Origin: Escherichia coli
Lineage (GTDB): Bacteria; Pseudomonadota; Gammaproteobacteria; Enterobacterales; Enterobacteriaceae
Assembly: GCF_016026235.1 (NCBI RefSeq)
Contig: NZ_CP065613.1
Reading direction: 5' to 3' (one strand)
Length of the DNA: 64,000 nucleotides
Part shown: one piece after another, positions 1 through 64,000 of the stretch
How the letters are laid out: each line of letters starts with the position of its first letter
Numbering within the stretch: position 1 is the first letter of the stretch
Translations under genes and position numbers: made by a program
The notes under the pieces: generated by a model
Databases searched by the model: none
Told to the model about the DNA's origin: nothing
Seen by the model: only the letters and a program-made list of their open reading frames with translations

Positions 1-132
1 TGCAATAATGAAATAAGAGCAAACGAAGAAACTTTCAGAATTAGTCCCGGCGGCGCAGAAAATTTTGCTATTCGCCTCGCAAGAACGGAGAGCCGTCGAT
101 TGACACTAAGGGCGGAGTGACATAATTTCAGG

Positions 133-282
133 AGTGAGGGTTAGGGAGAGGTTTCCCCCTCCCCCTGGTGTTCTTAGTAAGCCTGGAAGCTAATCACTAA
201 GAGTATCACCAGTATGATGACGTGCTTCATCATAACCCTTTCCTTATTAAAAGCCCTCTTCTCCGGGAGAGGCTTTCCCGTT
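133..282 (+). ncRNA. sibA: SibA-like antisense antitoxin sRNA (type I TA), approximate ends
   Basis: Sigma70-like promoter TTGACA (100-105) and CATAAT (121-126); transcript fully overlaps the opposite-strand 19-codon ibs ORF; ends at hairpin CCTCTTC-TCCG-GGGAGAGG with U-rich tail (~253-282); ~250-bp paralogous repeat of 1788-1990. Confidence 0.5.
174..233 (-). CDS. ibsA: Ibs-family small hydrophobic type I toxin (19 aa, MMKHVIILVILLVISFQAY)
   Basis: Own translation of minus strand; ATG-ATG start with GGAAAGGG SD-like sequence; embedded antisense inside the Sib repeat; resembles K-12 IbsA from memory. Confidence 0.55.
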   Translation of the reverse strand: MMKHVIILVILLVISFQAY

Positions 283-492
283 TCAGCGTCCCGCTGAAAT
301 CATCGGCTTACCTCCTTTCGCCCTGAATGCAGTCTATCGCTAACGCGTGAATAAAATAGTTTCCTCTGTGATTATTGCGTAACGACTCGCAAAGAATATT
401 TGCTGGCAGGATCGCAGACTACAAAGCCTACGGATTGACAATCTTATCGTGAAGGCATACTTTCAGGAGTGAGGGTAGAGCGGGGTTTCCCC

Positions 493-1787
493 CTGAGGAA
501 TCCCCAGAAAACAAGACAGGCATAGTGAGATGTGATCTAATTGATTGTGCTAACAATTTCAAGGAGATCACCACTATGCCTGCACGTTCATTATGCCAAA
601 ATTTCCTTAACAACATACTGGCCCCTTTGCATCTTTACCGTCAAAAATCACTGATTGACGCAACTAATGCTGTAATAAATGGCGCTTCCCTCACACTTAC
701 CAGTATCGGGCGTCATTTAACCGGTACGGCATCAGTTAAAAACAAAATAAAGCGGGTGGATCGACTGTTGGGGAATCGACATTTGCAAAATGAGGTTTCC
801 ACCATTTTTCAGCGAATTACCCAAAAGATTACGCGGGGAATGTCTCGTGTTGTGATACTCATTGACTGGAGTGCTTATCATGCCTCTCGTTTTCAGCTTT
901 TGCGGGCAAGCCTGGCATGTGACGGGCGTTCTTTACCGTTGATGAGTTGTGTCGTTCCATCATCACAGACAGCGAATGCAGATGTACATGAGCGTTTTCT
1001 GGAATCGCTTGCTGAGTGCTTTTCCCCCGGGACTGATGTCATTGTTATTACAGATGCCGGTTTTCAGGGGCGATGGTTCCAACAGCTCCGCTCCCGTGGC
1101 TGGACCTATATTTGCCGGGTACTGGGCAATCATTATTACAATGTTGGTAATGGCTGGGAAAAGGTGTCGGACTCAGGCACAAAAGCATCAACGACAGCAA
1201 TTTATTTAGGTGAAGGCCTGCTGGGTCGAGATAAAAATGCACAACATGAAGGGCATTTTTATCTTTATAAAAGTAAGCCTAAAGGTCGTAGATTTAAACG
1301 CTCGAAGGAAAGAGCAACCAGACCATCGGTGACGGCTAAAGCTCGTACTGCCGGGAAATCACCATGGTTTATTTTCACAAACAGTACTGAGTTCTCGCCA
1401 AAACAGGTAATGAAATTATACAGCCGTAGAATGCAAATTGAGCAAAATTTCAGGGATGAAAAAAATCCTCGCTGGGGATTTGGACTACGGTTTGGTGCCA
1501 GTCATTCATCCGGGCGGGTCACGGTATTGAGTCTGATCGCAACATTAGCCAGTATCATTATGTGGTTAAGCGGTTTCAGTCTGGAAAACAAAGGGATACA
1601 TCATAAATATCAGGCAAATACAGTGAAGCACAGGCGAGTCATCTCGTTATTAAAACTGGCGGAGAATGTGATTCGACATTCTCCACTCATACTAAACACA
1701 CTGTCACTTGACGCAGGGCTGAAAGTTCTACAGCAACGGTATACCAATATGATAATGGTTTACTAAATTTTCTGGGGATCCCTCAGG
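493..1787 (+). mobile_element. IS10-like IS4-family insertion sequence, copy 1 (1295 bp)
   Basis: Imperfect terminal inverted repeats CTGAGGAATCCCCAGAAAAC (left) and CCTGAGGGATCCCCAGAAAA (right, reverse complement); 9-bp target site duplication GGTTTCCCC at 484-492 and 1788-1796; single transposase ORF. Confidence 0.85.
525..1766 (+). CDS. IS4-family (IS10-like) DDE transposase
   Basis: ORF track 413 aa; motifs KRVDRLLGNRHLQNE and FQANTVKHRRV align with IS10 transposase (KRIDRLLGNRHL, FQANTVRNRNV) from memory; GTG start at 525, alternative ATG at 573 (MPARS) gives an IS10-like length of 397 aa. Confidence 0.8.
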   Translation: MRCDLIDCANNFKEITTMPARSLCQNFLNNILAPLHLYRQKSLIDATNAVINGASLTLTSIGRHLTGTASVKNKIKRVDRLLGNRHLQNEVSTIFQRITQKITRGMSRVVILIDWSAYHASRFQLLRASLACDGRSLPLMSCVVPSSQTANADVHERFLESLAECFSPGTDVIVITDAGFQGRWFQQLRSRGWTYICRVLGNHYYNVGNGWEKVSDSGTKASTTAIYLGEGLLGRDKNAQHEGHFYLYKSKPKGRRFKRSKERATRPSVTAKARTAGKSPWFIFTNSTEFSPKQVMKLYSRRMQIEQNFRDEKNPRWGFGLRFGASHSSGRVTVLSLIATLASIIMWLSGFSLENKGIHHKYQANTVKHRRVISLLKLAENVIRHSPLILNTLSLDAGLKVLQQRYTNMIMVY

Positions 1788-1935
1788 GGTTTCCCCCGCC
1801 CTGGTAGCCTTAGTAAGCTGGCCAGCTAATGACTAAGAGCACCACGATGATGAGTAGCTTCATCATGACCCTTTCCTTATTTATGGCCCCTTCCTCGGGA
1901 GGGGCTTTCCCGTTTCAGCGTCCCGCTGAAATCGG
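1788..1935 (+). ncRNA. sibB: SibB-like antitoxin sRNA, 3' portion only; promoter and first ~25 nt (435-492) separated by the IS at 493-1787
   Basis: Sequence 468-492 plus 1797-1935 aligns colinearly with the sibA repeat (133-282); promoter TTGACA 435-440 and CATACT 456-461; terminator hairpin CCCCTTCC-TCGG-GAGGGG ~1888-1925. Confidence 0.5.
1810..1866 (-). CDS. ibsB: Ibs-family small hydrophobic type I toxin (18 aa, MMKLLIIVVLLVISWPAY)
   Basis: Own translation of minus strand; same context as ibsA in the second Sib repeat; ORF intact. Confidence 0.55.
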   Translation of the reverse strand: MMKLLIIVVLLVISWPAY

Positions 1936-2073
1936 CGGCTTACCTCCTTTCGCCATGCAAGCAGTCTATCGCTAACGCGTAGATAAAATAGTTTCCTGTG
2001 TTATTACTGGATGCGTGCTCGCAAATGTGCCCGTCATTCAGACGATTCCCGACAGTGTTTCATAATTCCTCCA

Positions 2074-2091
2074 TTTTTCTCCCTTATTGGC
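2074..2091 (+). promoter_or_regulatory. Putative BaeR box upstream of mdtA
   Basis: TTTTTCTCCCTTATTGGC resembles the BaeR consensus TTTTTCTCCATDATTGGC (from memory); ~55 bp upstream of the mdtA start. Confidence 0.5.
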
Positions 2092-2144
2092 TGGCTACAC
2101 TAGTATCATTCCGCGAAACGTTTCAGGAAGAGAAACTCTTAACG

Positions 2145-3392
2145 ATGAAAGGCAGTTATAAATCCCGTTGGGTAATCGTAATCGTGGTGGTTATCGCCGC
2201 CATCGCCGCATTCTGGTTCTGGCAAGGCCGCAATGACTCCCAGAGTGCAGCCCCAGGGGCGACGAAACAAGCGCAGCAATCGCCAGCGGGTGGTCGCCGT
2301 GGTATGCGTTCCGGCCCATTAGCCCCGGTTCAGGCGGCGACCGCCGTAGAACAGGCAGTTCCGCGTTACCTCACCGGGCTTGGCACCATTATCGCCGCTA
2401 ATACTGTTACGGTGCGCAGCCGCGTGGACGGTCAACTGATGGCGTTACATTTCCAGGAAGGCCAGCAGGTCAAAGCAGGCGATTTACTGGCAGAAATTGA
2501 CCCCAGCCAGTTCAAAGTTGCATTAGCACAAACCCAGGGCCAACTGGCAAAAGATAAAGCCACGCTTGCTAACGCCCGCCGTGATCTGGCGCGTTATCAG
2601 CAACTGGCAAAAACCAATCTCGTCTCCCGTCAGGAGCTGGATGCCCAACAGGCGCTGGTCAGTGAAACCGAAGGCACCATTAAGGCTGATGAAGCAAGCG
2701 TCGCCAGCGCGCAGTTGCAACTCGACTGGAGCCGCATCACCGCACCAGTCGATGGTCGCGTTGGTCTCAAGCAGGTTGATGTTGGTAACCAAATCTCCAG
2801 TGGTGATACCACCGGAATTGTGGTGATCACCCAGACGCATCCTATCGATTTAGTCTTTACCCTGCCGGAAAGCGATATCGCTACTGTAGTGCAGGCGCAA
2901 AAAGCCGGAAAACCGCTGGTGGTAGAAGCCTGGGATCGCACCAATTCGAAGAAATTAAGTGAAGGCACGCTGTTAAGCCTCGATAACCAAATCGATGCCA
3001 CAACCGGTACGATTAAAGTGAAAGCACGCTTTAATAATCAGGATGATGCGCTGTTTCCCAATCAGTTTGTTAACGCGCGCATGTTAGTCGACACCGAACA
3101 AAACGCCGTAGTGATCCCAACAGCCGCCCTGCAAATGGGCAATGAAGGCCATTTTGTCTGGGTGCTGAATAGCGAAAACAAGGTCAGCAAACATCTGGTG
3201 ACGCCGGGCATTCAGGACAGTCAGAAAGTGGTGATCCGTGCAGGTATTTCTGCGGGCGATCGCGTGGTGACAGACGGCATTGATCGCCTGACCGAAGGGG
3301 CGAAAGTGGAAGTGGTGGAAGCCCAGAGCGCCACCACTCCGGAAGAGAAAGCCACCAGCCGCGAATACGCGAAAAAAGGAGCACGCTCCTGA
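2145..3392 (+). CDS. mdtA: Multidrug efflux RND membrane fusion protein MdtA (415 aa)
   Basis: ORF track 1998-3392; start trimmed to [10 protein letters not shown] (ATG 2145) by recognition of K-12 MdtA; 4-bp overlap with mdtB. Confidence 0.9.
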
Positions 3393-6300
3393 TGCAGGTG
3401 TTACCCCCGAGCAGCACAGGCGGCCCGTCGCGCCTGTTTATTATGCGTCCTGTCGCCACCACGCTGCTGATGGTGGCGATCTTACTCGCCGGGATTATCG
3501 GTTATCGCGCCCTGCCCGTTTCGGCGCTGCCGGAAGTGGACTATCCGACCATTCAGGTGGTCACGCTCTACCCAGGTGCCAGCCCGGATGTCATGACCTC
3601 TGCCGTTACCGCGCCGCTCGAACGCCAGTTCGGGCAGATGTCTGGCCTGAAACAGATGTCGTCGCAAAGTTCCGGCGGTGCGTCAGTTATCACTTTGCAG
3701 TTCCAGCTAACATTACCGCTCGATGTCGCCGAGCAGGAAGTGCAGGCCGCGATTAACGCTGCGACCAACTTGTTGCCGAGCGATCTGCCTAACCCGCCGG
3801 TTTACAGCAAAGTGAACCCGGCAGATCCGCCGATCATGACGCTCGCCGTCACCTCAACCGCCATGCCGATGACGCAAGTGGAAGATATGGTGGAAACCCG
3901 CGTCGCGCAGAAAATCTCGCAGATTTCCGGCGTCGGCCTGGTGACGCTTTCCGGCGGTCAGCGTCCGGCTGTTCGCGTCAAACTTAACGCTCAGGCGATT
4001 GCCGCCCTCGGCCTGACCAGCGAAACCGTGCGCACCGCCATTACCGGCGCTAACGTTAACTCGGCAAAAGGTAGCCTCGACGGCCCTTCCCGTGCGGTCA
4101 CGCTTTCCGCGAACGACCAGATGCAATCCGCCGAAGAGTATCGCCAGCTAATCATCGCCTACCAGAACGGCGCGCCAATTCGTCTGGGCGATGTCGCAAC
4201 TGTAGAGCAAGGTGCAGAAAACAGCTGGCTCGGCGCGTGGGCGAACAAAGAACAGGCCATTGTGATGAATGTTCAGCGCCAGCCCGGTGCTAACATTATC
4301 TCCACCGCCGACAGCATTCGGCAGATGCAGCCACAGCTCACTGAGAGTCTGCCGAAATCGGTGAAGGTGACAGTGCTTTCCGATCGCACCACCAATATCC
4401 GCGCATCCGTCGATGATACTCAGTTTGAATTGATGATGGCTATCGCGCTGGTAGTCATGATTATCTACCTGTTTTTGCGCAATATTCCGGCGACCATCAT
4501 TCCCGGTGTTGCTGTACCGCTGTCGTTAATCGGCACTTTCGCGGTTATGGTGTTTCTCGATTTTTCAATCAATAACCTGACACTGATGGCGTTAACTATC
4601 GCCACCGGATTCGTGGTCGATGACGCCATCGTGGTGATCGAAAACATTTCCCGCTATATCGAAAAAGGCGAAAAACCGTTGGCGGCGGCGCTCAAGGGCG
4701 CAGGTGAAATCGGCTTTACCATTATCTCGCTGACCTTCTCACTGATTGCGGTGTTGATCCCACTGCTGTTTATGGGCGATATCGTCGGGCGACTGTTCCG
4801 CGAATTTGCTATTACCCTGGCGGTAGCGATTTTGATCTCAGCGGTGGTGTCGCTGACCCTGACACCGATGATGTGCGCGCGGATGCTCAGCCAGGAGTCG
4901 TTGCGTAAACAGAACCGCTTCTCCCGTGCCTCGGAAAAAATGTTCGACAGGATAATCGCCGCCTATGGTCGTGGACTGGCGAAAGTGCTGAATCATCCGT
5001 GGCTGACCTTAAGCGTGGCACTCAGCACGCTGCTGCTTAGCGTGCTGCTGTGGGTGTTCATTCCGAAAGGTTTCTTCCCGGTACAGGACAATGGCATTAT
5101 TCAGGGCACTTTGCAGGCACCGCAATCCAGCTCCTTTGCCAATATGGCCCAGCGACAACGCCAGGTCGCGGACGTGATTTTGCAGGATCCGGCAGTGCAA
5201 AGCCTGACCTCATTTGTTGGCGTTGATGGCACTAACCCGTCGCTGAATAGTGCACGTTTACAAATCAACCTCAAACCGTTGGATGAACGTGATGATCGGG
5301 TGCAAAAAGTCATCGCCCGTCTGCAAACGGCGGTAGATAAAGTGCCGGGCGTCGATCTCTTCCTGCAACCAACGCAGGATCTGACTATTGATACTCAGGT
5401 CAGCCGCACCCAGTACCAGTTTACCTTGCAGGCCACCTCACTGGATGCGCTCAGTACCTGGGTGCCACAGTTGATGGAAAAACTCCAGCAACTGCCACAG
5501 CTTTCTGATGTCTCCAGCGACTGGCAGGACAAAGGGCTGGTGGCGTATGTCAATGTTGATCGCGACAGCGCCAGCCGTCTGGGGATCAGCATGGCGGATG
5601 TCGATAACGCCCTGTACAACGCGTTTGGTCAGCGACTGATTTCCACTATTTATACTCAGGCTAACCAGTATCGCGTGGTGCTGGAGCACAACACCGAAAT
5701 TACCCCGGGCCTCGCGGCGCTGGATACCATTCGCCTGACCAGTAGCGACGGCGGCGTGGTGCAGTTAAGCTCAATTGCCAAAGTTGAACAGCGTTTTGCG
5801 CCGCTTTCCATCAACCATCTGGATCAGTTCCCGGTAACGACCATCTCCTTTAACGTGCCGGATAACTATTCGCTGGGCGATGCGGTGCAGGCGATTATGG
5901 ACACCGAAAAGACGCTGAATCTGCCGGTGGATATCACCACGCAGTTCCAGGGCAGCACCCTCGCCTTCCAGTCGGCGCTGGGCAGCACTGTCTGGCTGAT
6001 TGTCGCGGCGGTGGTGGCGATGTATATCGTGCTCGGCATTCTGTACGAGAGCTTTATTCACCCGATCACCATTCTCTCGACGCTACCCACCGCAGGAGTC
6101 GGCGCACTGCTGGCGTTAATGATTGCCGGTAGCGAACTGGATGTGATTGCGATTATCGGCATTATTTTGCTGATCGGTATCGTGAAGAAGAACGCCATCA
6201 TGATGATCGACTTCGCGCTGGCTGCTGAGCGCGAGCAAGGCATGTCGCCGCGCGATGCCATCTACCAGGCTTGTCTGTTGCGTTTTCGTCCGATCCTGAT

Positions 6301-6514
6301 GACCACTCTGGCGGCTCTGCTTGGCGCGCTGCCGCTGATGTTGAGTACCGGGGTCGGCGCGGAACTGCGTCGTCCGTTAGGTATCGGCATGGTCGGCGGC
6401 CTGATTGTCAGCCAGGTGCTGACGCTGTTTACCACGCCGGTGATTTATCTGCTGTTCGACCGCCTGGCATTGTGGACCAAAAGTCGCTTTGCTCGCCATG
6501 AAGAGGAGGCGTAA
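3392..6514 (+). CDS. mdtB: RND efflux permease MdtB (1040 aa)
   Basis: ORF track; AcrB-family 12-TM protein; sequence recognised. Confidence 0.92.
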
Positions 6515-9500
6515 GTGAAGTTTTTTGCCCTCTTCATTTACCGTCCGGTGGCGACGATTTTACTGTCGGTTGCCATTACCCTGTGCGGCATACTGGGCTT
6601 CCGTATGCTGCCGGTCGCCCCGCTGCCGCAGGTCGATTTTCCGGTGATTATGGTCAGCGCCTCGCTGCCCGGTGCGTCACCAGAAACAATGGCGTCTTCC
6701 GTTGCCACGCCGCTGGAGCGCTCACTTGGGCGCATTGCCGGAGTCAGTGAAATGACCTCCAGCAGTTCGCTCGGCAGCACGCGTATTATTTTGCAGTTTG
6801 ATTTTGACCGGGATATCAACGGCGCGGCGCGCGATGTGCAGGCGGCGATCAACGCTGCACAAAGTTTGCTGCCCAGCGGGATGCCCAGCCGTCCGACCTA
6901 TCGCAAAGCTAACCCGTCGGATGCGCCAATTATGATCCTCACGCTGACATCCGATACTTATTCGCAGGGTGAACTGTACGATTTCGCCTCGACGCAGCTG
7001 GCTCCGACGATTTCGCAAATCGACGGTGTTGGTGATGTCGATGTCGGCGGCAGCTCACTGCCCGCCGTACGCGTCGGGCTGAATCCGCAGGCGCTGTTTA
7101 ATCAGGGCGTCTCGCTGGACGACGTACGCACTGCCATCAGCAATGCCAACGTGCGTAAACCGCAGGGGGCGCTGGAAGATGGCACTCACCGCTGGCAGAT
7201 CCAGACCAATGATGAGCTAAAAACCGCCGCCGAATATCAGCCGCTGATTATTCATTACAACAACGGCGGCGCGGTTCGTCTGGGCGATGTGGCGACAGTG
7301 ACCGACTCTGTACAGGATGTACGTAACGCCGGGATGACCAATGCCAAACCGGCTATTTTGCTGATGATCCGCAAGCTGCCGGAAGCCAATATTATCCAGA
7401 CGGTTGACAGCATCCGGGCAAAATTACCGGAGTTGCAGGAAACCATTCCGGCGGCGATTGATCTGCAAATTGCCCAGGATCGCTCCCCCACCATTCGCGC
7501 CTCGCTGGAAGAAGTCGAGCAAACGCTGATTATCTCGGTGGCGCTGGTGATTCTGGTGGTGTTTTTATTCCTGCGCTCGGGTCGCGCCACTATTATTCCC
7601 GCCGTTTCGGTGCCGGTTTCGCTGATTGGTACGTTTGCGGCGATGTACCTGTGCGGATTCAGTCTCAATAACCTTTCGTTAATGGCGCTCACCATCGCTA
7701 CTGGTTTCGTGGTGGATGACGCCATCGTGGTGCTGGAAAACATTGCCCGTCATCTGGAAGCGGGAATGAAACCGTTGCAAGCCGCACTGCAAGGTACTCG
7801 CGAAGTCGGTTTTACGGTGCTGTCGATGAGTCTGTCACTGGTGGCGGTGTTCCTGCCGCTGCTGTTGATGGGCGGATTGCCGGGCCGACTGTTACGCGAG
7901 TTTGCCGTGACGCTTTCTGTCGCCATTGGTATTTCGTTGCTGGTTTCCCTGACGCTAACGCCAATGATGTGCGGCTGGATGCTAAAAGCCAGCAAGCCGC
8001 GTGAGCAAAAGCGACTGCGTGGTTTTGGTCGCATGTTGGTTGCCCTGCAACAAGGCTACGGCAAGTCACTGAAATGGGTGCTCAATCATACCCGTCTGGT
8101 GGGCGTAGTGCTGCTTGGCACCATTGCGCTGAATATCTGGCTATATATCTCGATCCCGAAAACCTTCTTCCCGGAGCAGGACACTGGCGTGTTGATGGGC
8201 GGGATTCAGGCGGATCAGAGTATTTCGTTTCAGGCGATGCGCGGTAAGTTGCAGGATTTCATGAAAATTATCCGTGACGATCCGGCAGTGGATAATGTCA
8301 CCGGCTTTACAGGCGGTTCGCGAGTGAACAGCGGGATGATGTTTATCACCCTCAAGCCACGCGACGAACGCAGCGAAACGGCGCAGCAAATTATCGACCG
8401 TCTGCGCGTAAAACTGGCGAAAGAACCGGGGGCGAATCTGTTCCTGATGGCGGTACAGGATATTCGCGTTGGTGGGCGTCAGTCGAACGCCAGCTACCAG
8501 TACACGTTGTTATCCGACGACCTGGCGGCACTGCGAGAATGGGAGCCGAAAATCCGCAAAAAACTGGCGACGTTGCCGGAACTGGCGGACGTGAACTCCG
8601 ATCAGCAGGATAACGGCGCGGAGATGAATCTGGTTTACGACCGCGACACCATGGCACGGCTGGGAATCGACGTACAAGCCGCCAACAGTCTGTTAAATAA
8701 CGCCTTCGGTCAGCGGCAAATCTCGACCATTTACCAGCCGATGAACCAGTATAAAGTGGTGATGGAAGTGGATCCGCGCTATACCCAGGACATCAGTGCG
8801 CTGGAAAAAATGTTCGTTATCAATAACGAAGGCAAAGCGATCCCGCTGTCGTATTTCGCTAAATGGCAACCGGCGAATGCCCCACTATCGGTGAATCATC
8901 AGGGATTATCGGCGGCCTCGACCATTTCGTTTAACCTGCCGACCGGAAAATCGCTCTCGGACGCCAGTGCGGCGATCGATCGCGCAATGACCCAGCTTGG
9001 GGTGCCTTCGACGGTGCGCGGCAGTTTTGCCGGCACGGCGCAGGTGTTCCAGGAGACGATGAACTCGCAGGTGATCCTGATTATCGCCGCCATCGCCACG
9101 GTGTATATCGTGCTGGGTATCCTTTACGAGAGTTACGTACATCCGCTGACGATTCTCTCCACCCTGCCCTCGGCGGGCGTTGGAGCGCTGTTGGCGCTGG
9201 AGCTGTTCAATGCCCCGTTCAGCCTAATCGCCCTGATAGGGATCATGCTATTAATCGGCATCGTGAAGAAAAACGCCATTATGATGGTCGATTTTGCGCT
9301 TGAAGCCCAACGGCACGGTAACCTGACGCCGCAGGAAGCTATTTTCCAGGCCTGTCTGCTGCGTTTTCGCCCGATTATGATGACCACCCTGGCGGCGCTG
9401 TTTGGTGCGCTGCCGCTGGTATTGTCGGGCGGCGACGGCTCGGAGCTGCGGCAACCCCTGGGGATCACCATTGTCGGCGGACTGGTAATGAGCCAGCTCC

Positions 9501-9592
9501 TTACGCTGTATACCACGCCGGTGGTGTATCTCTTTTTCGACCGTCTGCGGCTGCGTTTTTCGCGTAAACCTAAACAAACGGTAACCGAGTAA
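6515..9592 (+). CDS. mdtC: RND efflux permease MdtC (1025 aa)
   Basis: ORF track; GTG start immediately after the mdtB stop; paralogous to MdtB. Confidence 0.92.
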
Positions 9593-11008
9593 ATGACAGA
9601 TCTTCCCGACAGCACCCGTTGGCAATTGTGGATTGTGGCTTTCGGCTTCTTTATGCAGTCGCTGGACACCACCATCGTAAACACCGCCCTTCCCTCAATG
9701 GCGCAAAGCCTCGGGGAAAGTCCGTTGCATATGCACATGGTCATTGTCTCTTATGTGCTGACCGTGGCGGTGATGCTGCCCGCCAGCGGCTGGCTGGCGG
9801 ACAAAGTCGGCGTGCGCAATATTTTCTTTACCGCCATCGTGCTGTTTACTCTCGGTTCACTGTTTTGCGCGCTTTCCGGCACGCTGAACGAACTGTTGCT
9901 GGCACGCGCGTTACAGGGCGTTGGCGGCGCGATGATGGTGCCGGTCGGCAGATTGACGGTGATGAAAATCGTACCGCGCGAGCAATATATGGCGGCGATG
10001 ACCTTTGTCACGTTACCCGGTCAGGTCGGTCCGCTGCTCGGTCCGGCGCTCGGCGGTCTGCTGGTGGAGTACGCGTCGTGGCACTGGATCTTTTTGATCA
10101 ACATTCCGGTGGGGATTATCGGTGCGATCGCCACATTGCTGTTAATGCCGAACTACACCATGCAGACGCGGCGCTTTGATCTCTCCGGATTTTTATTGCT
10201 GGCGGTTGGCATGGCGGTATTAACCCTGGCGCTGGACGGCAGTAAAGGTACAGGTTTATCGCCGCTGACGATTGCAGGCCTGGTCGCAGTTGGCGTGGTG
10301 GCACTGGTGCTTTATCTGCTGCACGCCAGAAATAACCACCGCGCTCTTTTCAGTCTGAAACTGTTCCGCACTCGTACCTTTTCGCTGGGCCTGGCGGGGA
10401 GCTTTGCCGGACGTATTGGCAGTGGCATGTTGCCCTTTATGACACCGGTTTTCCTGCAAATTGGCCTCGGTTTCTCGCCTTTTCATGCCGGACTGATGAT
10501 GATCCCGATGGTGCTCGGCAGCATGGGGATGAAGCGAATTGTGGTACAGGTGGTGAATCGCTTTGGCTATCGTCGGGTACTGGTGGCAACCACGCTTGGC
10601 CTGTCGCTGGTCACCCTGTTGTTTATGACTACCGCCCTGCTGGGCTGGTACTACGTTTTGCCGTTCGTCCTGTTTTTACAAGGGATGGTCAACTCGACGC
10701 GTTTCTCCTCCATGAACACCCTGACGCTGAAAGATCTCCCGGACAATCTGGCGAGCAGCGGCAACAGCCTACTGTCGATGATTATGCAATTGTCGATGAG
10801 TATCGGCGTCACTATCGCCGGGCTGTTGCTGGGACTTTTTGGTTCACAGCATGTCAGCGTCGACAGCGGCACCACACAAACCGTCTTTATGTACACCTGG
10901 CTTAGCATGGCGTTGATCATCGCCCTTCCGGCGTTCATCTTTGCCAGAGTGCCGAACGATACGCATCAAAATGTAGCTATTTCGCGGCGAAAAAGGAGCG
11001 CGCAATGA
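9593..11008 (+). CDS. mdtD: MFS transporter MdtD (471 aa)
   Basis: ORF track; contiguous with mdtC; multi-TM hydrophobic protein. Confidence 0.9.
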
Positions 11009-12408
11009 AGTTCTGGCGACCCGGTATTACCGGCAAACTGTTTCTGGCGATTTTCGCCACCTGCATTGTCTTGCTGATCAGTATGCACTGGGCGGTGCGT
11101 ATCAGTTTTGAGCGTGGCTTTATTGATTACATCAAGCATGGTAATGAACAGCGATTACAACTGTTAAGTGATGCGCTTGGCGAGCAGTATGCGCAGCATG
11201 GCAACTGGCGCTTCCTGCGCAACAATGATCGCTTTGTCTTTCAGATCCTGCGTTCATTTGAACACGATAATTCGGAAGATAAACCCGGCCCGGGTATGCC
11301 ACCGCACGGCTGGCGTACCCAGTTCTGGGTGGTTGATCAAAACAACAAAGTGCTGGTTGGTCCGCGAGCGCCGATTCCACCTGACGGTACACGGCGACCC
11401 ATTCTGGTCAACGGTGCGGAAGTTGGCGCGGTGATCGCCTCCCCCGTTGAGCGGTTAACGCGCAATACTGATATCAATTTCGATAAACAACAGCGGCAAA
11501 CCAGCTGGTTGATTGTCGCCCTGGCAACGTTACTCGCGGCACTTGCCACTTTTCTGCTGGCGCGCGGTTTACTGGCACCGGTAAAACGACTTGTCGATGG
11601 CACGCACAAACTGGCGGCGGGCGATTTCACTACCCGCGTAACGCCCACCAGTGAAGATGAACTGGGCAAACTGGCGCAAGACTTCAACCAGCTTGCCAGC
11701 ACACTGGAGAAAAACCAGCAAATGCGGCGCGATTTTATGGCCGATATTTCTCACGAACTGCGTACGCCATTAGCGGTGCTGCGCGGTGAACTGGAAGCCA
11801 TTCAGGATGGCGTGCGTAAATTCACGCCGGAGACGGTGGCGTCTTTACAGGCGGAGGTCGGTACACTGACCAAACTGGTTGACGATCTCCATCAGTTGTC
11901 GATGTCTGATGAAGGCGCTCTCGCCTATCAAAAAGCACCGGTAGATTTGATCCCACTGCTGGAAGTGGCGGGCGGCGCATTTCGCGAACGATTCGCCAGT
12001 CGTGGCCTGAAACTGCAATTTTCCCTGCCAGACAGTATTACCGTATTTGGCGATCGCGACCGTTTAATGCAGTTATTCAATAACTTACTTGAAAACAGCC
12101 TGCGCTATACTGACAGCGGCGGCAGCCTGCAAATCTCTGCCGGGCAGCGCGACAAAACGGTGCGCCTGACCTTTGCCGACAGTGCGCCAGGTGTCAGTGA
12201 CGATCAGCTACAAAAATTGTTTGAACGTTTTTATCGCACCGAAGGTTCCCGCAACCGTGCCAGCGGCGGTTCCGGGCTGGGGCTGGCGATTTGCCTGAAC
12301 ATTGTTGAAGCACATAATGGTCGCATTATTGCTGCCCATTCGCCTTTTGGCGGGGTAAGCATTACAGTAGAGTTACCGCTGGAACGGGATTTACAGAGAG
12401 AAGTATGA
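11005..12408 (+). CDS. baeS: Envelope stress sensor histidine kinase BaeS (467 aa)
   Basis: ORF track; HAMP and H-box ([12 protein letters not shown]) plus ATPase motifs; overlaps mdtD by 4 bp. Confidence 0.9.
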
Positions 12409-13127
12409 CCGAGTTACCAATCGACGAAAACACACCGCGTATTTTGATCGTGGAAGATGAACCGAAGCTGGGGCAGTTGCTCATTGATTATCTGCGTGCT
12501 GCGAGCTATGCGCCGACGCTTATCAGCCACGGCGATCAGGTACTGCCGTATGTGCGCCAGACACCACCGGATCTGATCCTGTTAGATCTGATGCTCCCTG
12601 GCACCGATGGCCTGACGCTGTGCCGGGAAATTCGTCGTTTTTCTGACATTCCGATCGTGATGGTGACGGCAAAAATCGAAGAGATCGATCGCCTGCTGGG
12701 GCTGGAGATTGGCGCAGATGACTACATCTGCAAGCCGTACAGCCCACGGGAAGTGGTAGCGCGCGTCAAAACCATTTTGCGCCGTTGCAAACCGCAGCGC
12801 GAGTTGCAGCAACAGGATGCTGAAAGCCCGTTGATTATCGACGAAGGTCGTTTTCAGGCTTCATGGCGCGGTAAAATGCTTGACCTGACGCCTGCGGAAT
12901 TTCGTCTGCTGAAAACGCTCTCTCATGAACCAGGAAAAGTGTTCTCCCGCGAGCATTTGCTCAATCATCTTTATGACGACTACCGCGTAGTAACCGACCG
13001 CACCATCGACAGCCACATTAAAAACCTGCGCCGCAAGCTGGAATCTCTCGACGCCGAACAGTCATTTATCCGCGCCGTTTACGGCGTCGGTTACCGCTGG
13101 GAAGCCGACGCCTGCCGCATCGTTTAG
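12405..13127 (+). CDS. baeR: OmpR-family response regulator BaeR (240 aa)
   Basis: ORF track; receiver domain plus winged-helix C-terminus; overlaps baeS by 4 bp. Confidence 0.9.
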
Positions 13128-13281
13128 TTTTAGCGACATTATTTTGTTAGCCGGAGATGGCGTTCAGACCCGATCCGGCCACATTATCCCACGCATGGTC
13201 AGCAAACTGACATTATCTCTCCGCCCTGGCAGGCATCAGAAAATCGCTCATACTTTAATCGGTAAACAGCACCTTTAGATG

Positions 13282-14707
13282 TAATGCCAGTCAGTTAAGC
13301 AACTGACTGGCTCTTTTTCGGGGCTGTGGGGTATTTCCAGGGCCTCTCCTTTACCACTCTCGGGAAGGCCCTTCCCCTTCTCGTCGGTAATTTCACAAGT
13401 TGTCCCATACTTGCAAGATCGCGCATCAGCTCCGGTATACGTCCCGGTGAAGCGCCCTGCAATGTCATCAGCATTCTCATCACCATTCCGCATGATTCTG
13501 AGAAACTCAGTTGATTCGGCCAGTAACCTTTCAGATGTTCCGCCATTTTAATCATCTGATATCTCACCAGATTATAAGCCAGTAAGACACCCCACAGCTC
13601 TTGCTCCACAAGCTCCGGCTTTTTACTTCTCAGCGTCAGCCTGCTCAGTTGCATCGTCTGTTTTATCTCCCTGTATCCCAGTTCGATTTCCCAGCGATGA
13701 CTGTACAGATCCGCCATTTCTCCTCCGGGGAAGCGCATGGCGTCCGTCATCGACGTCAGCAGATGGCAGACTTTTCCTTTGCGCGTCACGGTCAGCAGGC
13801 GGGCTGTCACTTCATTTCCCAGTCCCGGCCACTTTTTTCGTGCCTGCGGGCTGGTTTTCAGCTTCACCAGATGATCGCCTTTACCCAGTTTTCTGAGCTC
13901 TTCATATTGCGCTCCCTTTCTGAGAGGTATCATCCAGTGGCGGTGTTCTCCCGCCAGGCTCCAGGCATTTAACAGTCCCAGTGAGTAATAACCTTTATCC
14001 ATTAACGTCAGAGTGTTATCGCCGGTTTGTTCTATAAGTTGCTCAGCAAGCTCATTTTCGCTGTTCTTCATCGTGCCGAAGGCTGCAGCCGTCAGCAGAT
14101 GGCTGGTCAGTTCCATCTGGCAGACCATTTTGACCTGCGGGTAGAGCGCCGGGTTCCCGGCATGTGTCTGGCGGGGGAAGGCTGCATCGTTCTCTGGTGT
14201 ATCCGGTGTGCGCCAGAACACACCATCGATGGCCAGCAGGGTCAGGCCGCACCAGTGCGGATGCGGCGTGGCGTTATGCCAGAGCTGCGCTGTTTTCGTG
14301 AACACGCGGCGGACAGCCTCACTTCCCAGGCGCTGGCGGGCCTGAATAACGGCACTGGGGGCAACGAAGGGGCGATTGCCCGGCAGCATGATGTCCAGGC
14401 GATTCACAATCTGGTGAAGAGGTTCTTTACGCTCAAGCGCCATGCCAACAATACACCAGACCATCATTTCGAGGGGAAGACGGCGCTTGCGTAGCGTTAC
14501 AGTACCTGATTCGGCAAGGCAACGAGAGATGAGTTCGGGGTCGAGGTAATCCCCCAGAGAAGTCAGTGGGTTACGCAGAGAATCGTAACGGGATACCAGA
14601 TCAAGAGCCTGTCCAATGTGCATAAAAAAATCCGGAAACAAGTGAGCGTTTCCGGATTCTTACACAGCCACTGGATCGGTCAACTGATCCTTAACTGATC
14701 GGCATTA
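13282..14707 (-). mobile_element. IS4, copy 1 (1426 bp)
   Basis: Ends TAATGCCAGTCAGTTAAG...CTTAACTGATCGGCATTA; 12-bp target site duplication CACCTTTAGATG at 13270-13281 and 14708-14719; inserted between baeR and yegP. Confidence 0.9.
13295..14623 (-). CDS. insG: IS4 transposase InsG (442 aa)
   Basis: ORF track 448 aa; start trimmed to [10 protein letters not shown] by recognition of IS4 transposase. Confidence 0.9.
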
Positions 14708-14755
14708 CACCTTTAGATGCTGTTTTCGATACACAATTTCAATCAAGGAGTCATT

Positions 14756-15088
14756 ATGGCTGGTTGGTTTGAACTCAGTAAGAGCAGTGATAATCAGTTC
14801 CGGTTTGTGCTAAAAGCGGGCAATGGTGAGACTATCCTCACCAGCGAGCTGTATACCTCAAAAGCCTCTGCGGAAAAGGGCATCGCGTCGGTGCGTAGCA
14901 ACAGCCCGCAAGAAGAACGCTATGAGAAAAAAACGGCAAGTAACGGCAAATTCTATTTCAATCTGAAAGCCGCTAATCATCAAATTATCGGCTCCAGCCA
15001 GATGTACGCCACCGCGCAATCTCGTGAAACCGGAATTGCCTCCGTTAAAGCCAATGGCACAAGCCAGACGGTGAAAGACAATACGTAA
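14756..15088 (+). CDS. yegP: YegP (UPF0339 family, 110 aa)
   Basis: ORF track 14717-15088; start at MAGWFELSK with GGAG SD; the IS4 end lies 49 bp upstream. Confidence 0.8.
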   Translation: MAGWFELSKSSDNQFRFVLKAGNGETILTSELYTSKASAEKGIASVRSNSPQEERYEKKTASNGKFYFNLKAANHQIIGSSQMYATAQSRETGIASVKANGTSQTVKDNT

Positions 15089-15341
15089 TTACGATGCCGG
15101 GCGTGGGTTGTTGGCGTCCGGCTTTATATCCAAATAACGCTTAGTTATTAATAATTAAGAGTAACCGCCGCCATTAAAATAGTGGGCACTGACGAGCACT
15201 CGTTGTGCTTTCTTTGTTTACCATCCCATACTTATCCTCCTGAACATGTTCATGTGCCAAAATATCTTCTAATACTTTCGTGACGCTATCCGGTTTATGA
15301 CATACACTGATGTAAGATTTTTACTTACAGGCGGGCGTAAA

Positions 15342-15593
15342 ATGGCCAGAACGATGACGGTTGATCTCGGCGATGAGTTGCGTGAATTTATCGAGTCCTT
15401 AATTGAATCCGGCGACTATCGCACCCAAAGCGAAGTGATCCGTGAGTCACTGCGATTACTTCGAGAAAAGCAAGCAGAGTCTCGCCTGCAAGCGTTACGT
15501 GACATGCTCGCAGAAGGGTTGAGTAGTGGTGAAGCTCAGCCGTGGGAAAAGGACGCGTTCTTACGGAAGGTGAAAGCAGGGATAAGGAAATAA
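15342..15593 (+). CDS. ParD-like ribbon-helix-helix antitoxin (83 aa)
   Basis: Start chosen at MARTMTVDLGDELREF; small acidic protein; stop lies 1 bp before the downstream ParE-like ORF; not at this position in K-12 as far as I recall. Confidence 0.6.
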   Translation: MARTMTVDLGDELREFIESLIESGDYRTQSEVIRESLRLLREKQAESRLQALRDMLAEGLSSGEAQPWEKDAFLRKVKAGIRK

Positions 15594-15594
15594 T

Positions 15595-15891
15595 GTGCGT
15601 ATTATTAAACTCATGCCAAAAGCCAATGAGGATTTAGAAGGCATCTGGTATTACAGCTATCACCATTTCGGCGAACCACAAGCCGACAGATATGTGGAAC
15701 ATCTTTCAGACGTTCTCCAGATTCTGAGTAACAATAATATAGGTACGCCCAGACCTGAATTAGGCGAAGGTATTTTTGTTCTTCCTTTTGAACGCCACGT
15801 CATTTATTTCCTGCAATCACCAGGGGAAATTATCGTCATTCGTATCCTTAACCAAAACCAGAACGCCACCAGACATTTACACTGGAGCTAA
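15595..15891 (+). CDS. ParE/RelE-superfamily toxin (98 aa)
   Basis: ORF track; GTG start adjacent to the antitoxin stop (alternative ATG at 15613); typical ParE length and pairing. Confidence 0.6.
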   Translation: MRIIKLMPKANEDLEGIWYYSYHHFGEPQADRYVEHLSDVLQILSNNNIGTPRPELGEGIFVLPFERHVIYFLQSPGEIIVIRILNQNQNATRHLHWS

Positions 15892-15993
15892 ACCCGCCGA
15901 TTGCGCTACAATGCCCGCCCTTAAAGTGGGGGCACTCCCCTAACCGCTTCATCAGGTGAAGCGGATCTGACCTGTCATCAGAACGAGAGAATT

Positions 15994-17355
15994 ATGTTTA
16001 AACCGGAACTCCTTTCCCCGGCGGGAACGCTGAAAAATATGCGTTACGCTTTCGCTTATGGCGCAGATGCTGTTTATGCGGGCCAGCCGCGTTATTCCCT
16101 GCGTGTGCGCAACAACGAATTCAACCACGAAAATCTTCAGCTCGGCATCAATGAAGCCCACGCGCTGGGGAAAAAGTTTTATGTCGTGGTCAACATTGCA
16201 CCGCACAACGCCAAGCTGAAAACCTTTATCCGTGACCTGAAACCGGTGGTGGAAATGGGGCCGGATGCGCTGATTATGTCCGATCCAGGGCTGATTATGC
16301 TGGTGCGTGAGCACTTCCCTGAAATGCCGATCCACCTTTCGGTGCAGGCTAACGCCGTGAACTGGGCGACGGTGAAATTCTGGCAGCAAATGGGCCTGAC
16401 CCGCGTGATCCTCTCTCGCGAGCTGTCGCTGGAAGAGATTGAAGAGATCCGCAATCAGGTGCCGGATATGGAGATCGAGATCTTCGTTCACGGCGCGCTG
16501 TGCATGGCCTACTCCGGTCGCTGCCTGCTCTCTGGCTATATCAACAAGCGCGACCCGAACCAGGGCACCTGCACCAACGCCTGCCGCTGGGAGTACAACG
16601 TCCAGGAAGGGAAAGAAGATGATGTTGGCAACATCGTACACAAGTACGAGCCGATTCCGGTGCAAAATGTTGAGCCGACGCTGGGTATCGGCGCACCAAC
16701 CGACAAAGTGTTTATGATCGAAGAGGCCCAGCGTCCGGGCGAGTATATGACCGCGTTTGAAGATGAGCACGGCACTTACATCATGAACTCGAAAGATCTG
16801 CGCGCCATCGCCCATGTAGAACGCCTGACCAAAATGGGCGTGCATTCGCTGAAAATCGAAGGTCGTACCAAATCTTTCTACTATTGTGCACGCACCGCAC
16901 AGGTTTACCGCAAAGCTATCGATGACGCCGCTGCGGGAAAACCGTTCGATACCAGCCTGCTGGAAACTCTGGAAGGTCTGGCGCATCGTGGCTATACCGA
17001 AGGTTTCCTGCGTCGTCATACTCACGACGATTATCAGAACTACGAATACGGTTATTCAGTTTCTGACCGCCAGCAGTTTGTTGGTGAGTTTACCGGTGAG
17101 CGCAAGGGGGACCTCGCGGCGGTAGCGGTGAAAAATAAATTCTCCGTTGGCGACAGCCTTGAGCTGATGACGCCGCAAGGCAACATTAATTTTACCCTTG
17201 AGCACATGGAAAACGCCAAAGGCGAAGCTATGCCGATAGCACCAGGCGATGGTTATACTGTGTGGCTCCCGGTCCCGCAGGATCTTGAGCTCAATTACGC
17301 GCTGCTGATGCGTAATTTCTCCGGGGAAACCACGCGTAATCCCCACGGTAAGTGA
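15994..17355 (+). CDS. yegQ: U32-family peptidase YegQ / RlhA (453 aa)
   Basis: ORF track; sequence recognised as K-12 YegQ. Confidence 0.88.
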   Translation: MFKPELLSPAGTLKNMRYAFAYGADAVYAGQPRYSLRVRNNEFNHENLQLGINEAHALGKKFYVVVNIAPHNAKLKTFIRDLKPVVEMGPDALIMSDPGLIMLVREHFPEMPIHLSVQANAVNWATVKFWQQMGLTRVILSRELSLEEIEEIRNQVPDMEIEIFVHGALCMAYSGRCLLSGYINKRDPNQGTCTNACRWEYNVQEGKEDDVGNIVHKYEPIPVQNVEPTLGIGAPTDKVFMIEEAQRPGEYMTAFEDEHGTYIMNSKDLRAIAHVERLTKMGVHSLKIEGRTKSFYYCARTAQVYRKAIDDAAAGKPFDTSLLETLEGLAHRGYTEGFLRRHTHDDYQNYEYGYSVSDRQQFVGEFTGERKGDLAAVAVKNKFSVGDSLELMTPQGNINFTLEHMENAKGEAMPIAPGDGYTVWLPVPQDLELNYALLMRNFSGETTRNPHGK

Positions 17356-17439
17356 TTAATTTCGATTATTTTTCCCGGATGGAAAATTCTTAGAAACCGA
17401 TCACATACAGCTGCATTTATTAAGGTTATCATCCGTTTC

Positions 17440-17526
17440 GCTGAAAAACATAACCCATAAAATGCTAGCTGTACCAGGAACCACCTCCTTAGCCTGTGTA
17501 ATCTCCCTTACACGGGCTTATTTTTT
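17440..17526 (+). ncRNA. cyaR: CyaR (RyeE) Hfq-dependent sRNA
   Basis: 87-nt match to remembered CyaR sequence GCUGAAAAACAUAACCCAUAAAAUGCUAGCUGUACCAGGAACCACCUCCUUAGCCUGUGUAAUCUCCCUUACACGGGCUUAUUUUUU, ending in a terminator hairpin and T-run. Confidence 0.85.
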
Positions 17527-17684
17527 ATGCATAAGCCCTATCCCTGGTCACCGTCTTCCATTGACCACATCGATAGAATCTCCCTTCATAGCACGATGCC
17601 TTTCACGTAACGGCATCGTGCTCGCACAGGTTCCGGCTAAGCACAACCAGAACGCGCATGTTTGACGCTTACCAAAAAATATTC

Positions 17685-18002
17685 TCACTCTCCACATTTG
17701 AATGTCAGACGAGCGACGCCATGTAATCCTGCACCTTCTGTCTTCAGGTCAACTATCTGCATTTTTTTGCCCTGAGTAACACAGAAATGGGCTGCATCAT
17801 TTTTTACTATATTTTCTGCACCAGATATTCTGCCCCTGGCTAAAGAAGCTTCGGCTTCGGTGTAGTATTGGTTATCGAGTTTACGCTGAATATTACTTTT
17901 ATATGCAAGACCAAATTTACCGATACTTGTCTCATCATTATGCACAGCACAACCAGACATAATAAAAATACTAATTAATGATATAGCAGCTATCTTTTTC
18001 AT
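17685..18002 (-). CDS. yegR: YegR small lipoprotein (105 aa)
   Basis: ORF track 17685-18062; start trimmed to MKKIAAISLISIFIMSGC (signal peptide with lipobox). Confidence 0.75.
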   Translation of the reverse strand: MKKIAAISLISIFIMSGCAVHNDETSIGKFGLAYKSNIQRKLDNQYYTEAEASLARGRISGAENIVKNDAAHFCVTQGKKMQIVDLKTEGAGLHGVARLTFKCGE

Positions 18003-18407
18003 CTCACCTTCCCCCATTAAATACCAACGACACTCTCTAGTGTTTAAATATAATAATGGCATGATTATTATAATTGAATAGGATTATAATAAATGTTCTG
18101 TACAACATTTCCTACATAAGTAGGAATTACGGACATTGAGGCCCTTCAGGGTAACTCCATGGGGGCTTTAATATATTATATTGAAGATGCCACTGTTTAG
18201 TTGAATATTAGGTATATGCTCTTTTTTGAAATTTATCGGTGGCAGCCGTTAGTATTCGCTGTCCCCATTGCAAGCTCCTGGTGGTAACCACTGAATCCTC
18301 CATACTTGAACTGACTTTTTATCCTCCGACTTTCATCCTGTTCTGACTCCACCTTTTGTTTTCTGCTCTACACTATCTACAGACCAATCATAAAGGCACA
18401 TACGATC

Positions 18408-19307
18408 ATGGCAGAATTTCCCGCCAGCTTACTGATTCTTAATGGCAAAAGTACTGACAATCTACCCTTGCGCGAAGCAATTATGCTGTTGCGTGAGGAA
18501 GGAATGACGATCCATGTGCGGGTCACCTGGGAGAAAGGCGATGCCGCACGATATGTAGAGGAGGCCCGGAAGTTGGGCGTCGCAACGGTGATTGCCGGTG
18601 GTGGCGATGGCACCATTAATGAAGTTTCTACGGCGTTGATTCAGTGTGAGGGGGATGACATACCCGCGCTGGGAATTTTGCCATTAGGAACCGCCAATGA
18701 TTTTGCCACCAGTGTAGGGATTCCTGAGGCACTGGATAAGGCGCTGAAACTGGCAATTGCCGGTAATGCCATTGCGATAGATATGGCGCAGGTCAACAAA
18801 CAAACCTGTTTTATTAATATGGCGACAGGCGGGTTTGGGACGCGTATTACCACAGAAACGCCGGAAAAATTAAAAGCCGCGCTGGGTGGCGTCTCATACA
18901 TCATTCATGGCTTAATGCGTATGGATACTCTGCAACCGGACCGTTGTGAAATCCGCGGTGAAAACTTTCACTGGCAAGGTGACGCCCTGGTCATTGGTAT
19001 TGGTAACGGGCGTCAGGCCGGTGGCGGTCAACAATTGTGCCCGAACGCGTTAATTAACGATGGCTTGCTGCAACTGCGCATTTTTACCGGCGATGAAATT
19101 CTTCCGGCTCTCGTATCAACCTTAAAATCTGACGAAGATAACCCGAATATTATCGAAGGCGCTTCGTCGTGGTTTGATATACAAGCCCCACACGAAATCA
19201 CTTTTAATCTTGATGGCGAACCGTTGAGTGGACAAAACTTTCATATTGAAATACTTCCGGCGGCGTTGCGTTGTCGATTACCACCAGATTGTCCATTATT
19301 GCGTTAA
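18408..19307 (+). CDS. yegS: Lipid kinase YegS (299 aa)
   Basis: ORF track; diacylglycerol-kinase-like GGDGT motif; sequence recognised. Confidence 0.88.
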
Positions 19308-19345
19308 TCAAACTATTCTCTCTTGAACCAGGGAGAATCCGTAAT

Positions 19346-19378
19346 GCCGGATGCGGTGTAAATACCTTATCCGGCATA
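19346..19378 (+). repeat. REP element
   Basis: GCCGGATGCGGTGTAAATACCTTATCCGGCATAC palindromic unit between yegS and gatR. Confidence 0.7.
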
Positions 19379-19388
19379 CAGAACAATA

Positions 19389-20162
19389 CTACACCGTAAT
19401 TAATTTCACCCGTGTCTTCTGCAATGCCAGTTTATCCACCTCAGACACAGCATCATCGGTAATAATAATGTCAATTTTTTCGATTGGCAGTACCTGATTA
19501 AAACCGCGACGGTTAAATTTCGATGAATCGAGAACGGCAATCACTTTATTAGCGGCTGTGACCATCGCACCGCTAACGGAATAACCCTCATTAAAGGTCG
19601 TAATACCATTAACCGCATCAATACCATCAGCACCGACAAACATTAAATCGGCATTAATATCCTGCAGGGAACGTTCAGCAATAGATCCATGCATAGATCG
19701 CGTTTTATGGCGGACCGTGCCACCGCAGACGACCAGAGTAATGTCTTTATTTTCGGAAAGGGCAAACGCAGCCGGGAGACTGTTGGTAATCACCGTGATA
19801 TTTTTGGCGGTCATTAATCCTTCGGCGATAAGCATTGTGGTACTTCCGCTGTCGAGAATAACGGTCATCCCTTCATGGATCATTTTGACTGCCGCCTGCG
19901 CTATTCTGTTTTTCGGCGCGCTGGCGAGCTGAAATCGCTCTTTAAACCCGACTTCCTGGGTCTCGGTTTCACTATTACCGGACATTATTTTCGCCGCACC
20001 GCCATGAAAGCGCGTAACCACGCCTTTTTGTTCGAGAAAGCGCAAATCGGCACGGATTGTCGCTTCCGAGGCAGCAAATACTCCCGCCAGATCCTGAACA
20101 AGCACGGTTCCCTGTTCATTCACTAATTGGATGATCTTATTCCTTCGCTCGAATGAATTCAT
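19389..20162 (-). CDS. gatR: DeoR-family galactitol operon repressor GatR, uninterrupted
   Basis: ORF track 19389-20168; start probably MNSFERRNK; HTH N-terminus and sugar-binding C-terminus; intact here, whereas I recall K-12 gatR is IS-interrupted. Confidence 0.85.
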   Translation of the reverse strand: MNSFERRNKIIQLVNEQGTVLVQDLAGVFAASEATIRADLRFLEQKGVVTRFHGGAAKIMSGNSETETQEVGFKERFQLASAPKNRIAQAAVKMIHEGMTVILDSGSTTMLIAEGLMTAKNITVITNSLPAAFALSENKDITLVVCGGTVRHKTRSMHGSIAERSLQDINADLMFVGADGIDAVNGITTFNEGYSVSGAMVTAANKVIAVLDSSKFNRRGFNQVLPIEKIDIIITDDAVSEVDKLALQKTRVKLITV

Positions 20163-20267
20163 CGTCATTTACCCATATTCAATTGTGGCTAGTGTAAACG
20201 AAGGGGGACCATTGGTGAATGATCTGTTTTGCACAATACCGGGCCAGCATCACGCTGGCCCGCGGTT

Positions 20268-21308
20268 TCAGGGAATGAGCAACACTTTGCCCGGCATGGC
20301 ATTACGAGCGATGTCACGCACCGCCTGGGCGAAGCTTTCAAAGCTTCCACGGTGAGCGATTAATGGCTCCAGGCTTAACTTACGTTCTGTCAGCAACCGG
20401 CTCGCCGTTTCCCACTCCTGCCCCGGCCAAGGGCTGGAGTAGTTCATCCAACTGCCGATAACCGTCAGCTCTTTACGCAATATTTTGCCAAACGTTGCCG
20501 ATGTTAAATGCAGATCCTGATGCAACGTGCCCACCAGCGCCAGTTGGGCATGAGGACCGGCAATCTCTACCGCCAGTTCGACAGTTTGCGGTACGCCAGC
20601 CGTCTCGAGGATAAGCTGATTAAAGCGCAGTTCGCGTAAAACGCTCTGCATTTGCGGCGCGCTCATTTCGCTACTGTTAAATGTTTGCATCGCACCGAAA
20701 GATTTTGCCAGTGCCAGTTTTTCTGAGCTAATGTCGATAGCCGTCACACTCTTTGCTCCCAGCGCGACAGCGCACTGAATAGCCAGCAGGCCAATGGTTC
20801 CGGCACCAATAATAATAACGTTTTTATTCTCACAACCTTGCGCTAAATGAAAAGCATGCAGTCCAACGGTAATCGGCTCAATAAAAGCCCCATCCTCAAT
20901 AGGCATATCCGTGGGTAGAGCAAAGACATTTTTTCGCTTAACGACAATATATTCAGCAAATCCACCATCACGCCGCGAGCCAATAAAATCATATTTTGCG
21001 CACTGGGAATAAAACCCTTTCAAACACTCTGGACAAGTAAAACAGGGTAATAACGGCACACAGGCAACCGCATCGCCAAGGTGTAAATCATCAACACCGG
21101 ATCCCACCGCATCAATATAGCCGCTAAATTCATGGCCTAACGTTATTGGATAATAATGTGCACCATTTTTAAATATCCTGGGTAAATCGGAACCACATAA
21201 GCCCGAGCTGGCAATTTTTACCCGTACCTCATCCTGATGTTTAATTTCAGGAATGACGCTTTCTGCAACGCGCACGATACCATCAGTATCATTCACCACT
21301 GATTTCAT
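20268..21308 (-). CDS. gatD: Galactitol-1-phosphate 5-dehydrogenase GatD (346 aa)
   Basis: ORF track; zinc alcohol dehydrogenase family; gat operon context. Confidence 0.9.
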   Translation of the reverse strand: MKSVVNDTDGIVRVAESVIPEIKHQDEVRVKIASSGLCGSDLPRIFKNGAHYYPITLGHEFSGYIDAVGSGVDDLHLGDAVACVPLLPCFTCPECLKGFYSQCAKYDFIGSRRDGGFAEYIVVKRKNVFALPTDMPIEDGAFIEPITVGLHAFHLAQGCENKNVIIIGAGTIGLLAIQCAVALGAKSVTAIDISSEKLALAKSFGAMQTFNSSEMSAPQMQSVLRELRFNQLILETAGVPQTVELAVEIAGPHAQLALVGTLHQDLHLTSATFGKILRKELTVIGSWMNYSSPWPGQEWETASRLLTERKLSLEPLIAHRGSFESFAQAVRDIARNAMPGKVLLIP

Positions 21309-21340
21309 AAAAACTCCTGATTGTTAAGGGGGATAAACTC

Positions 21341-22635
21341 CTGAGGAATCCCCAGAAAACAAGACAGGCATAGTGAGATGTGATCTAATTGATTGTGCTA
21401 ACAATTTCAAGGAGATCACCACTATGCCTGCACGTTCATTATGCCAAAATTTCCTTAACAATATACTGGCCCCTTTGCATCTTTACCGTCAAAAATCACT
21501 GATTGACGCAACTAATGCTGTAATAAATGGCGCTTCCCTCACACTTACCAGTATCGGGCGTCATTTAACCGGTACGGCATCAGTTAAAAACAAAATAAAG
21601 CGGGTGGATCGACTGTTGGGGAATCGACATTTGCAAAATGAGGTTTCCACCATTTTTCAGCGAATTACCCAAAAGATTACGCGGGGAATGTCTCGTGTTG
21701 TGATACTCATTGACTGGAGTGCTTATCATGCCTCTCGTTTTCAGCTTTTGCGGGCAAGCCTGGCATGTGACGGGCGTTCTTTACCGTTGATGAGTTGTGT
21801 CGTTCCATCATCACAGACAGCGAATGCAGATGTACATGAGCGTTTTCTGGAATCGCTTGCTGAGTGCTTTTCCCCCGGGACTGATGTCATTGTTATTACA
21901 GATGCCGGTTTTCAGGGGCGATGGTTCCAACAGCTCCGCTCCCGTGGCTGGACCTATATTTGCCGGGTACTGGGCAATCATTATTACAATGTTGGTAATG
22001 GCTGGGAAAAGGTGTCGGACTCAGGCACAAAAGCATCAACGACAGCAATTTATTTAGGTGAAGGCCTGCTGGGTCGAGATAAAAATGCACAACATGAAGG
22101 GCATTTTTATCTTTATAAAAGTAAGCCTAAAGGTCGTAGATTTAAACGCTCGAAGGAAAGAGCAACCAGACCATCGGTGACGGCTAAAGCTCGTACTGCC
22201 GGGAAATCACCATGGTTTATTTTCACAAACAGTACTGAGTTCTCGCCAAAACAGGTAATGAAATTATACAGCCGTAGAATGCAAATTGAGCAAAATTTCA
22301 GGGATGAAAAAAATCCTCGCTGGGGATTTGGACTACGGTTTGGTGCCAGTCATTCATCCGGGCGGGTCACGGTATTGAGTCTGATCGCAACATTAGCCAG
22401 TATCATTATGTGGTTAAGCGGTTTCAGCCTGGAAAACAAAGGGATACATCATAAATATCAGGCAAATACAGTGAAGCACAGGCGAGTCATCTCGTTATTA
22501 AAACTGGCGGAGAATGTGATTCGACATTCTCCACTCATACTAAACACACTGTCACTTGACGCAGGGCTGAAAGTTCTACAGCAACGGTATACCAATATGA
22601 TAATGGTTTACTAAATTTTCTGGGGATCCCTCAGG
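21341..22635 (+). mobile_element. IS10-like IS4-family insertion sequence, copy 2 (1295 bp)
   Basis: Same TIRs as copy 1; 9-bp target site duplication GATAAACTC at 21332-21340 and 22636-22644; sits in the gatC-gatD junction. Confidence 0.85.
21373..22614 (+). CDS. IS4-family (IS10-like) DDE transposase
   Basis: Protein identical to copy 1 in the ORF track; at least two synonymous DNA differences from copy 1. Confidence 0.8.
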   Translation: MRCDLIDCANNFKEITTMPARSLCQNFLNNILAPLHLYRQKSLIDATNAVINGASLTLTSIGRHLTGTASVKNKIKRVDRLLGNRHLQNEVSTIFQRITQKITRGMSRVVILIDWSAYHASRFQLLRASLACDGRSLPLMSCVVPSSQTANADVHERFLESLAECFSPGTDVIVITDAGFQGRWFQQLRSRGWTYICRVLGNHYYNVGNGWEKVSDSGTKASTTAIYLGEGLLGRDKNAQHEGHFYLYKSKPKGRRFKRSKERATRPSVTAKARTAGKSPWFIFTNSTEFSPKQVMKLYSRRMQIEQNFRDEKNPRWGFGLRFGASHSSGRVTVLSLIATLASIIMWLSGFSLENKGIHHKYQANTVKHRRVISLLKLAENVIRHSPLILNTLSLDAGLKVLQQRYTNMIMVY

Positions 22636-22659
22636 GATAAACTCCCCCTCAGTTAAAAA

Positions 22660-24015
22660 TTATTCTGCGAGAACGGCTTTCTCTTGTTTAATAAAACCAC
22701 GCGCTCTACGCCAGGTAATGAAAATACCGGTCAGATAAATTGCGCCGATAATAATGAAACCGGGAATATTTTGCGGGGAGAAAACCTGAATCAGTAACCA
22801 GGTAATGGGAGAACCGCCCTGATCCATTGAAGCCACCATACCCCCGGCTTTTAACGCCCCAGCATTAGCCGCCAGTTGGGTGTGCAAACCAATAGTTTGC
22901 GTCGCGATCCACAGAGTGATGCTCATGATGATGACACCCGAGATTAAGGTGCGGAACAGATTTCCACGATGCACGGCGACTGCCATCGCCACAAAGAAGC
23001 CGATGGTGGCAAGATCGCCAAACGGCAGCACCTGATTACCCGGAACACAAACAGCAATTAAAATGGTGAGCGGGATAAAAATCAGGCTTGCCGATACCAC
23101 CGCCGTATGCCCCAGCAGTAATGCGGGATCCAGGCCAATCAGGAACTCCTGACCGCCGAACTTCGCCTGTAAACGACTACGGGCCTGCTTAGCGATGGGC
23201 GTTAAACCATCCATGATGGGTTTAATCACCCGTGGCATTAGCAGCATCACTGCCGCCGTTTTTACCGCCAGCTGCAATACACCTTTGACATCGTAACCCG
23301 CGAGGATGCCGATAATCAGCCCCATCACAAAACCCACGGTGACAGGCTCGCCAAATGGACCAAATTTGCGCTGAATATCGTCGGCGCTAAATTTAATTCG
23401 GTTAACGCCTGGGATTTTCTCGATGATAGCATCGACCAGCACCGCAATCGGCCCCATATACGCCGACGTACCGTGCGGAATAGCAATACCTTCCAGCTCA
23501 AAGAAATTTCGGGTATCGCGGGCAAACCAGTCGCCGAGCTTATAAACAAACGCCGCGTGAATTACCACACCTGCCATCCCTATCATCCATGAACCGGTTG
23601 CCAGATGCAGCAACGCGCCGGTGAAGGTCATATGCCAGATATTCCAGATATCAACATTTACCACCCGCGTCATACGGGTCAGTAACATCGCCACGTTAAC
23701 CAGAATCGCAATCGGAATCGCCACCAGCGCAATTTGCGACGCCCAGGTCATTGGTGAAGAGCCCGGCCAGCCGACATCGACCACATGCAGATTCAGGTCG
23801 AAATTTTCCGCCATCGCTTTCGCCGCCGGACCAATGGAATCCAGCATTAAGCCAATCACAAGGCCAATGCCAACAAAGCCAATCCCGATATGCAGACCCG
23901 CTTTAAAGCAATCGCCTGCCTTCATGCCTAATATTTTAGAAAAAATAATGATGACAATCGGAAGCATCACCGTAGGGCCGAGGTCGAGAATATAACGCAT
24001 GACTTCTGAAAACAT
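22660..24015 (-). CDS. gatC: PTS galactitol-specific EIIC GatC (451 aa)
   Basis: ORF track; polytopic membrane protein; recognised. Confidence 0.9.
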   Translation of the reverse strand: MFSEVMRYILDLGPTVMLPIVIIIFSKILGMKAGDCFKAGLHIGIGFVGIGLVIGLMLDSIGPAAKAMAENFDLNLHVVDVGWPGSSPMTWASQIALVAIPIAILVNVAMLLTRMTRVVNVDIWNIWHMTFTGALLHLATGSWMIGMAGVVIHAAFVYKLGDWFARDTRNFFELEGIAIPHGTSAYMGPIAVLVDAIIEKIPGVNRIKFSADDIQRKFGPFGEPVTVGFVMGLIIGILAGYDVKGVLQLAVKTAAVMLLMPRVIKPIMDGLTPIAKQARSRLQAKFGGQEFLIGLDPALLLGHTAVVSASLIFIPLTILIAVCVPGNQVLPFGDLATIGFFVAMAVAVHRGNLFRTLISGVIIMSITLWIATQTIGLHTQLAANAGALKAGGMVASMDQGGSPITWLLIQVFSPQNIPGFIIIGAIYLTGIFITWRRARGFIKQEKAVLAE

Positions 24016-24018
24016 AGG

Positions 24019-24303
24019 TCACCCCTGTAAGATAGTCAGAATTTTATTTTGTAATGCTTCGATACCGACACCAGAAATAAAAGGCATGCCGTGAACTAAC
24101 GGAATATCGCCAAAACTACGATCCACTTTGGCAGTGGTGCATATCAAATGCACACCATCCATATAGGTTTCTATTTCATTAACCCGACACTGGATTAATT
24201 CAACAGGAATATTATGATTCTGACACAACTCTTTAATTTCTTCTGCCGCCATCGTAGAGGTCGCAACCGCGCCTCCGCAAGCGACAATAATCTTGCGTTT
24301 CAT
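24019..24303 (-). CDS. gatB: PTS galactitol-specific EIIB GatB (94 aa)
   Basis: ORF track; operon context. Confidence 0.88.
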
Positions 24304-24333
24304 AAATAGTCCTTTTTATTGTTACAGAGGGAT

Positions 24334-24786
24334 TTATTCGTCTGAATCTAAAACATACTTTGTGAAGTATTCCTTTAACTGGGTTTCAGGAAGAGTGATT
24401 AGTGTCTCGACGATATCGGGCTGTTGTAACTTGCCAAATAAACAGCGTAAAAGTTTCAATTGCTGCTGCGGATTTTCCACAATCAACGCAATAACCAACG
24501 ATACCTCCACGTCGTTATCATCATCCGCTTGCTGAAAATGAACTTTATTTGTTGGCCTTAACAGATAAATGGCTGACGACTTAGCATGAATCGCCTCACA
24601 ATGCGGTATTGCAATGGCGTGCTGCTCAAGCATTATCCCGGTAGGGAATTCTGCTTCTCTGGCAATTAATGCCTGTGGCCAGGTATCATGAACCACACCT
24701 TTGGCGAGCATCTCATTACCGATATGGGTTAAAACTTCGCTACGATCGACAAAAGAAATTCCGCTACGAACAAACAGGTTAGTCAT
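24334..24786 (-). CDS. gatA: PTS galactitol-specific EIIA GatA (150 aa)
   Basis: ORF track; operon context. Confidence 0.88.
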   Translation of the reverse strand: MTNLFVRSGISFVDRSEVLTHIGNEMLAKGVVHDTWPQALIAREAEFPTGIMLEQHAIAIPHCEAIHAKSSAIYLLRPTNKVHFQQADDDNDVEVSLVIALIVENPQQQLKLLRCLFGKLQQPDIVETLITLPETQLKEYFTKYVLDSDE

Positions 24787-24795
24787 ATACCGTCC

Positions 24796-26995
<2,200 letters not shown>

Positions 26996-27099
26996 TTAAA
27001 TATCGAGATAACGATCACAAAAACGACAATATGAAAATTGTTCGAGGAGTGAAAGGCAAAAAAACGGCCTCCCGATAGGGAAGCCGTAGCAAAGTGCGC

Positions 27100-27245
27100 G
27101 TGTTTTTATGCCGGATGCGGTGTAAACATACGTGGCAGTGCTATGTAGGCATGATAAGACGCTTCCGCGTCGCATCAGGCATAGGTTGCCGGATGCAGTG
27201 TAAACGCCTTATCCGTCCTACGGGGTGGTGTTGTTCGTATAAGGC
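27100..27245 (+). repeat. BIME / cluster of REP elements
   Basis: Several alternating-orientation GCCGGATGCGG...TTATCCGGCCTAC-type palindromic units between gatY and fbaB. Confidence 0.7.
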
Positions 27246-27248
27246 GTA

Positions 27249-28301
27249 TCAGGCAATAGTAATTTTGCTATCGAGATAAACGTCCTGCACGGCGTTAATC
27301 AGTTTCACGCCGTCAGCCATCGATTTCTTGAACGCCTTACGTCCAAGAATCAGCCCCATTCCGCCAGCGCGTTTGTTGATAACCGCAGTACGCACTGCAT
27401 CACTGAGGTCAGTTTCACCGCCTGCAGCACCGCCGGAGTTTATCAACCCAGCCCGGCCCATATAGCAGTTAGCTAACTGATAACGCACCAGATCAATCGG
27501 GTTTTCGCTGGTTAACTTGCTGTACACGCGATCGTCGGTATAACCGTAATTAATCGCTTTATAGCCGCCGTTATTTTCCGCCATTTTTTGTTTGACGATA
27601 TCTGCGCCGATGGTTGCCGCCAGATGGTTTGCCTGACCGGTCAGGTCGGCGGAAACATGGTAATCAACGCCATCTTTCTTAAAGGCGGAGTTACGCAAAT
27701 AGGCCCACAGCACGGTCACCATGCCCAGCTCATGCGCACGTTCAAAAGCCGCAGAAATTTCTTCAATCTGGCGACGTGACTCTTCCGAGCCAAAATAGAT
27801 AGTCGCACCAACCGCCACCGCGCCCATGTTGAAAGCCTGCTCCACGCTGGCATACAGCGTTTGATCGTAGGTATTCGGGTAACTTAGCGTCTCGTTGTGA
27901 TTAAGTTTGACGAGAAATGGAATGCGATGCGCATAGCGCCGCGATACCGACGCCAACACGCCGTAAGTTGATGCCACACAGTTACAGCCCGCTTCGATCG
28001 CCAGTTCAACAATGTTTTTCGGGTCAAAGTAGAGCGGGTTAGCAGCAAATGAAGCTCCGGCAGAGTGCTCAACGCCCTGGTCAACCGGCAGAATAGAAAG
28101 ATATCCTGTGCCAGCCAGACGCCCGGTGTTGTACAACGTCTGCATATTACGTAACACCGCTGGCGGGCGATTATTGTCAATCATTACGCGGTCTACGTAG
28201 TCATGTCCGGGGAGATAAAGCTGGTCAGAAGGAATTGTCATACAACGGTGCTGTAAAAGGTTGTCGGCGTCTTTGCCAAGCAACTGCGCAATATCTGTCA
28301 T
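27249..28301 (-). CDS. fbaB: Class I fructose-bisphosphate aldolase FbaB (350 aa)
   Basis: ORF track 27249-28373; start trimmed to [10 protein letters not shown]. Confidence 0.88.
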
Positions 28302-28557
28302 TACTATGCTCCCGTAAATTCCGATTGGATATCGGCTATGGATTGTCCTGGCCCGCCTTTTGCGGGCAATCATAATCCTGGTCGTTACGGGCGAGTTTTT
28401 CCATCTTTTGGATGTTTTTTCAGCGTTTTCTGTTGGCTCGATTCATCAGAAAAAATGTTAGCGCGGTCAAGTTTTCACCGTAAAGGCATTTAAAAGGTAT
28501 TATTAAGTGGTATTGTCATCGCGTACCTTACATTACCTGTCATGAAGGAATTAAAAG

Positions 28558-29835
28558 ATGAAAACAACAGCAAAGCTGTCGTTCATGATGTTTGTTGAAT
28601 GGTTTATCTGGGGCGCGTGGTTTGTGCCATTGTGGTTGTGGTTAAGTAAAAGCGGTTTTAGTGCCGGAGAAATTGGCTGGTCGTATGCCTGTACCGCCAT
28701 TGCGGCGATCCTGTCGCCAATTCTGGTTGGCTCCATCACTGACCGCTTTTTCTCGGCGCAAAAAGTGCTGGCGGTATTGATGTTCGCAGGCGCGCTGCTG
28801 ATGTATTTCGCTGCGCAACAGACCACTTTTGCCGGGTTCTTTCCGTTACTGCTGGCTTACTCTCTAACCTATATGCCGACCATTGCGCTGACTAACAGCA
28901 TCGCTTTTGCCAACGTGCCGGATGTGGAGCGTGATTTCCCGCGCATTCGTGTGATGGGCACTATCGGCTGGATTGCCTCCGGTCTGGCATGTGGTTTCTT
29001 GCCGCAAATACTGGGGTATGCCGATATCTCACCGACTAACATCCCGCTGCTGATTACCGCCGGAAGTTCTGCTCTGCTCGGTGTGTTTGCGTTTTTCCTG
29101 CCCGACACGCCACCAAAAAGCACCGGCAAAATGGATATTAAAGTCATGCTCGGCCTGGATGCGCTGATCCTGCTGCGCGATAAAAACTTCCTCGTCTTTT
29201 TCTTCTGTTCATTCCTGTTTGCGATGCCACTGGCGTTCTATTACATCTTTGCCAACGGTTATCTGACCGAAGTCGGCATGAAAAATGCCACCGGCTGGAT
29301 GACGCTCGGCCAGTTCTCTGAAATATTCTTTATGCTGGCATTACCGTTTTTCACTAAACGCTTTGGTATCAAAAAGGTATTATTTCTTGGTCTGGTCACC
29401 GCTGCGATCCGCTATGGCTTCTTTATTTACGGTAGTGCGGATGAATATTTCACCTACGCGTTACTGTTCCTCGGTATTTTGCTTCACGGCGTAAGTTACG
29501 ATTTTTACTACGTTACCGCTTACATCTATGTCGATAAAAAAGCCCCCGTGCATATGCGTACCGCCGCGCAGGGGCTGATCACGCTCTGCTGCCAGGGCTT
29601 CGGCAGTTTGCTCGGCTATCGTCTTGGCGGTGTGATGATGGAAAAGATGTTCGCTTATCAGGAACCGGTAAACGGACTGACTTTCAACTGGTCCGGGATG
29701 TGGACTTTTGGCGCGGTGATGATTGCCATTATCGCCGTGCTGTTCATGATTTTTTTCCGCGAATCCGACAACGAAATTACGGCTATCAAGGTCGATGATC
29801 GCGATATTGCGTTGACACAAGGGGAAGTTAAATGA
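28558..29835 (+). CDS. yegT: MFS nucleoside transporter family protein YegT (425 aa)
   Basis: ORF track; 12-TM protein; recognised. Confidence 0.85.
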   Translation: MKTTAKLSFMMFVEWFIWGAWFVPLWLWLSKSGFSAGEIGWSYACTAIAAILSPILVGSITDRFFSAQKVLAVLMFAGALLMYFAAQQTTFAGFFPLLLAYSLTYMPTIALTNSIAFANVPDVERDFPRIRVMGTIGWIASGLACGFLPQILGYADISPTNIPLLITAGSSALLGVFAFFLPDTPPKSTGKMDIKVMLGLDALILLRDKNFLVFFFCSFLFAMPLAFYYIFANGYLTEVGMKNATGWMTLGQFSEIFFMLALPFFTKRFGIKKVLFLGLVTAAIRYGFFIYGSADEYFTYALLFLGILLHGVSYDFYYVTAYIYVDKKAPVHMRTAAQGLITLCCQGFGSLLGYRLGGVMMEKMFAYQEPVNGLTFNWSGMWTFGAVMIAIIAVLFMIFFRESDNEITAIKVDDRDIALTQGEVK

Positions 29836-30836
29836 AAACAGAACGTATTCTCGGTGCTCTTTATGGGCAGGCGTTAGGGGATGCGATGGGGATGCCCTCC
29901 GAGCTTTGGCCACGCAGCCGCGTTAAAGCACACTTTGGCTGGATTGACCGTTTTCTGCCTGGACCAAAGGAGAATAACGCGGCCTGTTATTTTAACCGCG
30001 CCGAATTCACCGACGATACCTCGATGGCGCTGTGTCTGGCGGATGCGTTGCTGGAACGTAAAGGCAAGATCGATCCGGATCTGATTGGGCGTAATATCCT
30101 CGACTGGGCGCTGCGTTTCGACGCCTTCAACAAAAACGTGCTAGGTCCGACCTCGAAGATTGCGCTTAACGCCATTCGCGACGGTAAACCCGTTGCTGAA
30201 CTGGAAAACAACGGCGTAACCAACGGCGCAGCGATGCGCGTCTCGCCATTAGGTTGTTTGCTTCCGGCGCGCGATGTTGATTCCTTTATTGATGATGTGG
30301 CGCTGGCGTCGAGCCCGACCCATAAATCCGATCTGGCAGTTGCAGGTGCGGTAGTCATCGTATGGGCGATTTCTCGTGCTATTGACGGAGAAAGCTGGTC
30401 AGCGATTGTTGATTCACTGCCTTCAATTGCGCGACATGCCCAGCAAAAACGCACCACCACGTTCAGCGCCTCACTGGCGGCGCGGCTGGAGATTGCGCTG
30501 AAAATTGTGCGCAATGCCGACGGCACCGAATCCGCCAGCGAACAGCTTTACCAGGTCGTTGGCGCAGGTACCAGCACTATTGAGTCCGTTCCGTGCGCCA
30601 TTGCGCTGGTTGAACTGGCACAAACCGACCCGAACCGTTGCGCCGTCCTCTGCGCTAACCTTGGCGGCGATACAGACACCATCGGTGCTATGGCGACGGC
30701 AATCTGCGGCGCGTTGCATGGCATTAACGCTATCGATCCTGCGTTAAAGGCGGAGCTGGATGCGGTAAATCAGCTTGATTTCAACCGCTATGCCACAGCG
30801 CTGGCGAAATATCGTCAACAACGGGAGGCGGTATGA
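29832..30836 (+). CDS. yegU: ADP-ribosylglycohydrolase-family protein YegU (334 aa)
   Basis: ORF track; overlaps yegT by 4 bp. Confidence 0.85.
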   Translation: MKTERILGALYGQALGDAMGMPSELWPRSRVKAHFGWIDRFLPGPKENNAACYFNRAEFTDDTSMALCLADALLERKGKIDPDLIGRNILDWALRFDAFNKNVLGPTSKIALNAIRDGKPVAELENNGVTNGAAMRVSPLGCLLPARDVDSFIDDVALASSPTHKSDLAVAGAVVIVWAISRAIDGESWSAIVDSLPSIARHAQQKRTTTFSASLAARLEIALKIVRNADGTESASEQLYQVVGAGTSTIESVPCAIALVELAQTDPNRCAVLCANLGGDTDTIGAMATAICGALHGINAIDPALKAELDAVNQLDFNRYATALAKYRQQREAV

Positions 30837-31798
30837 GCGGCGCTCGATTACACACGCTGCTGCCTGAATTAACCACGCGTCAGTCGGTGATGGTCGTCGG
30901 CGCGGCGGTCATTGACGTGATCGCCGACGCTTATGCCCTCCCCTGGCGTGGGTGCGATATCGAACTGAAACAGCAGAGCGTTAACGTTGGCGGCTGCGCA
31001 CTGAATATTGCCGTGGCGTTAAAGCGCCTCGGCATCGAAGCGGGTAATGCCTTGCCGCTCGGTCAGGGGGTATGGGCGGAGATTATTCGCAACCGGATGG
31101 CGAAAGAGGGGTTAATCAGCCTGATCGATAACGCCGAAGGCGATAACGGCTGGTGTCTGGCGCTGGTTGAGCCGGATGGCGAACGTACTTTTATGTCATT
31201 CAGCGGTGTGGAAAATCAGTGGAATCGCCAGTGGCTGGCGCGATTAACCGTTGCGCCTGGCAACCTGCTCTATTTTTCCGGTTATCAACTGGCCTCGCCC
31301 TGCGGCGAATTGTTAGTGGAATGGCTGGAAGAGCTGCAAGACGTGACGCCGTTTATCGATTTTGGCCCACGTATTGGCGATATCCCGGACGCATTACTGG
31401 CGCGGATCATGGCCTGTCGACCTTTAGTGTCACTCAATCGTCAAGAGGCTGAGATTGCCGCCGAACGTTTTGCTTTATCCGCAGAGATAACAACACTTGG
31501 CAAGCAATGGCAGGAGAAATTTGCCGCGCCGTTGATCGTTCGTCTCGATAAAGAAGGCGCATGGTATTTCAGCAACGACGCTTCTGGCTGCATTCCGGCA
31601 TTTCCAACGCAAGTTGTCGACACCATTGGGGCGGGCGACAGTCATGCCGGTGGCGTACTTGCCGGGCTGGCCTCTGGTCTGCCACTGGCGGATGCCGTAT
31701 TACTGGGCAATGCAGTGGCGTCGTGGGTTGTCGGGCATCGGGGCGGTGATTGTGCGCCAACGCGCGAGGAACTACTCCTCGCACACAAAAACGTATAG
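30833..31798 (+). CDS. yegV: PfkB-family sugar/nucleoside kinase YegV (321 aa)
   Basis: ORF track; overlaps yegU by 4 bp; GAGD motif near C-terminus. Confidence 0.85.
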   Translation: MSGARLHTLLPELTTRQSVMVVGAAVIDVIADAYALPWRGCDIELKQQSVNVGGCALNIAVALKRLGIEAGNALPLGQGVWAEIIRNRMAKEGLISLIDNAEGDNGWCLALVEPDGERTFMSFSGVENQWNRQWLARLTVAPGNLLYFSGYQLASPCGELLVEWLEELQDVTPFIDFGPRIGDIPDALLARIMACRPLVSLNRQEAEIAAERFALSAEITTLGKQWQEKFAAPLIVRLDKEGAWYFSNDASGCIPAFPTQVVDTIGAGDSHAGGVLAGLASGLPLADAVLLGNAVASWVVGHRGGDCAPTREELLLAHKNV

Positions 31799-32518
31799 AT
31801 CGCTGCGACAGTGGCTAATGCTGTACTCAATAGGCCGTTGCTGTTGGTCAAGCGCCACTTGCTTGATCACCAGCACCGGTATTTTGCTATCTAACTGAAT
31901 ATGTGACTGAAACTCGGCATCCGGCATCCGGGCGCTAACGCGGGAACGCGTACGTTGTGGGTAAATGTGCTGGCTGCGGAAATAGTCATAAAGTGAAATC
32001 CCGATGGCATCAACATCATGAATTAAATGCGCCGGAACCCACGATTCCTCAATCGATACCGCTTCTTCATCGACATAGCGAATACGCTTAAGCAAAAAGA
32101 CATCACTTCCTGCTTCGACCGCCAGCTGCTGCGCGACTTCTTCGGGACATTTCACGACACGCTTGTTAACCCATAGCGTATCGGGCTTTTTCCCGCGCAA
32201 TACCACCTGCTGAGAAAAACCTCGCGCTTCTTTCAACGAGTATTCGAAGATGTTGTTGATCTGCGTGCCGTAACCGCGCGAACGCGTCACCACACCCTCT
32301 TCTTCCAGCGCCTGCATCGCCTTGCGCACCGTAATGCGCGAAACGCCGGTTAACTGACTTAAATCACGCTCACCGGGCAAAATATTGCCATGCTCCAGCA
32401 CCCCGCTGCGCACGGCATTTTTTACCGTTTCGGCAAACTTAATATAAAGCGGCGTGTTATCCGCCGCTAAAATACGCTCGTTCAGTTGGGCAATCAGCTG
32501 GGTATGCGCTTGTTCCAT
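31772..32518 (-). CDS. yegW: GntR/HutC-family transcriptional regulator YegW (248 aa)
   Basis: ORF track; N-terminal HTH; convergent with yegV. Confidence 0.85.
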   Translation of the reverse strand: MEQAHTQLIAQLNERILAADNTPLYIKFAETVKNAVRSGVLEHGNILPGERDLSQLTGVSRITVRKAMQALEEEGVVTRSRGYGTQINNIFEYSLKEARGFSQQVVLRGKKPDTLWVNKRVVKCPEEVAQQLAVEAGSDVFLLKRIRYVDEEAVSIEESWVPAHLIHDVDAIGISLYDYFRSQHIYPQRTRSRVSARMPDAEFQSHIQLDSKIPVLVIKQVALDQQQRPIEYSISHCRSDLYVFVCEE

Positions 32519-32569
32519 TTGTCTTTTTCCTGCCGGGGAGTCTGGTGGGAGTATATCACTGCTTCTTAT

Positions 32570-33397
32570 TTAAGGCGTTTCTTTAATCCCATCAACGAAT
32601 GCCTGCAACTCCTCCACCGTGCCATTAAATACATTAAAATCCACCGGACCATTGATGCCATCTACCTGTCCACGGTCGGAATGCTGCCAGAAGCGCCAGG
32701 CCATGCCGTCATTGTCCGGACGACGTTGATAATAGTGAGCCACCCACCACGGATATTCATTGAAATAGCCCGCCAGATTGGTGTGATAAAAAACGGCTCC
32801 TGAGTAAATAATCGGCTTTTTTCCCGTACTTTTTTCGACCATTTTTAGCCACTGACTTACTCGTTTGCGTAATTCTTTTGCCGATAATTTTCCCCGTTCT
32901 TCTACGTCCAGTACCGCAGGGAAATCGCCTTGTGAGAAATCCACCGTTTGCAGAAATAATCGTGCCTGAACCGGCGCTGCTACCGACGGGGAGAAATAAT
33001 GATACGCCCCGCGCAGCAGGCCATTTTCGCGGCTTAGTTGCCAGTTACGCGAAAAATACGGGTCCACCAGCTTTTCGCCTTCCGTCGCCTTAATAAAAGC
33101 AAACTGTAAGCGGATACCGTTGTCGCGCATTTTTGCCACCCGCTGCCAGTCGATCCGCTCCTGCCAGCGAGAAACATCTATTCCGTGAATGGTGTAACTG
33201 GCAGGAATGCGAATAGCGAAAGATTTAACCGGGCGATAACCGTAGAAATGGATGTAGTCTGTAATCTGAACTGCTGTCGAATAGAAAAAATTCACCGTCT
33301 GACGCGGATAAATTGCAACGATGGAAATTAGCCCAAGAGCGCATAATAGAGAGGTGAGTTTTTTTCGACTGGTAATTCTTAGCTGCATTGGTTTCAT
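32570..33397 (-). CDS. yegX: Glycoside hydrolase family 25 (lysozyme-like) protein YegX
   Basis: ORF track 275 aa; N-terminal signal/TM segment; true start may be a few codons downstream. Confidence 0.8.
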   Translation of the reverse strand: MKPMQLRITSRKKLTSLLCALGLISIVAIYPRQTVNFFYSTAVQITDYIHFYGYRPVKSFAIRIPASYTIHGIDVSRWQERIDWQRVAKMRDNGIRLQFAFIKATEGEKLVDPYFSRNWQLSRENGLLRGAYHYFSPSVAAPVQARLFLQTVDFSQGDFPAVLDVEERGKLSAKELRKRVSQWLKMVEKSTGKKPIIYSGAVFYHTNLAGYFNEYPWWVAHYYQRRPDNDGMAWRFWQHSDRGQVDGINGPVDFNVFNGTVEELQAFVDGIKETP

Positions 33398-33452
33398 CCC
33401 TGAATGTCAGTGCCAAAGGCTGACAATAACCAAAGCAGCTATAGTACGGTGC

Positions 33453-34253
33453 TCACCACCAGGCGTGGAAGTGGTGAACCGGACCAATACCGTGACCAAC
33501 TTCCAGCGTGTCGGCCTGGGCTAATGCTGATGAAAGCCAGCTTTTTGCCTCCTGTACGGTGTCAGCCCAGTTTGTATGGCGCGGACGTAGTGCAGCCAAC
33601 GCCGCAGAGAGCGTACAACCAGTGCCGTGGGTGTTTTTGGTCATAATGCGCGGTGCGGTAAACCGTTGTTCACCCTCGCGGGTAAACAGCCAGTCCGGGC
33701 TTTGCTCATCATCCAGATGACCACCTTTCATTAGCACTGCGCCACAGCCCATCGCCAACAGCGATCGCCCTTGTTCCAGCATTTCCTGTTCGGTGCGCGC
33801 GTGTGGCGCGTCGAGCAAGGCGGCAGCTTCGGGCAAGTTTGGCGTTATTAATGAAACCTGTGGCAATAATCGACTGCGCAGCGTAGCAACCGCCGAAGGT
33901 GAAAGCAGCGGGTCGCCGCTTTTTGCCAGCATAACGGTGTCGAGTACCACGTTTTGGATCTGATAACGTTGCAACCGTTCTGCCACCGCTTCAACAATAT
34001 CGGTTTCCGCCAACATACCGATTTTAGTGGTGTCGATTCGCACATCGCTGAACACCGAATCGAGCTGGGCGGCGACAAAATCAGGCTCAATGCGATACAC
34101 CGACTGTACGCCACGGGTATTTTGCGCCACCAGTGCAGTAATAACTGAGCAACCATAAGCGCCAAGTGCCGAGAAGGTTTTAAGATCGGCCTGAATCCCC
34201 GCACCACCACTCGGATCAGTACCGGCAATCGTCAGAGCGTTAATTCGTTTCAT
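33453..34253 (-). CDS. thiD: Hydroxymethylpyrimidine/phosphomethylpyrimidine kinase ThiD (266 aa)
   Basis: ORF track; overlaps thiM by 4 bp. Confidence 0.9.
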
Positions 34254-35038
34254 GCCTGCACCTCCTGCGTCAATTGCCAGAGCGCATCAAGGAAATGTGG
34301 AACAAAACTGCCTGGCCCCTCGCTTCTGGCGACTGCGCGTTCTCCGGCTTGTTTCATCCAGTGACAGGCAGATGCGACATTTTCCAGCGTATCGCCTGGT
34401 AACGCACAGCAGGCAGCGACAACCGCCGATAATGCACAGCCAGTTCCTACCACTTTGGTCATTAACGGATCGCCACCGTGAATACCAATGATACGATGTC
34501 CATCGGTAACATAATCCATCTCGCCAGTGACCACGACGATTGCGCCAGTTTCCCGTGCCAGTGTTTGTGCAGCGGGTATCGCGTTAGCTGCGGCGTCAGT
34601 GGTATCCACTCCCCGTCCACCATTAGCAATGCCAGCTAATGCCATGATTTCCGAAGCATTACCACGTATGGCGGTTGGCTTATGAGACAGAAGTTCCAGA
34701 CAAAAACGGCGGCGATAATCGAGTGCACCAACCGCTACTGGATCAAGCGTCCAGGGTGTTTGAGAGCTTTTTGCTTGCTCAACGGCGGCACACATCGACT
34801 GTGCGCGTAGCTGCGTCAGCGTGCCAACGTTAATCAGCAACGCACTAGCAATAGCCGCAAACTGACTGGCCTCTTCGGTTTCGATAACCATCGCTGGCGA
34901 TGCACCGAGCGCCAGCAAGGTATTGGCAGTAAAGGTTTGCACCACATCGTTGGTCATGCAGTGCACAAGAGGGGAATGTTGGTGAAAAAGGTGTAACGCG
35001 TGCGCAGATTGCGCTGAACTCAGCAGGTCGACTTGCAT
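34250..35038 (-). CDS. thiM: Hydroxyethylthiazole kinase ThiM (262 aa)
   Basis: ORF track; recognised; preceded by a thi-box leader. Confidence 0.9.
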
Positions 35039-35044
35039 AGTTTG

Positions 35045-35185
35045 CTCCTGCCATAACGTGAAGAAGCAATGACCTGGTGGTCCGTGACTTCCCTACGCTG
35101 GCATTATCCAGATCAGGTAATACGGGTATTTCTCAGCCTTCACGCAGAAGGGCACCCCGAGTCGTTTGGTTGCGATGATAAATCG
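35045..35185 (-). promoter_or_regulatory. TPP (thi-box) riboswitch in the thiM leader
   Basis: Minus strand contains CTGGGGTGCCCTTCTGCGTGAAGGCTGAGAAATACCCGTATCACCTGATCTGGATAATGCCAGCGTAGGGAA, the canonical thiM riboswitch core as I recall it. Confidence 0.7.
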
Positions 35186-35260
35186 CAGAGGAGGATGGTA
35201 ATGTCCAGCGCACGCGTTGTAAACGAGGAAAAACGGCAGTTTTACAATCGCGTTAATAAA

Positions 35261-35533
35261 TTATTTGATATATGAATCCAGCACCTTCAGAACGACATCC
35301 AGATCTTCTTCACGTTTTAGCTCATCCCCCTGGTGAACGATGTGTTCCGTCAGATGACCTTTAATCACTTCCCGCATCAGACCGTTTACCGCGCCACGGA
35401 TAGCAGCAATCTGTTGTAAAACTGCAGCGCATTCGTGCGGCTCGTCGAGCATTTTCTTGAGCGCCACGACCTGGCCCTGAATCTTACTGGCACGCGCTTT
35501 CAGTTTCTGTTTATCACGGATTGTATGAGACAT
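35261..35533 (-). CDS. rcnR: Ni/Co-responsive repressor RcnR (90 aa)
   Basis: ORF track; CsoR/RcnR family; divergent from rcnA. Confidence 0.88.
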
Positions 35534-35581
35534 GGCAACACCTGGTTAACAAGAATATGAAAAATCATAGCACTATTAATC

Positions 35582-35616
35582 TACTGGGGGGTAGTATCAG
35601 GTACTGGGGGGGAGTA
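35582..35616 (+). promoter_or_regulatory. Two RcnR operator sites in the rcnR-rcnA intergenic region
   Basis: TACTGGGGGGTAGTA (35582-35596) and TACTGGGGGGGAGTA (35602-35616) fit the TACT-G6-N-AGTA operator type. Confidence 0.65.
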
Positions 35617-35653
35617 GAATCAGATTGCCGAATTAATACTAAGAATTATTATC

Positions 35654-46030: not shown

Positions 46031-48262
46031 AATTCCTAAAGTTGTTTTCTTACGATTTTGTCTCTCTCTAACCCGCATAAATACTGGTAGCATCTGCATT
46101 CAACTGGATAAAATTACAGGGATGCAGAATGAGACACTTTATCTATCAGGACGAAAAATCACATAAATTCTGGGCGGTTGAGCAGCAGGGAAACGAGCTG
46201 CATATCAACTGGGGCAAAGTCGGCACTAACGGGCAAAGCCAGATAAAAAGTTTTGCGGATGCTGCGGCAGCGGCAAAAGCGGAGCTTAAGCTGATCGCAG
46301 AGAAAACGAAAAAAGGCTATGTGGAAAATGCTTCAGCAAACGTGCATATCCCCCCCATTACCAAAGCCACTCCTGAAGTTGAAACTTCCCCTGAGAGTAA
46401 AAACCAACGCCCCTGGCTGGCTGATGATGCGGTCATTCGGCTAACTGACGATATTAATCGATTTGCTTTTCCTCATCGCTCTCGCCCCAGAGAGATCAAT
46501 TATCTGCACAAAGATGGTCAAATATGGCAGCTCATCGCGAATAACACCAGGGCATATGATCCCGCCAACAATTACCGTTCTTATCCAGAAAACTGGCAGC
46601 AGGCTTTTGCTGAGTTACAAATGCGAGTTCAGGGTAATCAACAGACAGGGAGTGCACAATCTGATGCAGCATTGCTCTGGAGTTTCTGGAACTCTTACTC
46701 TGCAGATGAACTGGTCGATGACTTAGTCATTCGCTGTGGTCTGGAAAGTGCCGTTGAAATTGCCCTTCTCGCTCTTCAACTTAGATATAAACCAGTAAAA
46801 GGCGCAGTAACCACCATCATTCCACCTAATCACAAAGCAGAATCGCTGCCGAGTTGGCATCAACGTCTATGTCATCATCTTTCACTCACTTCAGAAGATG
46901 AGTGGCAACGCTGTGTAGATAAAGTACTCGCCGCCATTCCGACGCTATCCCCAGCACGGCAACCTTTTGCGGCGTTACTGCTCCCCGAATGCCCGGATAT
47001 TGCCAATGCTATGGCGCTACGTTATGCAGACCAAAACGTTCCGGCGATGACCTGGTTAAGTATGATGGTAAGCGATGATGTTGCCCTGGCCATCCAGGAA
47101 AAATATGGTTTCCCACCGCTATATAATGATTTCCGCAAATATCTGGCTACGTTGCTGGCAAATAATGGAATGCGTGGTGTAAGCCGGATTCTTCTCAAGC
47201 TACCTGTCGACTATCCCGTAAAATACACGGACCTTTTCACTCACATACACGCCAATGCTGAAGATCTTGTCAAATGGCTATGGAAAACGAATCACCCGGA
47301 TGCGATTCAAATTCTGATCCTCGGTGTAAATGGCAAGAAAAAGCACCTGGAATACTTAAGCAAAGCCTGCCCAAAACATCCCGCTGCGGCTATTGCCGCT
47401 TATGCTACTTTGCTGGCAATACATGAAAATAATGAGTGGCGTAAAGCGCTTGTCAAACTGATTACCGCCACGCCAGAGTTAGTATGCGAGGTCATTCCCT
47501 GGGTTAATGCTAAGGCGGCAGGCATCTTATCTGAATGTCGTCCGCTGCCAGTAGCTGAAGAATGTGAATATGCCACTGTGGATATGTTGCCGGAGCTGCT
47601 TGTCGCTCCACCGTGGGTAATAAATAAGAAAAAGAATGTCATACCCGTATTTGATTTACCGGTACTTCCCATTCCTGCCGTCACGGATATCACACCAGGA
47701 ATTACAGAGTTAATCAGTCATACTGACATATCCAGATTCAGTGAAATTGCGCAATATCAGGCATCACAGCAAACCTTATTTACCGATCTGCCACTAATTG
47801 AAAAAGAAAGCTGGGAGACATCTTTCATTCCTTTTACACCAGAACAACAAATTCTTTGGCAATTAGGTTTTAATGAATGGCTGCATTGCGAAAATGACTT
47901 ACATGAAAAAAAATATATACCGCAAAGCGCTGTTGATGCCTTGTTGCGCTTTGATTTTTCAGCACTAAAAGCTGAGTTTGCGAAATATCACAACAATGCC
48001 AACAAAAGCTGGAATCTATCTGCGCTTTGTTACTTACCGGGACAACAGGCGATCTCATTTCTCAACCAAATAATCATTGAGGAGCGATATTCAGGTGAGA
48101 AAGAGATTCTGGCGGTTTTTGGTAGTACGGCCATTCCTGCGTTTATGACCTGCTTGCAACGAGATCATCAACGCCTGTGGATATTCACCCTTTTTATTGG
48201 AGCCAGTGAACTAGCCTTACCAATGGCGCAGCGGTTACAGAAAAAAATAGCTTACAAGGATG

Positions 48263-49688
48263 TAATGCCAGTCAGTTAAGCAACTGACTGGCTCTTTTTC
48301 GGGGCTGTGGGGTATTTCCAGGGCCTCTCCTTTACCACTCTCGGGAAGGCCCTTCCCCTTCTCGTCGGTAATTTCACAAGTTGTCCCATACTTGCAAGAT
48401 CGCGCATCAGCTCCGGTATACGTCCCGGTGAAGCGCCCTGCAATGTCATCAGCATTCTCATCACCATTCCGCATGATTCTGAGAAACTCAGTTGATTCGG
48501 CCAGTAACCTTTCAGATGTTCCGCCATTTTAATCATCTGATATCTCACCAGATTATAAGCCAGTAAGACACCCTACAGCTCTTGCTCCACAAGCTCCGGC
48601 TTTTTACTTCTCAGCGTCAGCCTGCTCAGTTGCATCGTCTGTTTTATCTCCCTGTATCCCAGTTCGATTTCCCAGCGATGACTGTACAGATCCGCCATTT
48701 CTCCTCCGGGGAAGCGCATGGCGTCCGTCATCGACGTCAGCAGATGGCAGACTTTTCCTTTGCGCGTCACGGTCAGCAGGCGGGCTGTCACTTCATTTCC
48801 CAGTCCCGGCCACTTTTTTCGTGCCTGCGGGCTGGTTTTCAGCTTCACCAGATGATCGCCTTTACCCAGTTTTCTGAGCTCTTCATATTGCGCTCCCTTT
48901 CTGAGAGGTATCATCCAGTGGCGGTGTTCTCCCGCCAGGCTCCAGGCATTTAACAGTCCCAGTGAGTAATAACCTTTATCCATTAACGTCAGAGTGTTAT
49001 CGCCGGTTTGTTCTATAAGTTGCTCAGCAAGCTCATTTTCGCTGTTCTTCATCGTGCCGAAGGCTGCAGCCGTCAGCAGATGGCTGGTCAGTTCCATCTG
49101 GCAGACCATTTTGACCTGCGGGTAGAGCGCCGGGTTCCCGGCATGTGTCTGGCGGGGGAAGGCTGCATCGTTCTCTGGTGTATCCGGTGTGCGCCAGAAC
49201 ACACCATCGATGGCCAGCAGGGTCAGGCCGCACCAGTGCGGATGCGGCGTGGCGTTATGCCAGAGCTGCGCTGTTTTCGTGAACACGCGGCGGACAGCCT
49301 CACTTCCCAGGCGCTGGCGGGCCTGAATAACGGCACTGGGGGCAACGAAGGGGCGATTGCCCGGCAGCATGATGTCCAGGCGATTCACAATCTGGTGAAG
49401 AGGTTCTTTACGCTCAAGCGCCATGCCAACAATACACCAGACCATCATTTCGAGGGGAAGACGGCGCTTGCGTAGCGTTACAGTACCTGATTCGGCAAGG
49501 CAACGAGAGATGAGTTCGGGGTCGAGGTAATCCCCCAGAGAAGTCAGTGGGTTACGCAGAGAATCGTAACGGGATACCAGATCAAGAGCCTGTCCAATGT
49601 GCATAAAAAAATCCGGAAACAAGTGAGCGTTTCCGGATTCTTACACAGCCACTGGATCGGTCAACTGATCCTTAACTGATCGGCATTA
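48263..49688 (-). mobile_element. IS4, copy 2 (1426 bp)
   Basis: Same ends as copy 1; 12-bp target site duplication CTTACAAGGATG at 48251-48262 and 49689-49700. Confidence 0.9.
48276..49604 (-). pseudogene. insG: IS4 transposase with premature amber codon
   Basis: Single C-to-T difference at 48574 relative to copy 1 (13593) changes TGG (Trp) to TAG at 48573-48575; the ORF track shows the split 349 aa + 90 aa. Confidence 0.85.
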
Positions 49689-52600
49689 CTTACAAGGATG
49701 CCGTTAATTGGCTGGCAAATAACCCGCGCCATGCCGCCGCTGGGCTACTGCCTTTGGCGCTGGGCAAACCGTGCCAAAATCGGGAATATGCCCGCCAGGC
49801 ACTCCTCCTGCTAGTGAAATTAAACCAGCGAGAAACGATTGAGGAAATCGCCCAAGGATATAATCAACCTGATGTTTTAGCTGCGCTGGCAACATTATTT
49901 GATAGCGACCCACTGGAAGAATATCCTGCAAAAATCGCCCCACTGCCCGGCTTTTATCAGTTCCCCTTATGGCGCAGACCTCGGCTTAAAAGTAACAACC
50001 TGCCTCTGCCAGATGACGCTATGCGCCACCTCGGCACAATGTTGAGCTTTCCACGCGACATTACCTCCTACGCTGGGCTGGCGATCATCAAAGAGACCTT
50101 CACCCGCGAATCACTGGCTGACTTTGGCTGGGATCTCTACACGGCATGGACAGAAGCAGGCGCACCCGCAAAAGAGAACTGGGCATTTACCTCGCTGGGG
50201 ATTCTAGGCAATGACGACACCGCGCGTAAACTAACCCCGCTCATCCGCGCCTGGCCGGGTGAATCCCAGCATAAACGCGCGGTTTACGGGCTGGATGTGT
50301 TAGCCAGTATCGGTAGCGACATTGCGCTTATGTTGCTTAATGGCATTGCGCAAAAGATTAAATTCGTTGCATTACAGGAACATGCCAGCGACAGAATCAA
50401 TATGGTCGCCGAAAATCGCGGACTGACAATGGCCGAACTGGAAGATCGCCTGGCACCGGATTTAGGGCTTGATAGCAGTGGCTCGCTGACACTGGATTTC
50501 GGCCCACGTCAATTTACCGTTGGTTTTGACGAAACTTTAAAACCTGTAGTGCGCGACGCAAACGGCAAAGTCCTGAAAGATTTGCCCAAACCAAACCAGA
50601 GCGATGAAAAAACTCAGGCAACTGACGCGGTTAATCTCTTCAAACAGTTGAAAAAAGATGTACGCGCCATAGCCAGCCAGCAGATTGATCGTCTGGAACA
50701 GGCTATGTGCCAGCGCAGACGCTGGACGGCAGAGCAGTTCCGCCTGTTTCTGGTGGAGCATCCGCTGGTACGTCACTTAACCCGACGGCTGTTATGGGGG
50801 GTTTATAACGATGAAAACGCCCTTATCACCTGTTTTCGCGTGGCAGAAGACAGCACTTACAGCGATGCGCAGGATGAGTTATTCACGCTGCCAGCAGGAA
50901 ACATCGGTATACCGCATGTGCTGGAAATCCCCCCTGAATCCGCCGCTGCATTCAGGCAAATTTACGTTGATTACGAACTGCTTCCCCCTTTCCAACAGCT
51001 CGAACGTGGTAGTTACCACCTTGCTGATAACGAACGTAATGTCCATGAATTGTCACGCTGGGACGGACGTCTCTGCCAGGCCGGACGCATTGTCGGGCTG
51101 GAACGCAGAGGCTGGCAACGTCTGGAAGAAAGCGGCAGCGTCTATGCGATGCGCAAATCTACCCCTTATGGTGCTCTCGAACTTGAAACAGAACCTTTTT
51201 CATTAATTTATGGCGAAACGGGGTATAGCGACCTGCTGCCTGTCGAAAGCGTAAAAATCACCGCCCCTTATGATCGCTATGGTAAACAATCCTCACCCAC
51301 TTTCTCCGTGCTCGACGACATCACCGCCAGCGAGCTGATTAACGACATTGAATCACTGTTTGATTAAAAGGATTTAACAATGAAAACCTATATTTATCAG
51401 GACGAAAAATCACATAAATTCTGGGCGGTGGAGCAGCAGAGAAACGAGCTGCATATCAACTGGGGCAAAGTCGGCACTAACGGGCAAAGTCAGGTAAAAA
51501 GCTTTGCTGATGCTGCGGCGGCAGAAAAAGCGGAACTGAAGCTGATTGCGGAGAAGGTGAAGAAGGGGTATGTGGAGCAAGTAGACGCTAACGCTCACTC
51601 ACATGATGCCTCAGCAAAGAAAGTCCTAGTCACAGAGGAAAAAGCCTCAATAAATCACCAGGCAGCAACTAATGGTTTACCCTGGCTGGCAGACAACGAT
51701 CCCATTATTCTTCCCCCGAATATTGCCCGCCATGCCCTCAGCCACCGCCTTTGGCCGGGAGAGCCAGTAAAAAAACCAACCAAACCCGAGAAACAAAATT
51801 TAATTTCCCGATTGGCAAATCGTACTTATCATTATTATAAAAATCTGACTTTCGATTACAGCTCATGCTCTGATGAATGGGCTGATGCGATTAGCCAGGC
51901 AATCAGCTTAATTAAGGCCCAAAAGACTGAGATACCCGCGCGTACTATGGCGGTACTTACTTTTCTGGAAATATGTTTTTGTCAGGGCTGGAATGATGAA
52001 ACCTCATCCGAGTTGCTGGATGAAATTGTAAGCACCTTCGGTATCGAATACGCAACTGAAACTGTCATCTTCTGGTGGCAAATTGATTTCGATTTTGACT
52101 ATAAAGATGAACATTTGACTTTCTTTATTAATTATGCAGATAGCAGCAAGGACAGTTATAGAAGGAATAACGACAAATTTAGTTTACGTCTGCGTAAACA
52201 TTTATCACTAGCAGAAGAAGAAGTATGGCAAAATTGCATTGCAAAATTACTCGTTGCGTTACCAGATATATCACTCTATCGCCAACCGTTAATTGCCATT
52301 TTAATGCCAGAAATACCCGAAGTGGCCCATGAGATCGTACATCGTTTACACCAGGTCGCAGATGTTCCACAACTTGAAATGTTGAAACTGGTAGCGACAG
52401 ATCCATTCACGCTCGAAATACTGGAGAACTATCAATACATTGATGTATTTAACACCTATGGTGCCAGTTGGTCAGCTACGGTATTACGGGAACAAGGTAT
52501 AGCGGCACTGGCTCGCCTGGCTTCCTATGCTGAAGAAGATAATTGCGGTGACGTACTGAAATGTATTAATCATCCGTTGGCCATTACGGCACTCATCGAA

Positions 52601-52951
52601 GCCGCCGATACTAATAAACGCTGTTATGAACGACTAATAAAAAGTGCCGAAAATTTTCCTTCTGCCACGATAGCGGCATTAGCCGAAGCATTGGTAAAAA
52701 AAGATGATAAACGCAAACATACGTTGCTGGTTTCATTACTTAATGCAAATCCTTTATTGGTCGAAAAATTAGTCATCGGATTATCGTCGCAAGCGGCAAA
52801 TTTATTGCAACAATGTCAGCAATTGCTGAATAGTCGCAATGAAGATTTTGCAAACTCAGAAATTCTACCAATGGTACTAGTCTCGCCGCCCTGGGAAACT
52901 CAAAATAAAAATAACGACAACAGTCCTGTGGGTAAATACCCGGCGAAAATC

Positions 52952-54246
52952 CCTGAGGGATCCCCAGAAAATTTAGTAAACCATTATCATATTGGTATAC
53001 CGTTGCTGTAGAACTTTCAGCCCTGCGTCAAGTGACAGTGTGTTTAGTATGAGTGGAGAATGTCGAATCACATTCTCCGCCAGTTTTAATAACGAGATGA
53101 CTCGCCTGTGCTTCACTGTATTTGCCTGATATTTATGATGTATCCCTTTGTTTTCCAGGCTGAAACCGCTTAACCACATAATGATACTGGCTAATGTTGC
53201 GATCAGACTCAATACCGTGACCCGCCCGGATGAATGACTGGCACCAAACCGTAGTCCAAATCCCCAGCGAGGATTTTTTTCATCCCTGAAATTTTGCTCA
53301 ATTTGCATTCTACGGCTGTATAATTTCATTACCTGTTTTGGCGAGAACTCAGTACTGTTTGTGAAAATAAACCATGGTGATTTCCCGGCAGTACGAGCTT
53401 TAGCCGTCACCGATGGTCTGGTTGCTCTTTCCTTCGAGCGTTTAAATCTACGACCTTTAGGCTTACTTTTATAAAGATAAAAATGCCCTTCATGTTGTGC
53501 ATTTTTATCTCGACCCAGCAGGCCTTCACCTAAATAAATTGCTGTCGTTGATGCTTTTGTGCCTGAGTCCGACACCTTTTCCCAGCCATTACCAACATTG
53601 TAATAATGATTGCCCAGTACCCGGCAAATATAGGTCCAGCCACGGGAGCGGAGCTGTTGGAACCATCGCCCCTGAAAACCGGCATCTGTAATAACAATGA
53701 CATCAGTCCCGGGGGAAAAGCACTCAGCAAGCGATTCCAGAAAACGCTCATGTACATCTGCATTCGCTGTCTGTGATGATGGAACGACACAACTCATCAA
53801 CGGTAAAGAACGCCCGTCACATGCCAGGCTTGCCCGCAAAAGCTGAAAACGAGAGGCATGATAAGCACTCCAGTCAATGAGTATCACAACACGAGACATT
53901 CCCCGCGTAATCTTTTGGGTAATTCGCTGAAAAATGGTGGAAACCTCATTTTGCAAATGTCGATTCCCCAACAGTCGATCCACCCGCTTTATTTTGTTTT
54001 TAACTGATGCCGTACCGGTTAAATGACGCCCGATACTGGTAAGTGTGAGGGAAGCGCCATTTATTACAGCATTAGTTGCGTCAATCAGTGATTTTTGACG
54101 GTAAAGATGCAAAGGGGCCAGTATGTTGTTAAGGAAATTTTGGCATAATGAACGTGCAGGCATAGTGGTGATCTCCTTGAAATTGTTAGCACAATCAATT
54201 AGATCACATCTCACTATGCCTGTCTTGTTTTCTGGGGATTCCTCAG
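52952..54246 (-). mobile_element. IS10-like IS4-family insertion sequence, copy 3 (1295 bp, inverted)
   Basis: Same TIRs; 9-bp target site duplication GCGAAAATC at 52943-52951 and 54247-54255. Confidence 0.85.
52973..54214 (-). CDS. IS4-family (IS10-like) DDE transposase
   Basis: Same protein as copies 1 and 2; ORF-track entry 52973-54301 is extended N-terminally past the IS end, so it is trimmed to the position equivalent to the copy 1 start. Confidence 0.8.
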   Translation of the reverse strand: MRCDLIDCANNFKEITTMPARSLCQNFLNNILAPLHLYRQKSLIDATNAVINGASLTLTSIGRHLTGTASVKNKIKRVDRLLGNRHLQNEVSTIFQRITQKITRGMSRVVILIDWSAYHASRFQLLRASLACDGRSLPLMSCVVPSSQTANADVHERFLESLAECFSPGTDVIVITDAGFQGRWFQQLRSRGWTYICRVLGNHYYNVGNGWEKVSDSGTKASTTAIYLGEGLLGRDKNAQHEGHFYLYKSKPKGRRFKRSKERATRPSVTAKARTAGKSPWFIFTNSTEFSPKQVMKLYSRRMQIEQNFRDEKNPRWGFGLRFGASHSSGRVTVLSLIATLASIIMWLSGFSLENKGIHHKYQANTVKHRRVISLLKLAENVIRHSPLILNTLSLDAGLKVLQQRYTNMIMVY

Positions 54247-55725
54247 GCGAAAATCCCCCCTTTACCGTTGTTTTATCAACCTCCATTATGGACTCGCCCA
54301 AAACTCAAAAATAGCAGCAAGGTACTGCCAGATAACGCCCTCCTCCACCTCGGTGAAATGCTCCGCTTCCCTCAGGAAGAGGCCCTGTATCCGGGATTAT
54401 TGCAGGTGAAAGATGCCTGTACCGCCGACTCACTGGCTGAATTTGCCTGGGATCTGTTTACCGCCTGGCTGACTGCGGGCGCACCGTCGAAAGAGAGTTG
54501 GGCGTTCACTGCGTTAGGCGTTCTTGGTAACGATGACACCGCCCGCAAACTGACGCCATTAATACGCGCCTGGCCTGGTGAATCCCAGCATAAACGCGCC
54601 ACCGTTGGGTTGGATATTCTCGCCGCTATCGGTAGTGATATCGCCCTGATGCAGCTTAACGGTATTGCCCAGAAACTGAAATTCAAAGCATTACAGGAGC
54701 GGGCAAAAGAAAAAATTGCCGACATTGCCGAAAGCCGCGAACTCACGGTGGCAGAGCTTGAAGATCGGTTAGCACCGGATCTCGGTCTGGATGATAACGG
54801 TTCGTTGCTGCTGGATTTCGGCTCACGCCAGTTCACCGTCAGCTTTGATGAAACCTTAAAACCGTTTGTGCGTGATGTTTCTGGCAGCCGTCTGAAAGAC
54901 CTGCCCAAACCAAACAAAAGCGATGATGAATCACAGGCGAACGATGCTGTTAACCGCTACAAACTGCTGAAAAAAGATGCGCGTACCGTCGCCGCCCAGC
55001 AGGTAGCAAGGCTGGAATCCGCCATGTGCCTGCGTCGCCGCTGGTCACCGGAAAACTTTCAGCTCTTCCTGGTTGAGCATCCGCTAGTTCGCCACTTAAC
55101 CCGCCGTCTGATTTGGGGCGTTTATAGCGCCGAAAACCAGCTACTGGCCTGTTTCCGGGTAGCGGAAGATAACAGCTACAGCACCGCTGACGATGATCTT
55201 TTCACCCTGCCGGAAGGCGATATCTCTGTTGGTATTCCTCACGTTCTGGAAATATCACCGACGGATGCCGCCGCATTTGGGCAGCTTTTTGCCGACTACG
55301 AACTGCTACCGCCGTTCCGCCAACTCGACCGTAACAGTTACGCCCTGACAGAAACCGAGCGCAATGCCAGCGAACTGACCCGCTGGGCAGGCAGAAAATG
55401 CCCGAGCGGTCGGGTAATGGGGCTGGCGAATAAAGGCTGGATAAAGGGCGAACCACAGGATGGAGGCTGGATCGGCTGGATGATCAAACCTCTGGGCCGC
55501 TGGTCGTTAATCATGGAAATCGATGAAGGCTTTGCGGTAGGCATGTCGCCAGCCGAACTGAGTGCCGAGCAACTCTTAAGCAAGCTGTGGCTATGGGAAG
55601 GCAAAGCGGAAAGCTATGGCTGGGGGAGTAATTCAACACAGGAAGCGCAGCTCTCCGTACTCGATGCCATCACCGCCAGCGAGCTAATTAACGATATTGA
55701 AGCCCTGTTTGAATAAGGAAAGAGC

Positions 55726-58700
55726 ATGGACAAGGAATTACCGTGGCTGGCTGATAACGCCCAACTGGAACTGAAATATAAAAAGGGTAAAACACCACTC
55801 AGCCATCGCAATTGGCCGGGCGAACCAGTGCCTGTTATCACTGAAAGCATCATTCAGACACTGGGTGATGAATTGCTACAAAAAGCTGAGAAGAAAAAAA
55901 ACATTGTCTGGCGTTATGAAAATTTTTTACTGGAGTGGCAGTCCGCCATCACGCAGGCCATCAACTTGATCGGCGAACACAAACCCTCAATCCCAGCCCG
56001 GACAATGGCGGCGCTAGCCTGTATCGCGCAAAATGACAGCCAACAGTTGCTCGACGAAATCGTCCAACAAGAGGGGCTGGAATATGCGACGGATGTAGTG
56101 ATGGCGCGTCAGTGCATTGCGCGGCGTTATGAGAGTGATTCACTGGTCGTCACTTTGCAGTATCAGGACGAGGACTATGGCTACGGTTATGGCTCCGCGA
56201 CCTATAACGATTTCGATCTCCGTTTGCGTAAGCATCTGTCGCTGGCAGAGGAAAGTTGCTGGCAGCGTTGTGCCGATAAACTCATTGCCGCACTGCCAGG
56301 AATACCCAAAATTCGCCGTCCTTTTATTGCGCTGATCCTCCCGGAAAAGCCTGAAATAGCCAATGAACTCGCCAGTCTTGAAAGCTCCCGGTCAAGTCTC
56401 CATTCAAAGGAGTGGTTAAAGGTCGTTGCTACTGATAATACGGCGGTAAAAAAACTCGAACGATACTGGGGCCTGGACGTATTTAGCGATCGCGAAGCCA
56501 GCTACATGTCACAAAAAAACCACTTCGGCTACGCGGCCTGCGCCGCCCTTTTGCGCGAACAAGGACTGGCAGCCATTCCGCGCCTCGCGATGTATGCCCA
56601 TAAAGAAGATTGCGGCAGTCTGTTGGTACAAATTAACCATCCGCAGGTCATCCACACCTTGCTACTGGTGGCTGATAAAAACAAACCCAGCCTGCAACGT
56701 GTGGCTAAATACAGTAAAAACTTCCCCCACGCGACGCTCGCGGCACTGGCAGAACTGCTGGCGTTAAAAGAACCACCAGCCCGCCCTGGTTATCCAATCA
56801 TCGAAGACAAAAAGCTGCCTGCCCAGCAAAAAGCACGCGATGAATACTGGCGTACGCTGTTACAAACGCTGATGGCATCGCAGCCACAACTGGCAGAAGA
56901 GGTGATGCAGTGGTTAAGTACTCAAGCCCGGGCAGTACTGAATAGTTATTTATTGGCACCGCCCAAACCGGTTATTGATGGCACCGATAACAGCAATCTG
57001 CCTGAAATCCTCGTTTCACCACCGTGGCGTAGTAAGAAAAAAATGACAGCTCCACGTCTTGATTTGGCACCGCTCGAATTAACCCCGCAAGTTTACTGGC
57101 AACCAGGCGAACAAGAGAGGCTTGCCTCCACTGAGTCTGCCCGTTATTTCAGCACGGAATCTCTTGCGGAACGCATGGAACAAAAAAGTGGGCGAGTTGT
57201 ATTACAGGAACTGGGTTTTGGGGATGATGTATGGCTGTTTCTGAATTATATACTCCCCGGAAAACTGGATGCTGCACGCAATTCACTCATTGTTCAGTGG
57301 CATTACTACCAGGGGCGGGTTGAAGAGATCCTGAATGGCTGGAACTCCCCGGAAGCACAATTAGCAGAACAGGCGCTCCGCAGCGGTCACATAGAAGCGT
57401 TAATTAACATATGGGAAAATGACAACTACTCACGTTATCGTCCGGAAAAGAGTGTCTGGAACCTGTATTTATTGGCACAGTTGCCGCGTGAGATGGCTTT
57501 GACCTTCTGGCTGCGTATCAATGAGAAAAAACATCTGTTCGCGGGTGAGGACTATTTTCTTAGTATCCTCGGGTTGGATGCGCTACCAGGTCTGATGTTG
57601 GCTTTTTCACATCGTACAAAAGAAACATTTCCGTTAATTTTAAATTTTGGCGCAACAGAACTGGCCCTGCCCGTTGCCCGCGTCTGGCGACGTTTCGCGG
57701 TGCAGCGTGATCTGGCTCGCCAGTGGATTTTACATTGGCCGGAACATACGGCTACTGCACTTATCCCTCTTGTCTTCACCAAATCCAGCGATAATAGCGA
57801 AGCTGCATTACTTGCCCTGCGTTTACTTTACGAACATGGGCATGGCGAATTGCTACAAACTGTAGCCAATCGTTGGCAGCGTAAAGATGTATGGCCTGCC
57901 CTGGAACAATTACTGAAACAGGGTCCAATGGACATTTACCCGGCACGCATTCCAAAAGCCCCTGATTTCTGGCATCCGGCAATGTGGTCCAGGCCTCGAC
58001 TTATCACTAATAATCAGCCTGTTACCGATGACGCTCTGGAAATTATCGGCGAAATGCTGCGCTTTACCCAGGGGGGACGTTTTTATAGCGGGCTGGAACA
58101 ACTGAAAACGTTTTGCCAGCCACAAACGCTGGCCGCTTTTGCCTGGGATCTCTTCACTGCGTGGCAACAAGCTGGTGCCCCCGCAAAAGACAACTGGGCA
58201 TTTCTGGCGTTAAGTCTCTTTGGTGACGAAAGCACGGCTCGGGATCTGACGACACAGATCCTCGCCTGGCCACAAGAAGGCAAATCTGCCCGTGCTGTCA
58301 TTGGTCTGAATATACTTACCTTGATGAATAATGATATGGCGCTGATACAGCTGCATCATGTATCACAACGGGCGAAATCCTCTTCATTACGTGAAAACGC
58401 AGCGGAATTTCTTCAGGTGGTCGCAGAAAATCGCGGGCTAAGCCAGGAAGAGTTAGCGGACAGATTAGTCCCAACACTGGGTCTTGATGATCCGCAGGCG
58501 TTGATTTTTGATTTTGGTCCCCGGCAGTTTACCGTTCGCTTCGATGAAAACCTCAACCCGGTTATCTTTGATCAGCAAAACGTTCGCCAGAAAAGCGTTC
58601 CCCGGTTGCGCGCCGATGACGATCAACTGAAAGCGCCCGAGGCACTGGCCCGACTAAAAGGGCTAAAAAAAGATGCTACTCAGGTGAGCAAAAACCTGCT

Positions 58701-59358
58701 CCCGCGTCTTGAAGCTGCCCTACGTACCACCCGACGCTGGTCGCTGGCAGATTTTCATTCTCTGTTTGTTAATCATCCCTTTACCCGTCTGGTTACCCAG
58801 CGATTAATATGGGGGGTTTATCCGGCAAATGAACCGCGTTGTTTACTCAACGCCTTTCGTGTGGCCGCAGAGGGGGAGTTCTGCAATGCGCAAGATGAGC
58901 CAATTGACCTGCCTGCGGACACTCTGATTGGCATTGCCCACCCGTTAGAAATGACAGCAGAAATGCGCAGTGAATTTGCACAGCTTTTTGCCGATTACGA
59001 AATTATGCCGCCTTTTCGCCAGTTGTCGCGCCGCACGGTGCTGCTCACACCTGACGAGTCAACCAGTAACAGCCTGACTCGCTGGGAAGGTAAATCCGCT
59101 ACCGTTGGGCAACTTATGGGAATGCGATACAAAGGCTGGGAGTCAGGCTATGAGGACGCATTTGTCTATGACCTGGGTGAGTACCGGCTGGTCCTTAAGT
59201 TTTCACCCGGTTTTAACCACTACAATGTTGATAGCAAAGCGCTAATGAGCTTCCGTTCTCTTCGAGTGTACCGTGACAATAAATCCGTCACTTTTGCCGA
59301 ACTTGATGTGTTTGATTTGAGTGAGGCGTTAAGCGCACCTGACGTCATTTTCCATTAA
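55726..59358 (+). CDS. yehI: YehI (DUF4132-type giant protein, 1210 aa), third paralog, lacking the N-terminal WGR segment
   Basis: ORF track; N-terminus aligns with paralog A/B residues after the WGR segment; the C-terminal half repeats the same module. Confidence 0.85.
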   Translation: MDKELPWLADNAQLELKYKKGKTPLSHRNWPGEPVPVITESIIQTLGDELLQKAEKKKNIVWRYENFLLEWQSAITQAINLIGEHKPSIPARTMAALACIAQNDSQQLLDEIVQQEGLEYATDVVMARQCIARRYESDSLVVTLQYQDEDYGYGYGSATYNDFDLRLRKHLSLAEESCWQRCADKLIAALPGIPKIRRPFIALILPEKPEIANELASLESSRSSLHSKEWLKVVATDNTAVKKLERYWGLDVFSDREASYMSQKNHFGYAACAALLREQGLAAIPRLAMYAHKEDCGSLLVQINHPQVIHTLLLVADKNKPSLQRVAKYSKNFPHATLAALAELLALKEPPARPGYPIIEDKKLPAQQKARDEYWRTLLQTLMASQPQLAEEVMQWLSTQARAVLNSYLLAPPKPVIDGTDNSNLPEILVSPPWRSKKKMTAPRLDLAPLELTPQVYWQPGEQERLASTESARYFSTESLAERMEQKSGRVVLQELGFGDDVWLFLNYILPGKLDAARNSLIVQWHYYQGRVEEILNGWNSPEAQLAEQALRSGHIEALINIWENDNYSRYRPEKSVWNLYLLAQLPREMALTFWLRINEKKHLFAGEDYFLSILGLDALPGLMLAFSHRTKETFPLILNFGATELALPVARVWRRFAVQRDLARQWILHWPEHTATALIPLVFTKSSDNSEAALLALRLLYEHGHGELLQTVANRWQRKDVWPALEQLLKQGPMDIYPARIPKAPDFWHPAMWSRPRLITNNQPVTDDALEIIGEMLRFTQGGRFYSGLEQLKTFCQPQTLAAFAWDLFTAWQQAGAPAKDNWAFLALSLFGDESTARDLTTQILAWPQEGKSARAVIGLNILTLMNNDMALIQLHHVSQRAKSSSLRENAAEFLQVVAENRGLSQEELADRLVPTLGLDDPQALIFDFGPRQFTVRFDENLNPVIFDQQNVRQKSVPRLRADDDQLKAPEALARLKGLKKDATQVSKNLLPRLEAALRTTRRWSLADFHSLFVNHPFTRLVTQRLIWGVYPANEPRCLLNAFRVAAEGEFCNAQDEPIDLPADTLIGIAHPLEMTAEMRSEFAQLFADYEIMPPFRQLSRRTVLLTPDESTSNSLTRWEGKSATVGQLMGMRYKGWESGYEDAFVYDLGEYRLVLKFSPGFNHYNVDSKALMSFRSLRVYRDNKSVTFAELDVFDLSEALSAPDVIFH

Positions 59359-59418
59359 AACACAGCGGGCAGTGATGCAACTGCCCGTTATTAACACGAC
59401 TTACCAGCGGGGAAAGCG

Positions 59419-59739
59419 ATGATCGTGCAAAAAGAGCTGGTTGCTATTTACGATTATGAGGTCCCTGTACCTGAAGATCCGTTTTCCTTCAGACTTGAGA
59501 TCCATAAATGCTCTGAATTATTTACAGGTTCCGTCTATCGACTGGAGCGATTCCGGCTACATCCAACATTTCATCAACGTGATCGAGAAGATGCTGACCC
59601 GCTAATAAATGATGCGTTGATTTATATAAGAGATGAGTGTATTGATGAGCGGAAATTACGAGGTGAATCACCTGAAACTGTAATAGCAATTTTTAATCGT
59701 GAACTACAGAATATATTCATCCAACAAATAGAAAAATAG
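59419..59739 (+). CDS. yehK: YehK (106 aa)
   Basis: ORF track; recognised. Confidence 0.8.
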   Translation: MIVQKELVAIYDYEVPVPEDPFSFRLEIHKCSELFTGSVYRLERFRLHPTFHQRDREDADPLINDALIYIRDECIDERKLRGESPETVIAIFNRELQNIFIQQIEK

Positions 59740-59792
59740 CTTTATTAAAGGGGGAAACGGTATTCCCCCTTAGATGCGTTTCAATTTGCCCG

Positions 59793-59882
59793 TTACTTCA
59801 ACAAATCAATCAACCGTAACAGAGCCACTAATAACTCCAGTACGGCAATGAGCACGATTAACTTTTGTGTCAGCGTGTCCAT
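59793..59882 (-). CDS. zorO: Type I toxin, ZorO-like (29 aa, MDTLTQKLIVLIAVLELLVALLRLIDLLK)
   Basis: Own translation; AAGGAG SD 5 nt upstream of the ATG; single predicted TM helix; matches my recollection of the Zor toxins of E. coli O157:H7. Confidence 0.7.
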   Translation of the reverse strand: MDTLTQKLIVLIAVLELLVALLRLIDLLK

Positions 59883-60063
59883 CCGCTCTCCTTATTAAGG
59901 AGCGCAACACCAGCACCTTACCCTTACACTGCCTGTCGATACTGGTTTACGTATGTTGGTACGAAACGTTGCTCTCCGGATCAGAGCACCGCCTGCGGCA
60001 CCACCCGTCCAGCAGCCAGGACTTAAAATTGGTCCGATCCGGCACAACCTCCCAACGGGCAGG

Positions 60064-60114
60064 ATTATAAATCTCATTCACTGAATTGCAATGGAGTGTG
60101 GATATGGTTATAAT
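60064..60114 (+). promoter_or_regulatory. Back-to-back promoters for zor (minus strand) and orz (plus strand) sharing a palindromic -35 hexamer, unit 1
   Basis: Plus strand: TTGCAA (60086-60091), 17 bp, TATAAT (60109-60114). Minus strand: the same TTGCAA, 16 bp, TATAAT (complement of 60064-60069). Confidence 0.6.
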
Positions 60115-60120
60115 TTATTC

Positions 60121-60203
60121 GTTGGTACGAAATGTTGCACAATCAGCAAGTTAGCGTCACTGTAGTAAATAAAAGAACCTGCCTCACCAGCAGGTTTTTT
60201 TAT
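60121..60203 (+). ncRNA. orzO: OrzO-like antitoxin sRNA (~83 nt)
   Basis: Predicted TSS 7 nt after the -10; 5' end GUUGGUACGAAAUGUUGC is complementary (one G-U) to the zor 5' UTR at 59955-59972; ends at terminator CCTGCCTCACCAGCAGG plus T7. Confidence 0.65.
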
Positions 60204-60400
60204 TTTCTGCGATCTACTTTCCAGATATTTTTTGCCAATAGCCCACCATAAATATTCACATCCCGGTCAAATGGTGCGTTGAATATAAAATCGATGAACT
60301 TATAAATAAACATGAGTTATATGATGAATTAATAAAAACAGTAATCATTTTATTAAAGGGGGAAGCGGTTTTCCCCCTTAGATGCGTTTCAATTTGCCCG

Positions 60401-60490
60401 TTACTTCAACAAATCAATCAACTGTAACAGAGCTACTAATAGCTCCAGTACAGCAATGAGCACGGTTAACTTTTGTGTCAGCGTGTCCAT
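60401..60490 (-). CDS. zorP: Type I toxin, ZorP-like (29 aa, MDTLTQKLTVLIAVLELLVALLQLIDLLK)
   Basis: Own translation of the second repeat unit; 2 aa differences from unit 1 (I9T, R23Q). Confidence 0.7.
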   Translation of the reverse strand: MDTLTQKLTVLIAVLELLVALLQLIDLLK

Positions 60491-60671
60491 CCGCTCTCCT
60501 TATTAAGGAGCGCAACACCAGCACCTTACCCTTACACTGCCTGTCGATACTGGTTTACGTATGTTGGACCACGATGTTGCACTCCGGATCAGGGCACCAC
60601 CTGCAGCACCACCCGTCCGGTAGCCAGGACTTGAAATAGGTTCGATCCGGCGCAACGTCCCAACGGTCTGG

Positions 60672-60722
60672 ATTATAAATCTCATTATCTTAATTGCAAC
60701 GGGGTCCAGCCATGGTTATAAT
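60672..60722 (+). promoter_or_regulatory. Back-to-back zor/orz promoters sharing the palindromic -35, unit 2
   Basis: TTGCAA 60694-60699; plus-strand -10 TATAAT 60717-60722; minus-strand -10 is the complement of 60672-60677. Confidence 0.6.
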
Positions 60723-60728
60723 TCGTTC

Positions 60729-60811
60729 GTTGGAACACGATGTTGCACAGGCTGTGGTGTTAGGCCTGAAAATAGTAAATAAAAGAACCTGCCTCACCAG
60801 CAGGTTTTTTT
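60729..60811 (+). ncRNA. orzP: OrzP-like antitoxin sRNA (~83 nt)
   Basis: 5' end GUUGGAACACGAUGUUGCAC pairs with the unit-2 UTR at 60563-60582 (one mismatch); terminator CCTGCCTCACCAGCAGG plus T7. Confidence 0.65.
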
Positions 60812-60922
60812 ATTTACTGTGATCTGCTTTCCAGATATTTTTCGCTCAAACAACTAATGCGCCAAACATTTATTGCGCGTAAAATATCGTTTATTTCATT
60901 AATACATTTCAGGGATGAATAT

Positions 60923-62011
60923 ATGTCACCGCAGAATAATCATCTGCAGCGTCCGCCTGCTGCTGTGTTATACGCCGATGAACTGGCAAAATTAAAACAA
61001 AATGATAACGCACCTTGCCCGCCCGGTTGGCAGTTAAGTTTGCCTGCGGCCCGTGCTTTTATCCTTGGCGATAGCGCGCAAAATATTAGCCGTAAAGTGG
61101 TGATTAGTCCCTCCGCTGTCGAACGTATGTTAGTCACTCTTGCCACCGGACGCGGTTTGATGTTGGTGGGGGAACCTGGCACCGCAAAATCTCTCCTGTC
61201 TGAATTACTGGCAACCGCTATTAGCGGCGATGCCGGGTTAACCGTCCAGGGCGGCGCATCTACTACCGAAGATCAAATCAAGTACGGCTGGAACTACGCC
61301 CTGCTTATCAATCATGGTCCATCAACGGAAGCGCTGGTCCCTGCCCCGCTTTACCAGGGAATGCGCGACGGCAAAATCGTCCGTTTTGAAGAGATAACGC
61401 GTACACCGCTGGAAGTGCAAGACTGTCTGTTAGGCATGCTTTCTGACAGGGTGATGACGGTGCCGGAACTCACTGGTGAAGCCAGTCAGCTCTATGCGCG
61501 AGAAGGCTTTAATATTATTGCCACTGCCAATACCCGCGATCGCGGCGTCAATGAAATGAGTGCTGCGCTAAAGCGTCGCTTCGATTTTGAAACTGTCTTT
61601 CCGATTATGGATTTCGCCCAGGAGCTGGAGCTTGTCGCCAGTGCTTCGGCGCGTTTGCTGGCCCATAGCGGTATTCCGCATAAAGTGCCTGACGCGGTAC
61701 TGGAGTTACTGGTCCGCACCTTCCGCGATCTGCGTGCCAACGGCGAAAAGAAAACGTCAATGGATACACTAACAGCGATTATGTCCACGGCTGAAGCCGT
61801 GAACGTGGCCCACGCCGTGGGCGTCCGCGCCTGGTTTTTAGCGAATCGCGCGGGGGAGCCTGCCGACCTGGTGGACTGTATTGCCGGAACCATCGTCAAA
61901 GATAACGAAGAAGATCGCGCTCGTCTGCGCCGTTACTTCGAACAGCGTGTCGCCACACATAAAGAAGCTCACTGGCAGGCTTATTATCAAGCCCGCCACC
62001 GCCTGCCGTGA
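60923..62011 (+). CDS. yehL: MoxR-family AAA+ ATPase YehL (362 aa)
   Basis: ORF track 60857-62011; start trimmed to MSPQNNHLQ; Walker A GEPGTAKS. Confidence 0.85.
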   Translation: MSPQNNHLQRPPAAVLYADELAKLKQNDNAPCPPGWQLSLPAARAFILGDSAQNISRKVVISPSAVERMLVTLATGRGLMLVGEPGTAKSLLSELLATAISGDAGLTVQGGASTTEDQIKYGWNYALLINHGPSTEALVPAPLYQGMRDGKIVRFEEITRTPLEVQDCLLGMLSDRVMTVPELTGEASQLYAREGFNIIATANTRDRGVNEMSAALKRRFDFETVFPIMDFAQELELVASASARLLAHSGIPHKVPDAVLELLVRTFRDLRANGEKKTSMDTLTAIMSTAEAVNVAHAVGVRAWFLANRAGEPADLVDCIAGTIVKDNEEDRARLRRYFEQRVATHKEAHWQAYYQARHRLP

Positions 62012-62021
62012 GGAAAGATGC

Positions 62022-64000
62022 ATGAGCGAGCCGTTAATTGTCGGCATCCGGCATCATAGTCCGGCCTGCGCCCGGCTGGTGAAATCGTTAATCGAAAGCC
62101 AGCGGCCACGATACGTGTTGATTGAAGGCCCGGCTGATTTTAATGACCGGGTAGACGAACTGTTTTTAGCCCACCAGCTTCCGGTAGCTATTTACAGTTA
62201 TTGCCAGTATCAGGACGGTGCAGCCCCCGGGCGTGGTGCCTGGACGCCATTTGCTGAATTTTCGCCGGAGTGGCAGGCGCTACAAGCCGCTCGTCGTATT
62301 CAGGCACAAACTTACTTCATCGATTTGCCTTGCTGGGCACAGAGTGAAGAAGAGGACGATTCGCCTGATACGCAAGAGGAAAGCCAGACCTTGCTGCTGC
62401 GTGCCACCCGCATGGATAACAGCGATAACCTGTGGGATCACTTGTTCGAAGATGAAAGCCAGCAAACTGCATTACCCTCTGCACTGGCGCACTATTTTGC
62501 CCAACTGCGGGGCGATTTCCCCGGCGATGCACTCAATCGTCAGCGCGAAGCCTTTATGGCTCGCTGGATTGCATGGGCGGTGCAGCAAAATAATGGCGAC
62601 GTGTTAGTCGTCTGCGGTGGCTGGCACGCTCCGGCACTGGCAAAAATGTGGCGCGAATGCCCGCAGGACATTAACAAGCCAGAATTGCCCTCGCTGGCAG
62701 ATGCCGTTACAGGTTGTTATCTCACACCCTACAGTGAAAAGCGCCTTGATGTGCTGGCAGGATACCTTTCAGGAATGCCTGCCCCGGTCTGGCAAAGCTG
62801 GTGCTGGCTGTGGGGCTTACAGCAGGCGGGAGAACAACTGCTAAAAACGGTTCTTACCCGTTTGCGCCAACACCACTTGCCTGCTTCGACCGCGGATATG
62901 GCTGCCGCTCATCTGCATGCGATGGCGCTGGCACAGTTGCGCGGACATAAACTACCGTTACGCACTGACTGGCTGGATGCCATAGCAGGCTCGCTGATTA
63001 AAGAAGCCCTGAACGCGCCGTTGCCGTGGAGCTATCGCGGAGTTATTCATCCCGACACCGATCCGATTCTGCTAACGTTGATAGACACATTAGCGGGTGA
63101 CGGATTCGGTAAACTTGCCCCTTCTACGCCACAACCGCCTCTGCCAAAAGATGTCACCTGCGAACTGGAACGTACCGCAATCTCTCTTCCGGCGGAGCTT
63201 ACCTTAAATCGCTTTACCCCCAATGGACTAGCGCAAAGTCAGGTGTTACATCGTCTGGCAATACTGGAGATCCCAGGGATTGTACGCCAGCAGGGAAGCA
63301 CACTGACACTTGCAGGCAACGGTGAAGAACGCTGGAAATTAACCCGCCCACTTAGCCAGCATGCGGCATTGATTGAGGCCGCCTGCTTTGGTGCAACACT
63401 CCAGGAAGCCGCACGCCATAAATTAGAAGCCGATATGCTGGACGCGGGTGGAATCGGCAGTATCACCACATGTCTTAGCCAGGCGGCGTTAGCGGGTCTG
63501 GCGTCCTTCAGTCAACAATTACTGGAACAACTCACATTATTAATCGCCCAGGAAAATCAATTTGCCGAAATGGGCCAGGCGCTGGAAGTGCTATATGCAT
63601 TATGGCGGCTGGATGAAATTAGCGGTATGCAAGGCGCGCAGATATTACAAACGACGTTATGCGCGGCTATCGATCGCACGCTCTGGCTGTGTGAATCCAA
63701 CGGCAAACCGGATGAAAAGGAGTTTCACGCTCACCTGCATAGCTGGCAGGCGCTTTGCCATATCCTGCGCGATCTACATAGCGGCGTTAATTTACCCGGC
63801 GTTTCGCTTTCTGCGGCGGTAGCCTTACTGGAGCGACGCAGTCAGGCGATTCATGCCCCGGCGCTGGATCGCGGCGCGGCTCTTGGCGCACTGATGCGTC
63901 TGGAACATCCCAACGCCAGTGCCGAAGCGGCGCTGGCGATGCTGGCACAGTTTTTCCCGGCACAATCCGGCGAAGCGCTGCACGGTTTGCTGGCATTAGC
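62022..64000 (+). CDS. yehM: YehM (partial; continues beyond the window end)
   Basis: Open frame from ATG 62022 (MSEPLIVGIRHHSPACARLV) to the end of the window; K-12 synteny after yehL. Confidence 0.7.
   Translation, partial: MSEPLIVGIRHHSPACARLVKSLIESQRPRYVLIEGPADFNDRVDELFLAHQLPVAIYSYCQYQDGAAPGRGAWTPFAEFSPEWQALQAARRIQAQTYFIDLPCWAQSEEEDDSPDTQEESQTLLLRATRMDNSDNLWDHLFEDESQQTALPSALAHYFAQLRGDFPGDALNRQREAFMARWIAWAVQQNNGDVLVVCGGWHAPALAKMWRECPQDINKPELPSLADAVTGCYLTPYSEKRLDVLAGYLSGMPAPVWQSWCWLWGLQQAGEQLLKTVLTRLRQHHLPASTADMAAAHLHAMALAQLRGHKLPLRTDWLDAIAGSLIKEALNAPLPWSYRGVIHPDTDPILLTLIDTLAGDGFGKLAPSTPQPPLPKDVTCELERTAISLPAELTLNRFTPNGLAQSQVLHRLAILEIPGIVRQQGSTLTLAGNGEERWKLTRPLSQHAALIEAACFGATLQEAARHKLEADMLDAGGIGSITTCLSQAALAGLASFSQQLLEQLTLLIAQENQFAEMGQALEVLYALWRLDEISGMQGAQILQTTLCAAIDRTLWLCESNGKPDEKEFHAHLHSWQALCHILRDLHSGVNLPGVSLSAAVALLERRSQAIHAPALDRGAALGALMRLEHPNASAEAALAMLAQFFPAQSGEALHGLLAL

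What the first reader, a model, noticed from the sequence alone, without database searches (positions are those of the whole stretch)
435..1935. IS10-like element inserted inside the SibB antitoxin sRNA while the ibsB toxin ORF stays intact
The two ~250-bp Sib/Ibs repeats are colinear except that repeat 2 is split ~25 nt after its predicted TSS by a 1295-bp IS with a clean 9-bp TSD (GGTTTCCCC). The part of SibB antisense to ibsB (1810-1866) is now 1.3 kb away from the sibB promoter, yet the ibsB ORF, its SD and its upstream region are undisturbed. Either ibsB is silenced some other way (cross-repression by SibA, read-through or outward transcription from the IS, weak ibsB promoter) or this strain tolerates an unrepressed toxin gene.
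Basis: partly seen in the sequence, partly recalled or inferred. Interest (0 to 1): 0.7.

Follow-up and report, generated by a model that had tools for sequence, protein, structure and literature searches.

The report
ISEc60 insertion splitting the SibB antitoxin
A known mobile element (ISEc60, a relative of IS10) has landed in its preferred hairpin target inside the small antitoxin RNA gene sibB of an E. coli, cutting the antitoxin off from its promoter while leaving the tiny toxin gene ibsB intact; the same event recurs in several invasive E. coli genomes, so it is a real but fairly ordinary hot-spot insertion whose effect on the toxin is still untested.

Summary
Window 1-2200 is the E. coli yegL-mdtA intergenic Sib/Ibs array. 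It holds an intact sibA/ibsA unit and a sibB/ibsB unit interrupted after SibB nucleotide +22 by a complete ISEc60 (493-1786). ISEc60 belongs to the IS4 family. Its transposase is 36% identical to that of IS10A, and its terminal 13 bp match IS10A at 12 of 13 positions.

Removing the IS and one copy of the duplication restores the K-12 arrangement without gaps. The ibsB ORF and 164 nt around it are identical to an allele in an IS-free strain.

The IS is there because the loop of the SibB 5' GC hairpin fits ISEc60's target preference (GGRWWWWCCC). The same nucleotide is hit in five of the six complete E. coli genomes that carry full-length ISEc60 on the chromosome. One hit is in the opposite orientation, and one genome has two units hit.

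The severed 22 nt are dispensable in SibC. TRD1, TRD2 and the terminator remain downstream, with no strong terminator between them and the sibB promoter.

How ibsB stays harmless is untested. My best guess (about 0.45) is continued antisense transcription from read-through or IS promoters. The main rival is low or disabled ibsB expression. Cross-repression by SibA is disfavoured. Interest is low to moderate.

The parts
136..279 (+). SibA antitoxin sRNA, intact. The ibsA ORF lies antisense at 174-233 (MMKHVIILVILLVISFQAY).
   Evidence: 144/144 identical to K-12 sibA. Rfam SIB_RNA 149.5 bits. ibsA translation.
435..463 (+). sibB promoter: -35 TTGACA at 435-440, 17-nt spacer, -10 TACTTT at 458-463. 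It now points into the IS.
   Evidence: Hexamer scan. Identical to the K-12 and LD27-1 sibB promoters.
471..492 (+). SibB 5' stub (+1 to +22), carrying the left half of the 5' GC hairpin.
   Evidence: K-12 sibB annotation mapped onto the window.
483..492 (.). Left copy of the target-site duplication GGGTTTCCCC (9 or 10 bp).
493..1786 (+). ISEc60, a complete copy. Left inverted repeat CTGAGGAATCCCCAGAAAA; right inverted repeat (reverse complement) CTGAGGGATCCCCAGAAAA, with a GATC only at the right end.
   Evidence: 99.9% identical to copies annotated ISEc60. Terminal 13 bp are 12/13 identical to IS10A at each end.
517..582 (+). Fold-back hairpin: 517-527 pairs with 572-582, and 532-538 pairs with 564-570. 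It buries the transposase SD (561-566) and AUG (576-578) in transcripts entering from outside.
   Evidence: Inverted repeat I10. RNA fold of 471-640 gives -56.8 kcal/mol, z = -4.8. Function inferred by analogy with IS10 fold-back inhibition.
576..1766 (+). ISEc60 transposase ORF (396 aa), with a DDE domain and a Y-x2-R-x3-E-x6-K signature (YSRRMQIEQNFRDEK).
   Evidence: NCBIfam NF033591, 360.5 bits. Pfam PF01609. Translation. Protein identical to the RMDEC332 transposase annotated WP_001111632.1.
590..598 (-). pOUT-like extended -10 (TGGCATAAT), reading outward across the left end. The predicted start is near 583, antisense to the transposase start codon.
   Evidence: Consensus match only. Geometry as in IS10 pOUT (own knowledge).
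1659..1686 (-). Terminator-like hairpin inside the IS. It is the first such site an ibsB transcript would meet after leaving its normal 3' region.
   Evidence: 11-bp stem followed by CAGTTTTAAT.
1727..1756 (+). Candidate outward-facing promoter near the IS right end (TCTACA-18-GATAAT). The predicted start near 1763 would give a SibB-like RNA of about 148 nt.
   Evidence: 9/12 consensus match. Unverified; about 3 such matches are expected by chance in the 2.2 kb scanned.
1787..1796 (.). Right copy of the target-site duplication GGGTTTCCCC.
1797..1910 (+). SibB remnant (+23 to +136): TRD1 equivalent about 1816-1838, TRD2 equivalent about 1866-1885, intrinsic terminator about 1885-1910.
   Evidence: Rfam hit 1749-1881. 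Alignment to the K-12 Sib RNAs and TRD mapping. Predicted local fold is unchanged when embedded in longer transcripts.
1810..1866 (-). ibsB toxin ORF, intact (18 aa, MMKLLIIVVLLVISWPAY). The SD lies in 1868-1880.
   Evidence: Translation. The same allele occurs in IS-free strain LD27-1.
2145..3392 (+). mdtA, the downstream neighbour that fixes the synteny.

Best explanation
What is shown: the region is the second unit (sibB/ibsB) of the E. coli yegL-mdtA Sib/Ibs type I toxin-antitoxin array, interrupted by a full-length ISEc60.

Why the IS is there (strongly supported): the loop of SibB's 5' GC hairpin (GCGGGGTTTCCCCCGC) matches ISEc60's preferred target, GGRWWWWCCC set between a G-run and a C-run. 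The site is therefore a transposition hot spot, and the insertion does not need to have been selected for its effect on the toxin.

What the insertion changes: it removes only SibB nucleotides 1-22 from the rest of the RNA. Both target-recognition domains and the SibB terminator stay downstream of the IS.

How ibsB most likely stays silent (inferred, not shown): the remnant is still transcribed. In the window's orientation the strong sibB promoter and the transposase gene both read toward the remnant. No strong terminator intervenes, and the first good terminator is SibB's own. Long chimeric RNAs would therefore end in a SibB tail that folds like the native one. These could start at the sibB promoter, at the transposase promoter, or at a possible promoter at 1727-1756. 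A fold-back hairpin should stop these read-through RNAs from making transposase. In the opposite orientation (FDAARGOS_943), a pOUT-like promoter at the IS left end would play the same role.
For: Identity and anatomy.

Hot spot:
- The identical junction occurs in CFSAN029787 (two units), RMDEC332, RMDEC364 and VL46.
- The same nucleotide is hit in inverted orientation in FDAARGOS_943.
- Only six complete genomes carry full-length ISEc60 on the chromosome, and five of them carry it in sibB.
- mdtA-side flanks differ by 7-14 positions in 630 nt among same-orientation carriers.
- Twelve target sites share GGRWWWWCCC, and 8 of 12 are GC-hairpin loops.
- Two other hairpins, the gatC-gatD and CS1-fimbrial intergenic regions, are also hit in both orientations in different strains.

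Remnant competence:
- SibC +1 to +29 is dispensable, and TRD1 alone suffices for repression (Han 2010, PMC2943612).
- The TRD1 hairpin, the single-stranded TRD2 and the terminator are predicted unchanged inside longer transcripts.

Read-through:
- The arrangement is co-directional, with only two weak terminator-like hits on the + strand of the IS.
- A fold-back structure forms at z = -4.8.
- Candidate promoters are found by consensus.

No decay of the toxin:
- The W15 and KWI ibs alleles next to the IS are 100% identical over 164 nt to alleles in IS-free genomes.
- The F15 allele encodes the same peptide as K-12-type IS-free strains.
- The Y15 unit, split in CFSAN029787, is identical to the intact unit in VL46. 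These two strains show 0 differences over more than 1.5 kb apart from the extra IS.
Against: - No expression data of any kind. Every promoter call is a consensus match (9/12, or an extended -10), at about the density expected by chance.
- If transposase translation is blocked by the fold-back, the 1.2 kb of untranslated read-through RNA is a likely Rho substrate, so little transcription may reach the remnant.
- In FDAARGOS_943 the sibB promoter is 3.9 kb away, across an inverted ISEc60 and an IS66. Read-through cannot be the general answer there, and a second, orientation-specific promoter must be invoked.
- A single orientation-independent explanation, that ibsB is simply not expressed enough to matter, is more parsimonious.
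Confidence: 0.55

Rival explanations
1. SibB is effectively lost, but ibsB is harmless at its native expression level. Either its promoter is intrinsically weak, or the IS has also damaged the toxin mRNA. The IS sits 23 nt past the ibsB stop codon, within the region that by analogy with ibsC forms the 3' end of the toxin mRNA. That mRNA now runs about 130-150 nt into the IS.
For: - This explanation does not depend on orientation. It covers the inverted, IS66-disrupted copy in FDAARGOS_943 and the double hit in CFSAN029787 without extra assumptions.
- The ibsC mRNA extends opposite SibC +1, so the insertion at +22 falls inside the ibsB transcription unit.
- The first minus-strand terminator-like site after the junction is at 1659-1686.
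- A/B-type units lack the sequence that carries the mapped ibsC and ibsD promoters. No match of 8/12 or better to the sigma-70 consensus lies within 270 nt upstream of ibsB.
- Precedent recalled from memory: K-12 hokA, hokC and hokE loci carry IS150 or IS186 just downstream of the hok ORFs and are considered inactivated (Pedersen and Gerdes 1999).
Against: - Ibs toxins are very potent. Basal plasmid expression of ibsC is lethal without SibC.
- Sib-deficient cells other than sibA are reported lethal when the cognate ibs is expressed (Han 2010 citing Fozo 2008).
- The same promoter scan would also miss the mapped ibsD promoter (7/12), so absence of a hit says little.
- The ibs ORFs remain perfectly conserved.
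Confidence: 0.33
2. ibsB is repressed in trans by a non-cognate Sib RNA: SibA next door, or SibC, SibD or SibE elsewhere in the genome.
For: - SibA is intact 335 nt upstream.
- The window's W15-type TRD1 is about as close to SibA (18/23) as to K-12 SibB (19/23).
- ibsA is known to be recognised by non-cognate Sibs.
Against: - SibC and SibD share 19/23 positions in TRD1, yet SibD neither binds nor represses ibsC. SibA matches the window's SibB at only 18/23 in TRD1 and 16/20 in TRD2.
- K-12 SibC, SibD and SibE match at only 13-15/23 in TRD1.
- The literature reports cognate-only repression except for ibsA.
Confidence: 0.07
3. The IbsB peptide next to the IS is a non-toxic variant (W15 here), so losing the antitoxin costs nothing.
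For: - The window allele differs from K-12 IbsB at residue 15 (F to W).
- C-terminal residues matter for IbsC toxicity (review PMC8309996).
Against: - The W15 allele occurs with an intact cognate Sib unit in IS-free strains.
- Other carriers have the K-12 F15 allele, the common KWI allele (at least 99% identical in 405 records) or the Y15 allele. No carrier has a frameshift, a stop or a lost start codon.
- The variable codons coincide with TRD1. This is what is expected for specificity divergence between tandem copies, not for decay.
Confidence: 0.04

Closest known systems
sibB/ibsB of E. coli K-12 (Sib/Ibs type I toxin-antitoxin, Rfam RF00113)
   Same: - Same locus (yegL-mdtA).
- Same promoter, 5' hairpin and terminator.
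- The reconstituted SibB is 135-136 nt and differs from K-12 SibB at only a few positions, clustered in TRD1.
- An 18-aa Ibs ORF lies antisense.
   Different: - The sRNA gene is split after +22 by 1.3 kb of IS.
- The Ibs allele has W instead of F at residue 15.
- Some relatives carry three units rather than two.
IS10 (Tn10), IS4 family
   Same: - DDE transposase with the YREK signature, 36% identical to the IS10A transposase over 93% of its length.
- The terminal 13 bp are 12/13 identical at each end, with GATC only in the right ('inside'-type) end.
- A fold-back structure covers the start codon, and there is an outward extended -10 just inside the left end.
- Target selection appears to follow a symmetric consensus.
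   Different: - A distinct element: ISEc60, 1294-1295 bp against 1328-1329 bp.
- The transposase start lies at IS position 84, against 107.
- The target consensus is GGRWWWWCCC, not NGCTNAGCN.
- The apparent duplication is 10 nt, against 9.
- The regulatory features are predicted only.
Chromosomal hok/sok loci of K-12 interrupted by IS150 or IS186 (Pedersen and Gerdes 1999; recalled from memory, not re-read here)
   Same: An IS sits just outside an intact type I toxin ORF, within the regulatory RNA region of the locus. The strain lives with it.
   Different: In the hok case the IS is thought to inactivate the toxin mRNA's 3' fold-back element. Here the IS mainly severs the antitoxin from its promoter. 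Whether the toxin mRNA is also disabled is unknown.
Palindrome-targeting insertion sequences such as IS1397 and ISKpn1 in REP/BIME loops (own knowledge)
   Same: Insertion into the loop of short GC-rich intergenic hairpins, giving recurrent independent hits at the same sites.
   Different: Those elements belong to the IS3 family and target a defined repeat family. ISEc60 belongs to the IS4 family, and its preference may be for a sequence consensus that happens to occur in hairpin loops. Four of 12 sites are poor hairpins.

Membership tests
Sib/Ibs type I toxin-antitoxin (RF00113) | Match to the SIB_RNA covariance model above the gathering score | tested here: met
   1749-1881 scores 72.3 bits against a gathering score of 56. 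The 5' part of the model is not truly matched. The stub at 435-611 scores 27.8 bits.
Sib/Ibs type I toxin-antitoxin (RF00113) | An 18-19 aa hydrophobic Ibs ORF with an SD, fully antisense to the sRNA | tested here: met
   1810-1866 (-) reads MMKLLIIVVLLVISWPAY. PGAP annotates the same ORF as an Ibs family toxin in related genomes.
Sib/Ibs type I toxin-antitoxin (RF00113) | The sRNA is transcribed from its own constitutive promoter, contiguous with the antisense region | tested here: not met
   The promoter (435-463) and nucleotides +1 to +22 are separated from +23 to +136 by 1304 nt.
Sib/Ibs type I toxin-antitoxin (RF00113) | [quoted passage not shown] | tested here: met
   Alignment to SibC coordinates. 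Predicted fold.
Sib/Ibs type I toxin-antitoxin (RF00113) | The toxin is toxic and is repressed by the cognate sRNA | not testable with these tools
   Needs expression and growth assays.
IS4 family, IS10 group: ISEc60 | DDE transposase of the IS4 type with the Y-x2-R-x3-E-x6-K signature | tested here: met
   NF033591 scores 360.5 bits against a cut-off of 152. PF01609. YSRRMQIEQNFRDEK is read in the translation.
IS4 family, IS10 group: ISEc60 | Near-identity to elements catalogued as ISEc60 | tested here: met
   98.7-99.9% nucleotide identity over 1294 bp to copies annotated 'IS4-like element ISEc60 family transposase'.
IS4 family, IS10 group: ISEc60 | Terminal inverted repeats of the IS10 type | tested here: met
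   CTGAGGAATCCCC and CTGAGGGATCCCC compared with IS10A CTGAAGAATCCCC and CTGAAGGATCCCC.
IS4 family, IS10 group: ISEc60 | 9-bp target-site duplication | tested here: inconclusive
   Every copy shows a 10-nt duplication (11 nt in two copies). This fits either a 10-bp duplication or 9 bp plus one ambiguous terminal base. Comparing the two orientations at three sites does not settle it.
IS10-type self-regulation (fold-back inhibition, RNA-OUT, dam control) | An RNA structure that sequesters the transposase start site in transcripts entering from outside | tested here: met
   Predicted only: 517-527 pairs with 572-582 and 532-538 with 564-570, z = -4.8.
IS10-type self-regulation (fold-back inhibition, RNA-OUT, dam control) | An outward promoter producing an antisense RNA over the transposase start | tested here: inconclusive
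   Extended -10 TGGCATAAT at 590-598 (-). This is a consensus match only.

The most novel reading that the evidence does not exclude
In the carrier lineages, the SibB antisense region would be made only from ISEc60-borne or ISEc60-traversing transcription. In one orientation it would be the 3' tail of the transposase mRNA or the product of a right-end promoter. In the other it would come from pOUT read-out. Repression of the IbsB toxin would then depend on the IS. The IS copy would become hard to lose or silence, and toxin release would be coupled to IS regulation.
Probability: 0.12. Interest if true: 0.6.

Novelty: new member of a known kind. Interest (0 to 1): 0.3.

Why it matters
If the remnant is not transcribed, these enteroinvasive E. 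coli lineages are natural experiments. They would show that a chromosomal Ibs toxin gene can lose its cognate antitoxin without being lethal. That bears on the long-running question of whether chromosomal type I toxin-antitoxin systems do anything at native expression levels.

If the remnant is transcribed from the IS, it is an example of an IS taking over antitoxin supply.

CFSAN029787 and VL46 are identical at this locus except for an extra ISEc60 in unit 3. They form a ready-made near-isogenic pair for testing either idea.

Separately, ISEc60's strong preference for GGRWWWWCCC hairpin loops predicts where it will land as it spreads from pINV-type plasmids into chromosomes.

Tried and rejected
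- Fozo et al. 2008, the primary Sib/Ibs paper, is not held. Its findings are taken second-hand from Han 2010 and two reviews.
- Literature searches for ISEc60 and for IS disruption of sib found nothing relevant.
- Whole-duplex energies (SibA vs ibsB -179 kcal/mol, cognate -280 kcal/mol) were computed. I set them aside because recognition depends on TRD loops, not on full duplexes.
- Simple sigma-70 scans cannot decide whether ibsB has an active promoter. They would also miss the experimentally mapped ibsD promoter.
- I considered that the W15 and KWI ibs changes were post-insertion inactivating mutations. This was rejected because both alleles are identical to alleles in IS-free genomes.
- I considered that the flanking palindrome was part of the IS inverted repeats (inverted repeat I1). 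This was rejected because other copies have unrelated flanks.
- One flank comparison (FDAARGOS_943 left flank) failed through an indexing error and is not used.
- The complete-genome set already answered the recurrence question.
Full report
**1. What is in the sequence**

Window 1-2200 is the intergenic region between yegL and mdtA of Escherichia coli. In K-12 this region carries two tandem Sib/Ibs type I toxin-antitoxin units.

- Rfam finds a full SIB_RNA at 100-248 (149.5 bits), a 5'-truncated one at 1749-1881 (72.3 bits, gathering score 56) and a weak promoter-plus-stub match at 435-611.
- SibA (136-279) is 144/144 identical to K-12.
- By the K-12 annotation, SibB +1 corresponds to window 471.
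- After +22 comes an element bounded by CTGAGG...CCTCAG (493-1786, 1294 bp), flanked by the direct repeat GGGTTTCCCC (483-492 and 1787-1796).
- Removing the element and one repeat gives a sequence colinear, without gaps, with K-12 (98.8%) and strain 720632 (98.6%) over 996 nt. This is therefore a clean transposition event.
- The ibsB ORF (1810-1866, minus strand, MMKLLIIVVLLVISWPAY) is intact.

**2. Identity of the element**

- The 396-aa ORF (576-1766) is an IS4-family DDE transposase. It scores 360.5 bits against NF033591 and matches PF01609. Its sequence contains YSRRMQIEQNFRDEK, which fits Y-x2-R-x3-E-x6-K.
- The DNA is 99.9% identical to copies that RefSeq annotates as ISEc60.
- The protein is 36% identical to IS10A and ISVsa5 transposases over 93% of its length.
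- The terminal 13 bp match IS10A at 12/13 positions at each end. As in IS10, a GATC occurs only in the right end.

'IS10-like' is therefore a fair description.

RNA from 471 to 640 is predicted to fold so that 517-527 pairs with 572-582 and 532-538 pairs with 564-570. This buries the transposase SD and AUG (-56.8 kcal/mol, z = -4.8). It is the arrangement known from IS10 as fold-back inhibition of transcripts that enter from outside (established knowledge, Davis, Simons and Kleckner 1985; not tested here).

An extended -10 (TGGCATAAT, 590-598, minus strand) sits where IS10 has pOUT. This is a consensus match only.

**3. Why the IS is at this spot**

The exact sibB-ISEc60 junction is present in four complete E. 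coli genomes: CFSAN029787, RMDEC332, RMDEC364 and VL46.

- CFSAN029787 is a pINV-carrying enteroinvasive O96:H19/ST99 strain. The three Thai stool isolates carry large plasmids of similar size, and the RMDEC332 plasmid is titled pINV. Their pathotype was not checked further.
- CFSAN029787 has three Sib/Ibs units, and two of them are split at the same nucleotide.
- FDAARGOS_943 has ISEc60 at the same nucleotide in the opposite orientation, itself later broken by an IS66-family element.
- Only six complete genomes in the collection have full-length ISEc60 on the chromosome, and five of them have it in sibB.
- Among same-orientation carriers, the mdtA-side flanks differ at 7-14 of 630 positions. 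This suggests several independent events. A single event followed by recombination cannot be excluded for those carriers, but it is excluded for the inverted copy.

I read the flanks of every ISEc60 copy I could reach, 12 sites in all.

- All sites show a 10-nt duplication with the pattern GGRWWWWCCC, preceded by G and followed by C.
- Eight of the 12 sites are loops of GC hairpins with predicted dG of -12 kcal/mol or lower.
- Two further hairpins are hit in both orientations in different strains: the gatC-gatD and CS1-fimbrial intergenic regions.

SibB's 5' hairpin loop (GCGGGG TTT CCCCCGC) is a near-perfect site. Target choice by the transposase is thus sufficient to explain the location. 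Nothing requires selection on the toxin-antitoxin system.

**4. What the insertion does to the antitoxin**

For SibC, Han et al. (PMC2943612) reported the following.

- Nucleotides +1 to +29 are dispensable.
- TRD1 (+46 to +68) alone is sufficient for repression.
- TRD2 (+99 to +115) works only with the P1 stem, formed with +1 to +8.
- Non-cognate SibD neither binds nor represses ibsC.

Mapped onto the window, TRD1 (about 1816-1838), TRD2 (about 1866-1885) and the terminator (about 1885-1910) all lie downstream of the IS. What is lost is the connection to the promoter (435-463), not the recognition sequences.

Predicted local folding of the remnant is the same in three contexts. In each, TRD1 is a hairpin, TRD2 is single-stranded and the terminator forms. 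The contexts are:

- native SibB;
- an RNA starting at 1763;
- the last 300 nt of a long read-through RNA.

**5. What the insertion does to the toxin**

- Window 1797-1960 is 100% identical to the third, IS-free unit of strain LD27-1, whose Sib promoter and 5' end are contiguous.
- The alleles beside the IS in other carriers are equally ordinary.
  - The F15 peptide is the K-12 type.
  - KWI is at least 99% identical in 405 records.
  - The Y15 unit is intact in VL46.
- CFSAN029787 and VL46 show no difference over more than 1.5 kb of this locus other than the extra IS.

There is thus no sign of toxin decay or compensatory change.

The variable codons (F, W or Y at residue 15) fall in the TRD1 region. 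This fits diversification of specificity between tandem copies.

In ibsC, the mRNA extends to opposite SibC +1 and starts 18 nt beyond SibC's 3' end. By analogy, the IS lies inside the ibsB transcription unit, 23 nt past the stop codon. The first terminator-like hairpin for an ibsB transcript is then at 1659-1686 within the IS.

The promoter of ibsB has not been mapped. The sequence that carries the ibsC, ibsD and ibsE promoters is not conserved in the A/B-type units, and my simple scans are too insensitive to decide.

**6. How ibsB is kept harmless**

This cannot be settled from sequence alone. I rank the options as follows.

- (a) Continued transcription of the remnant, about 0.45 on its own; the 0.55 given for the best explanation also covers the well-supported anatomy and hot-spot parts.
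  - In the window orientation, the sibB promoter and the transposase gene point toward the remnant.
  - The + strand of the IS has only two weak terminator-like hits, about the chance level.
  - The first good terminator is SibB's own.
  - A 9/12 promoter-like site at 1727-1756 would give an RNA of about 148 nt.
  - In the inverted FDAARGOS_943 copy, the retained left 760 nt include the pOUT-like promoter facing the remnant.
  - Against: there are no expression data, Rho may terminate the untranslated read-through RNA, and two different promoters are needed for the two orientations.
- (b) ibsB is too weakly expressed, or its mRNA is disabled by its new 3' end (about 0.33). This single explanation covers every carrier. 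It is in tension with the reported potency of Ibs toxins and with the reported lethality of Sib loss when the cognate ibs is expressed.
- (c) Cross-repression by SibA or other Sibs (about 0.07). SibA matches the window's SibB at 18/23 positions in TRD1 and 16/20 in TRD2. That is no better than the SibC/SibD pair (19/23), which does not cross-react.
- (d) A non-toxic allele (about 0.04). This is contradicted by the presence of the same alleles in intact units.

**7. Comparison with known systems, and verdict**

The locus is a member of the Sib/Ibs family by model match, synteny, ORF and terminator. It fails one defining feature: a promoter contiguous with the antisense region.

The element is ISEc60, a catalogued IS4-family element related to IS10. 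The apparent 10-nt duplication and the GGRWWWWCCC preference distinguish it from IS10. I could not check ISfinder, and only two papers in the library mention ISEc60, neither about targeting.

The closest precedent for an IS sitting next to an intact type I toxin gene is the set of K-12 hok loci with IS150 or IS186. That is recalled from memory.

Overall this is a real, cleanly defined but unsurprising event. A site-preferring IS, probably spreading from pINV-type plasmids, repeatedly hits a hairpin that happens to lie in an antitoxin gene. The open question, whether the toxin is still repressed, is worth one Northern blot. It is made easy by the CFSAN029787/VL46 pair, but it is not a new kind of system.

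Noticed in passing
window 21341-22634 (+); compare L010 (FDAARGOS_943): A second ISEc60 copy sits in the gatD-gatC intergenic GC hairpin, with duplication GGATAAACTC. FDAARGOS_943 has ISEc60 in the same hairpin in the opposite orientation. RMDEC332 has the site empty.
   Followed up: yes
window 52953-54246 (-), with ORFs 51380-53011 and 54268-55716: A third ISEc60 copy (duplication GGATTTTCGC on the minus strand) splits a long ORF just upstream of yehI. The two ORF halves are in frame once 1304 nt are removed, giving about 1010 aa. Only a weak NCBIfam hit was found for the N-terminal half.
   Followed up: partly
L011 (RMDEC332) vs L012 (VL46): The intergenic hairpin between a CS1-type fimbrial subunit gene and a TcfC-like usher gene carries ISEc60 in opposite orientations in two strains. 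This is another independent double hit.
   Followed up: yes
L002 (CFSAN029787), L003 (VL46), L008 (LD27-1) vs window 100-1935: The yegL-mdtA Sib/Ibs array has two or three units depending on strain. Ibs residue 15 varies (F, W or Y), and codons 4-5 vary (LL or WI). The residue-15 codons lie in the Sib TRD1 region, as expected if tandem copies diverge to keep cognate specificity.
   Followed up: partly
L002 vs L003: CFSAN029787 and VL46 are identical over more than 1.5 kb of this locus, except that unit 3 carries a second ISEc60 in CFSAN029787. The two ISEc60 copies are identical to each other. This is either a fresh hit or gene conversion from unit 2.
   Followed up: partly
window 1935 and 1925-1980 (-): The region upstream of ibsA and ibsB does not resemble the mapped ibsC, ibsD and ibsE promoter region. 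The window has A-to-C (ibs sense) at 1935 relative to K-12 and RMDEC332, 7 nt upstream of the start predicted by analogy with ibsC. The same base is present in IS-free strain LD27-1.
   Followed up: partly
window 13295-14641 (-): A 448-aa ORF lies between baeR and yegP, where strain NN5 has an IS4-family transposase annotated as frameshifted. Most E. coli genomes lack about 1.4 kb here. It is a different IS from ISEc60.
   Followed up: partly
window 60128-60201 and 60736-60811 (+): Two OrzO-P antitoxin RNA matches (88.8 and 99.9 bits) lie between yehK and yehL. This is the tandem zorO-orzO/zorP-orzP type I toxin-antitoxin pair, which is absent from K-12.
   Followed up: no
window 17438-17523 (+) and 35073-35169 (-): A CyaR sRNA and a TPP riboswitch, both ordinary matches above the gathering score.
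   Followed up: no
L007 (pCFSAN029787_01, 1514-4111): Two ISEc60 copies lie in direct tandem on the pINV plasmid, sharing one 10-nt repeat (GGGATTTACC) between them. That gives three copies of the repeat, which suggests the duplicated target is itself re-used as a target.
   Followed up: no

Follow-up and report, generated by a model that had tools for sequence, protein, structure and literature searches.

The window analyzed here is a 64,000-nt stretch of Escherichia coli DNA (contig NZ_CP065613.1). In it, the plus-strand gene baeR ends at position 13127 and is followed by a native spacer (13128-13281), an IS4 element and the yegP start codon, which begins at position 14756 (Table 1). The original prediction had identified the element as IS4, with its end at -49 relative to the yegP start codon, and this was confirmed: the last IS4 base (14707) is at -49, position 14708 is the first base past the element, and 48 bp (14708-14755) intervene between the IS4 and the ATG. 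The start codon (MAGWFELS...) agrees with the annotation in K-12 and other E. coli. YegP matched the Pfam family DUF1508 (PF07411) at 1.7e-45, in two matched stretches arranged in tandem, and the protein is the same in six IS4-bearing E. coli genomes and one residue away from that of K-12. An in-frame ATG at position 14717, inside the right copy of the target-site duplication, opens a 123-aa ORF consisting of yegP and 13 additional codons. The same ATG is present in the empty site of K-12 and has no Shine-Dalgarno sequence, and the extended ORF is probably meaningless.

Table 1. Coordinates of the features between the yegP promoter and the end of yegP (window positions)
Feature	Position	Strand	Description
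Native yegP promoter	13226-13254	+	-35 CTGGCA (13226-13231), 17-bp spacer, -10 CATACT (13249-13254)
Equivalent of the yegP transcription start (G)	13261	+	K-12 transcription start mapped onto the window
Target-site duplication, left copy	13270-13281	.	CACCTTTAGATG; leader +10 to +21; repeat search
Complete IS4	13282-14707	-	1426 bp; IRR 13282-13299 (baeR side), IRL 14690-14707 (yegP side)
IRR-end terminator-like hairpin	13286-13320	+	GCCAGTCAGTT-AAGC-AACTGACTGGC, then TCTTTTT; terminator scan
IS4 transposase ORF (InsG-type)	13295-14623	-	442 aa from ATG 14623; 448 aa from TTG 14641; intact
IRL-end hairpin	14661-14626	-	Overlaps the -10 of the transposase promoter; then a U-run just 5' of the transposase ATG
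Transposase promoter-like site	14683 to 14656	-	TTGACC-16-(TG)AAGAAT; promoter scan; PWM 12.2; directed away from yegP
Target-site duplication, right copy	14708-14719	.	CACCTTTAGATG; repeat search
Leftover 3' yegP leader	14720-14755	+	36 nt; Shine-Dalgarno AAGGAG at 14745-14750
yegP CDS	14756-15088	+	110 aa, two DUF1508 repeats, intact; ORF listing

A complete IS4 in the baeR-yegP spacer

The element is bounded by imperfect 18-bp terminal inverted repeats (TAATGCCAGTCAGTTAAG / TAATGCCGATCAGTTAAG) that start with TAATGCC, with 16 of 18 positions matching. A 12-bp direct repeat, CACCTTTAGATG, flanks the element without a mismatch, and this target duplication is within the 10-13 bp range of the IS4 subgroup (De Palmenaer et al. 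2008, PMC2266710). The sole ORF, whose stop codon is at 13295-13297 in the ORF listing, encodes a DDE transposase with an IS4 N-terminal domain (Pfam Nterm_IS4 and DDE_Tnp_1), and it matched the NCBIfam profile transpos_IS4_1 at 1.4e-90, scoring 303.8 bits where the cut-off is 115. Both ends of the element and the ORF are intact. When compared with the K-12 reference IS4 (the insG element, NC_000913.3 4502090-4503515), 1420 of 1426 nucleotides (99.6%) are identical. The K-12 copy likewise has a length of 1426 bp, 18-bp imperfect repeats, a 12-bp duplication and a 442-aa DDE ORF, and it differs in six nucleotides, in four amino-acid residues that separate the transposase at the yegP site from InsG, and in its location, which is the yjgZ-nanX spacer. 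Thus, the element at the yegP site is a canonical IS4 in its length, inverted repeats, target duplication, ORF and identity to the reference.

In K-12 MG1655, the site is empty and contains one copy of CACCTTTAGATG, and the spacer is otherwise identical. Therefore, this was a simple insertion by which no flanking DNA was lost. It had been proposed that the IS4 replaces the DNA upstream of yegP; this part of the proposal does not hold, and all of the native upstream sequence is kept at 13128-13281. The proposal that the transposase gene is oriented opposite to yegP is correct, since the ORF is on the minus strand, starts at ATG 14623 and is divergent from yegP. The promoter-like site in front of this ORF is the sole strong promoter-like site that was found in the scans of the IS4 and of the retained leader.

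Terminator-like hairpins occur at both ends of the IS4 and face inward (13286-13320 on the plus strand and 14626-14661 on the minus strand). The minus-strand fold at the IRL end had a free energy of -39.8 kcal/mol (z = -4.9). Only transcripts that come into the IS4 from outside could form this hairpin, and in this it resembles the way in which other insertion sequences are known to be protected from activation by read-through.

A second complete IS4 was observed at 48263-49688 of the window, approximately 35 kb from the copy at yegP. It is flanked by the 12-bp duplication CTTACAAGGATG, differs from the yegP copy by one nucleotide and disrupts a gene that belongs to the DUF4132 family (yehH/yehI group). 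Given that the two copies in the window are near-identical, IS4 appears to have been active recently in this genome.

Position of the IS4 relative to the yegP promoter

By SELEX with the RpoD holoenzyme, an RNA-polymerase binding site was located in the baeR>yegP spacer, and the promoter CTGGCA-17-CATACT was assigned to it (Shimada et al. 2014, PMC3946193). The same hexamer pair was the top match of our position weight matrix (PWM) in the baeR-yegP spacer, with a score of only 6.3. The yegP transcription start has been mapped at 2163156 on the plus strand of NC_000913.2, with a 5'UTR of 57 nt, and the sequence upstream of it ends with ...CGCTCATACTTTAATCG / ...CCCTGGCAGGCATCAGAAAATCGCTCATACTTTAATCG (Kim et al. 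2012, PMC3415461 and its supplement). It is the only yegP start in that table, in which it is represented by 13 reads from a single dataset of K-12. The mapped start and the SELEX promoter come from independent studies and agree with each other. We found no match for the yegP start in the supplements of Ettwiller et al. 2016, nor among the listed rows of the TSS table of Cho et al. 2014.

The sequences of the promoter and the leader are the same in the window and K-12, and the mapped start corresponds to position 13261. From this, it follows that the IS4 begins at leader position +22, inside the 57-nt leader. The promoter is intact, and the distance between the start on the promoter side and the yegP ATG is now 1,495 bp, compared with 57 in the empty site. 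Judging from the K-12 data and the identity of the two sequences, the promoter is therefore separated from yegP by the entire element. The original prediction had placed the IS4 upstream of the yegP promoter region; instead, the promoter (13226-13254) and the start (13261) are both on the baeR side, and an insertion that splits the leader is more disruptive than had been proposed.

The start site was measured in K-12, and the RpoS dependence of yegP in both K-12 and EDL933. yegP ranks among the more strongly RpoS-dependent genes. In EDL933, this dependence was reported to be 185-fold (PMC2907692), and the log2 signal of yegP in K-12 was approximately 13.6 in the wild type and approximately 7.2 in the delta-rpoS strain (PMC3923258, table S7).

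Expected effect of the insertion on yegP

The hairpin at the IRR end is oriented towards incoming transcription, whether from baeR or from the yegP promoter. Its stem of 11 bp contains 6 G-C pairs and closes a 4-nt loop, a T-run follows, and the RNA fold of 13261-13330 was far more stable than those of shuffled sequences (-29.3 kcal/mol, z = -4.1). This is the form of an intrinsic (Rho-independent) terminator, and the hairpin is accordingly predicted to terminate transcription. The proposal that the IS4 separates yegP from mdt-bae transcription is also correct, and the end of the element facing baeR has the terminator-like hairpin and T-run.

On the other side of the element, the plus-strand promoter scan of the retained 48 bp found nothing at the 9-of-12 threshold. 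The best plus-strand PWM score in the last 150 bp of the IS4 together with these 48 bp was 4.3, compared with a background of 7.0 (the median best score of 186-nt windows of the same sequence), and the plus-strand candidates within the IS4 were no better than background. Consensus promoter scans are weak predictors, and the native yegP promoter itself scored only 6.3, so that the junction may contain a weak promoter of a hybrid or sigma-S type.

The best explanation of the whole, to which we assign a probability of roughly three in four, is that the IS4 in the leader palindrome uncouples yegP from its sigma-S-dependent promoter. According to this explanation, a standard copy of IS4 transposed into the palindrome of the yegP leader, of which positions +10 to +21 became the target duplication. 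The intact sigma-S-dependent promoter would then fire into the IRR end, with the hairpin and T-run approximately 25-55 nt past the start, and beyond the hairpin the transcript would continue as a 1.4 kb untranslated RNA that is antisense to the transposase gene. yegP is left with 48 bp of upstream sequence, in which the duplicated 12 bp precede the 36 nt at the 3' end of the leader and no promoter is recognisable, and the transposase promoter of the adjoining IS4 reads the other way. The outcome would be that yegP expression is lost or strongly cut, that RpoS control is lost and that read-through from mdtABCD-baeSR is blocked. Because of the hairpin, the 1.4-kb antisense stretch, the 48 bp with no recognisable promoter and the reversed transposase promoter, we expect yegP to be silenced or strongly reduced, and the gene is most likely cut off from both its sigma-S promoter and bae read-through.

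We also considered that yegP may have been rewired and not silenced, if a new outward or hybrid promoter, composed of the IRL end of the IS4 and the leader, still expresses it. Elsewhere in the IS4 family, for example in ISAba1 and IS1999, outward or hybrid promoters have been documented (PMC9330008), and weak hexamer pairs are present here (TTAACT at 14691, 17-nt spacing, TAGATG; and TTTAGA at 14712, 16-nt spacing, CAATTT). In addition, no genome bearing the insertion shows any damage to the yegP ORF, which fits a recent insertion but would also fit continued expression. However, the candidate pairs scored 4.1-4.3, below the median best score of 7.0 for random 186-nt windows, and all were under the 9-of-12 threshold. 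The TAGATG candidate for the -10 does not have the invariant final T, transcription from the CAATTT candidate would start in or past the Shine-Dalgarno sequence, and for IS4 itself our literature search turned up no outward promoter. We therefore regard such rewiring as unlikely.

It seems rather improbable, too, that native yegP or baeR transcripts read through the whole IS4, so that yegP would remain RpoS-regulated at a reduced level. Intrinsic terminators are seldom fully efficient, and the second hairpin of the IS4 (14626-14661) is not followed by a T-run on the plus strand; however, the hairpin and T-run at the IRR end have the form of a strong terminator, and any transcript passing them would have to continue through 1.4 kb of untranslated antisense RNA. 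Long untranslated antisense RNA is a good substrate for Rho, and classical IS4 insertions are reportedly polar. Hardly credible is a yegP promoter inside the retained 48 bp, such that the IS4 removes upstream context and read-through only: the weak A/T-rich hexamers GATACA and CACAAT in 14728-14737 are all that speaks in its favour, whereas the sole mapped K-12 start, 57 nt 5' of the ATG, and the SELEX promoter further upstream both lie outside the retained 49 bp, and with a promoter so near the ATG there would be hardly any leader ahead of the Shine-Dalgarno sequence.

The uncoupling of yegP from the sigma-S promoter by a leader insertion is a textbook mechanism, and it involves no new kind of element or mechanism. 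A similar case is an IS4 insertion in the pheST attenuator, reportedly described by Mayaux et al. in 1984. In polar leader insertions of the pheST type, an insertion sequence is likewise located in a terminator-like leader hairpin and splits the gene from its promoter. The two cases differ in that no attenuator function is known for the yegP leader hairpin, and the effect on yegP is a predicted one. For annotation, this means that expression of yegP within the RpoS regulon should not be taken for granted, either in this strain or in the six E. coli genomes that carry the same insertion.

Target preference and probable recurrence of the insertion

The empty site, AAACAGCACCTTTAGATGCTGTTTT, spans leader positions +4 to +27 and consists of an A-tract, the stem CAGCA/TGCTG with an 8-nt loop, and a T-tract, in which the palindrome is AAACAGCA-N8-TGCTGTTTT. 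For comparison, we collected further IS4 sites (n = 14): those of the other window copy and of the K-12 copy, three more from E. coli genomes, and nine from public assemblies in which exactly the transposase of the yegP site is encoded. When the yegP site was included, a duplication of 11-13 bp was found in 13 of 14 non-redundant IS4 sites, and one had mismatched flanks. Most of the 14 sites lie between an A-run and a T-run, and their core is often a G+C-rich palindrome. Many of the targets look like intrinsic terminators, and several clearly are the terminators of neighbouring genes, such as AAAACGGCAGCCTTGAGCTGCCGTTTTTTT, located 3' of bamD (locus L010), and another terminator-like target is locus L024 (site survey of loci L008, L010 and L022-L032). 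This agrees with the AAA-N20-TTT consensus that Mayaux et al. are said to have given for IS4 targets in 1984. Strong specificity in the target arms has been reported for the IS4 subgroup (De Palmenaer et al. 2008, PMC2266710), and this family-level statement was the only one on IS4 target specificity found in our search of the literature. The yegP site is thus typical of an IS4 preference for terminator-like sites with an A-tract, hairpin and T-tract, and this preference steers IS4 into leaders and intergenic terminators.

An IS4 of E. coli strain GN02350 (locus L009, NZ_CP095518.1) has the non-matching flanks CACCGCAAGGTG / CTTCAGGAGGAG and joins rraA to yhjB, which are far apart in K-12. This suggests that two IS4 copies took part in an inversion or rearrangement. 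We also considered that the IS4 beside rraA in this genome is a recombinant with 46 bp of the yegP left flank; this was rejected, because the match was a low-identity extension (85%) and the flanks of this copy are unrelated to the yegP site.

Among 5,426 complete E. coli genomes, both yegP-IS4 junctions were present in six (21AR0173, AREA_492, FDAARGOS_536, A25, DCE7 and NN5), in which an IS4 is annotated at the yegP site. The position, the orientation and the 12-bp duplication are the same in all six. When grouped by flank haplotype together with IS4 allele, these carriers and the window form four combinations: the first is the window itself; the second comprises 21AR0173, AREA_492 and FDAARGOS_536; the third comprises A25 and DCE7, whose left flank is approximately 3.5% diverged; and the fourth is NN5, whose IS4 copy has decayed. 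The IS4 copy is frameshifted in two of the six carriers. Given that the same insertion is found on several flank backgrounds, this distribution suggests that the site is a hot spot at which IS4 has inserted independently, which would be the simplest and most likely explanation. The preference of IS4 for terminator-like targets would account for the same base pair being hit independently across lineages. A single old insertion that was inherited vertically is unlikely, since only 6 of 5,426 genomes carry it, the divergence of the flanks reaches 3.5% and the IS4 alleles differ.

Positive selection for insertions at yegP is not needed to explain these data, and it is unlikely because the insertion is rare. 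The abundant and strongly RpoS-dependent yegP has no assigned function, and its homologues have recently been found beside the capK-capS stress/immune regulators. As a long shot, the yegP leader may be a repeated target of IS4 not only as a preferred site but also since switching off or rewiring yegP gives an advantage in some niches, and the orphaned sigma-S promoter may in addition yield a stationary-phase RNA of approximately 55-60 nt that is antisense to the 3' end of the transposase mRNA, which would tie the control of IS4 to RpoS.

Several other features were observed in the window. The Rfam scan detected no RNA family in or near 14708-14760, and the sole match in 12900-18500 was the CyaR sRNA gene (RF00112, 100.7 bits), which is located at 17438-17523, downstream of yegQ/trhP as in K-12. 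A gene pair encoding a ParD (CC2985-type) antitoxin and a ParE/RelE toxin occupies 15297-15891, in the interval from yegP to yegQ/trhP; K-12 lacks it, NN5 is the only one of the six IS4-bearing genomes to have it, and it occurs in many other assemblies. Finally, an IS1 terminal sequence with one mismatch to the IS1 end was found at 41069-41107, in the yeh fimbrial region, and a related E. coli genome has an IS1 inside the usher gene yehB.

Follow-up and report, generated by a model that had tools for sequence, protein, structure and literature searches.

A ParD/ParE-type toxin-antitoxin gene pair on an accessory insert between yegP and yegQ of Escherichia coli

In Escherichia coli K-12 the core gene yegP is followed directly by yegQ, and in the K-12 derivative J53 the two are separated by a spacer of 146 bp. 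How, then, are two small genes that lie between yegP and yegQ in other strains to be understood, and do they still form a working toxin-antitoxin system? The question is addressed here for a stretch of 64,000 nucleotides of contig NZ_CP065613.1 (assembly GCF_016026235.1), referred to in its whole length as the window. The initial annotation of this DNA had described a ParD/ParE-like pair as a module lacking from K-12, and the J53 spacer agrees with that account. The analyses described below suggest that the two genes very probably make up a type II toxin-antitoxin operon of the ParE/PF03693 class, intact and autoregulated, which resides on a small insert gained by horizontal transfer. The relevant features of the window are as follows.

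13282-14707, no strand assigned: IS4, with a 12-bp target duplication, CACCTTTAGATG, in the baeR-yegP spacer
14756-15088, plus strand: yegP, the left flanking core gene, from the annotation of matching RefSeq records
15096-15122, plus strand: terminator hairpin of yegP, GCCGGGCG...CGTCCGGC, from a scan for terminator-like structures
15123-15902, no strand assigned: accessory insert of 780 bp relative to the K-12 yegP-yegQ spacer, from BLAST comparison with J53
15280-15308, plus strand: putative sigma-70 promoter, with -35 box GTGACG (15280-15285), a 17-nt spacer and -10 box TACACT (15303-15308)
15311-15329, no strand assigned: palindrome TGTAAG-ATTTTTA-CTTACA, a putative operator for the ribbon-helix-helix protein ParD, between the -10 box and the ribosome-binding site
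15342-15593, plus strand: parD, antitoxin gene of 83 codons (MARTMTVDLG...), with an N-terminal ribbon-helix-helix domain and a C-terminal toxin-binding region
15595-15891, plus strand: parE, toxin gene of 98 codons, with a GTG start 1 nt past the parD stop
15994-17355, plus strand: yegQ/trhP, the right flanking core gene, from the annotation of matching RefSeq records

The two genes are small, share one orientation and are tightly coupled with the antitoxin gene first, which is the layout of a type II toxin-antitoxin system. The parD gene ends in a TAA codon at 15593, a single base (15594) separates it from the GTG start codon of parE, and the parE Shine-Dalgarno sequence AAGGA (15584-15588) lies within the 3' end of parD. 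The list of open reading frames and the sequence itself thus bear out the earlier description of an 83-residue antitoxin followed 1 bp later by a 98-residue protein. The size given there for the antitoxin, which corresponds to the ATG at 15342, also stands; the accompanying start coordinate of 15297 belongs instead to a longer frame (15297-15593), which encodes 98 residues from its first ATG and is the one annotated by PGAP. Judged from the sequence, the true start of parD is 15342 and the 98-residue antitoxin of PGAP is over-extended, because homology to plasmid-borne copies begins just upstream of 15342, because the ATG at 15297 sits within the promoter and operator region, and because that ATG is out of frame in E. 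coli O55:H7 and in Escherichia whittamii. Despite the out-of-frame ATG, the 83-residue ParD of these two is 100% and 98.8% identical, respectively, to that of the window. The 'frameshifted' pseudogene called in O55:H7 DEC5E is accordingly an artefact of the over-extended start. In carrier genomes, PGAP names the two products 'type II toxin-antitoxin system ParD family antitoxin' and 'RelE/ParE family toxin'.

Assignment of the first protein to the ParD family, as initially proposed from its resemblance to ribbon-helix-helix antitoxins, is supported by profile and structural databases alike. The 83-residue protein matches Pfam ParD_antitoxin PF03693 (4.7e-19, model positions 1-76 of 81) and NCBIfam TIGR02606 (2.3e-25, 88.4 bits with a cut-off of 46.2), and its best sequence match in the PDB is PrpA of Pseudoalteromonas rubra (7ycs_D, 1.9e-27, residues 2-78), with which it shares an identical RTMTVD beta-strand of the ribbon-helix-helix domain. 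Next among the PDB matches, which range from 1.9e-27 to 9e-11, come ParD2 of Vibrio cholerae, ParD1 of Caulobacter and ParD1 of Mycobacterium tuberculosis. The Pfam scan of the antitoxin returned PF03693 and RHH_1 only, and no match to PF09386, the family of RK2-type ParD.

Similarly, the second protein is placed among ParE toxins by both sequence and predicted structure. It matches Pfam ParE_toxin PF05016 (3e-13), though no NCBIfam model, and its four best sequence matches in the PDB are all ParE proteins: PrpT (1.1e-11), CcParE1 (4.5e-8), MtParE1 (2.8e-7) and VcParE2 (2.2e-6). An AlphaFold2 model built on an alignment of 12 sequences (pLDDT 90.4) has a beta-alpha-alpha-beta-beta-beta topology with a long N-terminal alpha-hairpin. 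When this model was compared with the PDB using Foldseek, five solved ParE toxins were recovered at TM-scores of 0.83-0.88, headed by PrpT, VcParE2, MtParE1 and CcParE1 with rmsd values of 1.1-1.9 Å, while RelE, YoeB and YafQ reached only 0.5-0.65 and ranked beneath every ParE entry. The ParE/RelE-like character first ascribed to this protein is therefore upheld, and within the superfamily the predicted fold is ParE-like and not RelE-like. With family matches of this strength, neither reading frame is a product of chance.

Characterization of the DNA surrounding the pair shows that both genes lie within a discrete insert. Homology between the window and J53 extends to 15122 and resumes at 15903, with about 21 bp (GCTTTACCAGAGCCCCCCACA) in place of the insert, and the empty sites of four divergent lineages show the same boundaries with a variable filler of 21-22 bp. 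The insert has a GC content of 43.8%, compared with approximately 50.7% for the flanking genes. It starts straight after the terminator hairpin of yegP, to which it contributes the T-rich tail TTTATAT. The left part of the insert contains a palindrome, TGAACATGTTCA, at 15241-15252, an AT-rich palindrome at 15137-15162 and short open reading frames. These short frames and palindromes are without counterpart in the plasmid relatives described below, whose homology begins near 15302, and they are treated here as unexplained donor-context DNA. An Rfam scan of positions 15050-16050 gave only a sub-threshold chance match (6A RNA, E = 0.85), and found no known RNA in the 220-bp leader of the insert.

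An IS4 copy had been noted about 0.6 kb upstream of the pair, and the distance from its end is indeed 590 bp to position 15297 and 635 bp to position 15342. Acquisition of the pair through IS4 was considered and rejected, as the element has its own target duplication and is separated from the insert by yegP. Of the carriers listed, H1 (NN5) is the sole genome with a match to the IS4 end of the query. Given the element's own 12-bp duplication and the absence of its end from the other listed carriers, we conclude that IS4 is an independent insertion unrelated to acquisition of the pair. More generally, the ends of the 780-bp insert show no terminal inverted or direct repeats, and with neither boundary repeats nor linkage to IS4 the insert does not have the character of transposon- or IS-borne cargo.

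The insert is widespread. Of 5426 complete E. coli genomes, 1845 carry it, in one chromosomal copy each, and the stretch from yegP through the insert to yegQ is fully colinear with the window in 1843 of them. Carriers include O103:H2 12009, O104:H4 and B7A, and the insert is absent from K-12, C600 and O157:H7. Two kinds of database record were set aside: the E. coli BS-04 record, in which seemingly just the initial 162 bp of the insert are present, is an assembly artefact riddled with homopolymers, and two plasmid matches at 99% or above are records of 1.4 Mb and 4.8 Mb that are evidently mislabelled chromosomes. E. whittamii carries the insert at the same yegP-yegQ position, colinear from baeS to yegS, with nucleotide identities to the window of 95% for both parD and parE, 85% for yegP and 93% for yegQ. 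In this comparison dS is approximately 0.17-0.23, and dN/dS is 0.02 for parD and 0.13 for parE; for parE the ratio spans 0.13-0.17 when both E. whittamii and O55:H7 are considered. Both genes are under purifying selection. We read the insert, from these sequence comparisons, as an old presence/absence polymorphism in which both genes appear to have been kept functional. The earlier designation of the pair as a strain-specific accessory module is thus right as to its accessory nature, while 'strain-specific' understates a module that is common, old and shared with E. whittamii.

Control of the pair was approached by aligning the region in front of parD in four sequences (the window, O55:H7, a Klebsiella plasmid and an IncF plasmid of E. 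coli), followed by inspection of about 20 Enterobacterales loci. The putative sigma-70 promoter matches 8 of 12 consensus positions and was not picked up by a consensus scan; its -10 box aligns with TATAAT, TATACT or TATAGT in the homologous loci. Directly after the -10 box, and 10-20 nt ahead of the Shine-Dalgarno sequence and ATG, all of the approximately 20 Enterobacterales parDE loci contain TGTAAG(A)-N5-7-(T)CTTACA, embedded in non-coding DNA that is otherwise unalignable among them. This conserved palindrome is the likely ParD operator, and its position suggests the classic layout of an antitoxin-repressed toxin-antitoxin promoter. The operator motif of PrpA, TTTG(T/A)AAT, was searched for and is absent from the locus, which would mean that operator specificity differs from that of the closest characterised relative.

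These elements allow a mechanism to be proposed by homology with related systems. A weak sigma-70 promoter at 15280-15308 would drive a bicistronic parD-parE mRNA, and ParD dimers would bind the palindrome at 15311-15329 through their ribbon-helix-helix domains, overlapping the transcription start and repressing the operon. The C-terminal helices of ParD would wrap around ParE and neutralise it, and translational coupling of the toxin to parD, together with the GTG start codon, would keep ParE below the level of its antitoxin. Upon depletion of ParD, free ParE would be expected to poison DNA gyrase via the N-terminal alpha-hairpin, with DNA breaks, SOS induction, filamentation and growth arrest as the expected consequences. 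We infer the toxicity, neutralisation and gyrase targeting of the window pair from its homologues; selfish or stabilising addiction is the most likely reason for its persistence on the chromosome.

Comparison with characterised systems identifies PrpA/PrpT of the P. rubra plasmid pMBL6842 (PDB 7YCS/7YCU), a member of the same ParE/PF03693 class, as the nearest characterised relative. The two systems share gene order and similar protein sizes (86 and 98 residues in PrpA/PrpT, 83 and 98 here), and PrpT is the best structural match to the window toxin (TM-score 0.88, rmsd 1.1 Å) at a sequence identity of only about 31%; a Phe residue at the tip of the hairpin is common to both. PrpT is toxic and lethal, causing filamentation in E. 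coli, and PrpA neutralises PrpT, binds its own promoter and controls plasmid copy number via iteron binding (PMC7848731). Whereas PrpA/PrpT is plasmid-borne and exerts copy-number control in this manner, the window pair is chromosomal with no replicon nearby, and in place of the TTTG(T/A)AAT motif of PrpA it has the TGTAAG-N7-CTTACA palindrome.

Like the window pair, ParDE1 of Caulobacter (3KXE), ParDE1 of M. tuberculosis (8C24) and ParDE2 of V. cholerae (7R5A) are chromosomal and have a PF03693 ribbon-helix-helix antitoxin. Their toxins share the fold of the window toxin (TM-scores of 0.83-0.85) and a C-terminal R-[IV]-L-x-Q motif, though sequence identity is only 27-30%, and they carry Trp rather than Phe at the hairpin tip. 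RK2 ParDE and the yacAB-type ParDE-I of IncI and IncF plasmids (Kamruzzaman and Iredell 2019) likewise combine a ParE-superfamily toxin with an upstream antitoxin; RK2 ParE inhibits gyrase and ParDE-I is predicted to do so, and the RK2 antitoxin belongs to another Pfam family, PF09386 (PMC7848731). ParE-I is reported to be only 15% identical to CcParE1, which points to a lineage different from that of the plasmid relatives found here.

The closest natural relatives are parDE loci on conjugative plasmids of the Enterobacterales, including those of pINF078-VP, Pantoea stewartii and E. coli IncF plasmids. At the DNA level, relatives of 68-71% identity occur on 880 plasmids. At the protein level, 1206 plasmids encode relatives of the toxin; most of these plasmids are conjugative, and most come from Escherichia, Klebsiella and Enterobacter. 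Plasmid and window loci have the operator palindrome and the position of the -10 box in common; unlike the chromosomal window pair, the relatives are plasmid-borne, and their antitoxins are 91-92% identical to that of the window while their toxins are 59-64% identical, having diverged by approximately 36-41%. The copy on Klebsiella pneumoniae pINF078-VP is intact (antitoxin 91.6% and toxin 63.9% identical to the window proteins), and the common E. coli IncF copy is a pseudogene that carries in-frame stops and frameshifts and has escaped annotation; a RepB-family initiator gene lies some 1.4 kb away from it. In every Enterobacterales locus, conservation of the antitoxin exceeds that of the toxin by 20-30 percentage points, and dN relative to the plasmid copies is 0.057 for parD and 0.25 for parE. 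That the antitoxin should be the better conserved partner in this subfamily is the opposite of expectation.

This asymmetry lends some weight to the possibility, unlikely on balance, that attenuation or domestication has left only a remnant, with ParD kept as a DNA-binding regulator and a toxin that, in the D90N allele at least, has little or no toxicity. Consistent with such attenuation are the far better conservation of the antitoxin in the comparisons above and the finding that several species, as well as E. coli IncF plasmids, have a truncated or stop-bearing toxin next to an antitoxin that is intact or better preserved. Two residues of the toxin point in the same direction. Residue 90 is a nearly invariant Asp across the subfamily, and the window encodes a minor allele with Asn at this position (codon 15862-15864), found on 30 contigs as compared with at least 1000 contigs for D90. 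At the hairpin tip the toxin has Phe, as does PrpT, where VcParE2 has Trp25; VcParE2 acts on gyrase via its alpha-hairpin, Trp25 matters in this protein and the W25F substitution lowers toxicity, and some ParE proteins, such as P. aeruginosa ParE1, have been reported to be non-toxic (bioRxiv 10.1101/2025.07.24.666505). However, the toxic CcParE1 likewise carries Asn where it aligns with residue 90, and PrpT is a potent toxin with Phe at its hairpin tip. Moreover, the toxin reading frame is full length in the carrier genomes examined, and the parE dN/dS of 0.13-0.17 against E. whittamii and O55:H7 denotes purifying selection and not decay. An intact operon remains the favoured reading.

The abundance of plasmid relatives raises a further explanation, which we regard as distinctly improbable: that plasmids are the main target of the chromosomal copy, acting in trans, with ParD serving as an anti-addiction factor against the ParE of IncF, Klebsiella and Pantoea plasmids, which would permit their loss, or modulating plasmid replication in the manner of PrpA. 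The identity of 91-92% between ParD and the plasmid antitoxins includes most of the C-terminal toxin-binding region, ParD evolves four to five times slower than its toxin, and relatives are found on 1206 Enterobacterales plasmids, most of them conjugative. The replication variant draws on the iteron binding by which PrpA controls copy number (PMC7848731) and on the RepB-family initiator gene near the E. coli IncF copy. The proposal is purely inferential, and several findings argue against it: with plasmid toxins only 59-64% identical to the chromosomal toxin, cross-neutralisation would be uncertain; the window locus lacks the PrpA binding motif; and most E. coli IncF copies are already pseudogenes, for which no antidote is needed. 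Were this explanation nevertheless true, the yegP-yegQ polymorphism would shape the retention or loss of plasmids in a third of E. coli strains.

Some type II toxin-antitoxin systems defend against phages, and the yegP-yegQ locus is variable, with other accessory islands present there in some strains. A role of the module as an abortive-infection anti-phage system is very unlikely, however: PADLOC models match neither protein at E <= 0.01, relatives in the phage collection are nearly absent (2 weak matches), and no defence genes are adjacent. Least probable of all, and scarcely credible, is that the toxin is a RelE-type ribosome-dependent mRNA endonuclease instead of a gyrase poison, for although ParE and RelE share one superfamily fold, the PGAP name is generic and RelE-type structures appear lower in the Foldseek list, the closest matches in sequence and in structure are ParE proteins throughout (TM-scores of 0.83-0.88 versus 0.5-0.65), the predicted structure includes the long alpha-hairpin at the N terminus that typifies ParE, and the partner is a PF03693 ParD and not an antitoxin of the RelB or Phd type.

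Within the library searched, no paper was found that links a toxin-antitoxin system to yegP or yegQ, cites the RefSeq protein accessions or reports an experiment on this locus; a review from 2025 counts ParDE as one of the plasmid loci of E. coli (PMC11869752). The pair is a routine accessory type II toxin-antitoxin system of a well-studied family, and both of its genes are already correctly named in RefSeq and UniRef. RefSeq labels it in more than 1800 complete genomes, and its identification matters little beyond good annotation. What is added here is the parD start at 15342, the candidate operator TGTAAG-N7-CTTACA, the reading of the insert as old, and an antitoxin that is more conserved than its toxin. 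According to a pangenome study, ParDE-family genes tend to be gained in E. coli before quinolone-resistance mutations arise, a statistical link (PMC10575684). Taken together with the targeting of gyrase by ParE toxins, this link makes a common chromosomal ParDE such as the yegP-yegQ pair a reasonable, if unremarkable, candidate for follow-up.

Annotation of the parD-parE antitoxin gene in the insert, the 780-bp accessory segment (15123-15902) lying between yegP and yegQ, depends upon the choice of start codon. Specifically, the RefSeq annotation pipeline (PGAP) begins the antitoxin at an ATG at 15297, yielding a product of 98 aa, and this ATG, at the head of the stretch thereby added (15297-15341), falls within the putative promoter/operator of parD-parE. 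In E. coli O55:H7 DEC5E (L004 1631-1928) the antitoxin is labelled a "frameshifted" pseudogene because of the PGAP start at 15297, yet the 83-aa ParD, which begins at 15342, is 100% identical. Codon 90 of the toxin gene parE (15862-15864) is AAC (Asn) in the window, whereas almost every E. coli copy, and almost every relative in the subfamily, carries GAC (Asp) there. A toxin protein identical to that of the window (Asn90) is found on 30 contigs, and the Asp form on at least 1000.

An unannotated, decayed parDE copy, containing in-frame stops and a frameshift, is present on hundreds of E. coli IncF plasmids, as exemplified by L007 2545-3084 of the IncFIA/FIB plasmid pRIVM_C039227_1. A gene encoding a RepB-family replication initiator is located approximately 1.4 kb from this copy, and its proximity is notable because PrpA, the ParD-type antitoxin of a Pseudoalteromonas rubra plasmid, regulates RepB-iteron binding in that organism (PMC7848731).

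The left ~180 bp of the insert (15123-15300) has no counterpart in the plasmid parDE copies and no match in Rfam, and is retained in E. whittamii at about 84%. It contains the following features:

15137-15162, AT-rich palindrome
15194-15210, terminator-like hairpin
15241-15252, perfect 12-bp palindrome, TGAACATGTTCA

Mobile elements and small RNAs lie elsewhere in the window:

100-248 and 1749-1881, SIB RNAs bracketing ISEc60
about 300-1770 (ORF 525-1766), IS4-like ISEc60 transposase gene, between the two SIB RNAs and upstream of mdtA
13282-14707, complete IS4 (1426 bp), in the baeR-yegP spacer
13270-13281 and 14708-14719, 12-bp IS4 target duplication, CACCTTTAGATG
17438-17523, CyaR sRNA, in the yegQ-yegR spacer (17356-18062)
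60128-60201 and 60736-60811, tandem OrzO-P antitoxin sRNA matches (88.8 and 99.9 bits)

The yegP start codon (14756) lies 48 bp beyond the end of IS4, and expression of yegP may be altered by the adjoining element; among the genomes listed, the junction of IS4 in this spacer is matched in strain NN5 only. The ISEc60 transposase gene is inserted between two type I toxin-antitoxin loci, SibA/ibsA and SibB/ibsB; among the 5426 complete E. coli genomes, no more than 4 have this arrangement. The yegQ-yegR spacer lacks ogrK and the P2-like prophage remnant, both of which occupy this position in K-12 and are likewise missing from O103:H2 12009. The paired OrzO-P matches indicate a zor-orz type I toxin-antitoxin pair.

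Some other assemblies differ at the yegP-yegQ site. At the expected parDE position, the spacer in the RefSeq assembly of E. coli BS-04 (NZ_CP172819.1, L003 2650-3000) holds a homopolymer-rich run, which resembles a sequencing or assembly artefact more than a real allele. In some strains a different island has replaced both yegP and the sequence that precedes yegQ. In ECONIH2 (L005) the island exchanged for these sequences encodes DUF4034, DUF1266 and PcfJ-domain proteins, and the junction upstream of yegQ is therefore a variable spot accommodating more than one kind of cargo.

Follow-up and report, generated by a model that had tools for sequence, protein, structure and literature searches.

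Among the closest described systems are phages that use the 3′ ends of tRNA, tmRNA and sRNA genes as integration targets, such as phage 186 at tRNA-Ile and the phage target ryeB in Salmonella, where the hairpin-containing 3′ end of the RNA gene serves as the attachment core. The phage carries a copy of this 3′ end, so that integration rebuilds the gene (PMC3603311; PMC3448106). The sRNA gene cyaR, under its other name ryeE, is a known phage target (PMC3603311), and a table of the mobile elements of laboratory strains gives ‘cyaR RNA’ as the insertion site of P2-type elements, namely Wphi2 in strain W, P2*B in strain B and ‘ogr-D'’ in K-12, with the site empty in Crooks (PMC3032704, Table 2). 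For E. coli C, the site of P2 has been located at position 2165238 of MG1655 (PMC3448106, Table 1). Since cyaR is listed in published tables, its use as a P2 insertion site was already known. The coordinate 2165238 belongs to an older numbering that differs by about 2 kb from the one now in use, and so it falls at the 3′ end of cyaR. The site of P2 in E. coli C is the one called locI in the older literature, and the preference of P2 for locI was reportedly described originally by Barreiro and Haggard-Ljungquist in 1992. The cyaR target differs from the tRNA-type targets in that it is the Rho-independent terminator of an Hfq-binding sRNA and not a tRNA arm.

The locus described here lies in a stretch of E. 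coli DNA of 64,000 nucleotides, which is referred to as the window. The features on the left side of the locus are the following:

15994-17355, + strand: yegQ (trhP), conserved and located upstream of cyaR; an open reading frame annotated in a 99.9% identical genome and in K-12
17438-17524, + strand: cyaR (ryeE) sRNA gene, Rfam RF00112; the end at 17524 was transferred from K-12, in which the gene is annotated with 87 nt
17500-17526, no strand assigned: P2 attB core AATCTCCCTTACACGGGCTTATTTTTT, identical in 27 of 27 positions to the annotated P2 attP core, and the point at which prophages split the locus

The identity of cyaR was established by a full-length covariance-model match, in which RF00112 (CyaR_RyeE) covers 17438-17523 on the + strand and model positions 1-85 of 85, scoring 100.7 bits where the gathering score is 47. 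The terminator of cyaR, located by a terminator scan and by sequence, comprises a hairpin (17491-17518) and a T-run that extends to 17526. Between the end of the T-run and the yegR stop codon, which begins at 17685, there are exactly 158 bp (17527-17684), as the original prediction had counted. The reverse complement of the P2 attP core (24356-24382) matches 17500-17526 in 27 of 27 positions, and in 28 of 28 when the next base is included; within the cyaR terminator, the core runs from the last 2 bases of the 5′ stem, through the loop and the 3′ stem, to the end of the T-run. In genomes with large inserts, the match to the window breaks exactly at 17500-17526. The ogr, D and tail genes adjoin the cyaR side of the core in strain elppa10, and cox, C and int precede the yegR side of the core in strain ECE228, which together is the layout expected of a P2-like prophage integrated at the cyaR core. 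The stretch can be assigned to the P2 attB sites by the identity of its core, by its position at the chromosomal place of the K-12 remnant and by the natural prophages in which the core is duplicated. Because of the full identity to the annotated attP core, 17500-17526 is taken as the preferred P2 attachment site. The claim that the 3′ end of cyaR is a P2-type attachment site is therefore upheld by the alignment with the attP core that had been proposed as a check, by the prophages split at the core and by the literature tables.

These observations support the view that 17500-17526 is an intact and unoccupied P2 attachment site, presumably a competent one, judging from the identity of its core and its use in other strains. 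In E. coli C, P2 apparently makes use of this same site. The primary site of P2 (locI) has the same 27-bp core, the same position between yegQ/cyaR and yegR, and prophages with the core duplicated at both junctions, and no difference in kind was found between the two. According to established P2 biology, P2 integrase and IHF would exchange strands between the core in the window and the attP core, and as the two cores are identical, integration would rebuild the cyaR terminator and the sRNA gene would survive. In the reading preferred here, to which a probability of about 0.87 can be given, the window carries an intact unoccupied P2 site, the K-12 state derives from a degraded prophage, and the right flank of the site is a remnant of an older P2-family element.

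In K-12 MG1655 (NC_000913.3), trhP (yegQ) is followed in turn by cyaR, ogrK, yegZ (a pseudogene) and yegR, and a ‘cryptic prophage PR-X’ is annotated at 2167183-2167811. The P2-like remnant with ogrK and yegZ that had been named for K-12 is thus confirmed by the annotation of PR-X between cyaR and yegR and by its 96.7% identity to P2. PR-X is colinear with P2 from 24373 to 23742, through the interior of the attP core, the arm, the terminator, ogr and D; yegZ is a fragment of tail gene D, of which the last ~210 bp are kept. Pairwise alignment of the two loci revealed a single block of 629-630 bp that is present only in K-12, directly after the cyaR terminator, and the flanks of the block are nearly identical. 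The spacing of cyaR and yegR is 788 bp in MG1655 (cyaR end at 3201 and yegR start at 3990 of the K-12 locus) versus 158 bp in the window; an equal spacing of 158 bp in K-12, which had been named as the result that would speak against the prediction, was not seen. The window has no ogrK and yegZ between cyaR and yegR, and a tblastx search of 17527-18321 for P2 genes returned only weak matches to P2 (E values of at least 0.025), among which the arm region gave the best one.

On the right side of PR-X, the D fragment is fused to the last 18 of the 27 core bases, with a 3-bp microhomology (TAC) at the joint. PR-X is a P2-like prophage that lacks about 31 kb, the deletion running into the right-hand core. 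A P2-like prophage thus integrated at the cyaR core of K-12 and later lost the part from the middle of D to position 10 of the right-hand core, and this deletion left the 629-bp PR-X with the arm, ogrK and the D fragment. The excision of P2 needs both Int and Cox, and neither int nor cox is found in PR-X. Being without int and having a truncated right core, PR-X is unable to leave by precise excision. The remnant presumably blocks the use of the cyaR site by P2 in K-12.

The occupancy of the site was determined with three junction-specific queries against 5,426 complete E. coli genomes, with the following result:

Uninterrupted cyaR-core-flank arrangement, as in the window: 4,207 genomes (77.5%)
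P2-type junction of int, core and flank: 820 genomes (15.1%)
K-12-type junction of D fragment and core: 357 genomes (6.6%)

Other states at cyaR, such as an IS1 insertion, were found in about 40 genomes. The empty state is the common state of E. coli, and K-12 is an atypical reference. Since the window-like state is that of the majority, it is K-12 that is unusual, and the finding in the window is an ordinary one. The occupancy bears also on the question of how the window came to be empty. About 15% of the genomes are occupied at present, for which reason turnover at the cyaR site is held to be frequent, and the lineage of the window might have been cured by precise Int/Cox excision of a prophage, with attB restored and no scar left, as precise excision is established to leave no trace. 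A remnant of the K-12 type could not have left in this way, for the reasons given above, and for an intact prophage the sequence does not separate a cured site from one that was never occupied, so that the matter concerns the history of the site and not its present condition. Curing of the window lineage is conceivable but on the whole somewhat unlikely.

The original prediction that the window retains an empty attB holds as far as the insert is absent and the core intact. However, the 158 bp next to the core are not a naive flank, as they begin with a decayed P2-type arm. The spacer is composed of the following parts:

17527-17587, no strand assigned: decayed P2-type arm (IHF site and Int arm site) beside the core, from local alignment to P2
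17590-17622, - strand: hairpin with a perfect 11-bp stem and an 11-nt loop in the yegR 3′ region, from sequence and RNA folding
17623-17684, no strand assigned: what is left of the spacer before the yegR stop codon, common to the locus labelled E. coli SCPM-O-B-8794 (L039)

The stretch 17539-17587 aligns with the IHF/P-arm region of P2 with 38 matches in 50 columns and a local score of 22, which is about 9.6 standard deviations over the mean of 2,000 shuffles (8.9 ± 1.4, maximum 15). An exact 15-mer, CATTGACCACATCGA, at 17559-17573 corresponds to P2 24293-24307, within the annotated Int P-arm site. In P2, the arm repeats TGTGGTCA and TGTGGACG are located on this arm, and TGTGGACA occurs twice on the other arm, inside int. 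The window retains the arm-type repeat TGTGGTCA intact on the - strand (17562-17569), at a distance of about 36 bp from the core. The second repeat has degenerated (TGGAAGACG in the window versus TGTGTGGACG), and the IHF region lacks about 16 bp. An intact junction arm, with a complete IHF site and two Int arm-type repeats, is therefore not found in the window, and on its sequence the window arm is best regarded as a relic, not as a working arm. As a weaker extension of this reading, the retained Int arm-type repeat near the core could influence the use of the site by P2.

More complete forms of the arm occur elsewhere. Strain 2022H048 keeps 12 more bases of the IHF region than the window, and a full-length IHF-like stretch is present in L039, from a divergent genome labelled E. 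coli SCPM-O-B-8794, and in E. albertii. Together with the window, these loci form a graded series that leads from an intact arm to a relic. PR-X has the same core in the same orientation and shows the occupied and later degraded state of the site; it is absent from the window. Whereas PR-X keeps an intact arm and ogr, the relic in the window is far older and more decayed.

The - strand of 17575-17690 is predicted to fold with -42.7 kcal/mol (z = -3.45), and by positional comparison the hairpin at 17590-17622 occupies the place of the ogr terminator in P2. It was rejected as a terminator in its own right, as it has no U-tract and is not called by the terminator scan. The sequence that follows is shared with L039, which has 86% identity to the window over 17622-17664. 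Inside the spacer, the 10-mer AATCTCCCTT at 17577-17586 equals the first 10 bases of the core and could be a nested junction or the remains of a phage terminator stem; K-12 and B2 strains have AATCCTCCTT at this position, and the decayed distal core described below starts with AATCCTCC. The idea that the 10-mer marks two nested relics was rejected because of the AATCCTCCTT variant of K-12 and B2, and because the stretch aligns equally well with the stem of the P2 ogr terminator. A further difference between strains was observed at the other end of the spacer. In E. coli O6:K2:H1 C 691-04A (L007, approximately 985-1155), about 170 bp of extra AT-rich DNA stand right after the yegR stop; this DNA is present in B2-type strains and at the end of L039 and absent from the window and K-12, and its lack is probably due to a deletion in the lineage of the window and K-12.

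The arm opens a segment of about 795 bp (17527-18320), which starts exactly at the end of the core, includes yegR and has a GC content of 0.33-0.38 versus ~0.51 in the flanks. Its remaining features and its right neighbour are the following:

17685-18002, - strand: yegR, AT-rich gene of a predicted lipoprotein of 105 aa, from open reading frame and annotation
18109-18126, no strand assigned: perfect 18-bp inverted repeat TTCCTACATAAGTAGGAA, EvgA-box-like, upstream of yegR, from sequence
18294-18320, no strand assigned: candidate decayed second core copy AATCCTCCATACTTGAACTGACTTTTT, 18 of 27 positions, where the yegR island ends on the right
18321-19307, + strand: ancestral right flank, with the yegS upstream region and then yegS (18408-19307), from outgroup comparison

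The sequence AATCCTCCATACTTGAACTGACTTTTT is the best match to the core within 17527-18420. When the core was scanned over both strands of the 64-kb window (~128,000 positions), only 2 positions reached 18 matches and none had 19-26. Moreover, 18294-18320 is located exactly where homology to the outgroup flank resumes. The outgroup arrangement was obtained from a cyaR-pattern scan of species-representative genomes, which gave at least 120 loci from a set without E. fergusonii and several other Escherichia species. According to flank projection, the gap between the core and the yegS flank is about zero, give or take a few tens of bp, in dozens of species among the matches listed, including members of Enterobacter, Klebsiella, Raoultella, Kosakonia, Cedecea and Atlantibacter. 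The yegS flank follows the cyaR core directly in the loci L065, L127, L115 and L046 and in many other genera; in Escherichia strain E69, E. whittamii, Citrobacter koseri and ‘Escherichia sp. ESNIH1’ the junction is direct, with homology starting at window 18316-18327, and E69 has an exact 27/27 core at this cyaR-yegS junction. Because the junction is direct in dozens of species, the adjacency of cyaR and yegS is ancestral, and 17527-18320 is an insertion. The decayed distal core copy and the direct junction in relatives are together what is expected of site-specific integration. A direct cyaR-yegS junction was found in 0 of the 5,426 complete E. coli genomes, with one near-match that has a shortened island. 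This genome, E. coli FDAARGOS_1077 (NZ_CP068155.1, 4039918-4040621), is the only complete one with cyaR about 500 bp from the yegS flank, which suggests a partial deletion of the yegR island.

In the proposed history, an older P2-family element would have entered the same core ahead of the diversification of E. coli, and its decay would have left only a stub of the arm, yegR and the distal core. Selection on the cyaR terminator would have kept the proximal core intact, whereas the distal copy drifted. We consider it probable, with somewhat less confidence than in the reading as a whole, that the P2 site is the surviving junction of an ancient P2-family element, of which a remnant of ~795 bp became fixed and yegR was recruited into the EvgA regulon. 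This layered nature of the ‘empty’ site is the addition made here, and it was not found stated in the searchable literature. Against the older remnant stands the fact that only the ogr-side arm is recognisable, and that neither the int side nor a phage-borne yegR was found. In 18063-18293, DNA alignment and tblastx against P2 gave no significant trace of the int-side arm or of int; the alignment score was 13, and shuffles gave 9.2 ± 1.35 with a maximum of 15.5.

The arrangement of core, insert and core copy beside the yegS flank is found independently in other lineages, namely E. albertii, Pluralibacter and Mangrovibacter among the matches listed. In E. albertii NBRC 107761 (L013, 4957-8327), an insert of 3,371 bp has the same arm at its start and is closed by a 25/27 core copy, located 2 bp from the yegS flank. 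The insert contains cdtA, cdtB and cdtC and has 86% identity to the cdt-V region beside cosR of P2-like phages (fiAA91-ss), and from its sequence it can be regarded as a stripped-down P2-like prophage with its cargo kept. The likeness of the yegR island to this cdtABC island and to the cdt-V P2-like phages consists in the same cyaR core, the arm and the closing core copy, with the phage genes gone and, in E. albertii, a cargo operon kept; the differences are the size of the E. albertii island (3.4 kb) and the clear phage ancestry of its cargo, whereas no phage counterpart was found for yegR. The inserts of Pluralibacter (909 bp) and Mangrovibacter (3,031 bp) both end in core copies of 18/27. 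In Citrobacter youngae and an Enterobacter strain, fragments of D, ogr or int lie beside cyaR cores, and the P2-type arm follows these cores. The recurrent inserts and phage fragments at cyaR cores therefore indicate that the cyaR terminator is a docking point of the P2 family across Enterobacteriaceae.

Two further loci of the same scan are recorded here as separate observations. In Salmonella enterica subsp. diarizonae (L103, ~778-3610), an insert of 2.8 kb is located between the cyaR core and the yegS flank and begins with the arm-like ATTGACCACAT; no clear second core copy was found in this insert, the best match being 15/27 and far from the flank. A locus labelled ‘MAG: Collinsella sp.’ (L099) carries an E. 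coli-like yegQ-cyaR region followed by a P2 prophage with 100% (Ogr) and 98% (D) identity to P2, and this contig is almost certainly mis-binned.

The gene yegR has its stop codon at 17685-17687 and its annotated start at 18002, and its product has a signal peptide with an MSGC lipobox. No significant match of YegR was obtained in the local Pfam copy; precomputed matches assign PF27694 YegR. Nearly all homologues of YegR belong to E. coli or Shigella. When 50,697 phage records were searched by tblastn, yegR was found in no true phage genome. Two records matched, a prophage-derived ‘partial genome’ and a junction clone, and since both contain host flank they are not evidence of phage origin; a strong PHROG match (phrog_21109) was likewise not counted, probably having the same host-flank cause. 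Distant homologues of YegR occur in an IS-rich island of an Enterobacter strain and in plain chromosome on a metagenome contig, and no P2 link was found beside either of the two. Upstream of the gene, the inverted repeat TTCCTACATAAGTAGGAA resembles the EvgA box consensus. Binding of EvgA to the yegR promoter is given in a review (PMC8147483). The horizontally acquired yegR thus seems to be wired into the acid-response regulon.

The yegR data also bear on the alternative that the segment arrived in another way, for instance by illegitimate recombination or with an unrelated element, with the arm as a later P2 scar and the 18/27 core match a coincidence. Such a course would agree with the lack of detectable int-side homology, with the absence of a phage-borne yegR from the phage records and with YegR homologues that elsewhere have no P2 link, and the core-like 10-mer AATCTCCCTT could then mark an internal junction. 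However, the reading AATCCTCCTT of K-12 and B2 at that position, and the alignment of the stretch with the P2 terminator stem, weigh against an internal junction. The segment has its left edge at the end of the core and its right edge at a core-like 27-mer of a quality that occurs at 2 of ~128,000 positions, and independent lineages show the same design, so that entry by another route seems rather improbable.

The direction of transfer could also be reversed, in that a P2 ancestor took up the cyaR flank by faulty excision, the spacer being the source of the arm and not its relic. Faulty excision is an established route of capture, and similarity as such has no direction. Nevertheless, the ancestral cyaR-yegS arrangement lacks the whole segment in which the arm-like sequence is located, and TGTGGTCA belongs to a family of repeats with TGTGGACA and TGTGGACG that is present also on the other arm of P2, inside int, which points to a phage origin. 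Both facts make a transfer from host to phage very unlikely, and the same arm stands after the cyaR cores of Citrobacter and Enterobacter that have D, ogr or int fragments beside them. Least credible of all is that the spacer is ordinary ancestral host DNA, resembling a P2 arm by chance next to a pristine attB: the spacer is short, the likeness covers only ~50 bp, and a core alone is established to be enough for the attB function of tyrosine integrases, but the alignment score far exceeds that of the shuffles, the exact 15-mer lies in the Int arm site and is colinear with the core, the outgroups carry a different and conserved flank directly after the core and not the same 50 bp, and other lineages have intermediate and more complete arms. 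The reading of the spacer as the relic of an older P2-family element is therefore retained.

Several observations were made in the surroundings of the site. Between yegP and yegQ, the window has a ParD/ParE-type toxin-antitoxin pair (15297-15593 and 15595-15891, + strand; Pfam ParD_antitoxin 7e-19 and ParE_toxin 3e-13), and K-12 has only ~146 bp between these two genes. An open reading frame of 413 aa for a DDE transposase (21373-22614, + strand; Pfam DDE_Tnp_1, 2e-20) is located between gatD and gatC, and it looks like an IS specific to the strain of the window, because the 99.9% identical strain 2012EL-2448 is without ~1.3 kb at this place. The gene gatR is intact at 19389-20168 (- strand), and the K-12 copy is split by IS3E; gatZ is an intact open reading frame of 420 aa (24796-26058, - strand) and is annotated as frameshifted in the near-identical 2012EL-2448.

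Summarizing, the site as originally predicted is a phage attachment site of the textbook kind, found in the empty condition that is usual for it, and little is at stake in that finding alone. The strain should accept P2-like phages at the cyaR site, including the toxin-carrying cdt-V phages. For annotation, it is of use that K-12 is an atypical reference, whose remnant is shared by 6.6% of complete genomes. The locus is moreover a compact example of how one sRNA terminator can be a reusable docking point across Enterobacteriaceae, at which one phage visit after another would have deposited debris in layers, together with the orphan gene yegR, now under host regulation. This suggests that yegR is better treated as acquired cargo than as a core gene.

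What the first reader, a model, noticed from the sequence alone, without database searches (positions are those of the whole stretch)
21332..22644. IS10-like insertion in the 48-bp gatC-gatD junction of the galactitol operon
The operon is transcribed gatY to gatD on the minus strand. The IS sits between gatC and gatD with a clean TSD, so gatD (galactitol-1-phosphate dehydrogenase) is separated from the operon promoter by 1.3 kb of IS carrying an opposite-strand transposase gene. If gatD is not expressed while the PTS genes are, galactitol-1-phosphate would accumulate, giving galactitol sensitivity rather than simple non-utilisation.
Basis: inference. Interest (0 to 1): 0.45.

Follow-up and report, generated by a model that had tools for sequence, protein, structure and literature searches.

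The report
ISEc60 insertion between gatC and gatD
A catalogued mobile element (ISEc60) sits between two genes of the galactitol-utilisation operon of an enteroinvasive E. coli lineage; it probably cuts the last enzyme gene, gatD, off from the operon promoter, which is an ordinary kind of insertional gene decay in this group of pathogens.

Summary
A 1294-bp IS4-family element lies at window 21341-22634, flanked by a 10-bp target duplication (GGATAAACTC). It is inside the 47-bp gatC-gatD spacer, with its transposase gene on the opposite strand to the gat genes.

It is ISEc60, not IS10: 99.8% nucleotide identity to RefSeq ISEc60 copies, and only 36% amino-acid identity to the IS10A transposase. 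All gat reading frames are intact.

None of 5426 complete E. coli genomes has this insertion. About a dozen draft assemblies do, including EIEC ATM460 (O143:H26). It is therefore a fixed marker of one enteroinvasive lineage. That lineage is IS-rich, with six IS copies in this 64-kb window.

About 1.35 kb of untranslated antisense RNA now separates gatD from the operon promoter.

This end carries a conserved stem-loop over the transposase start codon and a candidate outward antisense promoter, and it faces gatD. gatD may therefore receive some constitutive, GatR-independent transcription. A hairpin followed by a U-rich tract probably limits it.

Verdict: an ordinary polar IS insertion. Interest is low.

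The parts
21341..22634 (+). ISEc60 insertion sequence (IS4 family), 1294 bp. Orientation is given by the transposase gene.
   Evidence: 99.8% nucleotide identity to RefSeq-annotated ISEc60 copies. Ends defined from 10 copies. Coordinates verified.
21331..21340 (.). Left copy of the 10-bp target-site duplication, GGATAAACTC.
   Evidence: Empty-site comparison. Ends resolved with copies L003, L007 and L008. Checked.
22635..22644 (.). Right copy of the 10-bp target-site duplication, GGATAAACTC.
21341..21359 (+). Left terminal inverted repeat, CTGAGGAATCCCCAGAAAA. This is the transposase 5' end and it abuts gatD.
22616..22634 (-). Right terminal inverted repeat, CTGAGGGATCCCCAGAAAA read on the minus strand. 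It abuts the 3' end of gatC.
21424..22614 (+). ISEc60 transposase CDS, 396 aa, intact. The RBS AGGAG is at 21410-21414.
   Evidence: NF033591, 360 bits. 100% amino-acid identity to the annotated ISEc60 transposase on pINV of CFSAN029787. PF01609 on the same product in L014.
21365..21430 (-). RNA-OUT-like stem-loop, read on the minus strand. It is an inverted repeat that encloses the transposase RBS and ATG. It is a candidate antisense RNA and also a candidate fold-back element.
   Evidence: Inverted repeats I7 and I8. Fold of -35.9 kcal/mol with z = -5.7. Pairing is 96.9% on the minus strand against 90.7% on the plus strand, with 2 covarying pairs, in 5 relatives. Same position relative to the ATG as Rfam RNA-OUT in IS10A.
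21438..21446 (-). Candidate outward (pOUT-like) extended -10, TGGCATAAT. The predicted transcription start is about 21430-21431, reading towards gatD.
   Evidence: Read from the sequence. Conserved as TGACATACT in ISSfl1 and L013. Same offset from the ATG as the IS10 pOUT -10. Not tested experimentally.
21354..21364 (-). U-rich tract UCUUGUUUUCU immediately 3' of the stem-loop. It is a possible intrinsic terminator of the antisense RNA and partly overlaps the IR.
   Evidence: Conserved in all 5 relatives.
22507..22534 (-). Terminator-like hairpin met by gat-operon transcripts about 100 nt after they enter the IS in antisense orientation.
   Evidence: 11 pairs, tail CAGTTTTAAT. This is a weak consensus match only.
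20268..21308 (-). gatD, galactitol-1-phosphate 5-dehydrogenase, 346 aa, intact. The RBS at 21314-21318 is retained. 32 nt separate the IS end from the ATG.
   Evidence: NF007642, 726 bits against a cut-off of 550. The identical protein occurs in IS-free strains..
22660..24015 (-). gatC, galactitol PTS subunit IIC, 451 aa, intact. Its stop codon lies 25 nt from the IS.
   Evidence: TIGR00827, 711 bits. Identical to GatC of strain 300709..
24019..26947 (-). gatB (24019-24303), gatA (24334-24786), gatZ (24796-26058) and gatY (26087-26941/26947). All are full length and lie upstream in the operon.
19389..20168 (-). gatR, the DeoR-family repressor, intact.
   Evidence: Identical to GatR in L015.

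Best explanation
This is one copy of ISEc60, an IS4-family insertion sequence built like IS10. It transposed into a small G+C-rich hairpin (GGGGGATAAACTCCCCC) in the 47-bp gatC-gatD spacer and duplicated 10 bp. This hairpin matches the kind of site the element prefers.

The host is an enteroinvasive E. coli lineage of the O143:H26 type (EIEC clade 1). This lineage is undergoing IS expansion, and the insertion is fixed in it.

Shown:
- the identity of the element, its boundaries and its orientation;
- that all gat genes are intact;
- that the insertion is shared across several assemblies.

Inferred, for transcripts from the gatY promoter: they must now cross about 1.35 kb of untranslated antisense IS RNA before reaching gatD. 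This RNA has no open frame longer than 78 codons, several stretches with more C than G, and one terminator-like hairpin. Rho-dependent and intrinsic termination should therefore strongly reduce galactitol-induced gatD expression. This is classical IS polarity.

Inferred, for transcripts from the element: the end facing gatD carries an IS10-type regulatory module. It has a conserved stem-loop over the transposase start codon and a candidate outward antisense promoter about 124 nt upstream of the gatD ATG. Whatever gatD expression remains is probably low, constitutive and independent of GatR. A hairpin plus U-tract at the IS end limits it.

Predicted phenotype: dulcitol (galactitol)-negative or slow. 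The cells may also be galactitol-sensitive when the intact GatABC system is induced.
For: Identity and anatomy:
-.

Target preference:
- The ten copies in L003-L008 and the window have flanks of the form GGGAT(N3-4)CC, often within hairpins.

Lineage:
- No complete E. coli genome holds the insertion.
- The identical junction is present in GCA_031665325.1 (100% over 9041 bp), in GCA_014155105.1, which is EIEC ATM460 O143:H26, and in GCA_008180225.1 plus similar places.

IS load:
- Three ISEc60, two IS4 and one IS1 in 64 kb.

Intact genes:
-.

Untranslated antisense stretch, C>G windows and hairpin:
-.

IS10-like 5' module:
-.
- IS10 Pout is reported to read into neighbouring genes at about 10% of the lacUV5 promoter level, and IS1999 Pout drives blaOXA-48 (PMC9330008; PMC4574204).

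Biological context:
- Dulcitol fermentation is positive in 0-0.4% of Shigella and 34% of EIEC isolates (PMC7604320).
- gatD disrupted by a prophage in an otherwise intact operon abolishes growth on galactitol in C. rodentium (PMC3072379).
Against: - No expression or growth data exist for this lineage. Polarity, promoter activity and phenotype are all inferred.
- The simple promoter scan finds no consensus promoter facing gatD. The same scan also misses the known pOUT of IS10A, so this silence is uninformative.
- The candidate -10 lies in coding sequence, so its conservation may reflect the Cys-Gln codons rather than promoter function.
- The covariation support rests on only 5 sequences and 2 covarying pairs. 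7-12 of 500 shuffles reach the observed covariation score.
- Rfam's RNA-OUT model does not match ISEc60.
- All gat genes have stayed intact in the lineage. This is equally compatible with a still-functional pathway or with too little time for decay.
Confidence: 0.7

Rival explanations
1. The insertion is functionally silent. Enough transcription reaches gatD, either by read-through from the gat promoter or from the outward antisense promoter of the IS. The strain still ferments galactitol and is not galactitol-sensitive.
For: - The IS end facing gatD has IS10-like pOUT geometry.
- IS10 Pout transcripts reach adjacent genes (PMC9330008).
- The gatD RBS and 32 nt of its native leader are retained.
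- All gat ORFs remain intact in assemblies from an isolate labelled 69-3363 through to recent submissions.
- 34% of EIEC isolates are dulcitol-positive.
Against: - The strong hairpin followed by UCUUGUUUUCU at the IS end looks like an intrinsic terminator.
- The 1.35 kb of untranslated antisense RNA is a classical substrate for Rho-dependent polarity.
- A constitutive weak promoter is unlikely to match induced operon levels.
- Gene intactness over a few decades carries no information, because fewer than one mutation is expected in 7 kb (inference).
Confidence: 0.25
2. The insertion was positively selected as a way to lose or down-tune galactitol catabolism in the gut, rather than being a neutral by-product of IS expansion.
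For: - Loss-of-function mutations in the gat operon, including IS insertions, sweep repeatedly when E. coli K-12 colonises the mouse gut (PMC5850726).
- Dulcitol-negativity is nearly universal in Shigella.
- The insertion is fixed in the lineage.
Against: - In the mouse experiments, selection for the gat-negative phenotype required constitutive expression through a disrupted gatR. With a functional gatR, gat-negative mutants did not emerge (PMC5850726). Here gatR is intact.
- The site matches the element's own target preference.
- The window carries five other IS copies, so chance insertion followed by drift in a bottlenecked pathogen lineage is sufficient.
Confidence: 0.12
3. The apparent insertion is an assembly or collapse artefact caused by a multi-copy repeat.
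For: The element is multi-copy, with 3 copies in the window that differ by 1-2 nt. Short-read contigs break inside it, as in L023.
Against: - Both junctions show a perfect 10-bp duplication of a sequence that is present once in empty sites.
- The same structure is spanned in independent assemblies, including a PacBio one.
- The gat copy has a private nucleotide, T at position 123 of the 1296-bp copy frame (window 21462), against C in the two other window copies.
Confidence: 0.01

Closest known systems
IS10 / Tn10 insertions (polar, with outward promoter pOUT and antisense RNA-OUT)
   Same: - IS4-family DDE transposase and termini that begin CTGA.
- A stem-loop over the transposase RBS and ATG at the same offset from the ATG: the RNA-OUT 5' end is at ATG+7 in IS10A (L009 408, ATG at 401), and the ISEc60 stem starts at ATG+6.
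- A candidate antisense promoter just inside the coding region that reads out through the nearer end.
- Insertions expected to be polar, apart from pOUT-driven read-out (PMC9330008).
   Different: - Only 36% amino-acid identity.
- 1294 bp against 1329 bp.
- A 10-bp target duplication against 9 bp.
- Target GGGAT...CC instead of GCTNAGC (the IS10 values are from my own knowledge).
- No match to Rfam RF00240.
- The ISEc60 hairpin is followed by a U-rich tract, which suggests tighter termination.
ISSfl1 (Shigella flexneri virulence-plasmid IS4-family element) and unnamed relatives (L011, L012, L013)
   Same: - 51.6% amino-acid identity.
- Near-identical terminal repeats.
- The same 5' stem-loop with compensatory changes.
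- The same TGnCATAMT motif.
   Different: These are distinct elements at 50-85% identity. None of them lies in the gat operon.
gatD::prophage CRP49 in Citrobacter rodentium ICC168
   Same: A mobile element removes gatD function within an otherwise intact gat operon of an enteric pathogen that is undergoing genome degradation. The strain cannot grow on galactitol (PMC3072379).
   Different: There the prophage interrupts the gatD coding sequence. Here gatD is intact and only its transcriptional coupling is affected.
IS insertions in gatR, gatZ and gatC of E. coli K-12 (laboratory strain and mouse-gut evolution)
   Same: The gat locus is a recurrent target of IS insertions that change the galactitol phenotype (PMC5850726).
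   Different: Those insertions lie in coding regions. They give constitutive expression (gatR) or loss of function (gatZ, gatC). They involve other IS elements and arose in experimental populations.
mtlD-type hexitol-phosphate toxicity (mannitol sensitivity of mtlD mutants)
   Same: A PTS imports and phosphorylates a hexitol. Without the dehydrogenase the hexitol-phosphate accumulates and is toxic (PMC11784389 abstract).
   Different: It concerns a different operon. For galactitol the sensitivity of gatD mutants rests on older genetics (Lengeler 1977), which I could not read here. It has not been shown for this strain.

Membership tests
ISEc60 (IS4 family insertion sequence) | Near-identical nucleotide sequence to catalogued ISEc60 copies | tested here: met
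   99.8% identity over 1297-1306 nt to copies annotated 'IS4-like element ISEc60 family transposase'. The transposase is 100% identical to that on pINV of CFSAN029787.
ISEc60 (IS4 family insertion sequence) | DDE (IS4-type) transposase | tested here: met
   NF033591 transpos_IS4_2, 360.5 bits against a cut-off of 152. PF01609 DDE_Tnp_1 is recorded for the same product.
ISEc60 (IS4 family insertion sequence) | Terminal inverted repeats and a direct target duplication | tested here: met
   19-bp IRs matching at 18 of 19 positions. The 10-bp duplication is verified against an empty site and against nine other copies.
IS10 proper | High sequence identity to IS10 or its transposase | tested here: not met
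   36% amino-acid identity to the IS10A transposase.
IS10 proper | 9-bp target duplication | tested here: not met
   10 bp, from informative copies L003, L007 and L008. 11 bp is not excluded. 9 bp is excluded by L008.
IS10 proper | RNA-OUT antisense RNA (Rfam RF00240) | tested here: not met
   No hit at E<=10 in window 20200-24100. The positive control, IS10A, scores 85.9 bits.
IS10-type antisense control module (works like RNA-IN/RNA-OUT) | Stable stem-loop spanning the transposase RBS and start codon, on the antisense strand | tested here: met
   -35.9 kcal/mol with z = -5.7. The same fold appears in 4 relatives with z from -4.5 to -5.7. The geometry matches RNA-OUT in IS10A.
IS10-type antisense control module (works like RNA-IN/RNA-OUT) | Evolutionary support for the structure, specific to one strand | tested here: inconclusive
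   Pairing is 96.9% on the minus strand with 10 extra pair types, against 90.7% and 4 on the plus strand. Two pairs covary. Only 5 sequences were available, and 7-12 of 500 shuffles reach the observed score.
IS10-type antisense control module (works like RNA-IN/RNA-OUT) | Active outward promoter (pOUT) that produces the antisense RNA and reads out into flanking DNA | not testable with these tools
   Only a sequence candidate exists: TGGCATAAT at 21446 to 21438, conserved as TGACATACT in relatives. The consensus scan is blind even to the known IS10A pOUT.
gatYZABCD galactitol operon | gatD and gatC orthologues in the canonical gene order gatY-Z-A-B-C-D-R | tested here: met
   NF007642 at 726 bits and TIGR00827 at 711 bits. 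Colinear with the annotated locus of strain 300709, with 0-8 nt differences per gene.
Polar IS insertion | Reduced expression of the promoter-distal gene | not testable with these tools
   Only indirect features are available: 1351 nt between the gatC stop and the gatD start, no ORF longer than 78 codons on that strand, C>G windows, and one terminator-like hairpin.

The most novel reading that the evidence does not exclude
The ISEc60/ISSfl1 clade carries an uncatalogued RNA-OUT-type antisense RNA that Rfam does not recognise. In this lineage its outward promoter has been co-opted as the sole promoter of gatD. The galactitol pathway would then be split into a GatR-regulated uptake and aldolase module and a constitutive, IS-driven dehydrogenase. 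The level of gatD expression, and so whether galactitol is tolerated or toxic, would be set by read-through of the antisense RNA's terminator.
Probability: 0.2. Interest if true: 0.35.

Novelty: already known. Interest (0 to 1): 0.15.

Why it matters
It matters little beyond the strain.

- **Decay of a metabolic operon.** The insertion is one more example of IS-mediated decay or rewiring of a metabolic operon in the Shigella/EIEC pathotype. Loss of dulcitol fermentation is already the rule there.
- **Lineage marker.** The junction is a clean marker for the O143:H26-type EIEC lineage. It also offers a genetic explanation if that lineage is dulcitol-negative.
- **Antisense module.** The side observation is that ISEc60, ISSfl1 and their relatives have an IS10-like antisense module that Rfam misses. 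This is a small annotation gain. It is also a reminder that the orientation of such an element decides whether the downstream gene is silenced or merely uncoupled from its regulator.

Tried and rejected
- **Rfam scan of the locus.** No RNA-OUT hit, only chance-level matches (sX14, sR28, ST7-OT3). The control on IS10A worked, so the miss is explained by sequence divergence.
- **Consensus promoter/terminator scan.** No gatD-ward promoter was found. Five promoter-like sites against 3.0 +/- 1.4 expected is not above chance. The same scan misses the known pOUT of IS10A, so it was discarded as evidence either way.
- **Hybrid junction promoter (IS -35 plus flank -10).** Examined by eye. The best candidates match 2-3 of 6 positions in the -35 and would start inside the RBS. 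Rejected.
- **9-bp (IS10-like), 8-bp and 12-bp readings of the duplication.** Rejected using copies whose flanks differ from the IS termini (L003, L007, L008).
- **Exact-junction search of JGI metagenome contigs.** 0 hits.
- **Search of 5426 complete E. coli genomes for the same insertion.** None found.
- **Classical gat papers (Lengeler 1975/1977; Nobelmann & Lengeler 1996).** Attempts to read them failed because they are not held. The statement that gatD mutants are galactitol-sensitive therefore rests on my own recollection and on the mtlD analogy.
- **Lineage-specific damaging substitutions in Gat proteins.** None found. All differences fall within natural variation.
- **Rho-site heuristics.** Suggestive only.
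Full report
**1. What is in the sequence**

Between gatD (20268-21308, minus strand) and gatC (22660-24015, minus strand) lies 1351 bp instead of the usual 47 bp. I aligned both flanks to the empty site of E. coli strain 300709. There, GGGGGATAAACTCCCCC is present once, and 1304 bp have been added in the window.

The added DNA has 19-bp terminal inverted repeats, CTGAGGAATCCCCAGAAAA and CTGAGGGATCCCCAGAAAA. It carries one intact ORF on the + strand (21424-22614, 396 aa), preceded by AGGAG. The IR pattern occurs six times in the window, against zero expected. This defines three copies that differ by 1-2 nt: 492-1787 (+), the gat copy, and 52952-54247 (-), in the 1296-bp frame, which counts one extra base at each end.

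The 12-bp direct repeat seen by eye overlaps the IS termini. I therefore compared ten copies from the window and from six other genomic sites. Copies L003, L007 and L008 have flanks that differ from the IS ends. They show that the element ends at CTGAGG...CCTCAG. The IS is 1294 bp (21341-22634), and the duplication is 10 bp, GGATAAACTC, at 21331-21340 and 22635-22644.

**2. Which element it is**

Megablast against 5426 complete E. coli genomes gives 99.8% identity to copies that RefSeq annotates as 'IS4-like element ISEc60 family transposase'. The protein scores 360 bits on NF033591, an IS4-family model.

It is 100% identical to the ISEc60 transposase on the invasion plasmid of EIEC CFSAN029787. 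It is 51.6% identical to ISSfl1 of Shigella flexneri and only 36% identical to IS10A.

'IS10-like' is therefore correct for family and architecture, but the element is not IS10. It also fails three IS10 criteria:
- a 10-bp rather than a 9-bp duplication;
- a different target sequence;
- no match to Rfam RNA-OUT, although that model finds IS10A at 85.9 bits.

**3. Where it comes from**

No complete E. coli genome has the gatC-gatD insertion. An exact-protein look-up with GatD found the identical junction in several draft assemblies:
- GCA_031665325.1, 100% identical over 9041 bp;
- GCA_014155105.1, with one 1-bp difference;
- GCA_008180225.1, whose contig breaks inside the IS;
- eight similar places that were not shown.

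JAALAC010000003.1 is contig 3 of EIEC strain ATM460 (69-3363, Kentucky, O143:H26, phylogroup E, EIEC clade 1) (PMC8354535). The window therefore comes from that enteroinvasive lineage, and the insertion is a fixed lineage marker, not an artefact.

The window holds six IS copies in 64 kb: three ISEc60, two IS4 and one IS1. This fits the IS expansion typical of Shigella and EIEC.

**4. Why this site**

All ISEc60 duplications examined resemble GGGAT(N3-4)CC and are often part of short G+C-rich hairpins. The gatC-gatD spacer hairpin fits this pattern. The element's own target preference is enough to explain the position.

**5. State of the gat genes**

GatD and GatC score above the curated NCBIfam cut-offs. 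gatY, Z, A, B, C, D and R are all full length. Their few amino-acid differences from strain 300709 fall within the variation seen in IS-free strains. The identical GatD and GatR proteins occur elsewhere without the IS.

The gatD RBS and 32 nt of its native leader are retained. The gatC stop codon is 25 nt from the IS. The only lesion is therefore loss of transcriptional coupling.

**6. Likely effect: polarity (inferred)**

A transcript from the gatY promoter now enters the IS antisense to the transposase gene. Several features favour premature termination:
- From the gatC stop to the gatD start there are 1351 nt with no open frame longer than 78 codons.
- Several 80-nt windows have more C than G.
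- A terminator-like hairpin lies about 100 nt inside the IS, at 22534 to 22507.

By established knowledge of IS and Tn10 polarity, Rho-dependent termination should remove most induced gatD expression.

**7. Likely effect: outward transcription from the IS (inferred)**

The end that abuts gatD is the transposase 5' end. In IS10, this end carries pOUT within the first 100 bp. pOUT makes the antisense RNA-OUT, and its transcripts extend into neighbouring genes at about 10% of the lacUV5 promoter level. IS1999 Pout drives blaOXA-48 (PMC9330008; also PMC4574204).

ISEc60 has the same layout:
- An inverted repeat (21365-21375 with 21420-21430, plus inner arms) encloses the RBS and ATG.
- On the minus strand it folds into a long stem-loop: -35.9 kcal/mol with z = -5.7 for the hairpin alone, and -44.7 kcal/mol with z = -3.9 for the 138-nt stretch that runs on into the gatD leader.
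- The same fold appears in ISSfl1 and two other relatives, with z from -4.5 to -5.7. It resembles the RNA-OUT fold of IS10A.
- In five relatives, 96.9% of cells pair on the minus strand, with ten extra pair types that are mostly G-U. On the plus strand 90.7% pair, with four extra types. Two pairs change on both sides: U-A, A-U, C-G at one, and G-C, A-U at the other. This asymmetry points to selection on the antisense RNA, but the sample is small.
- An extended -10, TGGCATAAT, lies on the minus strand at 21446 to 21438. Its last base is at ATG+15, against ATG+16 for the inferred IS10 pOUT -10. The predicted start at about 21430 is the first base of the stem. This matches the way RNA-OUT starts at ATG+7 in IS10A.
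- The motif is TGACATACT in ISSfl1 and L013. It overlaps Cys-Gln codons, so its conservation is not independent evidence.

Immediately 3' of the hairpin is UCUUGUUUUCU, conserved in all relatives. The antisense RNA therefore probably ends in an intrinsic terminator, and read-out into gatD may be weaker than for IS10.

The net inference is that gatD is uncoupled from galactitol induction. It keeps at most a low, constitutive supply of transcripts from the IS.

**8. Phenotype and context**

gatR is intact, so GatABC would be made only when galactitol is present. If GatD is limiting at that point, galactitol-1-phosphate should accumulate.

This parallels the documented toxicity of mannitol-1-phosphate in mtlD mutants (PMC11784389 abstract).

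Natural precedents exist:
- In Citrobacter rodentium a prophage in gatD, within an otherwise intact operon, abolishes growth on galactitol (PMC3072379).
- Dulcitol fermentation is positive in 0.4% of S. sonnei, 0% of S. flexneri and 34% of EIEC isolates (PMC7604320).
- The gat locus is a recurrent IS target in gut-evolving K-12. However, gat-negative mutants were selected there only when gatR was already disrupted (PMC5850726). This argues against strong positive selection here.

**9. Verdict**

Polarity is likely. Strict silencing of gatD is less certain, because the pOUT-like end of the element faces the gene. The phenotype is unknown.

This is an ordinary insertion of a catalogued IS in an IS-rich pathogen lineage, and it is already present in public genomes. 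The only mildly new point is that the ISEc60/ISSfl1 clade appears to carry an RNA-OUT-type module that Rfam does not recognise. Interest is low.

Noticed in passing
window 492-1787 (+), 52952-54247 (-); about 13.2-14.65 kb and 48.26-49.7 kb; about 41.3-41.8 kb: Besides the gat copy, the window holds two more ISEc60 copies that differ from it by 1-2 nt. It also holds two IS4 copies: one between baeR and yegP, and a second whose transposase ORF is shorter (349 against 448 aa). There is one IS1 as well. Six IS in 64 kb indicates IS expansion in this EIEC lineage.
   Followed up: partly
window 482-491/1788-1797, 21331-21340/22635-22644, 52942-52951/54248-54257; loci L002-L008: ISEc60 shows a marked target preference. 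The 10-bp duplications look like GGGAT(N3-4)CC and are usually flanked by further G and C runs that form small hairpins. The preferred target resembles the inner part of the element's own terminal repeat (GGGGATTCC).
   Followed up: partly
window 1-5600 against L024 (RMDEC332), also H62-H64: The ISEc60 copy between ibsA and the next ibs gene, upstream of mdtA, sits at the same base, in the same orientation and with the same duplication in EIEC strains RMDEC332/364, CFSAN029787 and VL46. The right flank, however, differs at 52 of about 3800 positions. This means either an insertion hot spot or transfer of the region by recombination.
   Followed up: partly
L014 position 361, window about 24949 (gatZ): EIEC ATM460 has a 1-bp deletion (TTGAAGG to TTGAGG) in gatZ, at about codon 370 of 420, relative to the window and to GCA_031665325.1. 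It could be a secondary inactivating mutation in the gat operon of one lineage member, or a PacBio assembly error.
   Followed up: partly
L002 (FDAARGOS_943, 38 ISEc60 places) and L006 (RMDEC364): The copy between nupC and a PTS fructose IIC gene in FDAARGOS_943 has no matching duplication, which suggests IS-mediated deletion or recombination. In RMDEC364, two ISEc60 copies lie in tandem, separated by only 10 bp.
   Followed up: no
window 59723-60022 and 60331-60630: A pair of 300-nt direct repeats, 91% identical and 608 bp apart, near the right end of the window. It was not examined.
   Followed up: no
L009-L013 and window 21341-21446: Rfam's RNA-OUT family (RF00240) detects IS10A. It does not detect the structurally analogous antisense stem-loops of ISEc60, ISSfl1 or the Salmonella Infantis plasmid relative. 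This is a gap in family coverage for IS4-family antisense RNAs.
   Followed up: partly

Follow-up and report, generated by a model that had tools for sequence, protein, structure and literature searches.

The yegTUV-yegW cluster of Escherichia coli as a candidate uptake and breakdown system for a non-canonical riboside

The yegTUV operon of Escherichia coli may be a repressor-controlled operon for the uptake and breakdown (or salvage) of a non-canonical riboside, a reading to which we assign a probability of about 0.45, a little short of even odds. YegT would import the riboside in a proton-coupled manner, YegV would phosphorylate the 5'-OH of its ribose and thereby trap the compound in the cell, and YegU, with its ARH fold and two metal ions, would cleave the link joining the aglycone to ribose C1, yielding ribose 5-phosphate and free aglycone. 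The repressor encoded next to these genes, YegW (GgaR), is proposed to sit on a triple GGTAT repeat covering the -10 region and to keep the operon almost silent until it is released by an effector, probably the riboside or the riboside phosphate. The operon structure, repression by GgaR, family memberships and intact catalytic residues are established, and genome comparison shows that hydrolase, kinase and regulator are coupled in evolution with one another and with a transporter of nucleoside or vitamin type. From these we infer the riboside nature of the substrate, the order of the two enzyme steps and the products.

The features on which this reading is based are listed below, with positions counted along the window, that is, the whole 64-kb stretch of DNA that was analysed.

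28474 to 28503, plus strand: predicted yegTUV promoter, with a -35-like TTCACC (28474-28479), an 18-nt spacer and a -10-like TATTAT (28498-28503); consensus scan, 9/12 matches
28485 to 28527, plus strand: candidate GgaR operator, a direct GG(T/C)AT repeat in three copies (28485, 28496 and 28509) followed by a conserved GTACC (28523-28527)
28558 to 29835, plus strand: yegT, MFS transporter of the nucleoside:H+ symporter family (NHS), 425 aa (Pfam PF03825, NCBIfam TIGR00889)
29365 to 29393, plus strand: candidate secondary, low-affinity GgaR site inside yegT, GGTATCAAAAAGGTATTATTTCTTGGTCT, containing an exact 13-mer, AAAAGGTATTATT, in common with the promoter site
29832 to 30836, plus strand: yegU, ARH-fold metal-dependent glycohydrolase, 334 aa, proposed to cleave a ribosyl-aglycone bond (Pfam PF03747)
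30833 to 31798, plus strand: yegV, PfkB-family kinase, 321 aa, proposed riboside 5'-kinase (Pfam PF00294)
31772 to 31798: 27-bp overlap between the 3' ends of the convergent genes yegV and yegW
31772 to 32518, minus strand: yegW (ggaR), GntR/HutC-type repressor with a winged helix and a UTRA effector domain, 248 aa (Pfam)

The span from 28558 to 32518 has the start of yegT exactly at one end and that of yegW exactly at the other. At the yegT/yegU and yegU/yegV junctions alike, start and stop codons overlap as ATGA (GTTAAATGAAAA and GCGGTATGAGCG), with a Shine-Dalgarno-like sequence ahead of each (AAGGGGAAG and GGGAGG), and Northern blotting has detected yegTUV as one 3.3-kb transcript (PMC10819704). 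No terminator-like site was found between yegV and yegW, and this pair is among the 165 convergent overlapping-transcript pairs ('excludons') reported for E. coli MG1655 (PMC12288877). RefSeq annotates the same four genes at identical coordinates, so that the gene positions, 4-bp overlaps and convergent GntR-family regulator described in an earlier note on this DNA agree with both the computed coordinates and the annotation; its family calls (nucleoside-type MFS transporter, ADP-ribosylglycohydrolase, PfkB, GntR) likewise correspond to the Pfam families Nuc_H_symport, ADP_ribosyl_GH, PfkB and GntR plus UTRA. The region from 28000 to 33000 is present in 5419 of 5426 complete E. coli genomes at 95-99.9% identity, and the yegTUV-yegW cluster is part of the E. 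coli core.

Evidence that these genes belong together comes from a comparative set of 79 loci, in genomes encoding a YegU homologue, that covers at least five phyla (Pseudomonadota, Bacillota, Actinomycetota, Chloroflexota and Deinococcota) and in which neighbours were counted within 6 kb. A YegV-like kinase lies near the YegU homologue in 64 of the 79 loci, mostly adjacent to it, and across many genera; together with the single 3.3-kb transcript, this adjacency indicates that the yegTUV arrangement is not due to chance. A transporter is found in 59 loci and a YegW-like regulator in 53, and every locus with a recognised transporter has the kinase as well. Moreover, of ten long YegU relatives, nine have an ARH domain fused to a PfkB domain, with both domain orders represented, and the kinase half of one fusion (P0202) shares 30% identity with YegV over its full length. 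By this comparison across bacteria, the YegU-type hydrolase and the YegV-type kinase act as a pair.

The transporter, on the other hand, is exchanged between loci for members of unrelated families: the NHS type was found 28 times, NCS1 19 times and a PnuC-type carrier 13 times, with an ECF transporter beside one fusion, and all four are carrier classes for nucleosides, nucleobases or vitamin-like compounds. With the nicotinamide riboside transporter model, whose cutoff is 42 bits, PnuC-type neighbours scored 96 and 150 bits, and in Clostridia and Lachnospiraceae such a carrier directly follows the YegU-YegV pair. No other recurrent family flanks the block, the maximum being 4 of 127 flanking proteins. 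Serratia marcescens and Edwardsiella retain YegU and YegW intact but have no kinase or transporter gene beside them, indicating that YegU can be kept on its own. The self-contained nucleoside-derivative module suggested in the earlier note thus gains support from the fusions, the kinase and regulator adjacency, the swapping of transporters and the lack of another recurrent neighbour, while its term 'catabolic' is better read as a tentative choice between breakdown and salvage.

YegU matches PF03747 (ADP_ribosyl_GH) over profile positions 1-285 of 287 (E=6e-66, 223.4 bits, cutoff 26.2). Its residues E24, T60-D61-D62 and D280/D282/T283 align with the catalytic Glu, the TDD and the DxDT of ARH3, which we take to be Glu41, Thr76-Asp77-Asp78 and Asp314/Asp316/Thr317 (numbering in part from a review, PMC7050489, and in part assumed). 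Among 30 relatives, D61 and D282 are invariant and the other metal or catalytic positions are at least 90% conserved. Since all seven ARH3 catalytic and metal positions are conserved in YegU, metal-assisted cleavage at ribose C1 would be expected. In ARH enzymes, the metals hold the cis 2'',3''-OH groups of the ribose, the characterised enzymes favour alpha-linked ribose, and all known substrates have a phosphate at the ribose 5'' position (PMC7050489). The closest solved structure to YegU is MJ1187, whose function is not known.

YegV is a clear match to PF00294 (PfkB; E=8e-57, 193.3 bits). D28, G53-G54, N58, N202xxE205 and D263TxGAGD269 are invariant or nearly so across 53 family members, with the GG, NxxE and DTxGAGD motifs kept in 50-53 of them. 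The PfkB fold, the Asp/GG/Asn diol positions, the NxxE motif and the catalytic Asp of DTxGAGD are common to YegV and RbsK (PDB 1RKD, 1GQT), and the Asp, GG and Asn are presumably at the positions that hold the ribose cis-diol in ribokinase and nucleoside kinases, taking residue roles to be those of 1RKD. The nearest characterised relatives of YegV are ribokinases, but YegV falls under every NCBIfam equivalog cutoff, missing that for ribokinase widely (TIGR02152, 82 vs 299.65 bits; NF008353, 60.7 vs 341), and has V26, C55 and A154 at the positions of the RbsK sugar contacts N14, K43 and E143. Cys55 is a signature of the YegV family, being present in 47 of 53 members.

Membership of YegT in the NHS family is supported by PF03825 (Nuc_H_symport; E=1e-183, 610.8 bits, cutoff 25.9) and by TIGR00889 (652.9 bits, cutoff 446.1). 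The hallmark of the family is present, comprising a TM10 GxxxD with a protonatable Asp (G311, D315) and a TM8 Glu partner (E255), and these three residues are invariant in 29 orthologues; the same TM10 and TM8 residues are described in the YegT crystal structure published in 2025 (PMC11979927). The proton site is shared with the characterised symporters NupG and XapB, and the YegT fold is that of NupG (RMSD 1.57 A), but identity is only 27% and NupG's base-contacting residues Phe143, Tyr318, Phe322 and Asn228 are not conserved in YegT (PMC11979927). Isothermal titration calorimetry (ITC) detected no significant binding of uridine, adenosine, cytidine or guanosine (PMC11979927). The missing binding and the lost base contacts count against a canonical substrate, not against NHS membership, so that the label 'nucleoside-type' holds for the family of YegT and fails for the four nucleosides. 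The literature searched gives no substrate assignment for yegTUV, in line with the earlier note.

YegW has a GntR domain at its N-terminus (PF00392, 59.2 bits) and a UTRA domain at its C-terminus (PF07702, 125.1 bits), and lies under every named equivalog cutoff. The link between regulator and operon that had been proposed from gene order has experimental confirmation: YegW, renamed GgaR in 2024, has yegTUV as its single genomic target by ChIP-chip, binding was confirmed by gel shift, and deletion of ggaR raises yegTUV mRNA about 30-fold (PMC10819704). The high-affinity GgaR probe comprises the 190 bp upstream of yegT (PMC10819704), and both the predicted promoter and the candidate operator fall within it. 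The repeats of the latter are spaced by 11 and 13 nt and overlap the -10-like hexamer, and the three-repeat pattern has 2 matches in the 64 kb vs 0.00 expected. Across Enterobacterales, the region upstream of yegT keeps AAAGGTATTTAAAAGGTATTATTnAnTGGTAT...GTACC almost unchanged; Vibrio has the third copy in inverted form (AATACC), and the motif was not found in distant taxa. From this conservation, the triple GGTAT repeat over the promoter is likely the GgaR operator, with its exact bases proposed from the alignment. The two-domain architecture, a position beside the local target operon and release by a small molecule are shared with HutC/UTRA GntR repressors such as PhnF, HutC, TreR and NagR; the proposed GgaR operator differs in being a triple direct repeat and not a simple palindrome.

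Several other explanations were weighed against a riboside operon in which the kinase acts first. The same module could run in reverse order, with YegU cutting the unphosphorylated riboside to give free ribose (or a ribose-like sugar) and aglycone, and YegV then phosphorylating the sugar. The fact that ribokinases are the best matches of YegV is compatible with this order, the fusions, adjacency and flank data fit it equally well, and in Serratia marcescens and Edwardsiella a housekeeping ribokinase could substitute for the absent kinase. We nonetheless consider it unlikely, given the low ribokinase score of YegV, its three substituted sugar-contact positions, the phosphate on the ribose of all known ARH substrates and the fact that E. 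coli already has a ribokinase. PnuC-type carriers take up uncharged ribosides, for which a kinase is needed for trapping, and operons with such carriers suggest that YegV-type kinases serve this role. Considerably less probable still is that YegU is a true de-ADP-ribosylating enzyme of the DraG, Tri1, ARH1 or ARH3 type, acting on protein or nucleic acid beside functionally unrelated neighbours. The strong Pfam match and complete ARH catalytic site would suit such an enzyme, but YegU scores far under the cutoffs for DraG (78.7 vs 337.05 bits) and Tri1 (67.2 vs 490), no ADP-ribosyltransferase is linked in the 79 loci, and kinase fusions and conserved transporter linkage make no sense for a protein-directed enzyme; the adenine-stacking Phe143/Tyr149 of ARH3 align with Asn/Val in YegU, a weak argument, as adenine binding varies among ARH classes. 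ARH1, ARH3, DraG and Tri1 belong to the same Pfam family as YegU but act on ADP-ribosylated proteins, poly(ADP-ribose) and O-acetyl-ADP-ribose (PMC7050489), and are not paired with kinases or transporters.

The published characterisation of GgaR, absent from the earlier note, supplies a competing functional story, in which yegTUV handles ADP-glucose (imported by YegT and processed by YegU and YegV) and promotes glycogen, with GgaR as the ADP-glucose sensor. In vitro, 10-100 uM ADP-glucose frees GgaR from DNA, which ADP and glucose do not, and the ggaR deletion increases glycogen 2- to 3-fold (PMC10819704). In addition, a yegV deletion was one of 13 'glycogen-deficient' hits, staining more weakly with iodine on plates with ADP-glucose, and NupG, a related transporter, has been implicated in ADP-glucose uptake (PMC6195507). 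However, the effector controls were ADP and glucose only, with no ADP-ribose, nucleotide or riboside, the ggaR mutant still grew poorly and made more glycogen in minimal glucose without external ADP-glucose, glycogen is noted to increase in general when growth slows, and the authors themselves left the functions of the yegTUV genes open (PMC10819704); the change in glycogen could be an indirect consequence of the burden of 30-fold over-expression. The ARH metal site suits a ribofuranose cis-diol rather than a glucopyranose (PMC7050489), the enzyme pair is accompanied elsewhere by carriers of the PnuC, NCS1 and ECF types, for which a nucleotide sugar would be an unexpected cargo, and a glycogen (glg-type) gene is linked in 0 of the 79 loci. 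Pfam and NCBIfam profiles detected no domain that makes or uses ADP-glucose in YegT, YegU or YegV. The glycogen link of yegTUV consists only of phenotypes plus one gel shift, and we regard a role in ADP-glucose processing as improbable. Some points do count against the riboside reading: functional experiments so far point to ADP-glucose and glycogen, YegU is kept on its own in Serratia marcescens and Edwardsiella, the nearest characterised relatives of YegV are ribokinases, and the alpha-linked ribose favoured by characterised ARH enzymes differs from the beta linkage of ordinary nucleosides.

On a broader and more doubtful view, possible but speculative, YegU-type proteins would form a widespread ARH-fold branch that serves small-molecule metabolism instead of undoing ADP-ribosylation, functioning as riboside 5'-phosphate glycohydrolases always accompanied by a dedicated PfkB kinase, on a vitamin-like or unusual riboside common in gut habitats, and GgaR's influence on glycogen would be indirect. 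The PnuC, NCS1 and ECF carriers, along with the alpha-linkage preference of ARH enzymes, point to nicotinamide or nicotinate riboside, alpha-ribazole-type alpha-ribosides from corrinoids, and positively charged modified nucleosides as candidate substrates. If the substrate were nicotinamide or nicotinate riboside, YegU would be the NMN glycohydrolase that is described in the old E. coli literature and has long been without an assigned protein.

The riboside reading follows the logic of the E. coli psuT-psuG-psuK operon (formerly yeiM-yeiN-yeiC) for pseudouridine catabolism, in which a nucleoside transporter, a PfkB 5'-kinase and a glycosidase acting on the phosphorylated form yield ribose 5-phosphate and base. 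As in psuKGT, a transporter, a PfkB kinase and a glycosidase-type hydrolase are encoded and inherited together in yegTUV. The psu substrate is known, however, its transporter is of a different family from YegT, and its glycosidase has the PsuG/YeiN-family fold and cuts a C-C bond, in contrast with the ARH fold of YegU. The PnuC-type YegU-YegV loci also resemble PnuC-NadR nicotinamide riboside salvage, where uptake through a small facilitator is driven by intracellular phosphorylation; NadR, however, has a kinase fold different from that of YegV, its product NMN is built into NAD and not cleaved, and the E. coli operon uses YegT instead of PnuC.

The hydrolase-kinase fusions, the 79-locus linkage, transporter swapping and the triple-repeat operator are new here, whereas the operon, its repression by GgaR and the YegT structure were already known. 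The interest lies in a conserved operon of the best-studied bacterium that has yet to be given a biochemical function; nearly all E. coli and many gut bacteria carry it. If the proposal is true, the ARH fold, whose known role is almost entirely the removal of ADP-ribose from proteins, would also have a metabolic branch, and a gut-bacterial route for a nutrient or vitamin precursor would be missing from metabolic models; if it is wrong, yegTUV stays an ordinary unassigned sugar-type operon. The comparative pattern confines the substrate search to the ribosides that transporters of the PnuC, NCS1, ECF and NHS types carry, a candidate operator is now defined, and the published glycogen connection merits re-examination.

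A possible second GgaR site was also observed. The 13-mer AAAAGGTATTATT occurs in the 64-kb window only at 28492, in the promoter, and at 29372, within yegT, where 0.05 occurrences would be expected. Synonymous positions across the internal site are not unusually conserved (0.58 vs a gene mean of 0.54, rank 109 of 393), and thus the site may be incidental to the coding sequence. It falls within probe-5 (+571 to +869 of yegT), which bound GgaR only at a higher dose (PMC10819704).

The four genes lie on the E. coli chromosome between fbaB (27249-28301) on one side and yegX-thiD-thiM on the other, and their RefSeq positions are identical to the ORF-list coordinates:

28558-29835, plus strand: yegT, 425 aa (RefSeq: nucleoside permease)
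29832-30836, plus strand: yegU, 334 aa (RefSeq: ADP-ribosylglycohydrolase family protein)
30833-31798, plus strand: yegV, 321 aa (RefSeq: carbohydrate kinase family protein)
31772-32518, minus strand: yegW, 248 aa (RefSeq: GntR family regulator)

An earlier note had described this layout, with 4-bp overlaps and a convergent GntR gene, and the ORF list, RefSeq and Pfam reproduced it exactly. The overlaps at the yegT/yegU and yegU/yegV junctions are both ATGA, each with a Shine-Dalgarno-like sequence ahead of it. Pfam confirmed all four families, assigning YegU to ARH over the whole domain and YegV to PfkB. A database comparison of 28000-33000 matched 5425 records at 95-99.9% identity, and at least 80% of the interval was held by 5419 of the 5426 complete E. 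coli genomes. On the fbaB side, the longest ORF spans 27249-28373 (374 aa), and the annotated 350-aa gene starts 72 nt downstream of the start of this ORF, at 28301; given the annotated start, the true fbaB-yegT spacer is 256 bp, not 184 bp. After yegW, 32570-35038 carries yegX (glycoside hydrolase family 25, lysozyme-like according to Pfam), thiD and thiM. Linkage of thiD and thiM was seen in Enterobacteriaceae only, and these genes were therefore treated as local synteny, not as module members. The yegV and yegW 3' ends overlap tail to tail by 27 bp (31772-31798) with no terminator-like site between them, and the pair is among the convergent excludons of MG1655 (PMC12288877), so that yegW expression could fall when yegTUV is fully induced, making the switch sharper.

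The locus, the operon structure and the repressor are already published. By ChIP-chip, YegW (GgaR) binds a single genomic location (Saito et al. 2024, PMC10819704), comprising two sub-sites, one in the 190 bp upstream of yegT and a weaker one at +571 to +869 within yegT (PMC10819704). Deletion of yegW raises yegTUV mRNA approximately 30-fold, and a single 3.3-kb yegTUV transcript is visible only in this mutant (PMC10819704). For YegT, a 3.1 Å structure from 2025 indicates that the base-contacting residues of NupG are not conserved, and isothermal titration calorimetry gave no significant signal with uridine, adenosine, cytidine or guanosine (PMC11979927). YegV was still referred to as an uncharacterised sugar kinase in a 2025 preprint. 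The statement in the earlier note that the substrate is not established stands, as we found no substrate assignment in the literature on yegT, yegU, yegV, yegW or GgaR, or on ARH enzymes paired with PfkB, PnuC or a carbohydrate kinase.

Based on alignment and domain content, YegU can be placed firmly in the ARH fold. It aligns with human ARH3 such that the catalytic Glu corresponds to E24, the TDD motif to residues 60-62 and the GGDTDT motif to residues 278-283, and these positions were invariant or nearly so across 30 relatives, down to 31% identity. Two metals bind the ribose in ARH enzymes through its cis 2'',3''-OH groups, and selectivity for the alpha-linkage has been described for ARH1 and ARH3 (review PMC7050489). 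YegU reached no NCBIfam equivalog cutoff and fell far under those for DraG and Tri1; its closest solved relative, MJ1187, is of unknown function, and among solved structures none was both close to YegU or YegV and of known function. YegV is an intact PfkB kinase, with D28, G53-G54, N58, NxxE (202-205) and DTxGAGD (263-269) kept in 50-53 of 53 family members. Alignment to E. coli ribokinase shows retention of the Asp/GG/Asn residues that hold the ribose 2',3'-diol in ribokinase and adenosine kinase structures, while ribokinase N14, K43 and E143 are replaced by V, C and A, and Cys55 is a signature of the YegV family. No NCBIfam equivalog cutoff was reached by YegV either, and the ribokinase model was missed widely (82 bits vs a cutoff of 299.65).

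Relatives of the two enzymes occur as gene fusions. A library of representatives at 50% identity contained 234 YegU relatives at E<=1e-30; lengths of 600-760 aa were common among them, and nine of ten long relatives tested were ARH-PfkB fusions. These occur in both orders, with PfkB ahead of ARH in P0191, P0194, P0206, P0209 and P0219, and ARH ahead of PfkB in P0202, P0228, P0252 and P0269. In P0202, the kinase half and YegV share 30% identity from end to end, as well as the YegV-specific blocks.

Neighbourhoods were then scanned by tblastn to a distance of 6 kb from the YegU homologue in one genome per species, giving 79 loci. A YegV-like kinase was found at 64 of the 79, mostly adjoining, a YegW-like regulator at 53 and a recognised transporter of any kind at 59, with the kinase present at every locus that had a recognised transporter. 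The type of transporter varies with lineage:

YegT-type NHS transporter, 28 loci: Enterobacterales, Vibrio and Gilliamella
NCS1 permease, often between both enzyme genes, 19 loci: Aeromonas, Chromobacterium, Bacillaceae, Lactobacillaceae, Dialister, Parasutterella, Streptomyces and Chloroflexi
PnuC-type carrier, after the pair, 13 loci: Clostridia and Lachnospiraceae

The PnuC-type neighbours score above the NCBIfam cutoff for nicotinamide riboside transporters. A fourth class, ECF, was observed beside a metagenomic PfkB-ARH fusion at L082 (1181-11875). There, a divergent histidine-phosphatase-family gene precedes a GntR/UTRA regulator, a fused ECF transporter with a CbiQ subunit and the PfkB-ARH fusion; downstream of the fusion come genes for a small molybdopterin-oxidoreductase-like protein, a member of the alkaline-phosphatase superfamily, an NCS1 permease and DeoC. 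The hydrolase-kinase pair is thus surrounded by a more extensive cluster of pentose/nucleoside type, and L083 and L084 are near-identical to L082. Many hosts are gut-associated, among them Dorea, Ruminococcus, Lachnospiraceae, Dialister, Parasutterella, Gilliamella, Epulopiscium and Succinivibrionaceae.

No accessory enzyme that would reveal the aglycone recurred: outside Enterobacterales, no Pfam family appeared more than four times in 127 core-flanking genes, which indicates that the module is self-contained, as the earlier note had proposed. A single-locus lead comes from a 77% GC metagenome contig (L081, 86-4172), in which an operon of overlapping genes runs from an NCS1 permease through an isochorismatase-family cysteine hydrolase to an ARH-PfkB fusion. 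The hydrolase is absent from the other 79 loci; its presence is a hint of an aglycone that may contain an amide in this organism. As a candidate nicotinamidase it scored 25.6 bits vs 174 and is not specifically nicotinamidase-like.

The simplest model fitting all of this evidence, to which we assign a probability of roughly 0.45, is import followed by 5'-phosphorylation by YegV and cleavage by YegU. A non-canonical riboside would be imported, and YegV would phosphorylate it at the 5' position, also trapping the compound, which would matter most with a PnuC-type facilitator as the carrier; YegU would then cut the ribosyl bond to yield ribose 5-phosphate and the aglycone. A parallel route of phosphorylation before cleavage may exist in three loci from Lachnospiraceae and Solobacterium (L069, L072 and L077), in which a BglG-type antiterminator and PTS EIIBC precede a distant YegU relative (approximately 35% identity) and there is no kinase; the PTS would supply the phosphate. 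The reverse order, in which YegU hydrolyses first and YegV phosphorylates the freed sugar, is rather unlikely in our estimation, although it is favoured by the ribokinase-like affinities of YegV and by the retention of an intact YegU together with YegW alone in Serratia marcescens and Edwardsiella. YegU and YegW lie by themselves between phoPQ and purB in Edwardsiella hoshinae (L025), Serratia marcescens (L027), Edwardsiella ictaluri (L028) and Serratia bockelmannii (L036). These four loci have no kinase or transporter near YegU, and its catalytic motifs are kept wherever the gene is complete; in Hafnia (L024), the whole T-U-V cluster occupies the same purB-linked position.

An ADP-glucose/glycogen role for yegTUV draws on a gel shift with narrow controls, in which GgaR was freed from DNA by 10-100 µM ADP-glucose and not by ADP or glucose, and on the yegW deletion mutant, in which glycogen is 2- to 3-fold higher and growth on minimal glucose is poor (PMC10819704). 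An earlier link to glycogen consists of one yegV deletion among 13 "glycogen-deficient" mutants identified by iodine staining on ADP-glucose plates (PMC6195507). However, the glycogen phenotypes could be indirect, arising from 30-fold over-expression and slower growth, and ADP-glucose is a poor fit to PnuC, NCS1 and ECF carriers and to the ribofuranose-shaped ARH site, nor is there any glg linkage; we regard this role as improbable. That YegU is instead a protein-directed de-ADP-ribosylase seems very improbable. In the alignment, the ARH3 adenine clamp Phe143/Tyr149 corresponds to Asn/Val in YegU, which would count weakly against an ADP-ribosyl substrate, since adenine binding varies between ARH classes (review PMC7050489). 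The remaining probability falls to some other explanation.

With phosphorylation preceding cleavage, the module would work similarly to the pseudouridine operon psuKGT, which consists of a transporter, a PfkB kinase and a glycosidase acting on the phosphate. Unlike in psuKGT, the glycosidase of yegTUV is ARH-fold, and we found no characterised metabolic role for this fold in the literature. We tentatively entertain the possibility that YegU-type proteins form a branch of the ARH fold with a metabolic role, their substrate being the phosphate of a vitamin-like, pyridinium or alpha-linked riboside. The comparative evidence for an obligate pairing of hydrolase and kinase, and the transporter swapping, which constrains the substrate class, are new here, as is what is very probably the operator of GgaR.

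The search for regulator sites upstream of yegT that the earlier note had suggested yielded a conserved triple repeat over the -10 hexamer:

28474-28503: yegTUV promoter-like site, TTCACC and TATTAT separated by 18 nt
28485, 28496 and 28509: direct GG(T/C)AT repeats, candidate GgaR operator

GTACC follows the third repeat at 28523. Across the 64-kb window, only two pairs of GGTAT on one strand are spaced 9-15 nt apart, and both lie within the two published GgaR-binding regions. The 13-mer AAAAGGTATTATT is found only at 28492 and 29372 in the window (0.05 expected), and the three-repeat pattern has two matches (0.00 expected). Upstream of yegT, AAAGGTATTTAAAAGGTATTATTnAnTGGTAT...GTACC hardly varies from Escherichia through Pectobacterium and Budvicia, and Vibrio has two direct repeats and one inverted. 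The triple-repeat block is very probably the operator of GgaR, which would obstruct the -10 region. GGTAT was not enriched upstream of the operon in distant taxa (0.30 per 200 nt vs 0.38 in the background), indicating a motif restricted to Enterobacterales and Vibrio. At the internal site in yegT synonymous conservation was not raised, and this site may thus arise incidentally from coding for the conserved peptide FGIKKVL, in agreement with its weaker binding in vitro.

Several smaller features were also apparent. Codons 4-21 of yegT (28567-28620) have the highest synonymous-site conservation in the gene across genera (0.78-0.85 vs a mean of 0.54) and overlap a hairpin-like repeat at 28562-28584. 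An RNA structure in this 5' part of yegT was considered and rejected, as the predicted fold did not outperform that of shuffled sequence (z = -0.75). Immediately ahead of the -35-like hexamer, TGTTA-N6-TCA(A/T) at 28456-28471 is conserved across Enterobacterales, with a similar Vibrio counterpart whose right half is ATCACA; it resembles a CRP half-site pair at a non-canonical spacing to the predicted promoter. Finally, the first GG(T/C)AT repeat (28485-28489) is GGCAT here and GGTAT in another E. coli (L001) and nearly all other genera, which makes it a natural variant of the probable GgaR operator.
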